From assembly GCA_963805675.1 (NCBI GenBank), contig CAWDVY010000035.1, positions 78,332 through 142,331 of the forward strand: a stretch of DNA of 64,000 nucleotides, read 5' to 3'. This document shows positions 1-64,000 of the stretch, piece by piece. Within the stretch, counting starts at the first letter, position 1. Every line of letters begins with the position of its first letter. This stretch comes from an uncultured Actinomycetota bacterium. Its GTDB lineage: Bacteria > Actinomycetota > Actinomycetes > Mycobacteriales > Mycobacteriaceae. Under the pieces are notes generated by a model that was not told the DNA's origin, ran no database searches, and saw only the letters and a list, made by a program, of their open reading frames with translations. The translations under genes were made by a program, and so were the position numbers.

Positions 1-1009
1 CACCGTCGATGTCGGCGGCGTACTTCCGGGTCAACGTGCGAAGCTCGGCTTGCCGGGCGAGCTTGGTATCTAACGTGGTGGCGTCGGCGGGTAGCTCGCT
101 CAGGTAGCCACCGAGCTCACGCGCGGCATCGCCGACCACCGTCAGCGCCTCACCCAGCTGACCGGCCAACCCCCGCAGCGTCGCGTCGTCGGTCGAGTCC
201 AGTGCCGCCCTGGCTCGCGCCAAACTGTCCGCCGCAGAGGCGAACTGCCCCGTCGGATCGCCGCCGGCGTCCTCCCCCGCGCCGGACAAGGCGGTGCGTG
301 CCCCGGACGCGGCCTCGCGCAGCGCGTCCAACTCCGAGAGGCGGCGGATGTCGGCGACCAGTGTGTCGTCCTCACCGGGCGCGGGATCGATGGCGTCGAT
401 CTCGTGTAGCGCGAACTTCAGCCGATCGGCTTCCTGGGCCAGTTCACGCGCTCGGTTGCTTCGGTCGACGAGGTCGCGGCGCGCCGACTGCCATGCGTCC
501 CGCAGTTTGCGGTACCGCTCCAGTCGGGCGCCGACGGCCGCGAACCGGTCGAGCGCCCCGCGTTGCTCGTCCGGTCGCATCAGTCGCAACTGATCGTTTT
601 GTCCGTGCAGAGTCAGCAGCTCGGTGGTGAAACCGCTCAGCGACTTGGCGGGCACGCTGCGACCACCGAGATAGGCCCGCGAAGGACCGTCGCGGCTGAC
701 CGAGCGCAGCGCGATGATGCTGCCGTCCTCGTCGCGCTCGGCTCCGGAGGCATCCAGCATCCCGTCGATCTGCGTTGCCGCTTTCTCGTCGAGATCGGCA
801 GTGCTGAAGCGACCCTCGACGACGGCGCGGTCGGCCCCCGAGCGCACCCGGTTGGCGTCGGCGCGGGCCCCACCGAGCAGGTGCAGCCCGGTGACCACCA
901 TGGTCTTGCCGGTGCCGGTCTCCCCGGTCAATACCGTCAGGCCGTGGCCGAATTCGGCGGTCGCGACGCTGATGGCGCCTAACGACTCGATCCGTATTTC
1001 ACTAAGCAC
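1..1009 (-). CDS. recN: DNA repair protein RecN, 5' part (runs off the left edge)
   Basis: Absent from the ORF track. Manual read from GTG at 1009 gives MLSEIRIESLGAI...LTVLTGETGTGKT (Walker A), directly downstream of the NAD kinase gene. Confidence 0.95.
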   Translation of the reverse strand, partial: MLSEIRIESLGAISVATAEFGHGLTVLTGETGTGKTMVVTGLHLLGGARADANRVRSGADRAVVEGRFSTADLDEKAATQIDGMLDASGAERDEDGSIIALRSVSRDGPSRAYLGGRSVPAKSLSGFTTELLTLHGQNDQLRLMRPDEQRGALDRFAAVGARLERYRKLRDAWQSARRDLVDRSNRARELAQEADRLKFALHEIDAIDPAPGEDDTLVADIRRLSELDALREAASGARTALSGAGEDAGGDPTGQFASAADSLARARAALDSTDDATLRGLAGQLGEALTVVGDAARELGGYLSELPADATTLDTKLARQAELRTLTRKYAADIDG

Positions 1010-1021
1010 CAGCGGGCACCG

Positions 1022-1945
1022 TTACCGTCCGCGCCAGCCGGTGACCGGCAGGCGGAACTTGCGCACCAGACGGTCGGTGAACGGCGCGCTGTCCAACCGC
1101 GCCCATTTCACCGATACGTCGCAACGCCGCACCTCCAACCGCGCACCCGCCGGTACCAGCATCTCCCGGCGACCGTCGCAGAACACCAGGGCGTCATGCC
1201 CGTCGGCCTCGATTTCGATGGCGATGCGAGCGTCGGGGCTGGTGACCATCGGACGGGCGAACAGCGCGTGAGCGTTGTTGGGCACCACCAGCAGCGCTTC
1301 CAGGTCCGGCCACAGCACCGGTCCGCCCGCGGAGAACGCGTAAGCCGTGGACCCGGTGGGTGTCGAGACCAAAACGCCGTCGCAGCCGAACGTCGAGACG
1401 GGCCGGCCGTCGACCTCGAGGACCACACCCAGCACACCGAGTCGCGGCCCCTTTTCCAGGCTGGCTTCGTTGAGCGCCCAGCCGCGGCTGACGACCTCGC
1501 CTTTCACCCACACCGCGATGTCGAGGGTCAACCGTTCCTCGAGGCGGTAGGACCGCGCCACAACATGCTCGAGCACGAAATCGATGGCATCTGCCTCGGC
1601 CTCGGCCAAAAAACCGATCCGACCCAGGTTGACGCCCAGTACCGGGATGTCGGCGTTGCGGGCGAGTTCGGCGGCCCGCAAGAAGGTGCCGTCGCCGCCG
1701 AGACCCACCACCAACTCGCATCCGTCGCCGGCGTCGGGGTCGGCGTCGACGACCTCGATGCCGACGCCCAACGCACGCACGTCGTCCGGGGCCAGATGCA
1801 GCGGACCCGTGTCGACGGCCTCGGCTGACAACACGCGAAGGCCAATACCGTTGGCGTTCAACACTTTCTCTACCCGACACGCGGTCTCGGTAGCTTCCTC
1901 GCGTCCGGTGTGGACCACGAGAAGGACGGTGCGCTCACGGGTCAT
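1022..1945 (-). CDS. ppnK: NAD kinase
   Basis: GGDGT motif, [20 protein letters not shown]; start MTRERTV at 1945. Confidence 0.95.
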
Positions 1946-2751
1946 TGCGGACCCGCTTCGACGGCCCGTTGTACAGCGCATTGCAGATCATCAGCTGAAA
2001 GACCCCGATCGGTCTCGGCGCGCAACCACAGGAAGTATTCGACGTTCCCGGACGGACCCGGGAGCGGGCTCGGAGTGACCCCGACGGTGTGCCAGCCCAG
2101 CTCGTCAGCGCGACGTGCGACGGCAAGCACCGCGCCCGCCCGCAGCTCTGAACTGTGGACGACCCCGCCGGCTCCCACCTGACCTTTACCCACCTCGAAT
2201 TGAGGCTTCACCATGAGAACGATATCCGCGTTGTGCGATGCGCATCCAGTCAGCGCGGGCAACACGGTGGTCAGGGAGATGAATGACAGGTCAGCGACGA
2301 TGGCCTCCACCGGGCCACCGATCGCCTCCGGCGTGAGCTCCCGTGCGTTTGTCCGTTCGACCACCGCCACCCGAGGGTCTGACCGCAGCGACCAGGCCAG
2401 CTGGCCGTAGCCGACATCGACGGCGACCACTTCGCGCGCACCGCGATCCAACAGGACTTCGGTGAATCCCCCCGTCGAGGCTCCCGCGTCCAGACAGCGT
2501 CGAGCGTCCACGCTGATGCCGAATGCGTCGAGCGCGCCAATGAGTTTGTGAGCGCCACGCGACACCCAGCTGCGTTCGGCCTCACCGGCGACGCTCAGCG
2601 CCGCGGTTGCCGCAACGGCGGTGCCGGGCTTGACCGCGGGCATCCCGTCAATTCTCACCTTGCCGGCGCCGATCAACTCCGCGGCCTGCTGGCGAGATCG
2701 AGCCAGCCCGCGGCGGACCAGTTCGACGTCGACACGAGTGCGCCGCGGCAC
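1942..2751 (-). CDS. tlyA: TlyA rRNA 2'-O-methyltransferase
   Basis: S4-like N-terminus [46 protein letters not shown]. Confidence 0.95.
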
Positions 2752-2758
2752 GGCGCAC

Positions 2759-2935
2759 TCAGCCCTTCTCCGCCGATTCCAGAGCCTGCACCAGCATGTC
2801 GTGCGCCTCGGACAGTCGACGCGCCATCTCTTCGAGATCGGCTTCGGCGGGCATGTTCTCGACGTTGGCAGGATCAGGCAGCTCGGCGAGGATGGCGTCG
2901 ATCCGCGCGCGAATCTCATCGGGGTCGGTATTCAT
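2759..2935 (-). CDS. Small conserved hypothetical protein (58 aa, Rv1693-like)
   Basis: Manual translation MNTDPDEIRARIDAILAELPD...LVQALESAEKG fills the gap between the HAD gene and tlyA; below the ORF-track cutoff. Confidence 0.8.
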   Translation of the reverse strand: MNTDPDEIRARIDAILAELPDPANVENMPAEADLEEMARRLSEAHDMLVQALESAEKG

Positions 2936-2956
2936 TGCGTTCCTACGCTATCGGAT

Positions 2957-3961
2957 TTACGCCAAGGACCACCGTTGCAGGGCATGGTGGGCGCTGTCGT
3001 CGCCGGCCTTGACGGTGGCGGTGTGCGTGCCGCGGTGGTCCGACCAGACCGCGTCGGCGACGGCGCGAACGATCGACAAGTCATCGCCGGTCGCATCGTC
3101 GCTTGCGGCGCTGACCGTAAACGACCCGTCGGCGGTCTCGACATGCCACGCGGTTTGCGCGGCGACCGCGAGCGTATCGGCATCCCGGTGCAGCGCGCGC
3201 AGGTCATGGCCGATGTAGGTCGGACGTTGTTCGGGCACTGCGTGAATCGCGTCCCGTGCGGAGCTGGCCCCGGTCAGCACCAGCAGGCTCGGCAGGTCCG
3301 CCGCGTTGGCGCCGGCGATATCGGTGTCCAATCGGTCACCGACTACCAGCGGGACACGAAAGTTGCCGCGCGCCAGCGCATCTGTCATCAAGGTCGGCGA
3401 CGGCTTGCCGGCGATCTGAGGCTCGGCCTCGGTAGCTGTCTTCAGCGCGGCGACCATGGACCCATTGCCGGGCAGCAGACCGCGTTCGGTGGGCAGGGTG
3501 GGATCGACGTTGGCGGCAACCCACAGGGCTCCGGCCCGGATGGCCAGCGCCGCTTCGGCGAGATTGGTCCACCCAGTTTCCGGTGAGTGGCCCTGGACCA
3601 CGGCGTGCGGTTCGTCATGAAAAAGGCGCACCGGCCGCAAGCCGACGGCGGCGATCTCAGCAGCCAGCGACTCGGTGCCGACCACCAGCACCCGGGATTC
3701 GGGCGCCAGTTGGGCGGCCAGTACACGGGCGGCACTTTGTGCGCTGGTGACGACATCGTCGGCGGTCGCGTCCAGACCGAGGTCGTGCAGGTGGCCGGCG
3801 ACCTCGTCGGCGCTGCGCGACGCGTTGTTGGTGACGAATAGCTTTCGGCCTTCAGCTTTTTCCAACGACTCCGCGGCGCCCTCGGTCAGCTCGTGACCGC
3901 GGAATACCGTTCCGTCAAGGTCGAGAAGGAGGCAATCATATTCCTGCGCAAGCGTTCCCAC
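2957..3961 (-). CDS. HAD-IIA family hydrolase (Rv1692-like)
   Basis: DLDGTV motif I, FVTNN, GKP, VGDRLDTDI; start taken at GTG 3961. Confidence 0.92.
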   Translation of the reverse strand: MGTLAQEYDCLLLDLDGTVFRGHELTEGAAESLEKAEGRKLFVTNNASRSADEVAGHLHDLGLDATADDVVTSAQSAARVLAAQLAPESRVLVVGTESLAAEIAAVGLRPVRLFHDEPHAVVQGHSPETGWTNLAEAALAIRAGALWVAANVDPTLPTERGLLPGNGSMVAALKTATEAEPQIAGKPSPTLMTDALARGNFRVPLVVGDRLDTDIAGANAADLPSLLVLTGASSARDAIHAVPEQRPTYIGHDLRALHRDADTLAVAAQTAWHVETADGSFTVSAASDDATGDDLSIVRAVADAVWSDHRGTHTATVKAGDDSAHHALQRWSLA

Positions 3962-3962
3962 G

Positions 3963-4751
3963 TCAGCCGAGCTCACTGACTCGGTCTTCGGCATCGGTGA
4001 CACCGTCGACGTCAGCGGCAGCGGCGCGCAGGAACCACTGCAGTGCCTCGTCGCCGCGGTCGAGCGCCAGCAGCGTCTCCGCGTACGCGTAGCACAGCCG
4101 GGCGGCGATCGCCCCGGTCCGTGTCGGGTCCAGTTGCGGGGTGGACAGGACGGTAAGGGCCTGCTCGAGTTGCCCGAGGTCGGCGCGGGCGCCGGCGACG
4201 ACGATGCGCAGCTCGTCGGCTTCGTCGCCGCTGAGCTTGGCCGCCTCGGGTCCGCGCGCCAGCTCGAGTGCCCGTTCCGGCCGGCCGAGACCGCGTTCGC
4301 AGTCGGCGATCAGCGGAAGCAGCGGAGACTTGCTGCCCATCCTGCGGGCGGCCCGCAGTTCTGCGAGGGCCTGCGACCAATCACCGCACCGGTAGGCTGC
4401 GATGCCGACGGCTTCCCGGACGGCGGCGATGCGGCCAGAGCGGGCCCGCGCGGCGCGGGCATGGTCGAGCGCAGCCTGGGGGTCGTCGTCGATCAACTCC
4501 GCCGCGGCGACCAAGTGGCGGGCCACGGCATCGGCGGTGGCGCGATCCAAAGTGCTGAGCTCCCGGCGGACGTCGGGTGCCAGTTGTTTTGCCTCGATGT
4601 CGGGCGGAATCGGCGGCGCGGTGCGATCCTCATCGGTGGGGCCGTGGTGGGGTTGTCCTCTGCGAGCGCGACCGGGGCCCGAGGTGGGTGCTTCAGAACG
4701 CGGTGCTCGCTTCGGCCGACGTGTCCACTCACCGTGCGTGTTGTCGACCAC
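3963..4751 (-). CDS. TPR-like helical repeat protein (Rv1691-like)
   Basis: REAVGIAAY...ALAELRAARRM, LLPLIADCERGLGRP; position matches the recalled synteny. Confidence 0.85.
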   Translation of the reverse strand: MVDNTHGEWTRRPKRAPRSEAPTSGPGRARRGQPHHGPTDEDRTAPPIPPDIEAKQLAPDVRRELSTLDRATADAVARHLVAAAELIDDDPQAALDHARAARARSGRIAAVREAVGIAAYRCGDWSQALAELRAARRMGSKSPLLPLIADCERGLGRPERALELARGPEAAKLSGDEADELRIVVAGARADLGQLEQALTVLSTPQLDPTRTGAIAARLCYAYAETLLALDRGDEALQWFLRAAAADVDGVTDAEDRVSELG

Positions 4752-4859
4752 TCGTGCCCTTCACCTCGAATTACTCCTGGTCCCTCCTGACAAAGGATAC
4801 GGGCTGCGTGCTGCGCGCCTGAATTCCGCATACGGCGGCAGTCAAACTCGTTGTCCCCG

Positions 4860-5240
4860 TTACAGCACGGCGTCGGCCAGGCGGTCGACCTGGTCCAGCG
4901 AGGCGACGGCGGGATGGAACAGCAGTCGATCGAACCCGAGGTCGTCGTAAGCGCGCACGGTGTCACGCGCCTCTTGCGGTGAGGTGATGATGTCGTCGAC
5001 GTTGAGTTTGGCGTATGCGGGTTTGAACCCGTAGTAGTGAGCCAGGTGCCTGCGGCCGCACTCCGCGACGTGCTCGTCGCCGATCGCAAAGTTCACCGAC
5101 GCATGAGTTTGGGGGTTGCCGGTTCGGCCGGCCTCGCGCCATCCCGCACGGACTCGGTCGGCAAACTCTGACTGCCCGTTGTAATCCCGCAACGCGCCGG
5201 CGACCCAGCCATCTCCGACCGTCGTGGCGCGTCGCAGTGT
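4860..5240 (-). pseudogene. 3' half of an LLM-class flavin/F420-dependent oxidoreductase (5'-truncated)
   Basis: TLRRATTVGDGWVAG...AYDDLGFDRLLFHP...QVDRLADAVL is typical of an LLM C-terminal half. No start codon; it begins abruptly at the 16S fragment. Confidence 0.75.
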
Positions 5241-5270
5241 CCGAGCCAGAATCAAACTCTCCAAACAAAA
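5239..5270 (-). rRNA. Remnant 5' end of 16S rRNA (~30 nt, truncated and mutated)
   Basis: Minus strand TTTTGTTTGGAGAGTTTGATTCTGGCTCGGAC versus the recalled mycobacterial 16S start TTTTGTTTGGAGAGTTTGATCCTGGCTCAGGAC (one substitution, one deletion). Confidence 0.85.
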
Positions 5271-5577
5271 ACAACCCATCCCACAAGACAGGTGAATTCG
5301 AATCAGAAAAATCTGACCTAACAAAAAGACACCAAAAACTGGCATCAAAAACAACCACACCCACACACGGGAATATGCAGACGTGGCCAAAAAACAACAA
5401 CAAAAACAAAACCACCAAACACACTATTGAGTTCTCAAACAACACCCCACCGGCCGCGCAACAAGACCCACGGCTCTTGGCCGCTCACTCGCTGTGCGGA
5501 CGACGAAGGATCCCACCGAAGTGGTGTTTCCCTCTGGGACATCGTCGCGCTCGACGGACCTGCCGCGTCGCGACGAC
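5271..5577 (-). ncRNA. rrn operon 5' leader (pre-16S) with conserved leader/boxA
   Basis: GT-rich minus strand, TGTTGTTTGAGAACTCAATAGTGTGTTTGGT at about 5414-5444, and a CCAC-TTCG-GTGG hairpin at 5513-5524. Confidence 0.85.
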
Positions 5578-5583
5578 TCGCTT

Positions 5584-5612
5584 AAGTTACGTGACAGGAA
5601 ACTCGGAGTCAA
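5584..5612 (-). promoter_or_regulatory. SigA-type rrn promoter
   Basis: TTGACT-17 nt-TAACTT just after the tyrS stop, pointing into the rrn leader. Confidence 0.85.
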
Positions 5613-5649
5613 ACAAGCTGCTAGGCGGCGTGTTTCGGCTGTCTCAAGA

Positions 5650-6925
5650 TCAGCCGACGCGCTCGACGCCGGCGATATTCCGCTTGCCGCGGCGCAGCAC
5701 GAGCCACCGTCCGTGCAGGAAGTCCGTTGGTTGGGGCGCCCAGGCCTCGTCGTCGATCTTGGTGTTGTTGACCGACACGCCGCCCTCGGCGATCGTGCGT
5801 CGCGCAGCCCCTTTGCTTTGCGCCAGCCCGCTCGCGACCAGCAGGTCGACGATCCCGTCCGGGGTACCCGGTTGCAGCTCAGCTATCGAGGTTTCCTGGA
5901 GCGCTGCCCTCAGCGTGGCCTCGTCCAGACGGCTGAGCTCCCCGCGGCCGAACAGTGCTCGGCTCGCATGTTCAACGGCCTCCGTAGCGTGATCGCCGTG
6001 CACCAGCGTCGTGAGCTCGCGCGCCAACCGGCGTTGTGCGGCACGTTCCTGCGGTCGTGCCGCAGTGGCCTCGTCCAGCTCGGATAACTCGTCGGCCGAC
6101 AGAAAGGTGAACCAGCGCAGGTAGCGGATGACGTCGGCATCAGCGGTGTTGACGAAGTACTGGTACCAGGCGTACGGAGTCGTCATTTCCGGGTCCAACC
6201 ACAGGTTGCCGCCGCCGGTGGACTTGCCGAACTTCGTCCCGTCGGCGGCGGTCACCAACGGAACGGTGAGGGCATGCACCGAGGCGGCCAGCTTCTGGCG
6301 CACCAACCGGACGCCGGCGATGATGTTGCCCCACTGATCGGATCCGCCGATCTGCAGCACGCAACGATGACGTTGGTGAAGCTCGACGTAGTCGTTGGCC
6401 TGCAACAGCATGTAGCTGAACTCCGTGTAGGAGATCCCCTCACCCTCCAGCCGTCGCCGAATGGTGTCCCGATCCAGCATCACGTTGACCGAGAAGTGCT
6501 TACCGACGTCGCGCAGCAACTCGATCGCCGACATCGCGCCGGTCCAGTCGAGGTTGTTTTCGACGATGGCGCCCGTTGGTGAGCTGTCGAAGTCGACGAA
6601 GCGCTCGAGCTGTCCACGGATCCGCTCGGTCCATTCCTGGACGATGTCGGCGGTGTTGAGCACCCGCTCGCCAGTTTCGCGCGGGTCGCCGATCAAGCCG
6701 GTTGCGCCGCCGGCAAGAACGATCGGGCCGGTGGCCGGCCCGCTGAAAACGCCTCAGCGCCAACAATGGCACCAGATGCCCGGCATGCAGACTGGGCGCG
6801 GTGGGATCAAATCCCGCGTAAAGAGTGATCGGACCACGGGCCGCCTCGCTGGCGAGCGCGTCGAGGTCGGTCGACTGCGCAATCAGCCCACGCCAGCTCA
6901 GCTCGTCGAGGATTTCAGCGCCCAC
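5650..6925 (-). CDS. tyrS: Tyrosine--tRNA ligase (apparent +1 frameshift at ~6726)
   Basis: [13 protein letters not shown] (HIGH), KFGKS (KMSKS), C-terminal S4 domain. Split over ORFs 6500-6925 and 5650-6696 by one extra base in a short run (CACCGGCCCGATCGTT). Confidence 0.95.
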
Positions 6926-6991
6926 AGTGATAGATCCTCTCGCACTGTACGCGGCGACCCGGCGGCGGGCGACCGGACGGCGCGTCGCGGA

Positions 6992-7603
6992 TCAGTCGCT
7001 GGCGCCCGGTGCGGGCGCTCGTGGACTGCGCCGGTAGGCCGAGACCTCTTCTCGCCCCGGCAGCCACAGTCGCCACGGTCGGTCGGCGGCTTGGCTGATA
7101 CCGACACGAGGCCCGGAGACTGCTTCGACGGTGTCGTTGAGCTTCAGTCGGATCGGATTGTCGGCGTCAAACAGATCGACTCCGTTGTCGGCCATGGTGA
7201 TTCCCGCAGCCGAGCAGAGATTTCCCGGTCCGCGCCCGAGAGCGCTGACGCGGATCAACGCGCCGCGCCGGGACTGGGCGATGTCGAGCCCGGTCTCGAT
7301 CGCCGCCGCCCTGAACAGCACGGCGGCCGCAGTGCCGTCGGCTCCGCACACCACGTTTGCGCAGACGTGGATGCCGTGGCTGCGGTAGGTGTAAAGCCGG
7401 CCGGGAGGGCCGAACATCACGGCGCTGCGGCCGGTAGGACCGCGGTAGGAATGCGCCGCGGGATCTGGCCACGGACCGTCGGGCACCCCGCCGTAGGCCT
7501 CTACCTCCACAATCGTGGCGATGACGCCGCGACCGGTGAGCGTGGCGCCGAGTAGCCGATGCGCCGCTTCGACCGGATCGACCGCGAGTTGGTCAGCGCC
7601 CAC
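6992..7603 (-). CDS. mpg: 3-methyladenine DNA glycosylase (MPG/AAG family)
   Basis: [41 protein letters not shown]. Confidence 0.92.
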
Positions 7604-7653
7604 CGGACAGATTCTGCCTGCAACCCTTGACAGCCGGCCCGCAGGGGTAGATA

Positions 7654-7685
7654 TTCATCAAATGATGACTTCATCAACTGATGAA
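7654..7685. promoter_or_regulatory. Two adjacent 16-bp palindromic operators over the ABC start (likely bound by the operon's TetR)
   Basis: TTCATCA-AA-TGATGAC (7654-7669) and TTCATCA-AC-TGATGAA (7670-7685); TTGACA at 7627-7632 upstream. Confidence 0.75.
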
Positions 7686-8426
7686 TTACCGCGACACGGT
7701 CACGAAGCAGCGGTCGACATCAGCCATTTGCGGGTGATTCGCGGTAAACATCCAGCGCTGCACGACTTCTCGGTACAGATAGCTCGCGGCAGTATCACCG
7801 GCCTGCTCGGGCCGTCGGGCTGCGGGAAGACCACGCTCATGCGGTGCATCGTCGGGACCCAACTCGTTGCTTCGGGCACGGTGCGGGTGCTCGACCTACC
7901 GGCGGGGTCAGCGCCGTTGCGCCGCCGGATCGGCTACCTGCCGCAGGACCCAACAATCTACAACGACCTACGGATCGTCGACAACGTCCGCTATTTCGCG
8001 TCGCTTTACGGTTTTGACCGCCGCGCCGCCGACTCGGCGATTGATCGGGTGGGTCTCGGTGATCACAGCACGGCCTACTGCGGCAACCTCTCCGGCGGTC
8101 AGCGGACCAGGGTGTCGCTGGCGTGTGCGCTGGTCTGCCGGCCCGAGTTGCTGGTGCTCGACGAACCGACCGTGGGTTTGGATCCCGTGCTACGCGCAGA
8201 TCTGTGGGAGCAGTTCGCCGACCTGGCCCGCGCCGGGACCACGCTGCTGGTCTCCAGCCATGTGATGGACGAAGCCAACCACTGCGGTGACCTGTTGCTG
8301 ATGCGCGACGGTCACCTGGTCGCGCACACCACCCCGACCCAACTACGAGAGGACACCGGATGCACGTCCCTGGAGGAAGCGTTCCTGTCCATCATCAAGC
8401 ACAACACCAAGCGCCAAGCCGTCTAG
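7662..8426 (+). CDS. ABC transporter ATP-binding protein (Rv1687c-like efflux)
   Basis: GPSGCGKT, LSGGQ, LLVLDEPT, SSH. Confidence 0.92.
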   Translation: MMTSSTDELPRHGHEAAVDISHLRVIRGKHPALHDFSVQIARGSITGLLGPSGCGKTTLMRCIVGTQLVASGTVRVLDLPAGSAPLRRRIGYLPQDPTIYNDLRIVDNVRYFASLYGFDRRAADSAIDRVGLGDHSTAYCGNLSGGQRTRVSLACALVCRPELLVLDEPTVGLDPVLRADLWEQFADLARAGTTLLVSSHVMDEANHCGDLLLMRDGHLVAHTTPTQLREDTGCTSLEEAFLSIIKHNTKRQAV

Positions 8427-8497
8427 GGCTGACGGGATACACCGCGACCACGACGCGGATTCTGCGTCAGCTGGCCGCCGATCACCGCAGCGTCGCG

Positions 8498-9178
8498 ATG
8501 ATCCTCGCGGTGCCAGTGCTGGTTATCACGTTGATGTACTTCATGTTCGACAATGCGCCGCACCGGCCGGGCACGCCGTCGCCGTTCAACAGCGCCTGCA
8601 TGATCCTGCTCGGGCTGTTCCCACTGTTCGTGATGTTCATCATCACGGCGATCACCATGCAGCGGGAGCGGGCTTCGGGGACGCTGGAGCGCATCCTGAC
8701 CACCCCGCTGCGCCGACTGGACCTGCTGATCGCTTATGGGACAGCGTTTTCGATAGCCGCAGCGGCGCAAGCTATTTTGGCGTGCATCGTCTCGTTCTGG
8801 TTGCTCGGCTTCGACACCGCGGGCAGTCCAGTTTGGGTGTTTGTGATCGCGATTGTCAACGCGGTGCTCGGTGTCGGTCTCGGATTGTTGTGTAGTGCGT
8901 TCGCGCGCACTGAGTTTCAGGCCGTACAGTTCATTCCGCTGGTGATGGTGCCGCAGCTGCTGCTGGCGGGCATCATCGTCCCGCGCGCACTGATGCCCAC
9001 CTGGTTGGAGTGGATCAGCAATGTGATGCCGGCCAGCTATGCACTGGAGGCTCTGCAGCAGGTGGGCGCGCATAGCCAGCTAACCGGTGTCGCGGTGCGC
9101 GACATTGCAGTCGTGCTGGGTTTTGCGATCGCGGCTCTGTGCCTGGCCGCTGCGACCTTGCGCCGCAGGACACCCTGA
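8498..9178 (+). CDS. ABC-2 type permease (Rv1686c-like); start may lie ~70 nt upstream
   Basis: Multiple TM helices, ERASGTLERILTTP, PASYA. Confidence 0.88.
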   Translation: MILAVPVLVITLMYFMFDNAPHRPGTPSPFNSACMILLGLFPLFVMFIITAITMQRERASGTLERILTTPLRRLDLLIAYGTAFSIAAAAQAILACIVSFWLLGFDTAGSPVWVFVIAIVNAVLGVGLGLLCSAFARTEFQAVQFIPLVMVPQLLLAGIIVPRALMPTWLEWISNVMPASYALEALQQVGAHSQLTGVAVRDIAVVLGFAIAALCLAAATLRRRTP

Positions 9179-9179
9179 C

Positions 9180-9803
9180 GTGACGGCCACCAACGCCGGA
9201 CGCAAACGGCGAGGCCGGCCGGCCGGAAGCTCGAATACACGGCAGCGGATTCTGACCAGTGCCCGAGAACTATTCGCCCGCAATGGGATTAGTAATACGT
9301 CGATACGCGCTGTCGCTGCGGCAGCCGGCGTGGATTCGGCGTTGGTGCATCACTACTTCGGCACTAAGGAACAGCTTTTCGCCGCGGCCGTTCAGATCCC
9401 GATCGATCCGATGGACGTGATCGGCCCGTTGCGCGAGGTGCCCGTCGAGGAACTCGGCTACCAACTACCGTCAATGTTGTTGCCGCTGTGGGACTCCGAG
9501 ATCGGTGCGAGCTTCATCGCCACGCTGCGGTCAATTCTGGCCGGGGCGGAGGTCAACCTGTTCCGGACGTTCATCCAGGACATCATCGCGGTCGAAGTGG
9601 GCACGCGCGTCGACAATCCGCCCGGCAGCGGCATAGTCCGTATCCAGTTCGTCGCGTCGCAGCTGGTGGGCGTGATCATGGCGCGCTACATCTTGAAGTT
9701 GGAGCCGTTCGCGTCGCTTCCCGCTCAGCAGATCGCGGACACCATCGCACCGAACCTGCAGCGTTACCTCACTGGCGATTTGCCGGCGTGGCCCGCGCCA
9801 TGA
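9180..9803 (+). CDS. TetR family regulator (Rv1685c-like)
   Basis: N-terminal HTH SIRAVAAAAGVDSALVHHYFGTKEQLF. Confidence 0.9.
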   Translation: MTATNAGRKRRGRPAGSSNTRQRILTSARELFARNGISNTSIRAVAAAAGVDSALVHHYFGTKEQLFAAAVQIPIDPMDVIGPLREVPVEELGYQLPSMLLPLWDSEIGASFIATLRSILAGAEVNLFRTFIQDIIAVEVGTRVDNPPGSGIVRIQFVASQLVGVIMARYILKLEPFASLPAQQIADTIAPNLQRYLTGDLPAWPAP

Positions 9804-9993
9804 GCCGCGCGTGCTCCTCGTCGCTCACCTCGACAGCCTCGTCGACCAGCAACACCGGGATGCTGTCTTCGATGCGGTAAGCCCGCCGCAGCCGCGGGTT
9901 GTACAGCAGCTCCTCGTCACCCTTGCCTACCAGCACCAGCGGCCCGCGGTCGGCCGGACAGACCAGGATGCTCAGTAACGCTTCGTCAATCAC
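9769..9993 (-). CDS. Trm112-like protein (Rv1684-like)
   Basis: LLSILVCPADRGPL...YRIEDSIPVLL. Confidence 0.85.
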   Translation of the reverse strand: MIDEALLSILVCPADRGPLVLVGKGDEELLYNPRLRRAYRIEDSIPVLLVDEAVEVSDEEHARLMARATPANRQ

Positions 9994-10006
9994 TGTTGCT
10001 CCGATG

Positions 10007-12976
10007 TCATTGTGCGCCAGACAACTCTGCCCGCGCAGGACCCGTCAACCGACGGAACTGATTCGCTTCGGCGTCGAAACACCACGCATGCCGTCCCGCC
10101 TTGGGAATCCCGGATGCCCGCAACGCGCTGACCGTCGGACGATAGGTCGCGCTCAACGCCAGCTCCGGTACGACGTGCACGATGTCGGGTCCCAGCCCAA
10201 ACGGCATAGCGGCAACTGCTTCGGTCAGATCCGCTGCCGTGATCGTCGCGCCCGGCCGCGTCGTCACCGCAGTCACCGCGACCTGGTGACCGTCCATCGG
10301 CACCCCGTAGGTCACCGCCAGGTCGACCGCGGGAATCAGCCCGAGCGCGTCCGTGATCGGTTCGCAAAACACAACGCCGCGCTCCGTGCGCACGGTCGAG
10401 CCGCGCCTGCCCACCAACCAGAAGTCGCCGTCGGTGTCGCGACGGAACAGGTACTCGGTGGAGATCCAGGTATCGGCGGGACCGAACACACCGCGTTTGA
10501 CCGACGCGCTCGGATCGATCGGTCCGCGCGGCTCGGCGAGCAGCACACCGACTTCATTCGCTTCCGGGACGCGGACCAGTCCGCTTTCGTCCTCCAGAAT
10601 CAGATCATGCTCGGCGTCATAGGCGCCCAGTTCGACGCGCCCGGCTCCGGGCAACGGCCGGCCCTTGCTGCCGATCTTGACGCCGGACACGTTGGCCAGC
10701 ACCGCATGCCCGTCGGTGGTCGCGAAGAACTCGACGACATGTGCGGGCGCGAACACATCGACGACCCGCTGCCACAGACCGGTCGGCAAACCCGAGCCGA
10801 TGAACAACCGCACCGGGTGATTGCCGTGCAACGCAAATCCCTGGTCGTCGATGACATCGCGGAGCATGGCCCATGTATAGGAGACGACGGTGACGCCGTA
10901 CTGGTGTAGCTCGGCGGCGAATCGGTCGGGTCGCAACCCGCGGGATAACGCGATACGCGTCCCGCCGACCACCGCCCCGCCGAGGCTGACCAGCAGCCCG
11001 GACTCGTGGTGCAGCGGCGTGAGGCAGTACACGGTGTCGGTGCGACCAAGCGCAGCCGCCGAGGCGGTTCCAAAGGCCGACAACGCCCAGCGATAGTTGG
11101 TGATCTGCTTGGCGACGAGCTGCCCGCTGGCGGTGCTGAACCCGATGAACGCGAGATCCCGCGCGTACCCCGGGTTGGGTCGGTACCAGGCCGGGAACTC
11201 GACGGCGTCGGGGTCGATCTGTTCCATGTCGATCACACCGGCGTCATCGGCCAGATGCAGATCGCGGGACTCACCGCCACCGAGGACCAGGATCTGTGCA
11301 GGTAGTTGGCGCGCGGTCTCGAGATTGGTGGGGTCGGTGATGATCTCGGTCACTCCCCCGAGCCGCACCTCTGCAACCAGGTCGGCGTCGGGTTGCAAGA
11401 GGACCGCGACGGCGCCCAACCGCGACAGCGCGGCGATGGCGACAAGTGCGCTCGGCCGGGTTTCCATCAGCACGCCGACGTGTTCGCCCTGGCGCACCCC
11501 GACCGCGATCAGGCCGCGCACCACGTTGTCGATACGCCGGTTCACCGCCTCGTAGGTGTGAACGCGGCCATCGAAGAGCAGGAATTCGCCGTTGGGAGCA
11601 TCGTGCGCCTGTTCGCCGATGATCCGGCCGAGCGAGATCCGGGTGTGGTCGTTGATCTGGCCCAGCCGGGCCAGTCGAGGCAGTGTTCGGACGGTTTCGA
11701 CGGCCAACGTGCGCATGGACCTGTTCGCTGCGACGACGGCGTCGGCCGCGCCGCGGGCGAGGGTCAGCGCCACCTCGGATGCCTCGCCCAGGCCGTGCAT
11801 CAGCCGCGAGCTGAGCGCGACACCGCGGTCGGTGCTCTCCGCCGCCTGATCCGCCATCGGGAAGATGTCCGTGGGCTTATCGCCGTTCCCGGAAATCCAC
11901 AGCACCCAATCGGCGACAGTTGGCCAAGTCTCCTGTGCCGCTCTGGATCCGACGACCAGACCGAAATGACCCGTGCGCAGCGTGTATTCGTAGACCTCGG
12001 CATTGGGCGCTGCGCGCCGGATACCGCGCACCGCGGGCGGCTGACCGATGTCGTCAACCTCGCCGACGAAAGCCAGTACCGGGCAAATGATGTCGGTCAG
12101 CGTCACCAGTTGACCGTTGATGGCGAAACCGCCGGTCATCATCCGGTTGTGCGCGATGAACTGCTTGAGCAGCTCGGAGACTGCCGGGCCGGACCACGCG
12201 ATCCAGCCTTCCGACTGCAGGAATCTGCGTTGGGCTTCTCGTGGCAGCAGCGCCTCGCGGTCGTGCAGTTGGCGCACGAAATCGATCCGCGCTTTCGCGG
12301 TCTTGAGCGGATCAAGCATCTGAAAACCGGTGCGCGCCAACCAACTTGGGATATCCAACCGGTTGAAGACGTGGTCGGCCATGAAATTAGCAGCACCGGC
12401 GGCGAGGTTGGGCGGAATACCCATCGGCAGCGCAGCCAGGGTGTCTACCGGCGCGCCGAAGGTAACAATACTGGCGATGCTCTTCGAGCGTCGGTAGGCC
12501 GCCGCCTGGTAGCAGAACATCCCGCCCTGTGAATAGCCGGCCAGGTGCACATCCTGACCGGTGATTTCTGCGATCAGGTCAAGCGCCTCGCTCAGCGCAA
12601 CGATGTGGTCGGCCAGATTCCGGCGCATACCACCCTCGACCTGATCGGGTGAGCCGAAGTCGATGACCCAGGGATCCAGCCCGGCGGCGTGCAGGATGCC
12701 GACCGCCCCCTCCTCCCGGGTTACATCCCACATGGTCGCCGACATCATCATCGGGTGCACCAGCAGCGTCGGCGGACCGGCCTGCGGCTGAGCCGGGCGG
12801 CTATCGGGTGGGAAGTATCGCCGAAGCTTGTACATCGGCACGCTCTCCACGACCTGGGACGGCGACGGAGAGTTACCGGTTTCCAGGCCGCCGAGTCGCA
12901 AAACTTCCAGGCCGTTCTGTGCTGTCGCCATCAGCCGCTCGACCGGTCGCGTAATCGCTGAAAGATGCAGATCCAC
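10007..12976 (-). CDS. Alpha/beta-hydrolase fused to acyl-CoA synthetase (Rv1683-like)
   Basis: N-terminal PhaC-like hydrolase (GYSQGG, GH) and C-terminal AMP-binding domain; 989 aa. Confidence 0.9.
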   Translation of the reverse strand: MDLHLSAITRPVERLMATAQNGLEVLRLGGLETGNSPSPSQVVESVPMYKLRRYFPPDSRPAQPQAGPPTLLVHPMMMSATMWDVTREEGAVGILHAAGLDPWVIDFGSPDQVEGGMRRNLADHIVALSEALDLIAEITGQDVHLAGYSQGGMFCYQAAAYRRSKSIASIVTFGAPVDTLAALPMGIPPNLAAGAANFMADHVFNRLDIPSWLARTGFQMLDPLKTAKARIDFVRQLHDREALLPREAQRRFLQSEGWIAWSGPAVSELLKQFIAHNRMMTGGFAINGQLVTLTDIICPVLAFVGEVDDIGQPPAVRGIRRAAPNAEVYEYTLRTGHFGLVVGSRAAQETWPTVADWVLWISGNGDKPTDIFPMADQAAESTDRGVALSSRLMHGLGEASEVALTLARGAADAVVAANRSMRTLAVETVRTLPRLARLGQINDHTRISLGRIIGEQAHDAPNGEFLLFDGRVHTYEAVNRRIDNVVRGLIAVGVRQGEHVGVLMETRPSALVAIAALSRLGAVAVLLQPDADLVAEVRLGGVTEIITDPTNLETARQLPAQILVLGGGESRDLHLADDAGVIDMEQIDPDAVEFPAWYRPNPGYARDLAFIGFSTASGQLVAKQITNYRWALSAFGTASAAALGRTDTVYCLTPLHHESGLLVSLGGAVVGGTRIALSRGLRPDRFAAELHQYGVTVVSYTWAMLRDVIDDQGFALHGNHPVRLFIGSGLPTGLWQRVVDVFAPAHVVEFFATTDGHAVLANVSGVKIGSKGRPLPGAGRVELGAYDAEHDLILEDESGLVRVPEANEVGVLLAEPRGPIDPSASVKRGVFGPADTWISTEYLFRRDTDGDFWLVGRRGSTVRTERGVVFCEPITDALGLIPAVDLAVTYGVPMDGHQVAVTAVTTRPGATITAADLTEAVAAMPFGLGPDIVHVVPELALSATYRPTVSALRASGIPKAGRHAWCFDAEANQFRRLTGPARAELSGAQ

Positions 12977-13076
12977 TTACTGCCTTCCCTGACTGCCTGC
13001 ACATCATGGCACATCGCTGCGGTTGGGCCCGCCGCTTTGGTCACCGCGTGGACCCATCGTTAGGCTGGGCCCGCCG

Positions 13077-13507
13077 GCGCACCTGCTCGGCGCCGAGGCC
13101 TGTGCACCTGGAATACCCGAATCAGGTCGTCTTCGAATTGCTGACCGTGGAGTGAACGACGGCGACCGCATCGGCATTGTAGGACGAAACGGGGACGGCA
13201 AATCCATGCCTGCTGGGTTTGCTCACCGGTGCGGTGTGCCCGGATTTCGGCCGCGCGTCACCCGCTGGAGCGGGTTGTGGGTAGGCGCGCTGAGCCGGAC
13301 CAATACTCTCGACTCGCGCCATACCGTCGGCTGGACGCTGGTCGGCGATCAATCCGAACGCCAGTGGGCGTCCAACCCGCACATCCGCGGCCTGGTTGAT
13401 GGGCTAGTATCCGACATCGGTTGCGATACAACGGTTGCCACGTTATTCGGCCGCCAACGACGAAGGGTCCAGCTGGTCGGCGACCGGGATTATGATCGCG
13501 CTGGACG
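13077..13507 (+). pseudogene. Decayed 5' fragment of an ABC-F gene (paralog of 18078-19856)
   Basis: Aligns by eye with ~18081-18520 (gcgcacctgctcggcgccgagg..., gacggcgaccgcatcggc..., atcgcgctggacg); start codon lost, several indels. Confidence 0.85.
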
Positions 13508-13726
13508 CCATCGATCACCGGCAGCCCCGGCGTCGGTGGACCCGAACGCTCCTGCCCGGCGGAACCGGATCCCACAGCAAACACGGGCGTGGACTCCGGC
13601 CCGGTCACCGTATGCCCATCACCAACCGCCCGGCTCGCGAGCCTCCGCCTCCGTGGCCCGACAAGCGGGCATCACTTCCGTAGGGGCCCTGCGGGAGGGG
13701 CGCCCGAAGCTGCTGCGACTCGCGAT

Positions 13727-14917
13727 TCAGAACGCGCTTGAGAAGTCTCCGACGAGGTTGGGTAGGAGGTCGATAGGCAGCAGTGAGGTGATGTTGGCCG
13801 GGTCCAGGAATGTGCTGAGGCTGCCGCCATCGAAAATTGAGCTGAGGTCCGACAACACCGTGCTGGGGTTCAGCACTGAGGTGATGTCCGTCAGCATTGT
13901 GCCGGGGTCCACAGCAGCCGCGCTGCTCGCGGCCGGCGTGATCGCTTGCGCGATGTCTTCAGCCAAACCCAGCAGCGCCCCAATTGGCCCGTCCTGCGCG
14001 GAAAGAAGGCCAAAGAGGCTATCTGAGGGCACCCCGTTGAGGAAGGCGTCCGCGAGTGTGGTCGGGGCAAGGGCAAAGTTTTGCAAGATCGCCGCGAAGT
14101 TCCCGGTGTCCACCGCGTTGACAAGGTTATTGCCGATACCCCCGATCGCCCATACGACGGAAGCTGCTGGCTCGATAAGACCGAGAATCGGAAGCAAGCT
14201 GTCTCCGAGCCCCGTGCTGACAGCAGCCGACAGATTCGCGAAGGGCGTCTCGACAGCGGTTTCGAGCGCGCTTATGAGAGGAAAAAGCTGGAGGAGCGGG
14301 TCAAGGAAGAGGTAGTCGATGACAAGGTTAAACAGCCCGTCTTGGATGTCGCCGGAACTGAAATCCATCCACACACTTTGGAGATTCCCTGGCAGTTCCG
14401 TGGTCACGTACGAAACCAGGTTCTGGACACTCTCTTGGGCCGCCGCGCCGATAGCGGTGAAGCTAGCCACCTGGTTGTCGAGGATCTGGGTGAGTATCGG
14501 GAACGGAGCCGCGAGGAACTATTGTGCGAGCCCCTGAAGGCTAGCCACGGTATCCGTGAAAAGCTGCACCGGCCCGACGAGGGTGTAAGGGGTGGGATCC
14601 GCGAGGTTGAACAGTCCGGCGAAGGGGTCGAACAGATCGCCGAGGTTCAGTGACCCGCCCGAGCCCGACAGCTCGGCGAGGGGATTCAGGAGGTCACCAA
14701 TGGGGCCCGACGCTCCTCCGGCTCCACTCACGGCATTTTCTAATCCACCAACAATGCCCGGTACATCGTCGAGGAGGCCTTCGGCGGCGGACAGCTGTAC
14801 TACGGGCACCCGGATGTCGGCTAGCGGTGGTGCCACCGGCGTGACGGCGATGAGGCTGGCGCCTGCAACAGCGACACCGACGGTGACGTAACGACGCGCG
14901 GCTAGCTCGATACCCAT
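13727..14917 (-). pseudogene. GjpA-like mycobacterial outer-envelope/porin-type protein with one in-frame TAG at 14519-14521
   Basis: N-terminus MGIELAARRYVTVGVAVAGASLIAVTPVAPP; ORFs 14519-15103 and 13727-14470 share a frame, separated by CAA-TAG-TTC (LAQ*FLAAPFPIL). Confidence 0.65.
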
Positions 14918-15112
14918 CTCTTGTCCGGTCTTGTCTGGCTGGACCACTTTGACGACCTTCACGACGGAATGCATCGGATCATGCCTGAGAGTAACGTGAG
15001 AAACAACACATACGCCCAATAAATATCCCGGTGCTGCCAACGAAACGGCCTGGCCCATGTTTACCGGTTCGTTTGCGCGCCATGGGTGAGGCAGCCGGCG
15101 CAATGTCCGCCG

Positions 15113-15432
<320 letters not shown>

Positions 15433-15610
15433 TCAAGGGTGCCTTTGGAATGGAAAATGCGCTGCTTACTGACCCATCAGCCAAGCTCAAAGCCATCGAT
15501 GCTGTAATCCCGAGGGATGGGACTCGTGCGTCACCATGGCGTTCGACGTAGTCCATAAGTCGGCGGAACCCTTCCTCCTACCGGTCGGCGCGCGGGGTCG
15601 CCGCCTGTAG

Positions 15611-16291
15611 TCAGCGACCGCCGCGTTGGCGACGATTGGGGGCGGGTTCCTGTTGCGGTGGATCCGAGACGAGTTCGCGGAACTTGGACATCATTTCGTC
15701 GAGTAGGGCCAGCGCCAGTGTGCGTGTGTGTGGTGGATCGTTGGACCCCGCGATCTCAAACGACAGCTCGGTGAGCGCTCCGTGCATTGTGGCGGTCAAC
15801 ATGACGGGTGAATGCTTGATCAGGCCCGCAGCGACGAAGCTGCCGATTACTTCGCGGATGACGTCTTCGAAGTTGTCCCGGTAACGTTCGCGCCATCGCT
15901 GCCATCCGACTGCCGCGGGGGCTTCCTTCAAGACCACCGCCTGGTATTCCACTTCGGTGTAGACGTCGAGGAGCACCACGATGGCCGCCCGCGCCTGCCC
16001 CCATGGATCACCGTGATCGGCGAGAGCATCTGCTACGCGGCTGACGCCATCGCTTTGCAGACTGTCGAATATCGCCATGAATAGCCCCAGTTTGCTGCCG
16101 AAGTGGTGTTGCAGCGCACCGCGGGTGACTCCGGCCCGTACACAGATCTGCAGACCGGTGATCTCAGGGTAGGGCTGGGTAGCGAACAGCTCCCGGCCCG
16201 CTTGCATGATCACCTGCCGGGTCGCTTCTGCGTTCCTGTCGCGTCGCGTACTGGCCGGTGTCAAGGTGCGCCTCACACATCTATCGTTCAC
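15611..16291 (-). CDS. TetR family regulator (accessory)
   Basis: HTH ITGLQICVRAGVTRGALQHHFGSKLGLF; likely leaderless GTG at 16291 (alternative ATG 16294). Confidence 0.88.
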   Translation of the reverse strand: MNDRCVRRTLTPASTRRDRNAEATRQVIMQAGRELFATQPYPEITGLQICVRAGVTRGALQHHFGSKLGLFMAIFDSLQSDGVSRVADALADHGDPWGQARAAIVVLLDVYTEVEYQAVVLKEAPAAVGWQRWRERYRDNFEDVIREVIGSFVAAGLIKHSPVMLTATMHGALTELSFEIAGSNDPPHTRTLALALLDEMMSKFRELVSDPPQQEPAPNRRQRGGR

Positions 16292-16550
16292 CATGAACGA
16301 TAGATTCGCAGTGAATATCGGTTGTGAATGGTCCTGAGTAAATTCTGGCATCCAGCGTGGCGATCGAGCGCTAAGCGCCGGCCGCGCTGAGGTGATGCCA
16401 GTGTCAAGGCGCGCCTCACATATGCTAACGTTCACTGTGAATGCTAGATTCGTAGTGAACGTTGATTGTGGATGGTCTTTGGCCTTTGAGGAATTCCGGC
16501 ATCCAGTGTGGCGGTCGAGCGCTAAGCGCCGGCCGCGCTGAGGTGATGCC
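16254..16550. repeat. Imperfect tandem duplication (~143-151 bp, two copies plus the start of a third)
   Basis: Copies start at 16254 (gccggtgtcaagg) and 16397 (gccagtgtcaagg). A 36-bp stretch is identical at 16364-16399 and 16515-16550. Confidence 0.9.
16279..16305. promoter_or_regulatory. Perfect 12-bp inverted repeat (candidate TetR operator containing TATCGT -10 boxes on both strands)
   Basis: ATCTATCGTTCA-CCA-TGAACGATAGAT, overlapping the TetR start. Confidence 0.7.
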
Positions 16551-16596
16551 GGCGTGAATCTATTGGTCTGCCCGCTTGCGTGTCGGTGGAGGTGGC

Positions 16597-17013
16597 GTGC
16601 TCGGCCCCGGAGAGCTTGAGCTTAAGCAAAAGCTGCAGATAAAGCCCGGCCGAAGCGTGGCCGTGGTCAATGCGCCACCCGAATCGGGGTTGAGGCTGCG
16701 AACGGCTGGTGGCCCGAACCCGGATCGGGCTGATGTGGTCATTGGCTTTGCAGTCCGGCCCGCGGACCTGGCATGGCTCAGGTCCGTATATGCGGCCGCC
16801 CGCGCTGGCCGCCTGGCCTGGGTCAGCTACCCCAAACGCGGACAGCCGGGCACCGATCTTCGCCGGGACTGGCTAGTCCGAGCCCTTCGCCAATACGACG
16901 TTGAGGCGGTCCAGGACGTGTCGATCAACGGCACCTGGTCAGCACTGCGGCTGCGCCCGGCCAAGGCTGACCACCAACCCGACACTTCCAGGGCTAACAA
17001 GGACAGCAAGTGA
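16597..17013 (+). CDS. DUF3052-like protein
   Basis: GGAGG RBS; LKQKLQIKPG...WVSYPK...DLRRD...VSINGTWSALRLRP. Confidence 0.65.
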   Translation: MLGPGELELKQKLQIKPGRSVAVVNAPPESGLRLRTAGGPNPDRADVVIGFAVRPADLAWLRSVYAAARAGRLAWVSYPKRGQPGTDLRRDWLVRALRQYDVEAVQDVSINGTWSALRLRPAKADHQPDTSRANKDSK

Positions 17014-17459
17014 GCGACAAGAACAACGACCAGACGTCCGACGAAGGCACCGGGGACACCACCTTCCTTTCCTACGCCGACTTGCTCGGCGAGCTCGACG
17101 CTTCGGCCGCTGGCGCCGCCGAGGCGGGGGTGGGGGAAGTCGAAGGGTTGCCGAGCGGCTCGGCCCTGCTTGTCGTCAAGCGCGGCCCCAACGCCGGATC
17201 GCGGTTCCTGCTGGACCAGCCCGTCACATCCGCTGGCCGCGGCCCCGGTTGCGACATCTTCCTCGACGACCTCACCGTCAGCCGTCGGCACGCCGAGTTC
17301 CGAAGGGACAACGGCGAATTCCAGATCGTTGACATCAGCAGCCTCAACGGCACCTATGTCAACGGTAAACCGGTGGCCTCGGCGATGCTGGCCAACGGCG
17401 ACGAGATCCAGATCGGCAAGTTCCGTCTGGTGGTCCTCATCAGGCCCACGACGGGTTGA
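17010..17459 (+). CDS. FHA-domain protein, GarA/OdhI paralog
   Basis: EGLPSGSALLVVKRGPNAGSRFLLDQ, DIFLDDLTVSRRHAEF, SLNGTYVN, NGDEIQIGKFRLV closely follow recalled GarA; GTGA overlap with the upstream gene. Confidence 0.88.
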   Translation: MSDKNNDQTSDEGTGDTTFLSYADLLGELDASAAGAAEAGVGEVEGLPSGSALLVVKRGPNAGSRFLLDQPVTSAGRGPGCDIFLDDLTVSRRHAEFRRDNGEFQIVDISSLNGTYVNGKPVASAMLANGDEIQIGKFRLVVLIRPTTG

Positions 17460-17652
17460 CGCTGTGGCGGCCATGGAGGGCGCGGATGTCGGCGCGCAAC
17501 AGCGTGTGGTGGCAGTCGGCGCCTCGGCAGGAGGGGTCGTTCCGGACGGAGCGTGCGGATTGGCCGGTCGGGGTGGTGGTGGTCTGGCCGTATTTTGGCT
17601 GGCCGCATGTGTCGCATAGCTCGTCGGTGATCTGCCAGTCCGTTTGACTCAT
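17440..17652 (-). CDS. Possible small Cys-containing protein (70 aa)
   Basis: GAGG-like RBS before ATG; CDTC and CRGADC motifs; no recognised family. Confidence 0.3.
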   Translation of the reverse strand: MSQTDWQITDELCDTCGQPKYGQTTTTPTGQSARSVRNDPSCRGADCHHTLLRADIRALHGRHSVNPSWA

Positions 17653-17818
17653 CGGCCCTACCTCGCCTCGTCGTGGGTGACGCTGCGAAAAATGCTAACG
17701 AGTCCCGCCGACAGGGCCCGGTTACCGACTGGTCGTTGCGCTCCGGACGCAATGGCCGCTCAAACATATTTTGTGCCTACATCGGCACCCGATCAGCAGT
17801 GTTTTCCCAGCAACCCTA

Positions 17819-18040
<222 letters not shown>

Positions 18041-18077
18041 TCACGGCCCGCACCGTCGCCGCGCTAGGGTCGGGGCG

Positions 18078-19856
18078 GTGGCACACCTGCTGGGGGCCGA
18101 GGCAGTGCACCTGGAGTACCCGACTCAGGTCGTCTTCGAGTCGATGACCGTCGGAGTGAGCGACGGCGACCGCATCGGCATCGTGGGACGAAACGGGGAC
18201 GGCAAGTCCAGTTTGCTGGATTTGCTCACCGGTCGGGTGCGCCCCGATGCCGGACGGGTCACGCGGCGCAGCGGCCTACAGGTCGGCGCGCTGAGCCAGG
18301 CAGACACCCTGGATTCGCGCAGCACGGTGGGATGGACACTGGTCGGCGACCGGCCTGAGCACGAGTGGGCCGGTAACCCGCGCATCCGCGACGTGGTCGG
18401 CGGACTGGTCGCCGACATCACCTGGGATGCGACGATCGGAACATTCAGCGGTGGCCAGCGGCGACGGGTCCAGCTGGCCGCGCTGCTGGTCGGCGACTGG
18501 GATGTCATCGCGCTGGACGAGCCGACCAACCACCTCGACATCGAAGGCATCACCTGGCTCGCCACTCACTTGCGTGAGCGCTGGGCCCGCAACACCGGCG
18601 GACTGCTGCTGGTGACCCACGACCGCTGGTTCCTCGATGAGGTGGCGACCACGACCTGGGAGGTGCACGACGGGATCGTCGAGCCGTTCGAGGGCGGCTA
18701 TGCCGCCTATGTGTTGCAGCGAGTCGAGCGGGACCGCCTGGCCGCCGTCGCCGAGGCCAAGCGGCAGAACCTCATGCGCAAGGAGCTGGCTTGGCTGCGA
18801 CGCGGCCCACCGGCACGCACATCGAAACCGAAGTTCCGTATCGATGCGGCCAACCAACTGATCGCCGACGTGCCACCGCTGCGCAACACCGTCGAGTTGG
18901 CCAAACTTGCCACCGCCCGGCTCGGCAAAGATGTCATCGATTTGCTTGACGTGTCGGTCTCGTTCGACGGCCAACCCGTGCTGCGCGATGTCGAATGGCG
19001 AATAGGCCCCGGTGAACGCAGCGGCATCGTCGGGGCCAACGGAGCCGGCAAGTCCACCCTGCTCGGGCTGATCACCGGAGTGGTCCAGCCCGATAGTGGA
19101 AAAGTTAAGCGCGGCAAAACGGTTCGGTTGGGAATGCTCGACCAACGAGGTGATGAGCTGACGCCGTTGGCGAGCGAGCGAGTCGCCGACGTGGTTGGCC
19201 GGCTGCGCACCGACTATCAGGTCGACGGACGTGACGTCACGCCGGCCCAGCTGTTGGAACGGCTCGGGTTCGCCGGCGGCCAGCTATCGGCGCGCGTCGG
19301 TGAGCTTTCCGGCGGGCAACGCCGCCGTCTGCAACTCATGCTCACGCTGCTGGCTGAGCCCAACGTGCTGCTGCTCGATGAACCCACCAACGACGTGGAC
19401 ACCGAGATGCTGGCCGCCACCGAAGACCTGCTCGACTCCTGGCCGGGCACATTGATCGTGGTCTCCCACGACCGCTACCTGCTGGAACGCGTCACCGACC
19501 AGCAGTACGCGATCCTGGATGGCCGGCTTCGACACTTGCCCGGCGGCGTCGACGAGTACCTGCGGCTGGCCGCGCAAGCCACCACCGAGCGCGCTACGCC
19601 GTCAGCCGTCAGACCATCTGAGTCGCAGGAGATTTCAGGGGCCAAATTGCGGACCGCCCAGAAGGAGATCGCTGCAATCGACCGCAGGCTGGCGCGGCTG
19701 GCCGACCAGATCGCGGCCAAGCATCGCGAACTTGCCGAGCATGACCAATCCGACCATATCGGCATTAGCCGGCTGACCCAGGAGTTGCGCGATCTTGAGG
19801 ACGACGTCGCCGAGCTGGAGAATCGCTGGCTGCAACTTTCTGAACTGCTGGAGTAA
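18078..19856 (+). CDS. ABC-F family ATP-binding protein (Uup-like; Rv1668c/1667c-like)
   Basis: Two NBDs (GRNGDGKS/FSGGQ/LDEPTN; GANGAGKS/LSGGQ/LDEPTN), C-terminal coiled coil, no TM segments. Confidence 0.92.
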   Translation: MAHLLGAEAVHLEYPTQVVFESMTVGVSDGDRIGIVGRNGDGKSSLLDLLTGRVRPDAGRVTRRSGLQVGALSQADTLDSRSTVGWTLVGDRPEHEWAGNPRIRDVVGGLVADITWDATIGTFSGGQRRRVQLAALLVGDWDVIALDEPTNHLDIEGITWLATHLRERWARNTGGLLLVTHDRWFLDEVATTTWEVHDGIVEPFEGGYAAYVLQRVERDRLAAVAEAKRQNLMRKELAWLRRGPPARTSKPKFRIDAANQLIADVPPLRNTVELAKLATARLGKDVIDLLDVSVSFDGQPVLRDVEWRIGPGERSGIVGANGAGKSTLLGLITGVVQPDSGKVKRGKTVRLGMLDQRGDELTPLASERVADVVGRLRTDYQVDGRDVTPAQLLERLGFAGGQLSARVGELSGGQRRRLQLMLTLLAEPNVLLLDEPTNDVDTEMLAATEDLLDSWPGTLIVVSHDRYLLERVTDQQYAILDGRLRHLPGGVDEYLRLAAQATTERATPSAVRPSESQEISGAKLRTAQKEIAAIDRRLARLADQIAAKHRELAEHDQSDHIGISRLTQELRDLEDDVAELENRWLQLSELLE

Positions 19857-19867
19857 CTCTCACTTCA

Positions 19868-22580
<2,713 letters not shown>

Positions 22581-22605
22581 GAACTGATCTCCTTAGGTTG
22601 TGGGG

Positions 22606-25212
<2,607 letters not shown>

Positions 25213-25216
<4 letters not shown>

Positions 25217-26090
25217 GCGCGTACCACCTTCGTGCCGCTCCCCTTGTCGGTGAACAGCTCGACCAGCACACAATGCTCGACGCGACCGTCGATGACGTGT
25301 GCGCTCGGCACGCCGGCGCTCACCGCCCGCAGGCAAGCCTCGACTTTCGGGATCATGCCGGTCTCCAGCGTCGGCAACAGTTGCGCCAAAGTGGCGGTGT
25401 CGATTTCGCTGGCCAATGAATCCCGGTCCGGCCAGCGAGTGTAGAGGCCTTCGACGTCGGTGAGCATCAACAGCTTCTCGGCTCTCAGCGCTTCGGCCAA
25501 CGCGCCCGCGGCGGTGTCGGCATTGATGTTGTGGACCACGCCGTCGATGTCGGGGGCCAGCGTCGACACAACCGGAATCCTGTTGGCGGCAATCAAATCC
25601 ACTACGACAGCGGGGTTCACCTGAGCAATGTTGCCCACCAGACCGATGTCGGTGTCGACGCCGTCGACGCTGACGCTGCGTCGCTCCGCGGTAAACAGCT
25701 TCGCGTCTTCGCCGGTGACACCGACCGCGTACGGACCGTGGGCGTTGATCAGGTTCACCAGCTCACGCCCGACCTGACCGAACAACACCATCCGTGCCAC
25801 GGCGAGCACTTCGGGCGTGGTGACTCGAAATCCGCCCTTGAAGTCGCCGGCGATGCCCAATCGCGTGAGCATGGCGCTGATCTGCGGGCCCCCGCCGTGC
25901 ACCACAACCGGGTGAATCCCGCAGTTGCGCAAAAACGCCATGTCGGCCGCGAACTCACGCCGCAACGTGTCGTTGGTCATGGCGTTGCCGCCGTATTTGA
26001 CGACCACGATCTTGCCGTGCAATTGGGTCAGCCATGGCAAGGCCTCAGCCAGGACTTGCGCCTTGACCTGAGTAGACAGAGCGGCGGCGG

Positions 26091-26094
<4 letters not shown>
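25213..26094 (-). CDS. argB: Acetylglutamate kinase
   Basis: [28 protein letters not shown]. Confidence 0.97.
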
Positions 26095-28381
<2,287 letters not shown>

Positions 28382-28395
28382 TCATTCTCAGTGGC

Positions 28396-28453
28396 CGAGC
28401 AGACGCAAAGGTGCCGCGACACGCCGAAGAAAAGGGACTTTTACGTCTGCTCG
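28396..28453. repeat. Mycobacterial REP-like palindrome after pheT
   Basis: CGAGCAGACGCAAAG ... TTTTACGTCTGCTCG arms. Confidence 0.7.
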
Positions 28454-28456
28454 CCA

Positions 28457-30975
28457 TCAGCTGCGTAGCACCGCGCCGAGCCGCTCGGCGGCACACCGCA
28501 CGGCCGCGTCGCGGGCCGCGCTGGCCTCGTCTTCGGTGAGGGTGCGATCGGCCGCGCGGAACCGCAGCGCGAACGTCAGCGACTTGCGATCCTCGCCGAC
28601 CTGCGGGCCCGTGTAGACGTCGAAGAGTCGGACGTCCTCGAGCAATTCCCCTGCGCCGGCGCGGACCGCGTCTGCCACCGTCTGCGCGGCGACGACCACG
28701 TCAACGACGAGGCTGACGTCCTGAAAGACCGCGGGAAACGGCGAAACCCGCGGTGCCGGCAGCGCCTCGACAATCGGAATGGCATCCAGATCGAGCTCGA
28801 TTGCGCAGGTTCCCTTCGGCAAGCCAGACCGCTCGATCACTGCGGGGTGCAGTTGTCCCGCGTGGCCGACGCTTTTCTCGTCGCCACCGACGCCGACGAG
28901 CACCTCCGCGCACCGACCCGGATGCCACGGCAGATAGTGTGCAGCCCGCAGCACCACCTCAATTCCGCTGGCACCGGCGATAATCCGGACCGCCTCGAAC
29001 GCATCGGCCGCTTCCGCGCGCCGGCCGTCGCCCCACGGGCCGCGCGGCTCCCTCAACCCGGTCAACACCGCCGCGACGTGCTGGGGTTGCTGCGGCAGCG
29101 ACGCGTCGAGCAGGGCGATCTCCGCGTCGGTGGGACGTCGGGCCACCGGGATCAGGCCGACGCTCTTTGTCTGCTCGGTCGGCTGCACCACCTGCGCTAT
29201 GGCGAACAGCGCGACGTCAGTGATGCCGCGGGACACGTTGCGCGCCAACGCCTCCAGTAATCCCGGCAGCAAGGTGGTGGCCAAATGCGGCCGGTCGGCC
29301 TCCAGCGGGTTGAGCACCTGCGTGGTGTTACGCCGCAGGTCGTCGGCGGGCAGCCCCCAAGCGTCGAAAACGCCGGCCGGCAGAAACGGCGTCGGAAGGA
29401 CCTCGACGTAGCCCGACACCGCCAGCGACTTGCCGATCGCACGGCGGCGGCGTTGCTGGGGCGACAGTCCGCGCCCGGCCGGCGCCGACGGCAGCACCGA
29501 GGGGATGACTTCCAGGCCCTCCAGCCGCAGCACCTCTTCGACCAGGTCGGCCGGCTGCACCAGGTCGGGCCGCCAGCTCGGCGGCGTCACGGTCAGGCTG
29601 TCGCCGTCACCGGCCACCGCGGCGCCGATCTGGGCCAGCCGCCGGGTCGTCGTGCCCGGGCGATAGCTCACCCCGGCCGTGCGATCCGGCAGGTCGGCCG
29701 CGATCCGGATCGGCGGCCCAGCCCAATCGGCGACCGAGTTGCCGACTGGCGGGTCGCCACGCCAGTCGGTCAGCGTTGCAGATACCTCGCCGCCGGCGAT
29801 ATCGGCGAGCAACGTGGCACAGCGGTCCAGCGCCGCCACCGATATCGCCGGGTCGACCTCGCGCTCGTAACGGCGAGCGGCTTCGCTGGGCAGGCGTAGC
29901 CGCCGCGCGGTGCGTGAGACCGCTGCTGGATCCCACACCGCGGCCTCCAGCAGCACATCCGTGGAGTCGTCGCGCATTTCGGTGCTGCCCGACCCCATCA
30001 CGCCACCGATCGCGGCAGTAGCGACGTCGTCGACGATCAGGACGTCGGCGGGGTTGAGCCGGCGCTCGATGTCGTCGAGCGTGACCACGGTCTCGCCGGA
30101 CCGGGCGAACCGCACCGCGAAGCCGCCGGTGATCCGCTTGAGGTCGTGCGCGTGCATCGGATGACCCAGTTCCAGCATCACGTAATTCGTCGCGTCGACG
30201 GCGGGCGAAATCGCTCGAATACCGCAGAGCAACAGCCGGCGCTGCAGCCACCACGGCGAGACAGCGGTCGGGTCGATGCCGCTCACCGGACGCAGAGCGA
30301 ACCGGCGTACACCAGTTTCGGGCTGCACGGTCAACGGCCAGGCATCCGCCTCGCGAGGCAATGGGGGCACTACATCGCTGGAGGCCGGGTCGACGAAGTC
30401 GAGGTCGTAGGCGCAGGCGATCTCACGGGCCAACCCGCGCACCGACATGCAGTAACCCCGGTCCGGCGTGATGGCGAGGTTGAAGACGACGTCGTCGAGG
30501 CCCAGCACCTCGACAGCGTCCGCGCCGGGCTCAGCAGTTGCGGGCGGCAGCACCAGGATTCCGGAATGCTCTGCGGCCAAGCCGAGTTCGGCGGCTGAGC
30601 AAATCATCCCGTCGGAGGTGCGACCGTAGGTCTTGCGCTGGGTGATCGTGAATCCGCCGGGCAGTGTCGTGCCGGGCAGCGCCACCACCACCAGATCGCC
30701 GGACGCAAAGTTAGTTGCACCGCAGATGATTTCGCGTATTTCGTCGTCGCCGACGTCGACTTTGCAGGCACTGATTGGCTTTTTGAATTCGGTGAGCTCG
30801 TCGATGTCGGTCACTCGACCCACGGTCAGCGGTCCGGTGACGGGGCCCAGGGTGATGACCTCTTCGACTTCATGGCCAATGCGCACCAGCGCCTGCTCGA
30901 GATCGGCGGGCGCCACGTCCCAGCCGGGAGCGCCGACGCTGACAACTTCCCGCAGCCAGCTGTAGGGAACGCGCA

Positions 30976-30976
<1 letters not shown>
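28457..30976 (-). CDS. pheT: Phenylalanine--tRNA ligase beta subunit
   Basis: [21 protein letters not shown]-terminal FDX-ACB (LFDVYTG...[10 protein letters not shown]). Confidence 0.97.
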
Positions 30977-32103
<1,127 letters not shown>

Positions 32104-32178
32104 TCATATGTGGTGTCGTCAGTGACGATCGGACGCCGTCAGCCTCTTGCGTCCGGCTACCGGGTGACGACTCGAGGT

Positions 32179-33492
32179 TCAGCGCGCAAGCAGCCGCTGC
32201 TTCAGCTGGGTGAACTCGTCGTCGGTCAGAACTTTGGAGTCGCGCAGTTCGGCGAGCTTCTGCAACTCGTCGGCGATACTCGTTATCGGACCGCTCAGCT
32301 CCCGCTGGGGTGGCCCCGGACGTTGCGGCCCGACAGCCGCTGCGGACTGCTGGCGGCCGAGGTCAACGGTGCCGCCCATGGCACGCCCGGCCATACCGGC
32401 CAGGGCCATCTGGCTGAACAGGCTTCCCGAGCTGCCCGTCCACACCGCCGGAGCGGCACTGGCGCCGGTCAACGGCAACGCTCTGGCGACGGTACGGAAC
32501 TCCGGGGCTGCCACGGCCCAGCCGGGCGGCGCCGACAGGCGCCCGACCACGCTCGCCTGACCCGTGCTCGCGGTCACCGCCGGGCCGGACGACAGCAGCG
32601 TGCCGGCGCCCGAACCGATCTCGCCCGCCATCGCGGGGCCCGCAGCACCCGTGAAGGCGGCGCCCGCGCCCGCCTCAGCAGAAAGGCGCGCTGCTCCGAT
32701 GGCTAGGTTGACCGTCGCCAGGCTCGCGGTATACGGCGTGACGAGGCCGAACAGGCTCAGATACGACTGCAGGGATGAGAAGCCGAGGTCATCCAGAATT
32801 CCCGAGAGCCCCGACGCGGACGGCGACGACTGTGCGAGCCCCTGCAGCGCGGCGGGGACGGCAGAAAGCAACTGCGGACCCATCGACGCGATGGTCTGAG
32901 CGCCGGTGCCGGCGGAGCTCGCGGCGGTTTGCGCGACCGCGCCGCTTTGGCCGAGCAGCCCGGCCGGGTTGGTGGTGTTGGGTGCCGGAGCGAACGGCGT
33001 CAACGCCGACGCGGCAGCAGACTGGCCGGCGTAGCCGTACATCGCGGCAGCATCCTGGGCCCACATTTCTGTGTACTGGGTCTCGGTCGCCGCGATCGCT
33101 GCGGCGTTCTGCCCCAACAAGTTCGTCGCGATCAATGACATCAATAGGCTGCGATTGGCGGCGACCACCGACGGTGGCACCGTCATCGCGAACGCCGCCT
33201 CGTAGGCACCGGCGGCCATCTTGGGTTGGGTAGCCGACCGCGCTGCCTGCGTCGCGACCGTCCTCATCCAGGTTACATTGGGCGTGGCCGCCGCCGCCAT
33301 CGACGCCGACGACGGCCCCAGCCACGGTCCACTGGTCAGTCCGGAGATCGCGGACTGGTAGGACGCGGCGGTGGACTCCAAGTCGGCAGCCAGCACGTCC
33401 CAGGCCGCCGATGCGGCCAGCATCGGACCCGAGCCGGGCCCGGCATAGATCCGGGCCGAGTTGATCTCTGGCGGCAGCAATGCGAAATCCAT
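32179..33492 (-). CDS. PPE family protein, SVP subgroup, with C-terminal SHOCT-like domain
   Basis: [20 protein letters not shown] (WxG), [15 protein letters not shown] (SVP-like), and [28 protein letters not shown]. Confidence 0.9.
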
Positions 33493-33509
33493 GTCGTTGA
33501 CTCCAGCGC

Positions 33510-33614
33510 TCAGCCGGCGGCGATGGCGTTGGCGGCTTCGGGGGTGGCGTACGACGCGGCGCCGGCCGAAAGTGTTGCCGCCAGCAGTTCCGGCTGGATG
33601 GTTACGAACGACAT
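33510..33614 (-). CDS. Internally deleted PE gene (34-aa mini-PE; intact ORF or pseudogene)
   Basis: [13 protein letters not shown]|[21 protein letters not shown]: PE N-terminus joined in frame to PE C-terminus; purine-rich RBS AGAAGGGAAAG. Confidence 0.85.
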
Positions 33615-33945
33615 GGACTTTCCCTTCTCTCAGCCGGGTCCCATGGACAACATCGTCCGACGGAATCGGCAAATAGACTGTGGCAGTGGAGTTCTCGAGA
33701 ACGCTTAGGACAGGGCCCCATGTGCGGTGACCAACTTCCCTAGTTAAGGTCCGGTGAACATCAGGGTAACTACGAGCTAATGAAAATCCGACAACTTTGC
33801 GGAAGTCGCCGGGTCGGGACGCAATACCCCGTCAAAAGGGCCGTTGGTCATTCGAATTTGGCTGAGCCGTCAGCCTGTATTCCCACACGCCGTGCGCGCG
33901 CTTGCCGCCGCAGCGCCCGGGCTTGAGTATTTTCGTGGGGTGGCG

Positions 33946-36900
33946 ATGCCCCAGACTCCCGATCACGTCCCGGCGCAATACCTGTCGTCGGCGCGCGCGC
34001 CGAGCCCGCGCACGCTCATCGACGTCCTCTACGACACCGCCGCGCGCTACCCGGAAGCCGCGGCGATCGACGACGGCACTGTCCAACTCACCTATAGCGA
34101 GCTGATCGGCGACATCGAAGCGAGCGTCGCCTGGCTGGCCGCCCGAGGTATCGGTCGTGGCGATCGGATCGGCATCCGGATGCCGTCGGGCAGCTTTGCG
34201 TTGTATGAGGCGATCTTGGCAACGCTGGCCGCAGGCGCGGCCTATGTACCTGTCGACGCCGACGACCCCGACGAACGCGCCGAATTGGTGTTCGGCGAGG
34301 CCAACGTCGTCGCGGTCGTCACCGAGGCCGGCATGGCACGTGGTCCGGGCTCGTCGCGCGGCTGGCGAGCCGGGGCGCCGCTGCCTCGCGACGACGCCTG
34401 GATCATCTTCACGTCCGGATCGACCGGCACGCCGAAAGGCGTTGCCGTCACCCACCGCAACGCTGCCGCGTTCGTCGACGCAGAGGCGCAGATGTTCCTG
34501 CAGGACAACCCGATTGGGCCGGGTGACCGGGTGCTGGCCGGGCTGTCGGTGGCTTTCGACGCGTCGTGCGAAGAGATGTGGCTGGCGTGGCGACACGGCG
34601 CGTGCCTGGTCCCGGCGCCGCGGTCGCTGGTGCGCAGCGGAATGGACCTTGGTCCGTGGCTGATCACCCGGGACGTGACCGTGGTGTCGACGGTGCCGAC
34701 ACTGGCCGCGCTCTGGCCTGCCGAGGCGCTTGAAGCGGTGCGGCTGTTGATCTTCGGCGGAGAGGCCTGTCCGCCGGAACTGGCCTCTCGGCTCGCCGTC
34801 GAGGGTCGGGAGGTGTGGAACACCTACGGCCCCACCGAGGCCACCGTGGTCGCATGTGCGGCCCGGCTCGACGACGCCGGCCCGGTGCGCATCGGCCTGC
34901 CGCTACCGGGCTGGGACCTGGCCGTCGTCGACGCCGACGGCCGGCCGGTGCGCCACGGTGACGTCGGTGAGCTCGTGATCGGCGGTGTAGGCCTGGCCCG
35001 CTACCTCGACCAGGAGAAAGACGCCGAGAAATACGCGCCGATGCCGACGCTGGGCTGGCGGCGCGCCTACCGCAGCGGCGACCTGGTTCGGTTGGAAAGC
35101 GAAGGCCTGATCTTCTGCGGCCGCGCCGATGACCAGGTCAAGGTCGGGGGCCGTCGAATCGAGTTGGGCGAGGTCGACGCTGCGCTGGTGCACCTTCCAG
35201 GAGTCAGCGGCGGTGCTTCGGCGATTCGCCGGACGGCTGCCGGCACGCCGGTGCTGGTGGGCTACGTCGTCAGCGCCGACCCGGAATTCGACATGGCCAC
35301 CGCGCGCACCCGGCTCGCTGAGCGGCTTCCCGCTGCGCTGGTGCCGCGCCTTGTCCGGGTCGACGAGCTGCCCACCCGCACGTCCGGCAAGGTCGACCGC
35401 GACGCGCTGCCCTGGCCGCCGCCGGGCGGCGCCGACACGGAGCGAACGCCCACCCTCAGCGGCACGACCGGCTGGGTGGCCGGACTGTGGCGGGATCTCC
35501 TCGGCACCGCCGTCGCGGGCCCGGAAGCCGACTTCTTCGCGCTCGGCGGCGCCTCGCTGGCCGCAGCGCAGCTTGTCGCCGCCCTGCGAGACCGGTATCC
35601 GCAGGTCACCGTCGCCGACCTGTACGACCATCCACGACTCGGGTCGCTCGCCGGTTTCCTCGACGAGCTCGACCCGCCGCCGGCGGTCATCGAGCGGGTG
35701 GTGCAACCAACCCCGCGGCTGGCGCAGCTCGCACAGATCGCGCTCTCGGTGCCGCTGGCGACCCTGGCGGCGCTGCAGTGGGTGACGTGGTTGGCGCTGG
35801 GCAACAACGTCGCCCGCGCCCTACACCTGGTGCCGTGGACCGTCGCGGTGAACTGGTGGGTGGTTGTCGCGGCGTTCATCGTGTTCGTCACGCCGGTCGG
35901 CCGGATGGCCATCGCGGTGCTCGCCGCGCGGACGTTGCTGTCGAACGTGCGGCCGGGCACCTACCGCCGCGGCGGGTGGGTGCACCTGCGAGTGTGGCTG
36001 GCCGAGCGGCTCGCCGAGGCCAGCGGCGCTCACAACCTGGCCGGGGCGCCCTGGCTGGTGTACTACGCGCGCGCACTGGGCGCAGACATCGGCAAGGGTG
36101 TCGACCTGCACTCGATGCCGCCGGTCACCGGGTTGCTGACGCTCGGGCACCGCAGCGCAGTCGAACCCGAGGTGGATTTGTGCGGGCACTGGATCGACGG
36201 CGACGCGTTCCACCTCGGCGCGATCACGATCGGCAACGACGCGACGATCGGGGCGCGCACGACACTGCTGCCCGGCGCCGTCGTCGGCAAGAACGCCGAC
36301 GTCGCGCCCGGCTCGGGGGTCGTCGGGAAGGTCAAGAGCCGTCAGTACTGGAAGGGCTCGCCCGCAGAGAAGTCCGGTCGGGTGAAGCACCCATGGCCGG
36401 ACGAACGGCCGGCCCGCAGACCCCATTGGGTCGCCGTGTACGCGCTGACGTCGGTGCTGCTGGCCGGGTTGCCGCTGATCGCTCTGGCGACGGGGCTTGT
36501 GCTGATCGGAGTGGGTGTCCAGCACACCCGCCGGTTGTCGCAGGCAATAGTGCCCGCGCTGCTGTGGACGCCGGCCGCGACGGCGGCTGCGCTGGCGGTG
36601 TACGCGCTGATCACGGTCGTGGCGGTGCGGATGCTCTCGATCGGGCTGCGGGAGGGTTACCACCCGGTGCGCAGCCGCAGCGGTTGGCAGCTGTGGGCGA
36701 CCGAGCGGCTGATGGACGGTGCGCGCAATTACCTGTTCCCGCTGTATGCAAGCCTGCTCACACCGGCCTGGCTGCGACTGCTCGGCGCCAAAGTGGGCCG
36801 CGGCACCGAGATCTCCACGGTGTTGCTGAACCCCAAGTTCGCCGTGATAGAGGATGGCGCGTTCCTGGCCGACGACACCATGGTCGCGTCGTACGAGCTG

Positions 36901-37863
36901 GGCGGCGGCTGGATCTACATGGCCACCACCACGGTCGGCAGACGCGCGTTTCTCGGCAACTCGGGCATCACCCAGCCGGGCCGCCGCGTGCCGGAAGACG
37001 GCCTTGTCGCGGTGTTGTCGGCGGCGCCGCCGAAAGCGAAACGCGGCTCGTCCTGGCTGGGCAGCCCACCAATGCGGCTGCGCAGGCGTCCCGCCGAGGG
37101 CGACGCGGCCCGCACGTACGAACCACCGTGGCGGTTGAAGGCGATGCGGGCGATCGTGGAGTCGTGGCGGGTGCTGCCGGTGATGGTGACCGCCGCGATC
37201 GGGCTGGCCGTGCTGGGGGCACTGCAGGCACTGGCACGGATCTACGGCGTCTGGTGCGCCGCGCTGTGCGGCGGGCTGGTGTTGCTGGCCGCGGGTGGGC
37301 TCGCCGCCACTGTGGCGGTCGCCGCGAAATGGCTTCTGGTGGGCCGAATTCGGGCGGGCGAGTTTCCGCTGTGGTCGTCGTTCGTGTGGCGTAACGAGCT
37401 CGCCGACACGTTTGTGGAAACCGTCGCCGCGCCGTGGTTCGCCCGCGCGGCCAGCGGGACGCCGGTGATGAACCTTTGGCTACGCGCACTGGGGGCCGAT
37501 GTCGGCCGTGGCGCTTGGTGTGAAACCTATTGGCTGCCAGAGGCCGATCTTGTCACGCTGGGCCGGGGCGCCACCGTCAACCGCGGCTGTGTGGTGCAGA
37601 CACATCTGTTCCACGACCGGATCATGCGGATGGACGCGGTCGTGTTGGAAGCCGGTGCGACGCTGGGCCCGCACAGCGTCGCGCTGCCGGCGGCCAGGCT
37701 CGGTGCGGGCGTGACCGTCGGTCCCGCGTCGCTGGTGGTGCGCGGCGACGAGGTGCCGCGGTCGACACGCTGGCAAGGCAATCCGATCAGGCCCTGGAAT
37801 GCCGTTGCCCGGGAAAAGACCGGCAAAAAGGCCGATCGCGGAGTCGAGGGCACCGCGGCGTGA
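33946..37863 (+). CDS. Pls/PosA-family single-module membrane NRPS (homopoly-amino-acid synthetase-like)
   Basis: A domain (FTSGSTGTPKG, FDASCEEMW, YGPTE, YRSGD, SGKVDR), T domain (DFFALGGASL), then TM pairs alternating with three hexapeptide-repeat C-terminal domains. Confidence 0.9.
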   Translation: MPQTPDHVPAQYLSSARAPSPRTLIDVLYDTAARYPEAAAIDDGTVQLTYSELIGDIEASVAWLAARGIGRGDRIGIRMPSGSFALYEAILATLAAGAAYVPVDADDPDERAELVFGEANVVAVVTEAGMARGPGSSRGWRAGAPLPRDDAWIIFTSGSTGTPKGVAVTHRNAAAFVDAEAQMFLQDNPIGPGDRVLAGLSVAFDASCEEMWLAWRHGACLVPAPRSLVRSGMDLGPWLITRDVTVVSTVPTLAALWPAEALEAVRLLIFGGEACPPELASRLAVEGREVWNTYGPTEATVVACAARLDDAGPVRIGLPLPGWDLAVVDADGRPVRHGDVGELVIGGVGLARYLDQEKDAEKYAPMPTLGWRRAYRSGDLVRLESEGLIFCGRADDQVKVGGRRIELGEVDAALVHLPGVSGGASAIRRTAAGTPVLVGYVVSADPEFDMATARTRLAERLPAALVPRLVRVDELPTRTSGKVDRDALPWPPPGGADTERTPTLSGTTGWVAGLWRDLLGTAVAGPEADFFALGGASLAAAQLVAALRDRYPQVTVADLYDHPRLGSLAGFLDELDPPPAVIERVVQPTPRLAQLAQIALSVPLATLAALQWVTWLALGNNVARALHLVPWTVAVNWWVVVAAFIVFVTPVGRMAIAVLAARTLLSNVRPGTYRRGGWVHLRVWLAERLAEASGAHNLAGAPWLVYYARALGADIGKGVDLHSMPPVTGLLTLGHRSAVEPEVDLCGHWIDGDAFHLGAITIGNDATIGARTTLLPGAVVGKNADVAPGSGVVGKVKSRQYWKGSPAEKSGRVKHPWPDERPARRPHWVAVYALTSVLLAGLPLIALATGLVLIGVGVQHTRRLSQAIVPALLWTPAATAAALAVYALITVVAVRMLSIGLREGYHPVRSRSGWQLWATERLMDGARNYLFPLYASLLTPAWLRLLGAKVGRGTEISTVLLNPKFAVIEDGAFLADDTMVASYELGGGWIYMATTTVGRRAFLGNSGITQPGRRVPEDGLVAVLSAAPPKAKRGSSWLGSPPMRLRRRPAEGDAARTYEPPWRLKAMRAIVESWRVLPVMVTAAIGLAVLGALQALARIYGVWCAALCGGLVLLAAGGLAATVAVAAKWLLVGRIRAGEFPLWSSFVWRNELADTFVETVAAPWFARAASGTPVMNLWLRALGADVGRGAWCETYWLPEADLVTLGRGATVNRGCVVQTHLFHDRIMRMDAVVLEAGATLGPHSVALPAARLGAGVTVGPASLVVRGDEVPRSTRWQGNPIRPWNAVAREKTGKKADRGVEGTAA

Positions 37864-39206
37864 AACCTTCCGCCAAGAAATCGGCGCCAAAGAACGCCCG
37901 GGGTGGCGCTGAGCACACGGTGATCGACCCGTACCTGCCGAGGAACGGCAATCTCGGCTATCGGGTGTCGCGCTACGAACTGGATCTGGAATACAAGGTC
38001 GCGATCAACCGGCTTTCGGGATTGGTGACCATCACTGCGGAGACGCTGACCGAGTTGGCGGAGTTCGCGCTCGACCTGTCCGATGCGATGACGGTGTCGA
38101 AGGTATCGGTGAACGGTAAGCGCGCCGCGCACTTCGCTTGCCGCGACCGTAAATTGCGCATTCGACTGTCCTCGAGGCTGGCTTCCGGAGCGGTGTTGTC
38201 GATCGTCGTGCACTACCACGGTTCACCGCGACCGCTGCGGTCGTTGTGGGGTGACGTTGGTTTCGAGGAACTGACCAATGGCGCGCTGGTCGCCGGGCAG
38301 CCCAACGGTGCCCCGTCGTGGTTCCCCTGCGACGACCATCCCAGCGCCAAGGCCTCCTTCCGCATACAGGTCAGCACCGATAATCCCTACCGGCTCGTCG
38401 CCAACGGCAAGCTGGTATCGCGGCGGGTGCGGGCGGCGCAGACCGTGTGGACCTACGAACAACCCGAGCCGACCTCGACCTATCTCGTCACCCTGCAGAT
38501 CGGGATGTACGAGATGACGCGGCTGACCAGAACACCGGTGCCGATGCGGGCCGCGTTTCCCGAGCGTCTGCGACGCAACTTCGACCATGACTTCGCGCGC
38601 CAACCCGAGATGATGGAACTGTTTATCGAGCTGTTCGGGCCCTATCCGCTGGCGAACGGTTACACCGTCGTCGTGACCGACGACGCGTTGGAAATACCTC
38701 TTGAAGCCCAAGGGATTTCGATATTCGGCGCCAATCACTGCGACGGCTCGCGGGACAGCGAACGGCTCATCGCCCATGAGCTGGCCCACCAGTGGTTCGG
38801 CAACTCCGTCACTGCGCGGCAGTGGCGCGACATCTGGCTGCACGAAGGATTCGCGAGCTACGCGGAGTGGCTGTGGTCGGAACACAGTGGCGGGCCCAGC
38901 GCCGACGACCTCGCCCGCCAATACCACGAAAAGCTGCGCGAGGCGCCACAGGATCTGCTGCTGGCCGACCCCGGACCACGCGACATGTTCGACGACCGGG
39001 TGTACAAGCGTGGCGCGCTGACCCTGCACGCGCTGCGCCGGCGACTAGGCGACGAGAAATTCTTTGCATTGCTCGACGATTGGACGACCCGCTACCGTCA
39101 CGCCAGCGTCGTCACCGACGACTTCACCGGCCTGGCCGCCGGCTATTGCGACGAATCGCTGGCGCAGTTGTGGGATGCCTGGCTTTACTCGCGGGAAGTG
39201 CCTTAG
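37860..39206 (+). CDS. M1 family metallo-aminopeptidase
   Basis: HELAHQW...WLHEGFA (HEXXH-18-E), VYKRGA; GTGA overlap with the NRPS stop. Confidence 0.92.
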   Translation: MKPSAKKSAPKNARGGAEHTVIDPYLPRNGNLGYRVSRYELDLEYKVAINRLSGLVTITAETLTELAEFALDLSDAMTVSKVSVNGKRAAHFACRDRKLRIRLSSRLASGAVLSIVVHYHGSPRPLRSLWGDVGFEELTNGALVAGQPNGAPSWFPCDDHPSAKASFRIQVSTDNPYRLVANGKLVSRRVRAAQTVWTYEQPEPTSTYLVTLQIGMYEMTRLTRTPVPMRAAFPERLRRNFDHDFARQPEMMELFIELFGPYPLANGYTVVVTDDALEIPLEAQGISIFGANHCDGSRDSERLIAHELAHQWFGNSVTARQWRDIWLHEGFASYAEWLWSEHSGGPSADDLARQYHEKLREAPQDLLLADPGPRDMFDDRVYKRGALTLHALRRRLGDEKFFALLDDWTTRYRHASVVTDDFTGLAAGYCDESLAQLWDAWLYSREVP

Positions 39207-39214
39207 CGAGTGCC

Positions 39215-40021
39215 TTAGCCGTTGAGCACCGGCTCAGGCGGCAACGGGGCCGACGCCAGCCGTCGACGCATCATGCGCGGGCGGGCGATGAGCTCAGCAG
39301 CCACAGCGCCCACCACGCCGACGCTCGCCGCGCCCAACATCGACCAGGCGCCGTGCGCCAACATCAAGAACCCGAAGACCGCGGAAACGGCCAGCAATAC
39401 GCACCGGACCCGCGTCCACCGGGCCGGGCCCCCCAGCCAGAGGGAGACCAGCATGCCCAAGAACAGCGCGACGGAGTGTCCGACGTCGGTGAAATCGTCG
39501 CCCAGTGCGGCTGCCGCAACAGCGACCGGAACCCACCAGCCAATCCAGATCGGCCTCCACCGGCGAGGTATCGCCGCGGTCAGCGCGCCCAGCACCGCCA
39601 CTGCGCCGTAGCTCACACCGACATCACTGGCGCGCGAAATCGACAGCGGCAACCAGCCGAACTCGACCGCCGCGGTGAGGCCGACGGCGACCAGCAGCGT
39701 CGCACCGATGTGGCCGGTGACAAACACAATGGCCAGCCGCCCGCTGCGCCAGATCAGTTCGGCCAATGCGAGCAGGCACACCAGGCACGGGAGCCAGAAG
39801 TACATCGGACCGGCATCGGTGACAAATGCACTGCCGAACAGGGTGGCCAGGTGACCGTGTGCGAGGTTGTGCAAGTTGGTGCTGGCCTGCGCGATGACCC
39901 GCGCGCGCACCCGCGGACCGAGATCCACCAGCGCCACGCTGACCCCGACCAAAACGGCCGCGTAGCCCAGCGTGATCCGCACCCGCGAAAGTGGCGACAA
40001 TATCCGCACTATCATCGCCAT
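39215..40021 (-). CDS. Rhomboid-like membrane protein
   Basis: Multi-TM; STNLHNL, GHIGATL, DVGVSYG, FTDVGH. Confidence 0.7.
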   Translation of the reverse strand: MAMIVRILSPLSRVRITLGYAAVLVGVSVALVDLGPRVRARVIAQASTNLHNLAHGHLATLFGSAFVTDAGPMYFWLPCLVCLLALAELIWRSGRLAIVFVTGHIGATLLVAVGLTAAVEFGWLPLSISRASDVGVSYGAVAVLGALTAAIPRRWRPIWIGWWVPVAVAAAALGDDFTDVGHSVALFLGMLVSLWLGGPARWTRVRCVLLAVSAVFGFLMLAHGAWSMLGAASVGVVGAVAAELIARPRMMRRRLASAPLPPEPVLNG

Positions 40022-40024
40022 CTA

Positions 40025-40972
40025 CTATGCCTGCGGACTTTCGTCATCCGGGCTGTCTAAACCTGTTAAATCCCTAACAGTTTCTTTGGATGCCTTGAGT
40101 CGGTAAATGGCCAAATCGGCGGGCAGACCAGCGGGTTTACCCGCAAAAACCGGCCAATGTACCCGCTTGGCGGCCACGCCCAACTCATCCAGATCCTGCT
40201 GCGCGAGCTGGTCCAGGGTTGCCCCGGACAGCACGACTCCCCCTCGGCTGGCCCGCTCCATCACCCGGGCGGCGACGTTGACATCGACGCCGAGCCAGTC
40301 GGAGCCCAGCCGTTGCGGGCGCCCGGTATGAATCCCCACCCGCATCCGCGGTGTGTAACCGTCGACGTCGACCGAGTTCAACGCTCGCGTGGCCTCCAGG
40401 ACCGCACTCACCGCGACGAGTGGGTCGGCGAACACCGCCATGATGCCGTCACCCATCCGTTTGACGATGTGTCCGCCGGCGTCCAGCAGCGGTGGTTCAA
40501 CCGCCCGCGCCACTCGCCGCAGAAGCCTGAGCGTGGCGTCGTCACCGGCGCGCAATGACCACGCCGAAAAACCCACCAGGTCGGTGAAGACAATCGTGAC
40601 TTCGGGATGTGCCGGCTGCCGGGAGACCGCCTCGGTGACGGCCTGCCATACCTGCAGCGCGCCGAGGCTGACCTCGCGTGACGCGCCGCCGCGTTCGCCC
40701 AATAGGCGGCCGGCGGCCCGGGCGGCGGCGCGCGGGCCGCCCTCTCCGGCTCTGGACAGCGGGTCGCCGAAATCCGGATCGCCGGGCAAGACCCGGCGTG
40801 CCCGGCGGACCATGGCGATCACGCCCGGACTGTGGTTGGTGTTACGCAGCCACGCCGCCGCGCCGCGCAGTGACGGCGGCGAATGCTGTCGCGAATCGAG
40901 CGGACCAGGCGAATCCGGCGTGGTCACCGTTTGCTCGGGCCCGCCGGACGCCGGGAGGGGACCGAGTTCCAC
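40025..40972 (-). CDS. Class III adenylate cyclase (Rv1647-like)
   Basis: FTDLVGFS, KRMGDG, WLGVDVNVAARV; start approximate. Confidence 0.9.
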   Translation of the reverse strand: MELGPLPASGGPEQTVTTPDSPGPLDSRQHSPPSLRGAAAWLRNTNHSPGVIAMVRRARRVLPGDPDFGDPLSRAGEGGPRAAARAAGRLLGERGGASREVSLGALQVWQAVTEAVSRQPAHPEVTIVFTDLVGFSAWSLRAGDDATLRLLRRVARAVEPPLLDAGGHIVKRMGDGIMAVFADPLVAVSAVLEATRALNSVDVDGYTPRMRVGIHTGRPQRLGSDWLGVDVNVAARVMERASRGGVVLSGATLDQLAQQDLDELGVAAKRVHWPVFAGKPAGLPADLAIYRLKASKETVRDLTGLDSPDDESPQA

Positions 40973-41182
40973 AACCCTCAGGGTAGGTGGTGTCGGGAGA
41001 GACCGGCAACGACCGTCGTGGTGGTGTTCGACACGATCTGGGATGAACCGCCTGATCACGGGGTTACGACGGCTGTATCGACGCTCGGTAACAAGGTGCC
41101 GCGGCGCGCCCCGATTTCGTAGACAACATGTGTTGTCAACATTTATCGTGGACGCATCATCGCCCATCGGGACCAGGAGGCC

Positions 41183-42289
41183 GTGATGACAGTGACGTCG
41201 GTGCCATTGAAGCCACCGCGCACGTCCGCTCCGCGCGAGCCGGTCGAACGGGGCCAGGCCGCGGAGGACATGCCGGACCGACCCTCCCCGCTGGGGCCAG
41301 ACTCGCTGACCTGGAAGTACTTCGGCGACCTGCGCACCGGGATGATGGGCGTCTGGATCGGCGCGATCCAGAACATGTATCCGGAATTGGGTGCCGGTGT
41401 CGAGGAACACTCGATTCTGTTGCGCGAACCGCTGCAACGGGTGGCGCGCTCCGTGTACCCGATCATGGGCGTCGTCTACGACGGCAACAGAGCGGCCCAG
41501 ACCGGCGCGCAAATCAAGCACTTCCACCGCACCATCAAGGGAGTCGACGCCACCGGTCGCCGCTACCACGCCTTGAACCCGGAGACGTTCTACTGGGCGC
41601 ACGCCACCTTCTTCATGCTTGTGATCAAGGTGGCCGAGTATTTCTGCGGCGGGTTGACCGAGGCCGAAAAGCGCCAACTGTTCGACGAACACGTGCAGTG
41701 GTACCGGATGTACGGGATGAGCATGCGGCCGGTGCCCACGTCGTGGGAGGACTTTCAGGAGTACTGGCAGCGGGTCTGCCGCGACGAGCTGGAGATCAAT
41801 CAGGCCACCCTGGACATCTTCCAGATACGTATTCCCAAGCCGAAGTTCGTCATGATGCCCACGCCGGTGTGGGACCAGCTGTTCAAGCCGCTGGTCGCGG
41901 GGCAACGCTGGATCGCCGCCGGGCTCTTCGAGCCAGCCGTTCGGGAAAAGGCCGGCATGCGTTGGACGCCGAGCGACGAAGTGGTGCTACGACTGTTCGG
42001 CAAGCTGGTGGAGCTGGCTTTTCTGGCCATTCCCGACGAGATCCGGTTGCATCCGCGTGCGCTGGCGGCTTACCGCCGCGCCGACGGCCGAGCCTCCGCC
42101 GATGCACCGCTGGTCGAGGCGCCAAGCTTCATGGCGCCGCCATCAGACCGCCGCGGCCTGCCGATGCATTACTTCCCGCCCCGCACTCCCCTGCCCAGAA
42201 GCATCATCGAGCGTGCCGGTTCGCTGGTGCACACCACGTTCTCGCTGACCGGGTTGCGTCCGGCGCGGGGCCGCGGCAGGGCTGCCTAG
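41183..42289 (+). CDS. Oxygenase MpaB / DUF2236 family protein (Rv1645c-like)
   Basis: HRTIKG, YHALNPETFYWAHATF. Confidence 0.85.
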   Translation: MMTVTSVPLKPPRTSAPREPVERGQAAEDMPDRPSPLGPDSLTWKYFGDLRTGMMGVWIGAIQNMYPELGAGVEEHSILLREPLQRVARSVYPIMGVVYDGNRAAQTGAQIKHFHRTIKGVDATGRRYHALNPETFYWAHATFFMLVIKVAEYFCGGLTEAEKRQLFDEHVQWYRMYGMSMRPVPTSWEDFQEYWQRVCRDELEINQATLDIFQIRIPKPKFVMMPTPVWDQLFKPLVAGQRWIAAGLFEPAVREKAGMRWTPSDEVVLRLFGKLVELAFLAIPDEIRLHPRALAAYRRADGRASADAPLVEAPSFMAPPSDRRGLPMHYFPPRTPLPRSIIERAGSLVHTTFSLTGLRPARGRGRAA

Positions 42290-43071
42290 CCACCAGGACT
42301 GGCGCGCTGCGCCCGGGCGCTCTGATAGAGGCAAATGGCGGCTGCCGCAGCCACATTCAGGCTCTGAGCCTGCCCGGATATCGGAATGGCCACCCGACTG
42401 TCGGCCTGCTGAGCCAGCTGAGCCGACAGCCCGTGAGCCTCGGCTCCGAACAGCCATGCCGTCGGTGCCGCGAGTTGCGCATCATCGAGCGACAGCTCAC
42501 CGTCCACGGTGGTGGCCAGCACCTGCAGTCCGGCGGCCTGCAAGTCGCTGACCGCTGCACCCGCATCCGGTGCGACGACGACCGGCACCGAGAAGATGCT
42601 GCCCGCCGAAGCACGCAGGCATTTACCGTTGTACGGGTCGACGCTGTAGCCGGCGAACAGCACTGCCGCGGCGCCCATGGCATCGGCGATACGGATCAAG
42701 GTGCCCGCGTTGCCCGGCTCGCCGATTTCCACGCCGACGGCGACGAGCCGGGGCGAACCGATCAGCACATCCTCCAACCGCAGACTTGGCAGCTCGCACA
42801 CCGCCACCAACCCAGCCGGAGTTACGGTGTCCGACAGGGCTTTTGCAGCGCGCTCAGTGACGAGGTGGACCGCGGCGTCGTGGCTCGCCAGCAGAGTGGA
42901 ATACCGCTGCGCGGCCGCCTCGGTGACGAAAATCTCGCGGATCAGCCCGCGCCGTGAGGCGGCGTCGACCAGGTTGGCACCTTCGACCAGGCAACGTTGC
43001 GTGCGGCGCCGGGCCACCTGTCGATGCAGTTTGACCGCCGCGACCACCCGGGAAGATCGTTCAGTGAGCAC
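42286..43071 (-). CDS. tsnR: TrmH/SpoU family RNA methyltransferase
   Basis: EPGNAGTLIR, FGAEAHGL, SLNVAAAAAI; downstream of rplT. Confidence 0.9.
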   Translation of the reverse strand: MLTERSSRVVAAVKLHRQVARRRTQRCLVEGANLVDAASRRGLIREIFVTEAAAQRYSTLLASHDAAVHLVTERAAKALSDTVTPAGLVAVCELPSLRLEDVLIGSPRLVAVGVEIGEPGNAGTLIRIADAMGAAAVLFAGYSVDPYNGKCLRASAGSIFSVPVVVAPDAGAAVSDLQAAGLQVLATTVDGELSLDDAQLAAPTAWLFGAEAHGLSAQLAQQADSRVAIPISGQAQSLNVAAAAAICLYQSARAQRASPGG

Positions 43072-43153
43072 CGGGTGCGGTTGAGATCCGATTGTCCGGC
43101 TCCTCCTCGGGCCGTCCCGGCCCGCATCGTCGCCCGACCAGAGCCAGGCGGGG

Positions 43154-43543
43154 TCAGGCGGCCTCTCCGGACGGCGCGTTGACATCGTCGGGCAGTGCGG
43201 CCCTGGCAACGTCGACCAGCGCGGTGAATGCAGCGGGATCACTGATGGCGATCTCGGCGAGGTTCTTGCGGTCGACCTCGACACCGGCGGCCTTCAGACC
43301 CTGGATCAGGCGGTTATAGGTGATGTCATTGGCACGGGCCGCCGCGTTGATCCTCGAGATCCACAGCTTGCGGAATTCGCCCTTGCGCGCACGGCGGTCA
43401 CGGTAGGCATAAGTCAGTGAATGTAGTTGCTGCTCTTTGGCTTTGCGGTAGAGGCGGGATCGCTGGCCGCGATAGCCTTTGGAAGCCTTCAGAATGGTGC
43501 GGCGCTTCTTGTGGGCGTTGACTGCCCGCTTTACGCGTGCCAT
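43154..43543 (-). CDS. rplT: 50S ribosomal protein L20
   Basis: [15 protein letters not shown]...[11 protein letters not shown]. Confidence 0.98.
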
Positions 43544-43598
43544 TGGGTGTTCCTATCCTCGGGTGGTTGTTCCGGCGTTGGGTTGGCGAGGGACGCCG

Positions 43599-43793
43599 TC
43601 AGCCGTTCAGCATTTTTTTGACCCGCTTGGTGTCGTTGGCCGACACCTCGGTACGTCCATCCAGCCGCCGCGTCCGGGTGCTCGGCTTGTGCTCGAGCAG
43701 GTGGCGACGATTAGCTTTCTGACGCACGATCTTCCCGGTGCCGGTGCGCCGGAATCGCTTCGACGCTCCGCTGTGGGTCTTGGTCTTGGGCAT
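43599..43793 (-). CDS. rpmI: 50S ribosomal protein L35
   Basis: [14 protein letters not shown]. Confidence 0.98.
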
Positions 43794-43813
43794 GTGTCCT
43801 CAGTTCTGCGGTA

Positions 43814-44413
<600 letters not shown>

Positions 44414-44573
44414 GGGGCCTCCCTAGGCTTGGTGGCCCGGCTCGCCCCCGCAAGCGGGGGGACCCCCACCTCAGGCCGCTGTGCGGCCCGCATGGTTGCC
44501 GGGTTGTTCGGTTCCTACCGCCACCGCCACCGGGTCCGTCCGGAGTCAGCGGTTGGAATACCACGCCATCAGC

Positions 44574-44597
44574 AAAAAAGCCCTGCATAAGCAGGGC
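44574..44597 (-). terminator. Intrinsic terminator inside the infC 5' leader (attenuator candidate)
   Basis: Minus strand GCCCTGC-TTAT-GCAGGGC-TTTTTT, ~160 nt before the infC start. Confidence 0.75.
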
Positions 44598-44784
44598 CCG
44601 GTGCCGACCGATCACGGCTGAAGCCGCCTGCATTACGCAGAACCAGCACAGCTAATGTGCCGGTGACCGGACCGCTGAGCCTTGACCCAAAGATTTCTTG
44701 GGATCTCTTGAGATCTCTCAGCCAACGGTGGGAGCGGGACTCCACTTGCTGTCTCTGGCTTCGCCTGAGACGGTCGCGCAGGTG

Positions 44785-44793
44785 AGTCTACCA
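44785..44793 (-). promoter_or_regulatory. Extended -10 promoter for the infC leader
   Basis: TG-G-TAGACT on the minus strand. Confidence 0.55.
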
Positions 44794-44948
44794 GTCATGA
44801 CGCTTTACTCGGTGATCCCGCTGCCGAGCCGGCCACGGCCGGCTGTGCACGACGCGACCACCGGGAGGTGTTTCGGGCACCGACACGAGCGATTGCGTGC
44901 GTCCCGAACATAGGCAATCCATAGCGTGAACGAATATCCTCGCGGTCT

Positions 44949-47900
44949 GTGACCCTCACTGCGTCTCGCCCACGGAGCCAGTCGACTTCTCGGCTCCGCT
45001 GGGTGCCGGCGGCCGCCGGCTGGACGGTCGGCATCATCGCCACGCTGTCGCTGATCGCCAGTGTGTCGCCGGTGATTCGGTGGGTCATCAGGATGCCGCG
45101 GGAGTTCATCAACGACTACCTGTTCAACTTCCCCGACACCAGTTTCGCGTGGTCGTTCGTGCTGGCCTTATTGGCCGGCGCGCTCACGGCGCGCAAGCGC
45201 GTCGCCTGGTGGCTGTTGATCCTCAACCTGCTACTGGCCGCGGGGTTGAACGTCGCGGGGCTGACAGCGGATCACGTCAGCCCGGCACGGGCGTTCGGCG
45301 AGACAGTCGGACTCGGTTTCCATCTGGCCGCGCTGGTGGTGCTGATCCTGGCCTACCGGGAGTTCTGGGCCAAGGTCCGCCAGGGCGCGTTGTTCAAGGC
45401 GGCCGGGGTGCTGCTGACCGGGTGGGCGATCGGAATCCTGCTGTCCTGGGGTCTCGTGGAGGCATTTCCCCGCTCGCTGGCCGCCGAGGACCGGTTGTTC
45501 TATGTGGTGAACCGGGTCGTCGGATTCGCCGTGGTCGCCTCGGCGTCGTTCACAGGCCGCCCGTCCGTCTTCCTCAACGTGCTTTTCGGGTTGTTCAGCG
45601 CGATGGCGCTGATTGCCGCTGTGATCGTGCTGTTCCAATCGCAGCGAGCCGACAATGCACTCACCGGTGAGGACGAATCCGCGATCCGCGGGCTGCTCGA
45701 GCTGTGGGGCAAGAACGATTCGTTGGGCTACTTCGCCACTCGCCGCGACAAGTCCGTGGTTTTCGCGCCGAGCGGCCGCGCCGCGGTCACATACCGCGTC
45801 GAGCTCGGGGTCTGCCTGGCCAGTGGGGACCCGATCGGGGATCCGCGAGCGTGGTCGCAGGCGATCGACGCCTGGATAGCTCTGTGCCAGAGCTACGGCT
45901 GGACACCCGGGAACATGGGTGCCAGTTCGGCTGGGGCCAAAGCATTTCGCGAAGCGGGCCTGAACGCCTTGGAGCTTGGCGACGAAGCGATTCTGTACAC
46001 GTCCGAGTTCAGGCTGTCCGGGCGGGAGATGCGCGGGGTACGGCAGGCGGTGACGCGGGCGCGCCGTGCCGGGCTGACGGTGCGCATCCGACGCCACCAC
46101 GACATCGAGCCCAAAGAAATGGCGCAGGTGACCTCGCAGGCAGATTCATGGCGCGACACCGAAAGCGAGCGCGGCTTCTCCATGGCGCTGGGTCGGCTGG
46201 GCGATCCGGCCGACGGCGACTGCCTTCTGGTCGAAGCCATCGCATCCGACGGCGCCGTGGTGGCGATCCTGTCGCTGGTGCCGTGGGGGCGCAACGGCGT
46301 TTCGCTGGATCTGATGCGTCGTTCGCCGCAGTCCCCCAACGGCACCATCGAACTCATGGTGAGCGAGCTCGCCCTACATGCCGAGCGCATCGGTATCAGT
46401 CGTATCTCGTTGAACTTCGCCATGTTCCGGTCCGCCTTCGAGCAGGGTGCCCAACTCGGCGCCGGCCCGGTGGCGCGGCTGTGGCGCGGCTTTTTGTTGT
46501 TCTTCTCCCGGTGGTGGCAGTTAGAGACGCTCTACCGCTCGAACATGAAGTACCAACCCGACTGGATACCGCGATACGCCTGCTACGAAGACGCCCGAAT
46601 GATTCCGCGGGTGGGCGTCGCCTCGGTGATCGCCGAGGGCTTCCTGGTGCTGCCGTTCGCTCGGCGCGACGAACAACACACCGGCCATCACCCGTCGGTG
46701 CCGCCGACCCTGTTGGCGACCGGGCTGTTGCAACAGGACGGCTCGGCGCCGGATGTGTCGGCACTGCAGGAGGCCGACTTCGGAGAGGGCGACGACCGAG
46801 GTCGCCGATTGCCAGAACAGATGCGTGTCCGGCTGTCCAAGCTGAAGACATTGCAGGCCAACGGCATTGACGCGTATCCAGTCGGACAGCCGCCCAGCCA
46901 CACCGTCGTCCAGGCGCTGGACATGACGACGATCAGACGACCGTCTCGGTGTCAGGACGCGTGCTGCGGATCCGCGACTTCGGCGGCGTGCTGTTCGCCC
47001 AGCTGCGTGACTGGTCAGCGGAAGTGCAGCTGCTGCTGGAGAATTCGATTCTGGAGCACGGACGCACCGCGGATTTCACCAAAGCTATCGATCTCGGCGA
47101 CTTGGTCGAGGTGACCGGGCGGATGGGATTCAGCAAGACCGGGACCCAGGTCGCTGATCGTGCACAGCTGGCGACTGATCGGCAAATGCCTGCGACCGTT
47201 GCCGAACAAATGGAAGGGGCTGACCGACCCCGAAGCGCGAGTGCGCAGCCGCTATGTCGACTTGGCGGTCAATGCCGAATCGCGCGAGCTGATCACAGCT
47301 CGCAGCAACGTGATACGCGCGATCAGAGATACCTTGAACGCCAAGGGATTTCTCGAAGTCGAAACCCCGATCCTGCAACAAATTCATGGCGGCGCGACCG
47401 CCCGCCCGTTCATCACCCACATCAACAGCTATGACCTCGACCTGTATCTGCGGATTGCGCCCGAGCTGTATCTGAAGCGGCTGTGTGTGGGGGGCATGGA
47501 GCGGGTATTCGAGCTGGGCCGGGCTTTCCGCAACGAGGGCGTCGACTTCAGCCACAACCCGGAGTTCACTCTGCTGGAGGCTTATCAGGCGCACGCCGAC
47601 TACAAGGACTGGATCGACGGCTGCCGGGAGCTGATCCAGAACGCCGCTCTGGCCGCCAACGGCGCCCTGGTGGTGATGCGGCCCAGTTCCGGCGATGCCA
47701 GTGGCTCCCTGGAAGCGGTCGACATCTCCGGCGCCTGGCCGGTTAAGACCGTGCACGACGCGGTATCCGAGGCGCTCGGTGAGCACATCGACGCTGACAC
47801 CAGCCTGGCCCGGCTGCGTAAGTTGTCCGACGCCGCGCAGATCCCCTACCTGGCGCGGTGGGACGCCGGCGCGGTAGTTCTGGAACTCTACGAGCATCTG

Positions 47901-48275
47901 GTCGAGGCTCGAACCGAGCAACCGACCTTCTATATCGATTTCCCGCTGTCGGTGTCGCCGCTGACCCGACCGCACCGCAGCAAGCCCGGCGTCGCCGAGC
48001 GCTGGGATTTGGTCGCGTGGGGGGTCGAGTTGGGCACCGCCTACAGCGAGCTCACCGACCCTGTCGAGCAGCGGCGGCGGCTCGAGGAGCAGTCCTTGTT
48101 GGCCGCCGGCGGGGATCTCGAAGCCATGGAGCTCGACGAAGACTTCCTGCAGGCGATGGAATACGCGATGCCGCCGACCGGCGGCCTGGGGATGGGCGTC
48201 GACCGCGTCGTCATGCTCATTACCGGGCGGAGCATCCGCGAGACGCTGCCGTTCCCGTTGGCGAAGCCGCGGTAA
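44949..48275 (+). CDS. lysX: Bifunctional lysylphosphatidylglycerol synthetase / lysine--tRNA ligase (two apparent frameshifts, ~46922 and ~47146)
   Basis: MprF-like TM and DUF2156 part ([14 protein letters not shown]) plus LysRS ([21 protein letters not shown]); spread over three ORFs. Confidence 0.93.
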
Positions 48276-48358
48276 CGAACCCGACGTCGCGCCCGGCCCG
48301 GGCAGTTCCGGCATCCGATGAGTGAAAGTCGTGTTTAACACGCACGAAACAGTCCACA

Positions 48359-49838
48359 ATGGATGACATGACGGGTTCAACGGCGAACCTTGCGTTTACG
48401 GTGCTGGCCGACAACCACACCTCCTTGATGCACGGCTGGGTGCCCGGCGTGGTCCAGGCTTTCTCGGTGGCCATGCTGCTGGTGGCCGTCGGGTGGCGAT
48501 CGCGCCCGTGGCGGCTGGTGTGGCTGCCGGTGGCGGCCGTCGCTGGGCGCAGCCCTGGCCGGTTGGTCGCGCTGGGACATCACCAATGACGGTCTGGCCG
48601 ACGACCCTGCGCCCCACCTGCTGTGGTGGTGGGTCGCGGTCAGCGGCACCGCCATCGCGATCCTGGTCCTGGGCTGGCGCAGCGCGCGTTGGTGGCGGCG
48701 CTGCGCATCGCTGTTGGCGGTTCCACTGTGTCTGCTCAGCGCGGCGACTGACGCTCAACCTGTGGGTCGGTTACTTCCCCACCGTGCAGACCGCGTGGGA
48801 TCAGCTCACCGCCGGTCCACTGCCCGATCAGACCGATGCGGCCAGCGTTAACGCCTTGGCAGCCGCGGGAATCCAGCCAACCCACGGCAGCGTCGTACCG
48901 GTGACGATCCCTGAAGAAGCGTCGCATTTCAAACATCGCGGTGAAGTCGTCTACTTGCCGCCGGCGTGGTTTTCCAGCACCCCGCCGCCGCAGCTGCCGA
49001 CGGTGATGATGATCGGCGGCGAGTTCAACACGCCTGCCGATTGGCTGCGGGCCGGCAACGCGGTGAAGACGATCGACGATCTGGCGGCCACACACGGCGG
49101 CAACGCTCCGGTGTTCGTCTTCGTGGACTCCGGCGGAGCGTTCAACAACGACACCGAATGCGTCAACGGGAGCCGCGGAAACGCGGCCGACCACCTAACC
49201 AAAGACGTCGTGCCATACATGATCTCTCGAGTTCGGTGTCAGCCCCGGGTCAGCGCATTGGGGCATCGTGGGCTGGTCCATGGGCGGCACCTGTGCGCTG
49301 GATCTCACGGTCATGCATCCGGAGCTGTTCAGCTCCTTCGTCGACATCGCCGGCAACCGGGGCCCGGACGTCGGAACCAAGGCTCAGACCGTCGCTCGGC
49401 TTTTCAGCGGCAACACCGACGCGTGGGCCGCCTTCGATCCGACGACCGTCATCACCAAACATGGTCGATACAAAGGGGTCTCGGGGTGGTTCGACATTTC
49501 GTCGAGCAACCCCCCGAAGCGTCATCACGGTCTCTCGGTGACCGATGCCGGCGAGGTCGGACTGGGTCGGTCAGCACGCTATCGAAAACCCGAACGACCA
49601 GACGGTCGCGGCCGAGTCGCTGTGTGAACTCGGCCGCGCCAACGGCATCGACTGCGCGATCGTGGCGCAGCCGGGCAAGCACGACTGGCCTTTCGCGAGC
49701 AATGCTTTCGCCGCGGCGATGCCCTGGCTGGCCGGCCGGTTGGGCACGCCCGGGGTGCCGCGGATTGCGTTGCCATTCGCTGCGCCTCCTGCCTCGCCTG
49801 CGGCTCCGGCGCCGCACGCCGAGCCTGTCGGCAGGTAG
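48359..49838 (+). pseudogene. Membrane-anchored alpha/beta-hydrolase/esterase (Rv1639c-like) with four apparent +1 frameshifts
   Basis: Fragments MHGWVP..., LNLWVGYFPT..., WGIVGWSMGG (GxSxG) and GKHDW reassemble after shifts at ~48546, ~48746, ~49230 and ~49560; may be sequencing error. Confidence 0.75.
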
Positions 49839-49849
49839 CGTAATGAACC

Positions 49850-50097
49850 ATGCCTGACGAGCCGACGAGTTCCGCTGCCGAGTCCGACGTCGACCCGGCT
49901 ATACCAGCTCCGGCATTCCGACTTTTGACTCGGTCCGCGAAAAGATCGAGGGGCGATACGACACGTCAATCGGCGCAGCCGAATTGGATGCTGAAAGCCC
50001 GGAGGGCCGTGACGTCGAGGAGCAGTACGAAGCGCGCCAGCGGGCAGCTGCCGAGCGTCTGGCCCAGATCCGCGAATCGATGCGCGACGACGGCTGA
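49850..50097 (+). CDS. Small conserved protein (Rv1638A-like) with apparent -1 frameshift at ~49907
   Basis: Adding one G in gacccggctat restores YTSSGIPTFDSVREKIEGRY...AAERLAQIRESM. Confidence 0.75.
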
Positions 50098-50099
50098 CG

Positions 50100-53012
50100 T
50101 CAGCTAGGCGCTGACTTTCGCGGCGCTTCGACCGCTGCGGCGACGGAGGTGCGTGCCGCCCCGACGACCTCGGCGAGGAACTTGCCGGTGTAGCTCTCCG
50201 GCACCGCCGCAATGTCCTCCGGTGTGCCCTCGGCGACGATGGTCCCTCCGCCCGCGCCGCCCTCGGGTCCCATGTCGATGACCCAGTCCGACGTCTTGAT
50301 CACGTCCAGGTTGTGTTCGATGACGATCACCGTATTGCCTTTGTCGACAAGGCCGTTGATGACGTCCAGCAACTTGCGGATGTCTTCGAAATGCAGGCCG
50401 GTGGTGGGCTCGTCGAGGATGTAGACCGTGCGCCCGGTGGAGCGCTTCTGCAACTCCGACGCCAGCTTCACCCGCTGCGCTTCACCGCCGGACAACGTGG
50501 GCGCCGGCTGGCCCAGTCGCACGTACCCGAGGCCGACATCGACCAGCGTCTGCAGGTAGCGGTGGATGCCGGTGATCGGCTGGAAGAATTCCGCCGCTTC
50601 CTCGATCGACATGTCCAGCACCTCGGAGATGGTCTTGCCCTTGTAGTGCACCTCCAGGGTTTCCCGGTTGTAGCGGGCGCCGTGGCAAACCTCGCAGGGC
50701 ACATATACATCCGGGAGGAAATTCATCTCGATCTTGATCGTGCCGTCGCCTGTGCATGCCTCGCAGCGACCGCCCTTGACGTTGAAGGAGAACCGGCCCG
50801 GTTGATAGCCGCGGACCTTGGCTTCGGTGGTCGCCGCGAAGAGGTTGCGGATCTTGTCGAAGACCCCGGTGTAGGTGGCCGGGTTGGATCGCGGCGTGCG
50901 GCCGATCGGCGACTGGTCGACACGTACCAACTTGTCCACGCTGTCCAGCCCGGTGACGCGGGTATGCCGGCCCGGGACCTGCCGGGCTCCGTTGAGCCTG
51001 TTCGCCAGCACCGCGGCCAGGATGTCGTTGACCAGCGTCGACTTGCCGGAGCCGGACACGCCGGTCACCGCGGTCAGCACGCCGAGCGGGAACACCACGT
51101 CGATGCCGCGCAGGTTGTGCTCGTGCGCGCCGACAACCGTGAGTCGACGTCGCTTGTCGACCGGACGCCGAATCGCCGGGGCGGCAATGCTTTGCTGGCC
51201 CGATAGGTAGGCCCCGGTGATCGATTCCTTGTTCGCCAGCAGCTCGCGGTAGGTGCCGCTGTGCACGATGTGGCCACCGTGCTCGCCCGCGCCAGGACCG
51301 ATGTCGACAATCCAGTCGGCGTGGGCGATGGTGTCCTCGTCGTGCTCCACGACGATCAGCGTGTTCCCCAAATCCCTTAAGCGGGTGAGGGTTTCGATGA
51401 GCCTACGGTTGTCGCGCTGATGCAGGCCGATTGACGGCTCGTCGAGCACGTACAGCACGCCGACCAGCCCGGAGCCGATCTGGGTGGCCAGCCGGATGCG
51501 CTGCGCCTCACCGCCGGACAGTGTGGCCGCCGCGCGGGACAGCGACAAGTACTCCAGCCCGACGTCGAGCAGAAAGCCCAGCCGCGACTGGATTTCCTTG
51601 AGCACCTGACCCGCGATCGCTTGTTCGCGTGTGCCCAGCGTGAGTCCGTTGAGGAAGTCCGCGCAGTCGGAGATGGACAGCTCGCACACCTCTGCGATCG
51701 ACTTCGCGCCCTGCTCACCCGCGGCCAAGGTGACCGCCAGGATTTCCGGCTTGAGCCGCGTGCCCTCACACACCGGGCACGGGACGTCGCGCATGAAGCC
51801 CTCGTAGCGCTCCTTCATCAGCTCGGATTCGGTCTGGTCAAGCTTGCGCTCCAGGAACGCCAGCACACCTTCGAAGTCGGCATAGTAGGACCGGGTGCGG
51901 CCGTAACGGTTGCGGTAGCGGACGTGCACCTGCTCGTCGCAGCCCTCCAGAATCGCCTTGCGGGCCTTGGCGGGTAGCTTGCGCCACGGCGTGTCGACGT
52001 CGAAGCCCATCGCATCGCCGAGGCTGGCCAGCATCCGGGTGAAGTACTCCGCGGTGTGGCCCATCGACCACGGCGCCACCGCCCCCTGTGCCAGCGTGCG
52101 ATCCGGGTCGGGCACCACCAGGTCGGGATCGACCTCCTTACGGATGCCCAGACCGGCGCACTCCGGGCAGGCGCCATACGGCGAGTTGAACGAGAACGAC
52201 CGCGGCTCCAGGTCATCGACGGCCAGGGCATGCCCGTTGGGACAGGCCAGCTTCTCGGAGAACCGCTGCTCGCGGTTGTGGGCGTCGTGGTCGTGATCGA
52301 CGAACTCCAGCACCACGATGCCGTCGGCCAGGTTCAGCGCGGTCTCCACCGAATCGGTGAGCCGCTGCTTGGCGCTGGCCTTGACGGTCAGCCGGTCCAC
52401 CACCACGGCGATGTCGTGCTTCTCTTGTTTCTTCAGCTTGGGTGGATCGGTCAGCGAATGCACCACGCCGTCGACGCGCACGCGGCTGTAGCCCTGCGCG
52501 TTCAGCTTCTCGAACAGGTCGGCGAACTCGCCCTTGCGGGTGCGCACCACCGGTGCGAGAACCTGAAACCGGGTGCCTTCGGGCATCACCAGCACCTGGT
52601 CGACGATCTGCTGCGGCGTCTGGCGGGCGATCCGCTCACCGCAGACCGGGCAGTGCGGCGTGCCGGCGCGCGCATAGAGCAGCCGCAGATAGTCGTACAC
52701 CTCGGTGATGGTCCCGACCGTCGACCGCGGGTTGCGGTTGGTCGACTTCTGGTCGATCGACACCGCCGGGGATAGCCCCTCGATGAAGTCGACGTCGGGC
52801 TTGTCCATCTGTCCCAGGAACTGGCGGGCGTAAGCGGACAACGATTCGACGTAGCGGCGCTGGCCTTCGGCGAAGATCGTGTCGAACGCCAGCGAAGACT
52901 TTCCCGAACCGGACAGCCCGGTGAAGACGATCAACGCGTCGCGCGGCAAATCAAGATCGACACTGCGCAGGTTGTGCTCACGCGCACCCTTGACGATCAG
53001 GCGGTCAGCCAC
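50100..53012 (-). CDS. uvrA: Excinuclease ABC subunit A
   Basis: Two ABC modules ([24 protein letters not shown]) and CxxC zinc fingers. Confidence 0.98.
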
Positions 53013-53083
53013 GCAATCCCTTTCCGCGGGCCGCTTCCAGCGCCAGTATCGGCGCCGCAATCCGGCCGGACACTACCGTGTCC

Positions 53084-53105
53084 ATGCTAGGTGTCCCCTC
53101 TGACA
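53084..53105 (-). promoter_or_regulatory. RecA-NDp/PafBC-type DNA damage promoter of uvrA
   Basis: TGTCAG-10 nt-TAGCAT, fitting the recalled consensus TGTCGG-N10-TANNNT with one mismatch. Confidence 0.75.
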
Positions 53106-53203
53106 GACATGTCACCGCGTTTTCAAAACGCTCACGTGGCCCGGCTGGAGCATCTCGCCGATAGTTTGGCCGCCTTGCTGCCCCACAGAAGATCTCGATA
53201 CGA

Positions 53204-53647
53204 ATGGACTTGATCCTCAAACGGTCAAGCTGTCACCCTGCCGCCGATCTACGACGTTGGGAGCGCGCCGGGCTAGCAGCGTCACCTCTATTGTTGATCG
53301 ATCGAGTTCGCCGGACGAAGGAGCCGCCGACGGTCAACGCAGGCAAGACCCCACCGACCAACCCGCTGACGCCTGGCGAACGCCGTGCCATGTTGGTAGC
53401 GGCCGTCGTTTTCGTTGCTTTGATCGCGGTGGGGGTGGCGGCGTGGGCGATGACGGACCACTCGTCGGGCTATGGCCGATCCGGCGACAGCTGCGTAAAC
53501 GTCACGATCGCGAGTTCGATGGGCAGCGCAGTCGAGCACGCATGTGGTGCAGAAGCACGCGACTGGTGTCGCGCTGTGGCCGCCCAGCATGACGCCCACT
53601 CCGAAGCAGTTCAGGCTCAGTGTCGAATCGCGCGGATTCTGCCATAG
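53204..53647 (+). CDS. Small single-TM protein with four C-terminal cysteines (true start probably downstream, ~53330-53390)
   Basis: TM LVAAVVFVALIAVGVAAWAM followed by C..C..C..C; AAGGAG at ~53318. Confidence 0.55.
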   Translation: MDLILKRSSCHPAADLRRWERAGLAASPLLLIDRVRRTKEPPTVNAGKTPPTNPLTPGERRAMLVAAVVFVALIAVGVAAWAMTDHSSGYGRSGDSCVNVTIASSMGSAVEHACGAEARDWCRAVAAQHDAHSEAVQAQCRIARILP

Positions 53648-53861
53648 CGGACTATGCGGACAAGTCAGCGCGAACGGTTGCTCCTTCCACCATTGGCGAA
53701 GCCGTTGATCCCACGTTCCCATTGAAACGCTATGCGCGGGTTAAGTCCGTCCACGGAAGCGCTTGCGCGCCAACCGCAGTTGGGGGGCCAAGATGTTCAC
53801 ATCGAATTATTCGAGATGCAGCGGGGATAGCCGGCGCCAGCCAGCCGCCAGTGAGCGGAGG

Positions 53862-53885
53862 TCTAGATTCAGGCAGAAATCTAGA
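53862..53885. promoter_or_regulatory. Inverted repeat upstream of amt
   Basis: TCTAGATT-8 nt-AATCTAGA. Confidence 0.4.
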
Positions 53886-53977
53886 GTTAACACTCAATCA
53901 TCTGACCGAAACCCAACGGCGCGAGAATCTGCCCACTCTTGTGTGGCACCGCGACAGCGACCGAAGGGTGGACCGTC

Positions 53978-55366
53978 ATGAACCCTTATCCCGATTGGCT
54001 CAGCCCCGGAGACAATGCGTGGCAGCTGGTGGCGGCGACTCTGGTCGGCCTAATGAGCATTCCGGGTATTGCGGTGCTGTACGGCGGCCTCGTCCAAAAG
54101 AAGTGGGCGGTCAACACGATGTTGATGGCTTTCACCGGGTTTTCGTTGGTATTGGTGGTGTGGGTGCTGTGGGGCTTCAAGATGGGATTCGGGGAGCCTC
54201 AAAAGCTCGGCCCGGGCATCCTAGGGGCCGCGGTGGGCAAGCCGCGCAGCATCTTGGGCGCCGACAACCAGCACCAGGCAGTCATCCCGCTGCTCGACGG
54301 GGCGATGCCTAAATTCCGTTTCCCCGAGACCACGCTGGCTTACTTCCAGTTCGTATTCGCCGCAATCACCCCGCTGCTGTTCTTGGGCAGTGTGGTGGGC
54401 CGAATCAACTTCAAGGTGTGGCTGATCTTCGTGCCGTTATGGTCGACGTTTGCTTATTCGGTCAACGCCTTCCTGGTGTGGGGTGGGGGCTTTTGGGCCC
54501 AGCCGCACACCGGCGTCAGTAGCCTCTTTAGCACCGGAACGCTGGACTATTCCGGCGGATACGTAATTCATCTGGCCGCCGGCACCAGCGGGTTTGTCGC
54601 AGCCGCGGTGATCGGGCCCCGACTGGCCCGCGACCGCGAACGCGCCGTGCCCAACAACTTGCCGATTGCCGCGGTTGGGGCGGGCATCCTGTGGTTGGGC
54701 TGGAACGGGTTCAACGGCGGTGACCCCTACTTCGCCGGCACCAACGCCTCCTTGGCCGTGCTAAACACTAACCTGGCCACCGCAGTGGCGCTGCTGACCT
54801 GGGTAATCTGGGACGTCTTCGCGAGCCGCGAGCGTAAACCCACCCTGCTGGGTGGCATCAACGGCATGATCTCGGGGCTGGTGGCCATCACCCCCGCTGC
54901 CGGCTTTGTCAACAGCTTCGGCGCCATCATCATCGGAGTGGTGGCCAGCTCGCTGGTGTGGATGTCCTGGAACTGGCTGGGCCGCACCCGACTGTTCACG
55001 AAGGTCGATGACAGTCTCGGCGTCGTGCACACTCATGGTGTGGCGGGCTTGGCCGGTGGCCTGCTGGTCGGGGTGCTGGCCGACCCGCACATCGTCATCT
55101 ACCTCGGCAATGGCAAAGACGTCAAGGACGTGACCAACGCGGGTTGGCTGTGGGGCCATCATCCAGCACAAATCCTGGTCCAACTCTGCGCGGCGCTCAC
55201 CATCATCGCCTGGGACGCGTTCGTTACGTTCGCCATCCTGAAGGTTCTTGGCCTGTTCATGAAACTGCGTGCACCCGAAGAAGTCTTGGAACAGGGCGAC
55301 ATCGGCGTGCACTTGGAGGAGGCCTACCCTGACGAGACCCTCGTCCGCGGCGGCCACACGCACTGA
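53978..55366 (+). CDS. amt: Ammonium transporter (Amt/MEP family)
   Basis: [32 protein letters not shown], DD...HG (twin His present). Confidence 0.95.
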   Translation: [462 protein letters not shown]

Positions 55367-55717
<351 letters not shown>

Positions 55718-55856
55718 GGCCGCAATCAGCACACCCGAGTTCGACGCGCATCGACTAGCCCAGCATTAGCCCGTAGGGCAACCAACCGTCGGGCAGTACG
55801 GTGGCCGGTATGACCCGCGCCGACGACGATCGTGCCGGCGCAGCCGGGATCGAGGA

Positions 55857-56543
55857 GTGGCGCTTATGACGACCGTCGACGACAACTACACCGGGCACGT
55901 CGAACCGGGTACCGCCGCAAAACGCACCCTGCCGGGCGTGTCGATCGTGAAGGCGTCGGTGGGCCCCATGGATAACAACGCCTACCTGGTGACGTGTTCC
56001 GCGAGCGGGGAAACGCTGCTGATCGACGCCGCCAATGACGCCGACGTTCTCGTCGAGCTGGTCCGCGAGCATGCCCCGAAGGTGTCGCTGATCGTCACCA
56101 GCCATCAGCATTTCGACCACTGGCAGGCGCTGGAAGCCCTGGCGCAGGCCACCGGCGCGCCGACCGCCGCTCACGAGATCGACGCCGACCCGCTGCCGGT
56201 CAAGCCGGACCGCCTGCTGGCGGGCGGCGACACCGTGCAAATCGGCGAGCTCACGTTCGACGTCATCCATCTGCGCGGACACACCCCAGGATCGGTCGCG
56301 CTGGCTCTCGACGGTCCGGCTACCGGCGGGGTCACCCAGCTCTTCACCGGCGACTGCCTGTTCCCCGGCGGCGTCGGCAAGACCTGGCAGCCCGGCGATT
56401 TCGACCAGCTGCTCGATGACGTCACCACCCGCGTGTTCGACGTCTACGGCGACGCCACCGTCGTGTACCCCGGTCACGGCGACGACACGACGTTGGGTGC
56501 CGAGCGTCCCAACCTGGAGGCCTGGCGAGAGCGGGGTTGGTGA
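55857..56543 (+). CDS. MBL-fold metallo-hydrolase (Rv1637c-like)
   Basis: SHQHFDH, GHTPG, GDCLF, PGHG. Confidence 0.9.
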   Translation: MALMTTVDDNYTGHVEPGTAAKRTLPGVSIVKASVGPMDNNAYLVTCSASGETLLIDAANDADVLVELVREHAPKVSLIVTSHQHFDHWQALEALAQATGAPTAAHEIDADPLPVKPDRLLAGGDTVQIGELTFDVIHLRGHTPGSVALALDGPATGGVTQLFTGDCLFPGGVGKTWQPGDFDQLLDDVTTRVFDVYGDATVVYPGHGDDTTLGAERPNLEAWRERGW

Positions 56544-56584
56544 ATAGCAGCCGCGAAACGCGGTGCAGCACCTACGCTTAGCCG

Positions 56585-58099
56585 ATGAGGCTGGGGATCG
56601 ACTTCGGCACAACGCACACGGTCGTCGCGATCGTCGACCGGGGCAACTATCCGGTGGCGTCGTTCGACGGGGTCGACACGTGGCCGTCGATCATGGCCGC
56701 CAACGCGGCGGGTGAACTCCGCTTCGGTCTGGACGCCGCCGGGGTCCGTCACGACCCGGATTGGTCGGTGCTGCGTTCGTTCAAGCGACTGCTCAACGAC
56801 GCCGGGCCGAGGACAACCGTGGACCTGGCGGGGCGCTGCTATCGGTTGGCTGAACTGCTCGCGGGCTTTCTCGCCCAGCTGAAAACCGACCTGCAGCACC
56901 GTTCGAACGTCGAACTGGCGCCGGGTGAGCGGGTCGAAGCAGCAATCAGCGTTCCGGCCAACGCGTCTAGCGCACAACGATTCCTGACGCTGGACGCCTT
57001 CGCGCAGGCCGGCTTCGAGGTGGTCGCTCTGCTCAACGAGCCGTCGGCGGCGGGCTTCGAATACGCCCACCGATATCGCTCGACCATTACCGCCAAGCGT
57101 GAGCACGTTCTCATCTACGACCTCGGCGGAGGGACATTCGACGCGTCGCTGCTGAAGATGACGGGGCGGTTGAATGAGGTCGTCTTCAGCGAGGGCATTC
57201 AGCGGCTCGGCGGTGACGACTTCGACGACAGGATCCTCAAGCTCGTTCGTCAAGGGGCCGGGCTGCGGAAGTTGCCCGCGGGCACACGTGATCTGCTACT
57301 CGAGGAGTGCGCGGCCCGGAAAGAGGCCGTCGGCCCGAACACCCGGCGATTCCTGGTCGATCTCACCGCGGTCGGCAGACCGCCGTTCTCCTGTGCGATC
57401 GACGAGGTCTACGCGGCCTGTGCGCCGCTGGTGGACAAGACGATTGCCGCTCTCCCCCGCGTGCTGCACGACCGGGCCGGCGGCGACGTCGACTGGTCCG
57501 AGATCGCGGGCATCTATGTGGTGGGCGGAGCCGGAAGCTTCCCACTGGTTGCCCGCACGCTGCGCACCGTGTTCGACGAGAAACGCGTCAAACGCTCACT
57601 GCACCCATTCGCCGCGACGGCAATCGGCCTGGCGGTCTTCCTCGACCGGGAGGCGGGATTTGCTCTCTCCGAACGTCTTTCGCGTCACTTTGGGGTGTTT
57701 CGCGAAGCCTGTGCGGGCGAGGACGTCTGCTTCGACCCGATCGTGCCCAAGGGCGCTGTGCTGCCCACCGCAGGCCAGCCGCCCTTCGTCGTCACGCGGA
57801 CCTACCGCGCAGCACACAACATCGGCCACTTCCGCTTCGTGGAGTGCAGCCGGTTGCGCGACGGCCACCCCGACGGCGACGTGACACCGTATGACCCGGT
57901 GTTCTTCCCGTTCGATCCGGATCTCAACGACGACCAGGATCTGCCGCGCCGGCCGGTGCGACGACGCGACGATGGCCCGGACGTCGAAGAGCGCTACGTG
58001 GTCACACCCGGTGGAGCCGTCGAAGTGACACTTACGACGCGCCCGGATCGGCTGAGCCGGACTTTCCGTTTGGAGCGGCACGATCTGGCCAGCGCGTAG
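56585..58099 (+). CDS. Atypical Hsp70-family protein (actin-like ATPase domain, short C-terminus)
   Basis: GIDFGTT, LLNEPSAA, YDLGGGTFDASL, LGGDDFD, VGG motif; only ~130 aa follow the NBD. Confidence 0.88.
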   Translation: MRLGIDFGTTHTVVAIVDRGNYPVASFDGVDTWPSIMAANAAGELRFGLDAAGVRHDPDWSVLRSFKRLLNDAGPRTTVDLAGRCYRLAELLAGFLAQLKTDLQHRSNVELAPGERVEAAISVPANASSAQRFLTLDAFAQAGFEVVALLNEPSAAGFEYAHRYRSTITAKREHVLIYDLGGGTFDASLLKMTGRLNEVVFSEGIQRLGGDDFDDRILKLVRQGAGLRKLPAGTRDLLLEECAARKEAVGPNTRRFLVDLTAVGRPPFSCAIDEVYAACAPLVDKTIAALPRVLHDRAGGDVDWSEIAGIYVVGGAGSFPLVARTLRTVFDEKRVKRSLHPFAATAIGLAVFLDREAGFALSERLSRHFGVFREACAGEDVCFDPIVPKGAVLPTAGQPPFVVTRTYRAAHNIGHFRFVECSRLRDGHPDGDVTPYDPVFFPFDPDLNDDQDLPRRPVRRRDDGPDVEERYVVTPGGAVEVTLTTRPDRLSRTFRLERHDLASA

Positions 58100-58106
58100 C
58101 GGTCAG

Positions 58107-58889
58107 TCAGGTTGCGGCGTCCAGATCGGGTGTCCAGGCCGCCCCGTTGATATGGCTGCCGCCATCGACGAACAACGTGTTGCCGGTGAGATAGCGGCAG
58201 CCCTCGCCGGCCAGGAACACCACGACCGGGGCGATGTCGAGGTAGGGATCTCCGATGCGGCCCATCGGGTTCATCGCGTCGGCGAACGCTGCGACGTCCG
58301 GGTTGGCACCCAGGGCGCGAATGAACGCCGCGCTCTTGGCCGCCGGGCAGATGGCGTTGACGGTCACGCCGAACGGCGCCCATTCCCTGGCGGCGGTACG
58401 AGTCAGAGCGCGCAGCGCCTCTTTGGCTGCGTTGTACTCCAGGGTGCCCATGTGCGCGTTGACCCCGTTCAGGCTGCAGACGTTGATGACCCGTCCCCAG
58501 CCGCGTGCCCGCATGTGCGGTAGCGCGGCCCGCATGGCCCAGAACGGGCCGTAGTACGCGACGGCGATGCCGTCGCTGAGCTGCTGATCGGTCTTGTTCT
58601 CCACCCGGCCGATCGACCCGCCACCCCAGGCGTTGTTCACCACGACATCAATCGAGCCGTACGCCGAAACAGCCTGCGCGACGGCGCTTTCGACTTGGTC
58701 CCGTACCGAGACGTCGACCGGTACGAACAATCCTCCGATCGCCCTGGCGACGTCACTGCCGCTACGGTTATCACGTTCGGCTACAACAACTTTCGCGCCT
58801 TCTTCGGCGAACCGGCGCGCAATGGCTTCGCCGATACCTGCTCCCGCCCCGGTGACCAGCGCGACCTTGTCCTGCAGTTGACCGGTCAT
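58107..58889 (-). CDS. SDR family oxidoreductase
   Basis: TGAGAGIG, NNA, YNAAK. Confidence 0.92.
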   Translation of the reverse strand: MTGQLQDKVALVTGAGAGIGEAIARRFAEEGAKVVVAERDNRSGSDVARAIGGLFVPVDVSVRDQVESAVAQAVSAYGSIDVVVNNAWGGGSIGRVENKTDQQLSDGIAVAYYGPFWAMRAALPHMRARGWGRVINVCSLNGVNAHMGTLEYNAAKEALRALTRTAAREWAPFGVTVNAICPAAKSAAFIRALGANPDVAAFADAMNPMGRIGDPYLDIAPVVVFLAGEGCRYLTGNTLFVDGGSHINGAAWTPDLDAAT

Positions 58890-59386
58890 GCGCGCCGATC
58901 CTGTCCCTGCATGCCGGCGGCCAGCAGAGCGCGCGCCTCGGTGGAGCCGTCCAGCTCGCGGGTGGTGCGTTTGACGATCCGCCAGCCGGCAGCCGTTCGC
59001 CGCAGCATGACGTGGTTGGCGCCGGCCCGCCACACCCGGTAGCCGCGGCCGTCCACGTTGTGCCGGACCAGGATGGACTCGCAGACCGCGACGGCCTCGT
59101 CGCCGTCGACGTCGACGCGCACCGGGCCGAGGAAATGCGCGGAACCGCCGCTGATCAGCCCTTGGTGTGCCGGGGATCGCACCATCTCGGCAACGTCGGC
59201 CCGGCTGCGCATATGCCAGCCCTCGACGTCGTACTCGCCGTCTTCTGCCCACAACCCGGCGACCGCATCGGCGTCGCCGGCATCCACCAGCGGTCCATAG
59301 GACGCCATCAGGCGACCGATAGCCAGCTCATCCTCCACCCGGCGCAGCCGTTGTTCCAGCGCCGCGAGTCGCGCCTCTGCCGTCAT
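58886..59386 (-). CDS. NTF2/SnoaL-like domain protein
   Basis: RLRRVEDELAIGRLMASYGPLVDAGD...HFLG...VDVDGDEA...W.I.KR. Confidence 0.85.
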   Translation of the reverse strand: MTAEARLAALEQRLRRVEDELAIGRLMASYGPLVDAGDADAVAGLWAEDGEYDVEGWHMRSRADVAEMVRSPAHQGLISGGSAHFLGPVRVDVDGDEAVAVCESILVRHNVDGRGYRVWRAGANHVMLRRTAAGWRIVKRTTRELDGSTEARALLAAGMQGQDRRA

Positions 59387-60186
59387 CGGTGATTCCTCTC
59401 CGCGTGCAACAGCTTCTGCATCGTGCGATGAGCGGCGAGAATGGCCCCGGCCCGATCGGGGTCGCTGCGCATGGCCACGATCTTTTCGTTGCCGCTGACG
59501 ATGTGTACGGGACCGCGGCCCAGCCATTCCAACCCCTCGCGTGCCACGTCGGCAGGCTCGGCGACGATGACTCCGGGAGCGTCGAAGTTCAGGCCGACCC
59601 GTTCCATCGCCGGTGTGCGTGTGACGCCCAGCACCAGTTCGAGCACATCGACGCCGTGCTCCCGAAGCTCCAACCAAAGCCCCTCGGCGAAGACTCTGGT
59701 GAATGCCTTGACACCGCCGTAGACGGTGTGGCGAACCGATCCGAGGTAGCCCGCGAGCGAGCCGAGCAACACGATGCCGCCCCGGCGCCTGGAGCGCATC
59801 GCCTGTCCGAAGTGGTGCACGAGTGCAAGCGGTGTCGAAATGTTGAGATCGATGACCCGCTGAAATTCGGCGAGATCGCCGTCGAGGAACTCGTGGCTGT
59901 GTGTGTTGGCGCCCGCGACCAGGATCAACAGGCCCACCTCGAGCTCGGCGGTCGCCGCCGCGATGCGAGCGCAGGCATCGGGGGCGCTCAGATCGGCCTG
60001 CACGGTACGGACCTCGACGCCGTGCCGGCGGCACCGGTGGGCCGTCTGCTCCAACGCGTCTGCTTTGCGAGCAACCAGCACCAGGTGCAGACCCGCCTCG
60101 GCGAGAAGCTGGGCGAATTCGGCGCCCACACCCTCTGAGCCGCCGGCGATCAGCGCCCACGGCCCATACTTGGCGGTGTCGATCAC
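59383..60186 (-). CDS. SDR family oxidoreductase
   Basis: AGGSEGVG, YGGVK. Confidence 0.9.
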   Translation of the reverse strand: MIDTAKYGPWALIAGGSEGVGAEFAQLLAEAGLHLVLVARKADALEQTAHRCRRHGVEVRTVQADLSAPDACARIAAATAELEVGLLILVAGANTHSHEFLDGDLAEFQRVIDLNISTPLALVHHFGQAMRSRRRGGIVLLGSLAGYLGSVRHTVYGGVKAFTRVFAEGLWLELREHGVDVLELVLGVTRTPAMERVGLNFDAPGVIVAEPADVAREGLEWLGRGPVHIVSGNEKIVAMRSDPDRAGAILAAHRTMQKLLHAERNHR

Positions 60187-60209
60187 CGGGCTGACGTGCG
60201 GACGACCGC

Positions 60210-60653
60210 TTACGTGGTGGTGTGCACGATCAGCACGTCGACCTTGGCCCGGCGCGAGACATTGGCAGGTACCGATCCCAGCAGCCGGCCCGCAATCGTG
60301 CTGAGGCCGACGTTGCCGACGACGAGCAGATCGGCGCCGACTTCCTCCGCCAGTCCGACCAGCGCGTCGACCGGGGCGCCGACAATCGACCGTTCCTCGA
60401 CGTTCTTGGCGCCCGCAGCATGGGCCCGATCTTTGGCCTCGCGCAGGATCGCATAGATCGGGGCACTGCCCGACACCTTGTAGCTTTCGTCTTTCAGGGC
60501 GTCGGCGGCTCGTGCATCCTCCTGCTGAGGCAAGTACGCCGTCGCGACGATCAGCTTGGCGTCCGCCCCGGCGATGTTGCCTGCCCTTTCCACCGCGCGA
60601 AGCGACGAATCCGAGCCGTCGGTTCCTACCACCACGGTCCGATAGGCGCTCAT
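60210..60653 (-). CDS. Universal stress protein (Rv1636/TB15.3-like)
   Basis: VVVGTDGS, VVGNVG...LGSVPANV. Confidence 0.92.
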   Translation of the reverse strand: MSAYRTVVVGTDGSDSSLRAVERAGNIAGADAKLIVATAYLPQQEDARAADALKDESYKVSGSAPIYAILREAKDRAHAAGAKNVEERSIVGAPVDALVGLAEEVGADLLVVGNVGLSTIAGRLLGSVPANVSRRAKVDVLIVHTTT

Positions 60654-60965
60654 TTACCCTCCCAGGTGTCGGTTGCTACGCCAACCCCAGACAGTAACGC
60701 TTTGCCGCAGACAGATGGTCGGATTTGAGACACGCGGACCCGGTGGGCAATTCCGCGCTACCGCCTCGGCGGGGCGCACTCTGGGGCGCCGTTCGCATCG
60801 CCAGCGCCTTCAGCTAACCTCCGAAATCGATGAAATCCCTTGATCCGCAAGCTATTCAGCTGATCGCGTATCGCGACCGGTCGAGCCGCCGGCTTCGGCG
60901 CCATTGCCCAACGCGGTGTGTGAGCAGGTCGGAAGGGTAAGCAGGTTCACCACAGGCCCTTTACA

Positions 60966-62541
60966 GTGACACGCATCATGGTTGCCACAACAGTCGACGA
61001 ACCCAGGACGGCACCCGCCGCAAGCGAGTCGCGCCCGCGGCGGCGCGGCAGGCTGCTCGACCCGCTTGCGATCGCGGTGCTGGCGTCCCTCGTCGGCGGC
61101 GCCGTGGCGAGCCGGCCGTCGCTGTGGTTCGACGAGAGCGCGACGATTTCTGCCTCCGCCAGCCGCTCGTTGCCCGACCTGTGGCGGATGCTGGGCCACA
61201 TCGATGCAGTGCACGGCCTGTTTTACCTGCTGATGCACGGTTGGTTCGCTGTCTTCCCGCCGACCGAGTTCTGGTCGCGGGTTCCCAGTTGTCTGGCGGT
61301 CGGCGGCGCGGCGGCCGGTGTTGTGGTCTTCGGTAAGCAGTTCTTGCCGCGGACCACCGCAGTCTGCGCTGGCATCGTGTTCGCCATCCTGCCGCGCGTC
61401 ACGTGGGCCGCTGTCGAAGCCCGCTCGTATGCGCTGACGGCGGCCGCCGCGGTCTGGTTGACGGTGTTGCTGGTCACCTCGGTACGGCGAAACCGCTGGT
61501 GGCTCTGGCTGCTCTACTCGCTCGCACTGATGCTGTCGATACTTGCTCAATGTCTACCTGGTGTTGCTGGTGCCGGCCTATGCCGTCGTCACACCGGTGC
61601 TCCGGCGCCGCAAACCGGTGCTGCTGTGGTGGGCGATCACGTCAGCGGTGGCAGTGGGCGCCCTGACACCGTTGATGCTGTTCGCGCACGGCCAGAGCTT
61701 CCAGGTCGCCTGGATTAACCCGTTGAACTGGCACAGCGTGCTCGACGTCGTGCAACACCAATATTTCGACAACAGTGTTCCGTTCGCGATTCTGGCGGCA
61801 CTCATTCTCGCTGCCGCGCTGACGATTCGGTTGACGGGTCGATGGCGCTCGGCCGGCGATACCCGCCGAGTGCTGATCATCTGCGCGGCATGGATCGTGG
61901 TGCCCACCGCCGTCAGCCTGATCTATTCGGCGATCAGCGATCCGTTCTACTACCCGCGGTATCTGTTCTTCACCACGCCGGCGATGGCGGTCGTGCTGGC
62001 TGTCTGCATCGTGGCGGTCGCGCGCACACCGCGATGGATCGCCTTGGTGCTGGTAGCGCTCACCGCAGCAGCTTTCCCGAATTATCTCCTGTCGCAACGG
62101 CAGCGCTACGCCAAAGAAGGCTGGGATTACAGCGACGTCGCCGACGTCATTAGCACCCATGCTGCACCCGGGGACTGCCTACTGGTCGACAACACGGTGG
62201 GCTGGCTGCCCGGGCCGATCCGCGCGCTCCTCGCGGCCCGTCCGGCCGCCTACCGGCCATTGGTCGACGTCGGTCGTGGCGTCCCCGCACCCGAGCGCGG
62301 CACTCTTTGGGACGGCCACCTGGCGGTATGGCTGGTGACCGGTCGGCTATACAAATGCACGACTGTATGGACGATTTCCACGCATGACACGGCGCTGCCC
62401 GCCCACCAAAGCGGCACATCGCTGCCGCCAGGACGGGTGCTAGGACGCGCACCCGCGTACCGAACGCCAGAGCTGGTCGGGTTTCGCATCGTCGAACGGT
62501 GGCAATTCCACCGAACCCAGGTCGTCAAGTCGATCCGCTGA
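60966..62541 (+). CDS. GT-C mannosyltransferase (Rv1635c-like) with apparent +1 frameshift at ~61545
   Basis: SLWFDE, EARSYA, YPRY; ORFs 60966-61718 and 61543-62541 join at atacttgctc. Confidence 0.85.
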
Positions 62542-62610
62542 ACCAGTCGCGACCCTGTCGCAGATCTCGCTTGCCGACCCGTTGCTCGGTGGCACCACGG
62601 AGGGCGGCGG

Positions 62611-64000
62611 TCACCGCAATCCCCGGGTGGCGCGGTGAGCGGCCAATGCGCCCGCCACGCCCAGCGTGGCAAACACCGCAAACAGCGCCCGGGCGGCCAC
62701 GACGTCACCGCCGTGCACGCTGTTGACCACGACACCGGCCAGCCCTGCACCGAAGGCTCCGGATATGAGCTCCACCGTGTTGATCGCCGCCGCGGCGGCC
62801 ACGCCTTCCCGCGCGTCGTCGACGCAGTGCATCGACCAGGCCGATAGATGCGGCCACCCCGCTCCGATGCCGATCCCGGTGATCGTCAGCGCCAGCGCCC
62901 ACGTCACGACAAAGCCCACCGGCGCGTTATCGACTTGGGTAGCAGCAGCCAATATCAGACCCCCGGCCATGACCAGCGGCGCAACCACGACCACGCGGTT
63001 GATGACAGGCCTGCTGTTCAGCGATGCGCTGAGGATTTCGCTGACGGTCCAACCGACCGCCAGCGCGGCGCCCAGAAACCCGGCTAACACGGGAACCAGA
63101 TGCGCCAAACGTTGCCCGAACAACGGCACATACATGTCGACCATCGCCGAGGCCATCAGCACCGCCATTGTCAGATAGATCCACTTCAGTGGTCCGACAC
63201 CAAAAGTGCTGGGGGGCAGTACTTTTACCGCCATCCGGCGATCGACGAGCACGAATGCGACGACCAGGGCCAGGCTGATCGCAAGCAACCCCGCCGTCGC
63301 CGCGACGTTTGTCGGAACCTGGGCGGCGCTGACCGTGAGCGCCGCAGCCCCGAGCAGCAGCAACGACCAGGCTGGCATTTTCAGCGTCGGCGCCGGGTCG
63401 CCGGGACCGGCACGACCGGCCGGCAGCACCAACGGGACCAGCACTGCCATCGCGGCGGTCAGTATCGCCATCGCACCGAACGCCCAGCGCCACAACCCGA
63501 ATTGGGCAAAAAGGCCGCCCGCCGCCGGCCCCGCCACCGTCGCGACACCCCACATGGCCGACACCAACGCCGAAGCCCTGGTCCACAGCGATCGCGGCAG
63601 CGCCGAGTTGATCAGCGCGTACCCCAGCCCGGCCAACAGGCCCCCGGCCGCCCCCTGCAGAGTGCGACCCACCAGCAAAACGTCCATGCTGGGCGCCACC
63701 GTGCAGACCACGCTGCCGATCCCGAACACCAACAATCCCAACAGATATGACCACCGTGGCCCGATCCGCAGCAGCGCCGCGTTGACCGTCGTGGCCGCGA
63801 CAACCGAACCCACGAGGTAAAGCGTGGTCACCCACGCAAAGAGCCGCTGGCCGCCGATGTCGGCGATCGCGCTCGGTAGCAGGCTGACCGTCAGGAACTC
63901 GTTGGTCGCGTACAGCGCCACTCCGCCGGCGAGCAGCGTCGCTGTCCCCAGGAACCTGGGACCCAACAGCGCGCGCCAGCCATCGATGGCTGGCGTGCCG
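62611..64000 (-). CDS. MFS transporter (Rv1634-like); 5' end lies beyond the window
   Basis: About 14 TM helices, GRTLQG motif; frame stays open to the right edge (GTPAIDGWRALLGPR). Confidence 0.9.
   Translation of the reverse strand, partial: GTPAIDGWRALLGPRFLGTATLLAGGVALYATNEFLTVSLLPSAIADIGGQRLFAWVTTLYLVGSVVAATTVNAALLRIGPRWSYLLGLLVFGIGSVVCTVAPSMDVLLVGRTLQGAAGGLLAGLGYALINSALPRSLWTRASALVSAMWGVATVAGPAAGGLFAQFGLWRWAFGAMAILTAAMAVLVPLVLPAGRAGPGDPAPTLKMPAWSLLLLGAAALTVSAAQVPTNVAATAGLLAISLALVVAFVLVDRRMAVKVLPPSTFGVGPLKWIYLTMAVLMASAMVDMYVPLFGQRLAHLVPVLAGFLGAALAVGWTVSEILSASLNSRPVINRVVVVAPLVMAGGLILAAATQVDNAPVGFVVTWALALTITGIGIGAGWPHLSAWSMHCVDDAREGVAAAAAINTVELISGAFGAGLAGVVVNSVHGGDVVAARALFAVFATLGVAGALAAHRATRGLR

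Follow-up and report, generated by a model that had tools for sequence, protein, structure and literature searches.

Anatomy of the locus downstream of tyrS

The window, the 64-kb stretch of DNA analyzed in this work, comes from an uncultured Mycobacterium from the environment (soil or peat). Downstream of tyrS it carries an rRNA promoter, a leader of ~310 nt in total and a 16S stub, which run into a fragment of a luciferase-like monooxygenase gene (LLM′) and then into protein-coding genes (Table 1). Inspection of the sequence placed every element of this relic on the minus strand, at the positions proposed by an earlier sequence-only reading of the same DNA.

Table 1. Features of the rrnB relic and its surroundings, in window coordinates
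Feature	Position	Strand	Basis and remarks
tyrS (tyrosyl-tRNA synthetase)	5650..6925	−	Sequence and ORFs; upstream marker gene of rrnB operons
Spacer from tyrS stop to −35 (37 nt)	5613..5649	−	Left breakpoint of a second deletion (allele B) lies inside, between 5626 and 5625
P1 rrnB promoter	5584..5612	−	Blocks invariant in 12/12 aligned tyrS-downstream regions
rrnB-specific 5′ leader, hypervariable promoter-proximal region	5448..5583	−	Aligns with intact rrnB leaders
CL2 motif with putative BoxA antitermination element	5412..5447	−	33-nt block invariant in 12/12 sequences
GT-rich 3′ leader, CL2 to 16S start	5271..5411	−	Alignment of leaders
16S rRNA, first 28 nt (TTTTGTTTGGAGAGTTTGATTCTGGCTC)	5243..5270	−	Same sequence as the 5′ end of 16S in L001 and L006
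Deletion junction	5239..5242	−	G5242 plus GAC 5241–5239
LLM′ (C-terminal 126 codons and stop of a luciferase-like monooxygenase)	4860..5240	−	Partial Pfam PF00296; pseudogene fragment
TPR-like protein gene	3963..4751	−	ORF with weak TPR matches; first intact gene 3′ of the relic
Downstream co-oriented block	1022..3961	−	ORFs and protein matches

The tyrS stop codon (TGA) occupies 5652–5650. P1 rrnB consists of the −35 hexamer TTGACT (5612–5607), a 17-nt spacer and the −10 hexamer TAACTT (5589–5584), and its start site is predicted near 5577. The promoter-proximal part of the leader is contiguous with tyrS in the window and in two further contigs, L085 and L107. From the start of CL2 at 5447 onward, the sequence is common to the relic and the rrnA leader. 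Within CL2, TGTTGTTTGAGAACTCAATAGTGTGTTTGGT was matched exactly at 5444–5414, where it is single-copy in the window and had 0 matches in 100 shuffles. The 3′ leader is polymorphic among contigs, whose haplotypes carry T6 or T7 at ~5395 and C or T at 5383. Hairpins with T-tracts in the leader look terminator-like and are ordinary features of rrn leaders. The 16S stub reads TTTTGTTTGGAGAGTTTGATTCTGGCTCGGAC at 5270–5239, and rRNA similarity ends after it. Base G5242 is either a filler base or derived from 16S with one A lost.

LLM′ is in frame from 5240 and ends at a TAA stop (4862–4860). It matches Pfam PF00296 only at profile positions 178–252 of 314 and falls short of the full-length TIM-barrel domain of this family, while the 285-aa homolog in the related locus L004 covers positions 25–248. 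A sub-lineage of 7 contigs also carries a +T frameshift at 5067. The partial match and the frameshift mark LLM′ as a decaying pseudogene. The TPR-like gene that follows, which we take to be Rv1691-like, encodes an identical protein on 13 contigs. After it come, in order, a HAD phosphatase gene (~3961–2957), a 58-aa ORF, tlyA (2751–1942), ppnK (1945–1022) and recN, which extends past the window end.

The promoter and leader were compared with 80 tyrS loci from other Mycobacteriaceae genomes. A complete 16S-23S-5S operon lay directly 3′ of tyrS in 10 of the 80, a partial 16S gene at the contig end was found in 4, and 23 contigs stopped 140–470 nt past tyrS, the usual mark of an rrn repeat. At the other 43 loci, rrnB was absent. 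The window was then aligned with 11 intact tyrS-linked leaders. In all 12 sequences, the window included, TTTGACTC (−35), GTAACTT (−10) and the 33-nt CL2 block were invariant. A profile built from 14 intact rrnB leaders matched the window region at E = 1e-113, a match that chance does not explain, and the promoter lies 3′ of tyrS and co-oriented with it (stop at 5650, −35 at 5612), as it does in the 14 rrnB-bearing loci. A simple sigma-70 scan left the promoter unflagged because TAACTT fits three of the six positions of TATAAT and the scan needs at least four. The promoter is thus recognized by conservation and not by the scan. In mycobacteria, rrnB sits downstream of tyrS with a single SigA-type promoter, P1 rrnB, and CL2 is a putative BoxA antitermination element conserved in both rrnA and rrnB leaders (PMC10218544). 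Judged by these alignments, the element in the window is a bona fide P1 rrnB promoter with its leader. The BoxA element appears in it unchanged and invariant, and its putative role is to recruit Nus factors (NusB/NusE) and so to suppress termination.

The element is a relic and not an rrn operon, because the 16S, 23S and 5S genes are missing and just 28–32 nt of 16S remain. At gathering thresholds, no rRNA or other Rfam family was detected in the 64-kb window, and a permissive Rfam scan of 4700–5700 gave only chance matches; the 16S stub is too short for detection. The 3′ partner of the 16S processing stem falls in the deleted span. In intact operons of L001 and L004, the energy of the leader-versus-spacer duplex was itself no better than that of shuffled sequences (z from −0.4 to 0.9). 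The 176-aa ORF that crosses the junction gave no record on exact look-up.

Ancestral layout and the deletion junction

Similarity between the window and all its close relatives stops exactly at 5239. The related locus L004 carries, in order, tyrS, rrnB (11440–16591), a terminator hairpin (16605–16637), an AsnC/Lrp-type regulator gene, a short-chain dehydrogenase (SDR) gene, the 285-aa LLM gene and the TPR gene, and its positions 19040–19414 match window positions 5241–4867. The same tyrS-rrnB-AsnC-SDR-LLM-TPR order was found in three further species (L109–L111), four in total. Given this ancestral order in related species, ~7.6 kb has been lost from the window relative to L004. The missing part comprises 16S beyond nt ~30, 23S, 5S, the terminator, the regulator gene, the SDR gene and the first ~160 codons of LLM.

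The junction can be read at the level of single bases. Its parents are 16S (...GGCTCAGGAC|GAACG) and LLM (...AAAGCGAC|ACTGCG), and the product is GGCTC-GGAC|ACTGCG. It lies at a 3-nt microhomology, GAC (5241–5239), common to both parents, with one base lost or replaced. A single illegitimate joining across GAC fused 16S at nt ~30 to LLM at codon ~160. The signature fits nonhomologous end-joining or replication slippage and does not fit homologous recombination between rrn copies, so that rrnB would have been lost here by illegitimate end-joining rather than by rrn-rrn recombination.

The reality of the junction was examined in contigs retrieved by exact look-up of the TPR, ppnK and tlyA products. 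These came from NCBI MAGs and metagenomes, Logan assemblies, ENA and JGI. The junction string was identical in about 10 other assemblies or runs (L081–L086, L088–L090 and L106). L085 and the window are colinear over a stretch that starts upstream of tyrS, crosses the junction and reaches the HAD gene; L085 is a haplotype mosaic and hence not a clean single-strain witness. From another sample, L107 also joins tyrS to P1 and the leader. Both differences of the stub from 16S are identical in 9 Illumina-type contigs and are therefore real bases rather than indel noise. An apparent tyrS frameshift at 6724/6723 has a different origin. The window reads GA where other contigs carry either G or A, and tyrS is intact, with 424 aa, in L085, L093 and L107. 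A tyrS pseudogene was accordingly rejected; the frameshift is a consensus artifact from a merged G/A polymorphism.

Two MAG contigs, L081 and L082, connect the relic to murA, the rrnA flank, instead of to tyrS. They lack the 5448..5583 part of the leader and join the window sequence exactly at 5447, and breaks in three further contigs fall at 5447/5445. Both are probably short-read chimeras formed through the ~200-nt repeat common to the rrnA leader and the relic. If the gene order of M. tuberculosis is taken as a guide, a real murA-relic join would presumably need a deletion of several hundred kb, including tyrS. In practical terms, this leader repeat probably yields chimeric MAG contigs that join murA to the tlyA region.

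These chimeric-looking contigs are one reason to consider that the rRNA repeat was collapsed or mis-joined during assembly and that a full rrnB really lies 3′ of tyrS. Others are that rrn operons often break or confuse assemblies, that many tyrS contigs stop 250–470 nt past the gene, and that the window consensus did merge one polymorphism within tyrS. An artifact of this kind would nevertheless have had to arise identically in about 10 other assemblies and samples, together with the base loss beside the junction, which all contigs reproduce. The junction also lies inside the rrn repeat, not at its boundary, and its partner is unique sequence 7.6 kb away, which is unlike a collapse. The window's own contig is apparently 0.2–1 Mb long, a scale at which a 200-nt repeat is no obstacle. 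A collapsed repeat is thus largely refuted, and we consider an assembly artifact of any of these kinds extremely improbable.

These results confirm, with some corrections, what the sequence-only reading had observed at the locus, and they support its interpretation in part. The TTGACT-17-TAACTT promoter, the GT-rich leader and boxA at tyrS are present, with conserved blocks and a profile match as given above, and rRNA similarity does end after the 16S stub, at 5239. The proposal of a tyrS-linked rrnB relic left by a real deletion, and not by a collapsed repeat, is supported by the recurrence of the junction in other assemblies, and the gene into whose middle it joins is LLM. The accompanying remark that the assembly is indel-prone did not hold: the assembly is not notably so here, and the tyrS frameshift has the explanation given above.

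Age of the loss and a second deletion allele

The leader of the relic shows no sign of decay. Of the 168 columns that are invariant in the 11 intact leaders, one is changed in the window (G to T near 5367) once the junction and a single column at the alignment edge are discounted. In a relative-rate comparison with L001, the window carried 7 unique changes in the leader against 6 in L001, and 176 against 192 in 7.4 kb of flanking sequence. Contigs with the same deletion as the window (allele A) are nearly invariant over 2.6 kb. With no excess of leader changes and hardly any variation among deleted alleles, the description of the locus as a fossil is not upheld. The same description had spoken of ~30 nt of mutated 16S and had counted two differences from 16S as evidence of deletion. 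The decay was overstated: the T in GATTCTGG belongs to natural variation and occurs in 7 of the 11 intact rrnB 16S genes, whereas the missing A is specific to the relic and located at the junction itself.

On a neighbor-joining tree of tyrS, the window is sister to L001, whose rrnB is intact, and all other loci of its clade carry rrnB or end at rrnB. Apart from one outlier (L016), the 43 rrnB-less loci fall together in a large clade of their own; they include M. szulgai, M. asiaticum, M. interjectum, M. europaeum, M. palustre, M. colombiense, M. parascrofulaceum and M. uberis. A profile search of these 43 loci found no leader relic (best E = 2.7), so such a relic is not general in rrnB-less species. 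The cross-species alignment of the region 3′ of tyrS, which the sequence-only reading had suggested as a check, therefore confirmed the rrnB anatomy but gave no relic in rrnB-less slow growers.

That reading had taken the locus to record the loss of rrnB in slow growers. A relic of the ancestral loss common to slow-growing mycobacteria would agree with the fact that the named slow growers sampled have no rrnB 3′ of tyrS. It is refuted by the placement of the rrnB-less loci, except L016, in a different tyrS clade, by rrnB-intact closest relatives throughout, by the lack of a relic at any rrnB-less locus and by a leader without decay; we assign next to no probability to it. The deletion is thus recent and lineage-specific, and it has nothing to do with the lack of rrnB among classical slow growers.

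A second deletion was found in the same species. L093, a 37-kb JGI contig, has an identity to the window of 98.8% in the part upstream of tyrS and of 99.5% in the part downstream of the junction. It is also without rrnB, its breakpoints differ from those of the window, and promoter and leader are gone too (allele B). L093 follows the window to 5626, a point 24 nt past the stop codon of tyrS, with the −35 hexamer another 13 nt away, and then enters the AsnC-type gene in its 3′ portion, near L004 position 16780. It retains this fragment (AsnC′), the 3′ half of the SDR gene, LLM with a +A frameshift and the TPR gene, with a second, internal deletion in the SDR gene (L004 17560 to 18205). The AsnC|SDR junction of L093 recurs in L091 and L099, as does its LLM frameshift, which L087 carries as well. 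Upstream LLM sequence is also retained in L087, L091 and L092, which have downstream identities of 99.1–99.6% and six distinguishing variants in common. The LLM of L092 is intact, on a contig too short to show the upstream state.

Only allele A has the promoter and leader, and only allele B has AsnC′, SDR′ and the N-terminal part of LLM. Neither allele can be derived from the other by deletion, and rrnB was therefore lost at least twice. On this comparison there are at least two losses from an rrnB-bearing ancestor within ~1% sequence divergence. The left junction of allele B was seen in one contig only, L093, where a mis-join is argued against by its position at no repeat boundary. A protein search with the 104-aa product of allele B gave no exact protein, and the junction stays single-contig; the same search brought out the three species with the ancestral layout besides L004 (L109–L111). 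Allele A was recovered more often than allele B, and no rrnB-bearing strain of the species was found among the contigs, of which L092 and L107 are too short to tell.

Taken together, the relic is very probably the scar of a recent, lineage-specific deletion of rrnB in an uncultured environmental Mycobacterium. Translocation of the operon to another place in the same genome is a less probable alternative.

Predicted transcription from the orphan promoter and comparison with known systems

The relic promoter and leader are aimed, on the minus strand, at the co-oriented genes TPR-HAD-tlyA-ppnK-recN, as had been noted from the sequence. In relatives, a GC-rich terminator follows 5S, and it lies in the span deleted from the window. 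A terminator scan found no terminator-like site between 5239 and 4751, and a sliding-window hairpin search from the junction to the TPR gene found only GC-driven local structure with no U-tract, which we do not take for a terminator. With the operon terminator deleted, read-through into TPR-HAD-tlyA-ppnK-recN is plausible. The rrnB promoter of M. smegmatis is strong and has been used for overexpression (PMC2764107). In the window, the unaltered P1 would most likely still fire, near 5577, and give a leader-LLM′ transcript, and the BoxA antitermination signal would help this transcript on into the downstream genes. We take the predicted read-through to be a by-product that came with the deletion rather than a selected function.

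The orphan P1 and its antitermination leader might be maintained by selection for strong, growth-rate-coupled expression of TPR-HAD-tlyA-ppnK-recN, and this would agree with the unaltered promoter, CL2/BoxA and entire leader, with the missing terminator that no new one replaces ahead of the TPR gene, and with allele A being the allele recovered more often. However, recency of the deletion fully explains the undecayed leader. The conspecific allele B has the same downstream genes with neither promoter nor leader, so these genes do not need them. In L107, the otherwise invariant −10 hexamer carries T5584G, which suggests that promoter decay may be starting in some strains, and LLM′ is visibly decaying. 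Co-option of the promoter is therefore unlikely in our judgment. The relic might instead produce a short BoxA-containing leader RNA that tunes rrnA by titrating Nus factors or RNA polymerase. The intact BoxA-like CL2 and the T-tract hairpins within the leader would suit such a role, yet hairpins of this kind occur in every rrn leader, where transcription normally passes them, no terminator sets a discrete leader RNA apart from what follows, no Rfam family matches, and allele B has no leader at all. We regard a regulatory leader RNA as very unlikely.

A broader scenario combines both alleles. Lower rRNA gene dosage could have been favored in peat, soil or wood, with rrnB lost twice as a result, independently, and the strong promoter and antitermination leader of allele A captured to couple expression of TlyA, NAD kinase and RecN to growth rate. 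This is a speculative proposal to which we give little credence. If true, it would represent a natural rewiring of an rRNA promoter to protein-coding genes, among them those for the rRNA methyltransferase TlyA, NAD kinase and RecN, and the two alleles would provide a natural experiment that is already in place. Under the preferred reading of a recent deletion scar with incidental read-through, the contrast between allele A, with its orphan rRNA promoter and leader, and allele B, with none, could likewise be used to test the effect of the element.

Herein, the locus catches the loss of an rRNA operon soon after the event, with base-level breakpoints, a known ancestral layout and two deletion alleles. 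It further indicates that the loss of rrnB happens repeatedly and is not confined to the classical slow growers. The searchable literature gave no account of a natural rrnB relic whose promoter and leader are orphaned, or of rrnB being lost in parallel inside one species. What is new here is the second deletion allele in the same species; the type of event, a gene loss that leaves a scar, is already known. The findings bear on how mycobacteria regulate their rRNA and on the standing of rrn copy number as a trait in ecology.

The copy number of rRNA operons is a classic life-history trait, and the difference between one and two operons in mycobacteria has a long history of discussion in connection with growth rate. 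Single-operon strains of M. smegmatis, in which one rrn operon is deleted, have reportedly been engineered as laboratory deletions, which form the background to PMC2094070. Both these strains and the window lineage indicate that a mycobacterium is viable without rrnB. Unlike the engineered deletions, the deletion in the window is natural, is polymorphic in the environment and has left promoter and leader in place.

The intact counterparts of the relic are the tyrS-linked rrnB operons of M. smegmatis, M. celatum and M. kumamotonense (PMC10218544), which share with it the tyrS-adjacent, co-oriented position and the single SigA-type promoter. In both, CL2 with its putative BoxA is followed by a GT-rich leader to the 16S start. 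Unlike these operons, the relic is without an operon body, and its leader continues into a truncated monooxygenase gene, beyond which lie protein-coding genes. In M. tuberculosis, the tyrS-lprJ intergenic region encodes the sRNA G2 (PMC2764107). It resembles the relic in its chromosomal position, in a species without rrnB and in specifying a non-coding transcript. By its mapped ends, G2 lies on the strand opposite tyrS, unlike the relic; M. tuberculosis was not among the 43 loci searched. In M. marinum, rrn copy number varies between strains, and the second copy is a tandem duplication beside rrnA (PMC6089878). M. marinum and the window species are thus alike in having variable numbers of rRNA operons within the species. 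In contrast to the duplication in M. marinum, here the tyrS-linked rrnB was deleted, twice and at different breakpoints.

Erosion of the genes that followed rrnB

The gene block that lay behind rrnB is being lost beyond the original deletions. In seven contigs with allele A, the rrnB deletion of the window that kept promoter and leader, the luciferase-like monooxygenase fragment LLM' has gained one T and has a C replaced by G, and its reading frame is shifted. At this site the ancestral reading persists in the window, L088 and L090. The changes mark a sub-lineage of allele A with a further-decayed pseudogene. Allele B, the different rrnB deletion of the conspecific contig L093, which lacks promoter and leader, has a second internal deletion, also found in L091 and L099, after which only the 3′ half of the SDR gene is left, fused to the AsnC-type regulator gene. 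The LLM gene of allele B has a frameshift from an added A, and that of L092 is intact. The entire post-rrnB gene block is under erosion in the species of the window.

Positions of variant and junction sites (L001, L006, L038, L045, L053, L065 and L069, loci with intact tyrS-linked rrnB; L004, relative with the ancestral gene order)
Feature	Window position	Other loci or contigs
AGAGTTTGATTCTGG variant	5250	16S 5′ ends of L001, L006, L038, L045, L053, L065, L069
tyrS GA	6724-6723	G in L107; A in L085 and L093
LLM' T insertion and C-to-G change	5067-5065	
P1 rrnB -10 hexamer	5584 (equivalent)	TAACTG in L107
Relic leader haplotype	5395 and 5383	L084 and L088 break exactly here
Join of murA contigs to relic	5447	JBKQKE010000011.1, JBLFKZ010041424.1
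Allele B internal deletion		L093 ~5838/5841; L004 17560 to 18205 lost

Variation in the promoter, leader and 16S start

The -10 hexamer of P1 rrnB is TAACTT throughout, except for the TAACTG of L107 (Logan SRR11576985). This conspecific contig is 99.1% identical to the window and ends in CL2. Its hexamer may show an orphan promoter beginning to decay; alternatively, L107 may represent a strain that still has rrnB. The relic leader occurs as a two-state haplotype, T6 with CAC or T7 with CAT. If the rrnA leader differs from the relic leader here, that could explain the pattern; gene conversion between the two is another possible source. At the 5′ end of 16S, AGAGTTTGATTCTGG replaces the textbook GATCCTGG in 7 of the 11 tyrS-linked operons, one of them in an isolate genome. 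The universal 27F primer site covers the variant position, and the variant would therefore be masked in PCR-derived 16S sequences.

Merged and mosaic contigs

A real tyrS frameshift in the window was rejected, as the window has one extra base where G or A stands alone elsewhere. The G/A difference between L107 on one side and L085 and L093 on the other is a Val/Ile polymorphism, and other contigs encode an intact 424-aa tyrS. Two strain variants seem to have been merged in the window consensus. L085 has the allele A junction, yet upstream of ~6540 (7655-6539) it shares ~20 variants with allele B of L093; downstream (6539-2762) it differs from the window at only 6 positions. This pattern would arise if lineages recombined inside tyrS, or if the metagenome contig switched between strains. 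Two MAG or metagenome contigs, JBKQKE010000011.1 (L081/L094/L102) and JBLFKZ010041424.1 (L082), carry the atp operon and murA, along with an rrnA promoter region, and pass directly into the relic leader, LLM' and TPR-to-recN. These are probably chimeras formed via the ~200-nt CL2-to-16S repeat common to the rrnA leader and the relic. Such murA-relic contigs call for caution in binning and synteny work.

Other loci without rrnB

L016, a locus without rrnB and with a tyrS-to-TPR gap of 142 nt, is placed on the same side of the tyrS tree as the rrnB-bearing loci. The tree, built on one gene, is weak; L016 may be another independent rrnB loss. In M. tuberculosis, the sRNA G2 maps to the tyrS-lprJ spacer, the position of rrnB in other species, and lies on the opposite strand, judged by its mapped ends (PMC2764107).

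What the first reader, a model, noticed from the sequence alone, without database searches (positions are those of the whole stretch)
17010..17459. Second GarA/OdhI-like FHA protein with an altered phospho-switch, beside the arginine cluster
Seen: the FHA core closely follows GarA (SRRH, LNG, GKFR kept), but the N-terminal motif reads GDTTFLSYAD and the GR loop reads GRGPGCD. Established: GarA has ETTS, is switched off by PknG/PknB phosphorylation of those threonines, and controls KGD, GDH and glutamate synthase; garA normally lies elsewhere in the genome. Inference: a paralog that may escape or alter kinase control, retuning 2-oxoglutarate/glutamate flux. It is coupled to a DUF3052-like gene, and arginine synthesis starts from glutamate.
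Basis: partly seen in the sequence, partly recalled or inferred. Interest (0 to 1): 0.6.

Follow-up and report, generated by a model that had tools for sequence, protein, structure and literature searches.

The report
Mobile accessory GarA regulator cassette
The gene is an intact third copy of GarA, the phosphorylation-switched brake on the TCA cycle and glutamate enzymes of mycobacteria; it sits on a small, horizontally moving, fast-evolving three-gene cassette, and its place next to the arginine genes is an accident of insertion.

Summary
ORF 17010-17459 encodes a 149-aa GarA/OdhI-like FHA protein with DTTFLSYAD in place of ETTSVFRAD and GRGPGCD in place of GRHPDSD. It overlaps the upstream gene by GTGA.

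The genome has three GarA-like genes: the canonical gcvH-garA-merR copy, an orphan copy, and this one. It has one KGD, one large GDH and one PknG.

This copy belongs to a ~2-kb cassette: a divergent TetR gene, a DUF3052-like gene and the GarA-like gene. The cassette recurs at 90-94% DNA identity, with unrelated flanks, in 12 other uncultured soil or peat Mycobacterium MAGs, sometimes in several copies. Its dS against one relative is 0.09-0.13, while housekeeping genes of the same genome pair give 0.75-0.89, so it moved recently. Here it lies inside a dead argH duplicate, so the arginine link is accidental.

Cassette FHA genes evolve at omega ~0.7 (canonical garA 0.04-0.08), and 7 of 15 readable copies are broken. 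In 126 intact accessory paralogs, however, the phosphothreonine pocket and most enzyme-contact residues are nearly invariant. Every one keeps at least one acceptor threonine.

I read it as a retuned accessory GarA, not one that escapes kinase control. About a quarter of sampled Mycobacterium species have extra GarA-like genes, and I found no paper on them. The scan's earlier notes on this locus are all from this same window.

The parts
15611..16294 (-). TetR-family regulator, divergent from the operon. The listed ORF runs to 16435, but homologues start near the ATG at 16294.
   Evidence: Pfam TetR_N 9.3e-10 and TetR_C_41 1.5e-16. Homologues in G026 and G144 align from residue 19-32 onward of the listed ORF. 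The ATG lies in the centre of the palindrome at 16279-16305.
16254..16558 (.). Tandem duplication of a ~145-bp unit (16254-16407 and 16397-16558). Each copy carries a palindromic TetR-operator-like site: 16279-16305 (12-nt arms, perfect) and 16427-16463 (16-nt arms, 88%).
   Evidence: the repeat finder families D1-D3 and inverted repeats I1, I2. The second TetR N-terminal tblastn hit and the internal blastn hits in other loci show the same duplication.
16597..17013 (+). Companion gene: a 138-aa small alpha/beta protein, a remote relative of DUF3052. GTG start with GGAGG 5 nt upstream.
   Evidence: Homologues start at this residue. hhalign against DUF3052 gives 64-68% probability, E 5e-5. 16 of 86 family representatives hit PF11253. 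AF2 model pLDDT 78.5, with the same order of secondary-structure elements as DUF3052.
17010..17459 (+). Accessory GarA/OdhI-like FHA protein, 149 aa. Its start overlaps the companion's stop (GTGA).
   Evidence: NCBIfam OdhI equivalog model 192.5 bits against a cut-off of 200.
17055..17075 (+). Switch motif codons D16-T17-T18-F19-L20-S21-Y22. Both acceptor threonines are kept. The +1 to +4 residues (FLSY, 17064-17075) are replaced by a clustered patch of 5 changes in 10 nt relative to the SRFR-type alleles.
   Evidence: Codon alignment of cassette alleles. An RNA-library contig diverges exactly at 17064 (table 7).
17238..17255 (+). Codons R77-G-P-G-C-D82: the loop after the phosphate-binding Arg. 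HPDS is replaced by GPGC through a clustered patch of 6 differences in 12 nt, one of them a synonymous change in the Arg codon.
   Evidence: Variant letters at 17240-17249 and a loose end at 17251 in RNA-library contigs.
15115..15339 (-). Dead argH fragment (residues 441-515), left flank of the cassette.
   Evidence: tblastn with the intact ArgH of the window: 53% identity, E 1e-15.
17828..17977 (-). Dead argH fragment (residues 291-340), right flank of the cassette. It is collinear with the left fragment, so the cassette replaced about 100 codons of a duplicate argH.
   Evidence: tblastn: 72% identity, E 1e-7.

Best explanation
The ORF is an intact, probably functional accessory member of the GarA/OdhI family. 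It is carried on a ~2-kb cassette: a divergent TetR repressor gene, two palindromic operator-like sites, a DUF3052-like gene and the GarA-like gene. The cassette spreads horizontally among uncultured soil and peat mycobacteria, and here it landed in a decaying argH duplicate.

Shown: cassette structure, mobility, fast evolution, frequent decay of the FHA gene elsewhere, and conservation of the FHA pocket, of most enzyme-contact residues and of at least one acceptor Thr across the accessory family.

Inferred mechanism: when the TetR repressor releases the operon, the cell makes an extra GarA-type protein. Its FHA domain binds the same single-copy targets as GarA (KGD, the large GDH, glutamate synthase). 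It is still recruited and phosphorylated by PknG and/or PknB through FHA docking. Its self-inhibition is retuned. After the first Thr the +3 residue is still hydrophobic (Leu). After the second Thr the aromatic +3 residue is replaced by Ser. The loop next to the phosphate-binding Arg is rebuilt. So it would add a conditionally expressed brake on 2-oxoglutarate and glutamate flux with a kinase response different from the housekeeping GarA. The partner protein's role is unknown. Its distant relative DUF3052 is a fixed neighbour of aceE (pyruvate dehydrogenase E1), which points to the shared PDH/ODH complex.
For: Family: GarA and OdhI are the best solved relatives. All seven FHA residues named as OdhA/KGD contacts in PMC10415282 (OdhI R53, R72, S86, R87, L107, K132, R134) are present as R58, R77, S91, R92, L112, K137, R139.

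Family-wide constraint in 126 intact accessory paralogs: R62, S95, H98, N117 and T119 are 126/126; R81, R96 and L116 are 125/126; K141 is 118/126 and R143 is 116/126. At least one acceptor Thr/Ser is present in 126/126 and TT in 95/126.

Canonical copy elsewhere: gcvH-garA-merR. Single KGD, GDH and PknG.

Cassette: 90-94% DNA identity over about 15519/15608 to 17444/17537 in 15 loci with unrelated flanks. RNA-library contigs have loose ends at 15519, 15608 and 17465-17468.

Horizontal transfer: G000 against G026 gives dS 0.095 (FHA), 0.087 (companion) and 0.130 (TetR), against 0.75-0.89 for garA, gcvH and merR.

Coupling: the GTGA overlap is kept in 11 loci.

Possible expression: contigs from 4 metatranscriptome libraries of 3 studies cover TetR, companion and FHA.

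Kinase docking through the FHA domain: PMC8546545.

DUF3052-aceE: the 5' end of aceE lies within 1.5 kb of DUF3052 in 23 of 24 loci of 23 genomes from 9 genera.
Against: Cassette FHA genes evolve at omega 0.68-0.80 (N-terminal 48 codons ~1.5, FHA core ~0.53), while canonical garA gives 0.04-0.08 at equal or larger divergence. In 7 of 15 readable cassette copies the FHA gene is truncated or frameshifted while the companion stays open, so the protein is dispensable in many hosts. The two changed patches could be neutral multi-nucleotide events; they occur in mosaic combinations. The score is just under the NCBIfam OdhI equivalog cut-off. RNA-library contigs can contain DNA, come from relatives rather than this strain, and had no silent control stretch. 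No binding, phosphorylation or expression was measured for this protein.
Confidence: 0.6

Rival explanations
1. A decaying passenger. The copy is a recently transferred duplicate with no role in this host, still intact only because too little time has passed. The altered motifs are drift.
For: Omega is 0.7-0.8 for the gene and about 1.5 for the N-terminal region. Seven of 15 readable cassette copies have a broken FHA gene. The cassette is inserted in junk DNA, a dead argH. Both distinctive motifs arose as clustered multi-nucleotide patches.
Against: Pocket and contact residues are almost invariant in 126 intact paralogs, and every one keeps an acceptor Thr. Nineteen close variants at 89-99% protein identity (P0001-P0015, P0017-P0019, P0023) are all intact and keep both patches. 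The ribosome-binding site and the GTGA coupling are preserved. The cassette is present in RNA libraries. Omega is inflated at dS below 0.1, because mildly harmful changes are not yet purged (general knowledge).
Confidence: 0.2
2. An addiction or conflict module. The GarA-like protein acts as a metabolic toxin (a constitutive brake on KGD/GDH) and the DUF3052-like protein is its antidote, as in a type II toxin-antitoxin pair. That would explain the mobility and the fast evolution.
For: The unit is a two-gene operon with a 4-nt overlap, is mobile and is multi-copy. In 5 of the 7 disrupted loci (L071, L075, L076, L079, L080) the downstream FHA gene is broken while the upstream gene stays open and TetR shows no break in the part held, the decay order expected for a toxin. 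The other two carry further damage: L081 also has a frameshifted TetR gene, and in L078 a deletion fuses the companion in frame to the kinase gene downstream. In three loci of one MAG the two-gene unit is seen without a TetR hit; only L077 has enough upstream DNA (6 kb) to show that TetR is truly missing. A Mycobacterium chimaera plasmid encodes a 113-aa GarA-like FHA domain without the switch arm, directly after a weakly Phd/YefM-like ORF (E 0.0014, below the Pfam cut-off).
Against: The companion family is large (2,106 cluster representatives) and outside Mycobacterium stands alone, without an FHA gene or a conserved partner. The cassette has its own TetR repressor, which is not the usual antitoxin autoregulation. 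There are no PADLOC hits, and no PHROG hits for the companion or the FHA protein; only the TetR gene matches phage families of unknown function. The acceptor threonines are kept, so the cell's kinases can already switch the protein off.
Confidence: 0.1
3. One reading: a kinase-insensitive GarA that retunes glutamate supply for the neighbouring arginine pathway.
For: ETTS is changed and the loop after the Arg is changed. The arg cluster is adjacent in this genome.
Against: TT and the docking pocket are kept. The arg adjacency is found in none of the 12 other genomes with the cassette and results from insertion into a dead argH copy.
Confidence: 0.05

Closest known systems
GarA (Rv1827) of Mycobacterium tuberculosis and M. 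smegmatis, and OdhI of Corynebacterium glutamicum
   Same: The architecture is the same: a disordered N-terminal arm with two adjacent threonines, a linker and an FHA domain. It is 70% identical to this genome's canonical GarA. All named phosphothreonine-pocket and KGD/OdhA-contact residues are kept.
   Different: It is not in the gcvH-garA-merR position. The motif is DTTF-LSY instead of the ETTS-VFR that is invariant in 26 of 26 canonical genes. The loop is GPGC instead of HPDS. The acidic/Gly C-terminal tail is missing. The score is below the NCBIfam equivalog cut-off. It is on a mobile TetR cassette and evolves about ten times faster at non-synonymous sites.
The orphan GarA paralog of the same genome (G000:C25:784331-784774, locus L002)
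   Same: It is 149 aa, has the same RPTTG end, and is 77% identical.
   Different: It keeps ETTS and GRHPGSD, but it has lost the KGD-contact Lys (GKFR is replaced by GPVR). It has no companion or TetR gene. It lies beside Hsp20 and ribosome-hibernation (S30AE_C) genes and falls in a different branch of the tree.
DUF3052 (PF11253; Rv2239c, SCO2370), an actinobacterial signature protein of unknown function
   Same: The companion aligns over its full length to the DUF3052 profile and has the same predicted order of strands and helices. The families are bridged by members that hit both.
   Different: The companion gives no direct Pfam hit. It lacks the acidic insert. It is not next to aceE, whereas canonical DUF3052 is in 23 of 24 loci.
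Type II toxin-antitoxin operons
   Same: A small two-gene operon with overlapping stop and start, mobile and multi-copy, with the downstream gene preferentially inactivated.
   Different: Neither protein belongs to a known toxin or antitoxin family. There is a separate TetR regulator. The upstream family is mostly found alone.

Membership tests
GarA/OdhI (NCBIfam NF041660 equivalog) | FHA domain with the phosphothreonine-binding residues (GarA R81, S95, R96, N117, T119) | tested here: met
   R77, S91, R92, N113 and T115 are present. Pfam FHA E 3.9e-21.
GarA/OdhI (NCBIfam NF041660 equivalog) | Residues that contact KGD/OdhA (OdhI R53, R72, S86, R87, L107, K132, R134; PMC10415282) | tested here: met
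   R58, R77, S91, R92, L112, K137 and R139 are all kept.
GarA/OdhI (NCBIfam NF041660 equivalog) | N-terminal ETTS phosphorylation motif | tested here: not met
   The motif reads DTTF. The two threonines are kept, but the -1 and +1 residues differ. ETTS is present in 26 of 26 canonical genes.
GarA/OdhI (NCBIfam NF041660 equivalog) | Score at or above the curated equivalog cut-off (200 bits) | tested here: not met
   192.5 bits. The canonical copy scores 233 and the orphan paralog 206.8.
GarA/OdhI (NCBIfam NF041660 equivalog) | Conserved gene position gcvH-garA-merR | tested here: not met
   That position is occupied by another gene on contig C26. This copy lies between TetR plus companion and a dead argH.
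GarA/OdhI (NCBIfam NF041660 equivalog) | Phosphorylation by PknG/PknB, and phospho-dependent release of KGD, GDH and GltB | not testable with these tools
   Only indirect evidence: one PknG, one KGD and one GDH are encoded, and docking depends on the FHA pocket.
DUF3052 (PF11253) | Match to the Pfam model above its cut-off | tested here: not met
   No hit even at E 10. The whole-genome PF11253 search finds two other loci, not this one.
DUF3052 (PF11253) | Remote homology and shared fold | tested here: inconclusive
   hhalign probability 64-68%, E 5e-5, full length. 16 of 86 family representatives hit PF11253, best E 1e-5. The order of secondary-structure elements is the same. Foldseek gives only weak methyltransferase-like matches.
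DUF3052 (PF11253) | Divergent neighbour of aceE | tested here: not met
   Canonical DUF3052 has this neighbour in 23 of 24 loci. The companion does not.
TetR-family repressor with palindromic operator | TetR_N helix-turn-helix plus a TetR C-terminal domain, divergent from the regulated operon, with a palindrome in the intergenic region | tested here: met
   Pfam TetR_N and TetR_C_41. Palindromes at 16279-16305 and 16427-16463. Binding was not tested.
Type II toxin-antitoxin module | Proteins that belong to known toxin and antitoxin families | tested here: not met
   No Pfam or PADLOC match of that kind, and no PHROG match for the companion or the FHA protein.

The most novel reading that the evidence does not exclude
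Accessory GarA genes form an undescribed, horizontally exchanged family present in about a quarter of Mycobacterium species. Their enzyme-binding FHA face is fixed while the phospho-switch arm diversifies. In the cassette form the GarA-like protein works together with a DUF3052-family partner as a TetR-gated, transferable two-protein regulator of the actinobacterial PDH/ODH supercomplex. This would also give a first functional handle on DUF3052, an actinobacterial signature protein that always sits beside aceE.
Probability: 0.2. Interest if true: 0.75.

Novelty: new variant of a known kind. Interest (0 to 1): 0.55.

Why it matters
[quoted passage not shown] It is studied as a drug-target pathway in M. 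tuberculosis and as an engineering lever in glutamate, arginine and antibiotic producers.

This work shows that many environmental mycobacteria carry extra, mobile GarA copies. Their enzyme-binding face is frozen while the kinase-facing arm varies: TT, IT, TA, and many different +1 to +4 residues. That is a natural mutational scan of the switch. It could show which residues set kinase choice and the strength of self-inhibition.

The coupling to a DUF3052 relative, together with the near-invariant DUF3052-aceE adjacency, gives a testable lead on a signature protein that has no known function.

Tried and rejected
I used the search for related loci on genome contigs instead.
- PADLOC gave nothing. 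PHROGs gave nothing for the companion or the FHA protein, and only weak hits of unknown function for the TetR gene.
- Phage records gave one weak FHA-core hit.
- Plasmid records matched only the FHA core, never the cassette. The Gordonia plasmid hit is a copy of the whole canonical gcvH-garA-merR block.
- Foldseek on the companion model gave only weak methyltransferase/Rossmann-like matches (E above 1e-3, TM 0.4-0.56), too weak to name a function.
- Companion homologues outside Mycobacterium showed no conserved neighbour.
- A compensated-frameshift origin of the FLSY patch was considered. It needs three indels plus one substitution, against five substitutions, so it is not more economical. I report only 'clustered patch'.
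- The careful maximum-likelihood tree did not finish. Only the quick tree with SH-aLRT support is used, and many forks are unresolved.
- The parts of 15000-18200 without RNA-library cover (the flanks) say nothing: the contigs come from relatives with other flanks.
- The idea that paralogous targets or a second PknG match the extra GarA copies was rejected for this genome: one KGD, one large GDH, one PknG_TPR. GltB copy number was not checked.
Full report
**1. What is at the coordinates**

ORF 17010-17459 (+) starts with GTG, has AAGGA 9 nt upstream and encodes 149 aa. It carries an FHA domain (Pfam E 3.9e-21). Its best solved relatives are M. tuberculosis and M. smegmatis GarA (6i2p, 2kfu, 8p5r; E about 1e-60) and C. 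glutamicum OdhI (E 4e-49).

The upstream ORF ends at 17013, so stop and start overlap as GTGA. Judged from homologues, the upstream gene's real start is the GTG at 16597, which gives 138 aa with GGAGG 5 nt upstream.

**2. It is the third GarA-like gene of the genome, not the second**

A six-frame search of the window's own assembly (36 contigs, 6.25 Mb, 96.7% complete) finds three full-length GarA-like genes.

- The canonical copy (contig C26) lies in the conserved gcvH-garA-merR block. It has TVETTSVFRADFL, GRHPDSD and an acidic/Gly tail, and it is 70% identical to the window copy.
- An orphan 149-aa copy (contig C25) is 77% identical. It has ETTS and GRHPGSD, but GPVR in place of GKFR. It lies beside an Hsp20 gene and an S30AE_C ribosome-hibernation gene.
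- The third is the window copy.

The NCBIfam OdhI equivalog model (cut-off 200 bits) scores them 233, 206.8 and 192.5 bits, so the window copy is the most divergent. The same genome has one KGD (OxoGdeHyase_C), one large NAD-GDH and one PknG (PknG_TPR). Three readers therefore face single-copy targets and a single PknG.

**3. Extra GarA genes are common and undescribed**

In 200 scored Mycobacterium species genomes (GTDB genus), 199 have a GarA-like match at E <= 1e-35 and 55 have two to four (my count of the table). All 25 best-scoring loci with a gcvH and merR context carry TVETTSVFRADFL without a single change in ETTSVFR.

Two full-text searches for GarA paralogs found nothing on the subject. 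A 2025 paper still describes GarA as one highly conserved protein with a conserved ETTS motif (PMC12321487).

**4. The window copy belongs to a discrete, mobile cassette**

The companion protein was found in only 3 of 36 same-genus relatives sampled. A scan of 185,579 species genomes gave 49 loci.

In 16 loci from 12 uncultured 'Mycobacterium sp.' or 'Actinomycetota' MAGs, a GarA-like gene follows the companion directly, with a companion at 60% identity or more. Most of these loci have the divergent TetR gene upstream. At the DNA level the window matches 15 of these 16 loci at 81-94% identity, 90-94% in most of them, from about 15411/15519/15589/15608 to about 17444/17524/17537. The sixteenth (L083) matches at only 72-77%. 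None of the cassette loci matches the window's flanks, including the ABC-F and argH genes. RNA-library contigs show loose ends at the same places: 15519, 15608 and 17465-17468.

Some MAGs hold several copies: DASPOT01 has four loci, CAWKME01 two and CAWBFI01 two. In three DASPOT01 loci no TetR hit is seen, but only L077 holds enough upstream DNA (6 kb) to show that TetR is really missing.

**5. Evidence for recent horizontal transfer**

Between this genome and G026, the housekeeping block gives dS 0.75 (garA), 0.75 (gcvH) and 0.89 (merR). The cassette genes give 0.095 (FHA), 0.087 (companion) and 0.130 (TetR). Against G008 the companion gives 0.21, while housekeeping genes give 0.74-1.06. The cassette is thus six to nine times younger than the genomes that carry it.

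GarA-like FHA genes also occur on plasmids of Mycobacteriales. One is a 25-kb M. chimaera plasmid with a 113-aa switch-less version.

**6. The arginine adjacency is accidental**

tblastn with the window's intact ArgH finds two collinear dead fragments on the minus strand. Residues 441-515 lie at 15115-15339 and residues 291-340 at 17828-17977. A dead ABC-F 5' piece lies at 13020-13490.

The cassette therefore replaced about 100 codons of a duplicated, decaying argH. This also argues against an assembly chimera, because both flanks belong to one ghost gene. In six other loci the cassette sits between a tandem-USP gene and a GAF-GAF-HisKA_3 sensor kinase of the DosS/DosT type. In others it sits beside a carboxylesterase gene or a thiamine-enzyme gene.

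**7. Evolutionary regime**

Pairwise Nei-Gojobori estimates were made among nine intact cassette alleles.

| Gene or region | omega |
|---|---|
| Cassette FHA gene, all pairs (median) | 0.75 |
| Cassette FHA, N-terminal 48 codons | ~1.5 |
| Cassette FHA, core | ~0.53 |
| Companion (median) | 0.63 |
| Cassette TetR | 0.35-0.48 |
| Canonical garA | 0.04-0.08 |
| gcvH | 0.20-0.27 |
| merR | 0.06-0.13 |

The housekeeping values include a genome pair with similarly low dS (0.13-0.18). Omega is known to be inflated at very low dS, but the contrast at equal dS stands.

Seven of 15 readable cassette copies have a broken FHA gene, by internal deletion or frameshift: L071, L075, L076, L078, L079, L080 and L081 (L079 and L080 show the same break). 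In L071, L075, L076, L079, L080 and L081 the companion ORF stays open. In L078 a deletion fuses the companion in frame to the kinase gene downstream. In L081 the TetR gene is frameshifted as well.

**8. The intact members are clearly constrained where it matters**

I aligned 126 intact accessory paralogs (metagenome proteins P0001-P0119 of 140 aa or more, plus genome loci) with 26 canonical proteins. [quoted passage not shown] They correspond to GarA R62, R81, S95, R96, L116, K141 and R143.

| GarA residue(s) | Kept in accessory paralogs (of 126) |
|---|---|
| R62, S95 | 126 |
| R81, R96, L116 | 125 |
| K141 | 118 |
| R143 | 116 |
| H98, N117, T119 | 126 |

The window protein keeps all of them.

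In the switch arm, the two acceptor positions read TT in 95 paralogs, IT in 18, TA in 7 and other single losses in 6. None lacks both acceptors. The -1 residue is Asp in 101, where all canonical proteins have Glu. The +1 to +4 residues vary widely (S/F/A/P, L/A/R/G, F/S/L, R/Y/P). Mean column entropy is 1.07 in the arm and 0.47 in the FHA domain; in canonical GarA the values are 0.33 and 0.12.

The quick tree puts all canonical genes on one side of a 99% branch with very short tips. The three cassette-linked genes from genomes with a known context fall in a 76-row group (SH-aLRT 94), and the orphan types fall elsewhere.

**9. The two features that define the window allele are clustered DNA patches**

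FLSY against SRFR is 5 changes within 10 nt, hitting four consecutive codons. GPGC against HPDS is 6 differences within 12 nt, one of them a synonymous change in the Arg codon. The surrounding DNA is otherwise about 93% identical.

All FLSY alleles share the identical patch, which argues for a single origin. The patches occur in all four combinations among intact genes, and GPGC also turns up in a distant branch with ETTPAYRED. Recombination among copies is therefore likely and strict co-variation is not seen.

Nineteen close variants keep both patches: P0001-P0015, P0017-P0019 and P0023 (89-99% identity).

**10. The companion and DUF3052**

The companion gives no Pfam or NCBIfam hit. The case for remote homology to DUF3052 rests on four results.

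- Its family profile aligns over the full length to a DUF3052 profile, with probability 64-68% and E 5e-5. The shared motifs are L(G/Q)IKPGq-V, W-x-x-PK-x-G-x-PG and W-S-x-x-RL.
- A profile search of 1.84 billion representatives finds 2,106 relatives.
- 16 of 86 of those relatives hit PF11253 on their own.
- AF2 models of the two families (pLDDT 78.5 and 70.6) have the same order of strands and helices.

Outside Mycobacterium the family stands alone, with no FHA gene and no conserved neighbour. It occurs in Streptosporangiaceae, Microbacteriaceae, Nocardioides and some non-actinobacterial MAGs.

Canonical DUF3052 is a divergent neighbour of aceE. The 5' end of aceE lies within 1.5 kb in 23 of 24 loci from 23 genomes of 9 genera, including both copies in this genome. 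A review lists DUF3052 as an actinobacterial signature protein of unknown function (PMC4255298). AceE and OdhA/KGD work in one PDH/ODH supercomplex (PMC10415282). A cassette that pairs relatives of a KGD regulator and of an aceE-linked protein is therefore suggestive. This link is inference only.

**11. Regulation and expression**

The TetR gene (TetR_N plus TetR_C_41) is divergent from the operon. The ~300-bp intergenic region contains a tandem duplication of a ~145-bp unit. Each copy has a palindrome: ATCTATCGTTCA-N3-TGAACGATAGAT, which covers the probable TetR start codon, and a 16-nt-arm relative of it. No sigma-70 consensus promoter was found.

Contigs assembled from four metatranscriptome libraries (three studies; peat, wetland and soil) cover TetR, companion and FHA at 93-100% identity. 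This fits transcription in nature but does not prove it: DNA carry-over is possible, there was no control stretch, and the contigs come from relatives.

**12. Mechanism I consider most likely**

PknG recognises GarA/OdhI mainly by docking of the FHA pocket on the kinase's own phosphothreonines. Activity is ~45-fold higher than on the ETTS peptide alone, whose Km is above 1 mM (PMC8546545). The window protein keeps that pocket and both threonines, so it should still be a kinase substrate.

What changes is the peptide that must fold back into the pocket. After T17 the +3 residue is Leu (Val in GarA). After T18 it is Ser (Phe in GarA). The loop next to the phosphate-binding Arg is also rebuilt. 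I infer a retuned switch in which the first-Thr route is favoured and the strength of self-inhibition is altered. It sits on a protein that binds the usual targets and is made only when the TetR repressor lets go.

**13. Rivals**

**14. Verdict**

The sequence observation is right and the paralog idea is right. Escape from kinase control and the arginine link are not supported.

The larger result is a previously undescribed accessory GarA family with a fixed enzyme face and a diversifying switch arm. Here it is carried on a mobile TetR / DUF3052-like / GarA cassette. It is a new variant of a known kind and of moderate interest.

Noticed in passing
window 13020-13490, 15115-15339, 17828-17977: Dead fragments of a second ABC-F/argH pair lie next to the intact pair. 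The argH ghost is split by the cassette, and its right piece overlaps the listed start of the intact ABC-F ORF, whose real start is probably further downstream.
   Followed up: partly
window 16254-16558: A ~145-bp unit holding the operator-like palindrome and the 5' end of the TetR gene is tandemly duplicated. The same duplication shows up as internal blastn hits in several other cassette loci.
   Followed up: partly
L002 (G000:C25:782831-786274), gene at 1498-1947: This second accessory GarA paralog keeps ETTS but has GPVR in place of GKFR, so the KGD-contact Lys is lost. It lies beside an Hsp20 gene and an S30AE_C ribosome-hibernation gene, a dormancy-type neighbourhood.
   Followed up: partly
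L073 (G026), L069, L078-L081: In six loci the cassette lies between a tandem universal-stress-protein gene and a GAF-GAF-HisKA_3-HATPase sensor kinase of the DosS/DosT type. This suggests an original home in a hypoxia or dormancy island.
   Followed up: partly
L120 (NZ_CP012887.2, M. intracellulare subsp. chimaera 25-kb plasmid), 3748-4322: The PLSDB gene table lists no gene at the match. A 113-aa GarA-like FHA-only ORF lies there, with no switch arm, SPHH for SRRH and SPDG for SLNG. It directly follows a 71-aa ORF with a weak Phd/YefM antitoxin match (E 0.0014, below the Pfam cut-off).
   Followed up: partly
L044-L067; G000:C34:489762-493260 and C36:7840-11230: Canonical DUF3052 is a divergent neighbour of aceE in 23 of 24 loci from 9 genera. 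This genome has two such pairs. In the C36 copy, aceE is spread over three reading frames, so it is either a pseudogene or sequence from a contaminating strain.
   Followed up: partly
L078 4842-7223: A deletion fuses the companion gene, the first ~58 codons of the FHA gene and the downstream GAF sensor kinase gene into one 794-codon open frame.
   Followed up: no
L083 4964-5326: This is a divergent cassette allele. Its FHA protein has a much shorter arm (SEPATTTGRHPPE...) and joins the FHA domain almost directly, yet it keeps a Thr cluster and the GTGA overlap.
   Followed up: no
L077 6396-6833 and L074 6396-6842: These intact alleles have changes at otherwise fixed residues. L077 has VVKCG (the KGD-contact Arg is replaced by Cys) and GKSR. 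L074 has SRWH.
   Followed up: no
window 17440-17652 (-): The 70-codon antisense ORF that overlaps the FHA stop corresponds in G026 to the tail of a longer antisense frame that ends in the same residues. It is most likely a GC-rich shadow frame rather than a gene.
   Followed up: no
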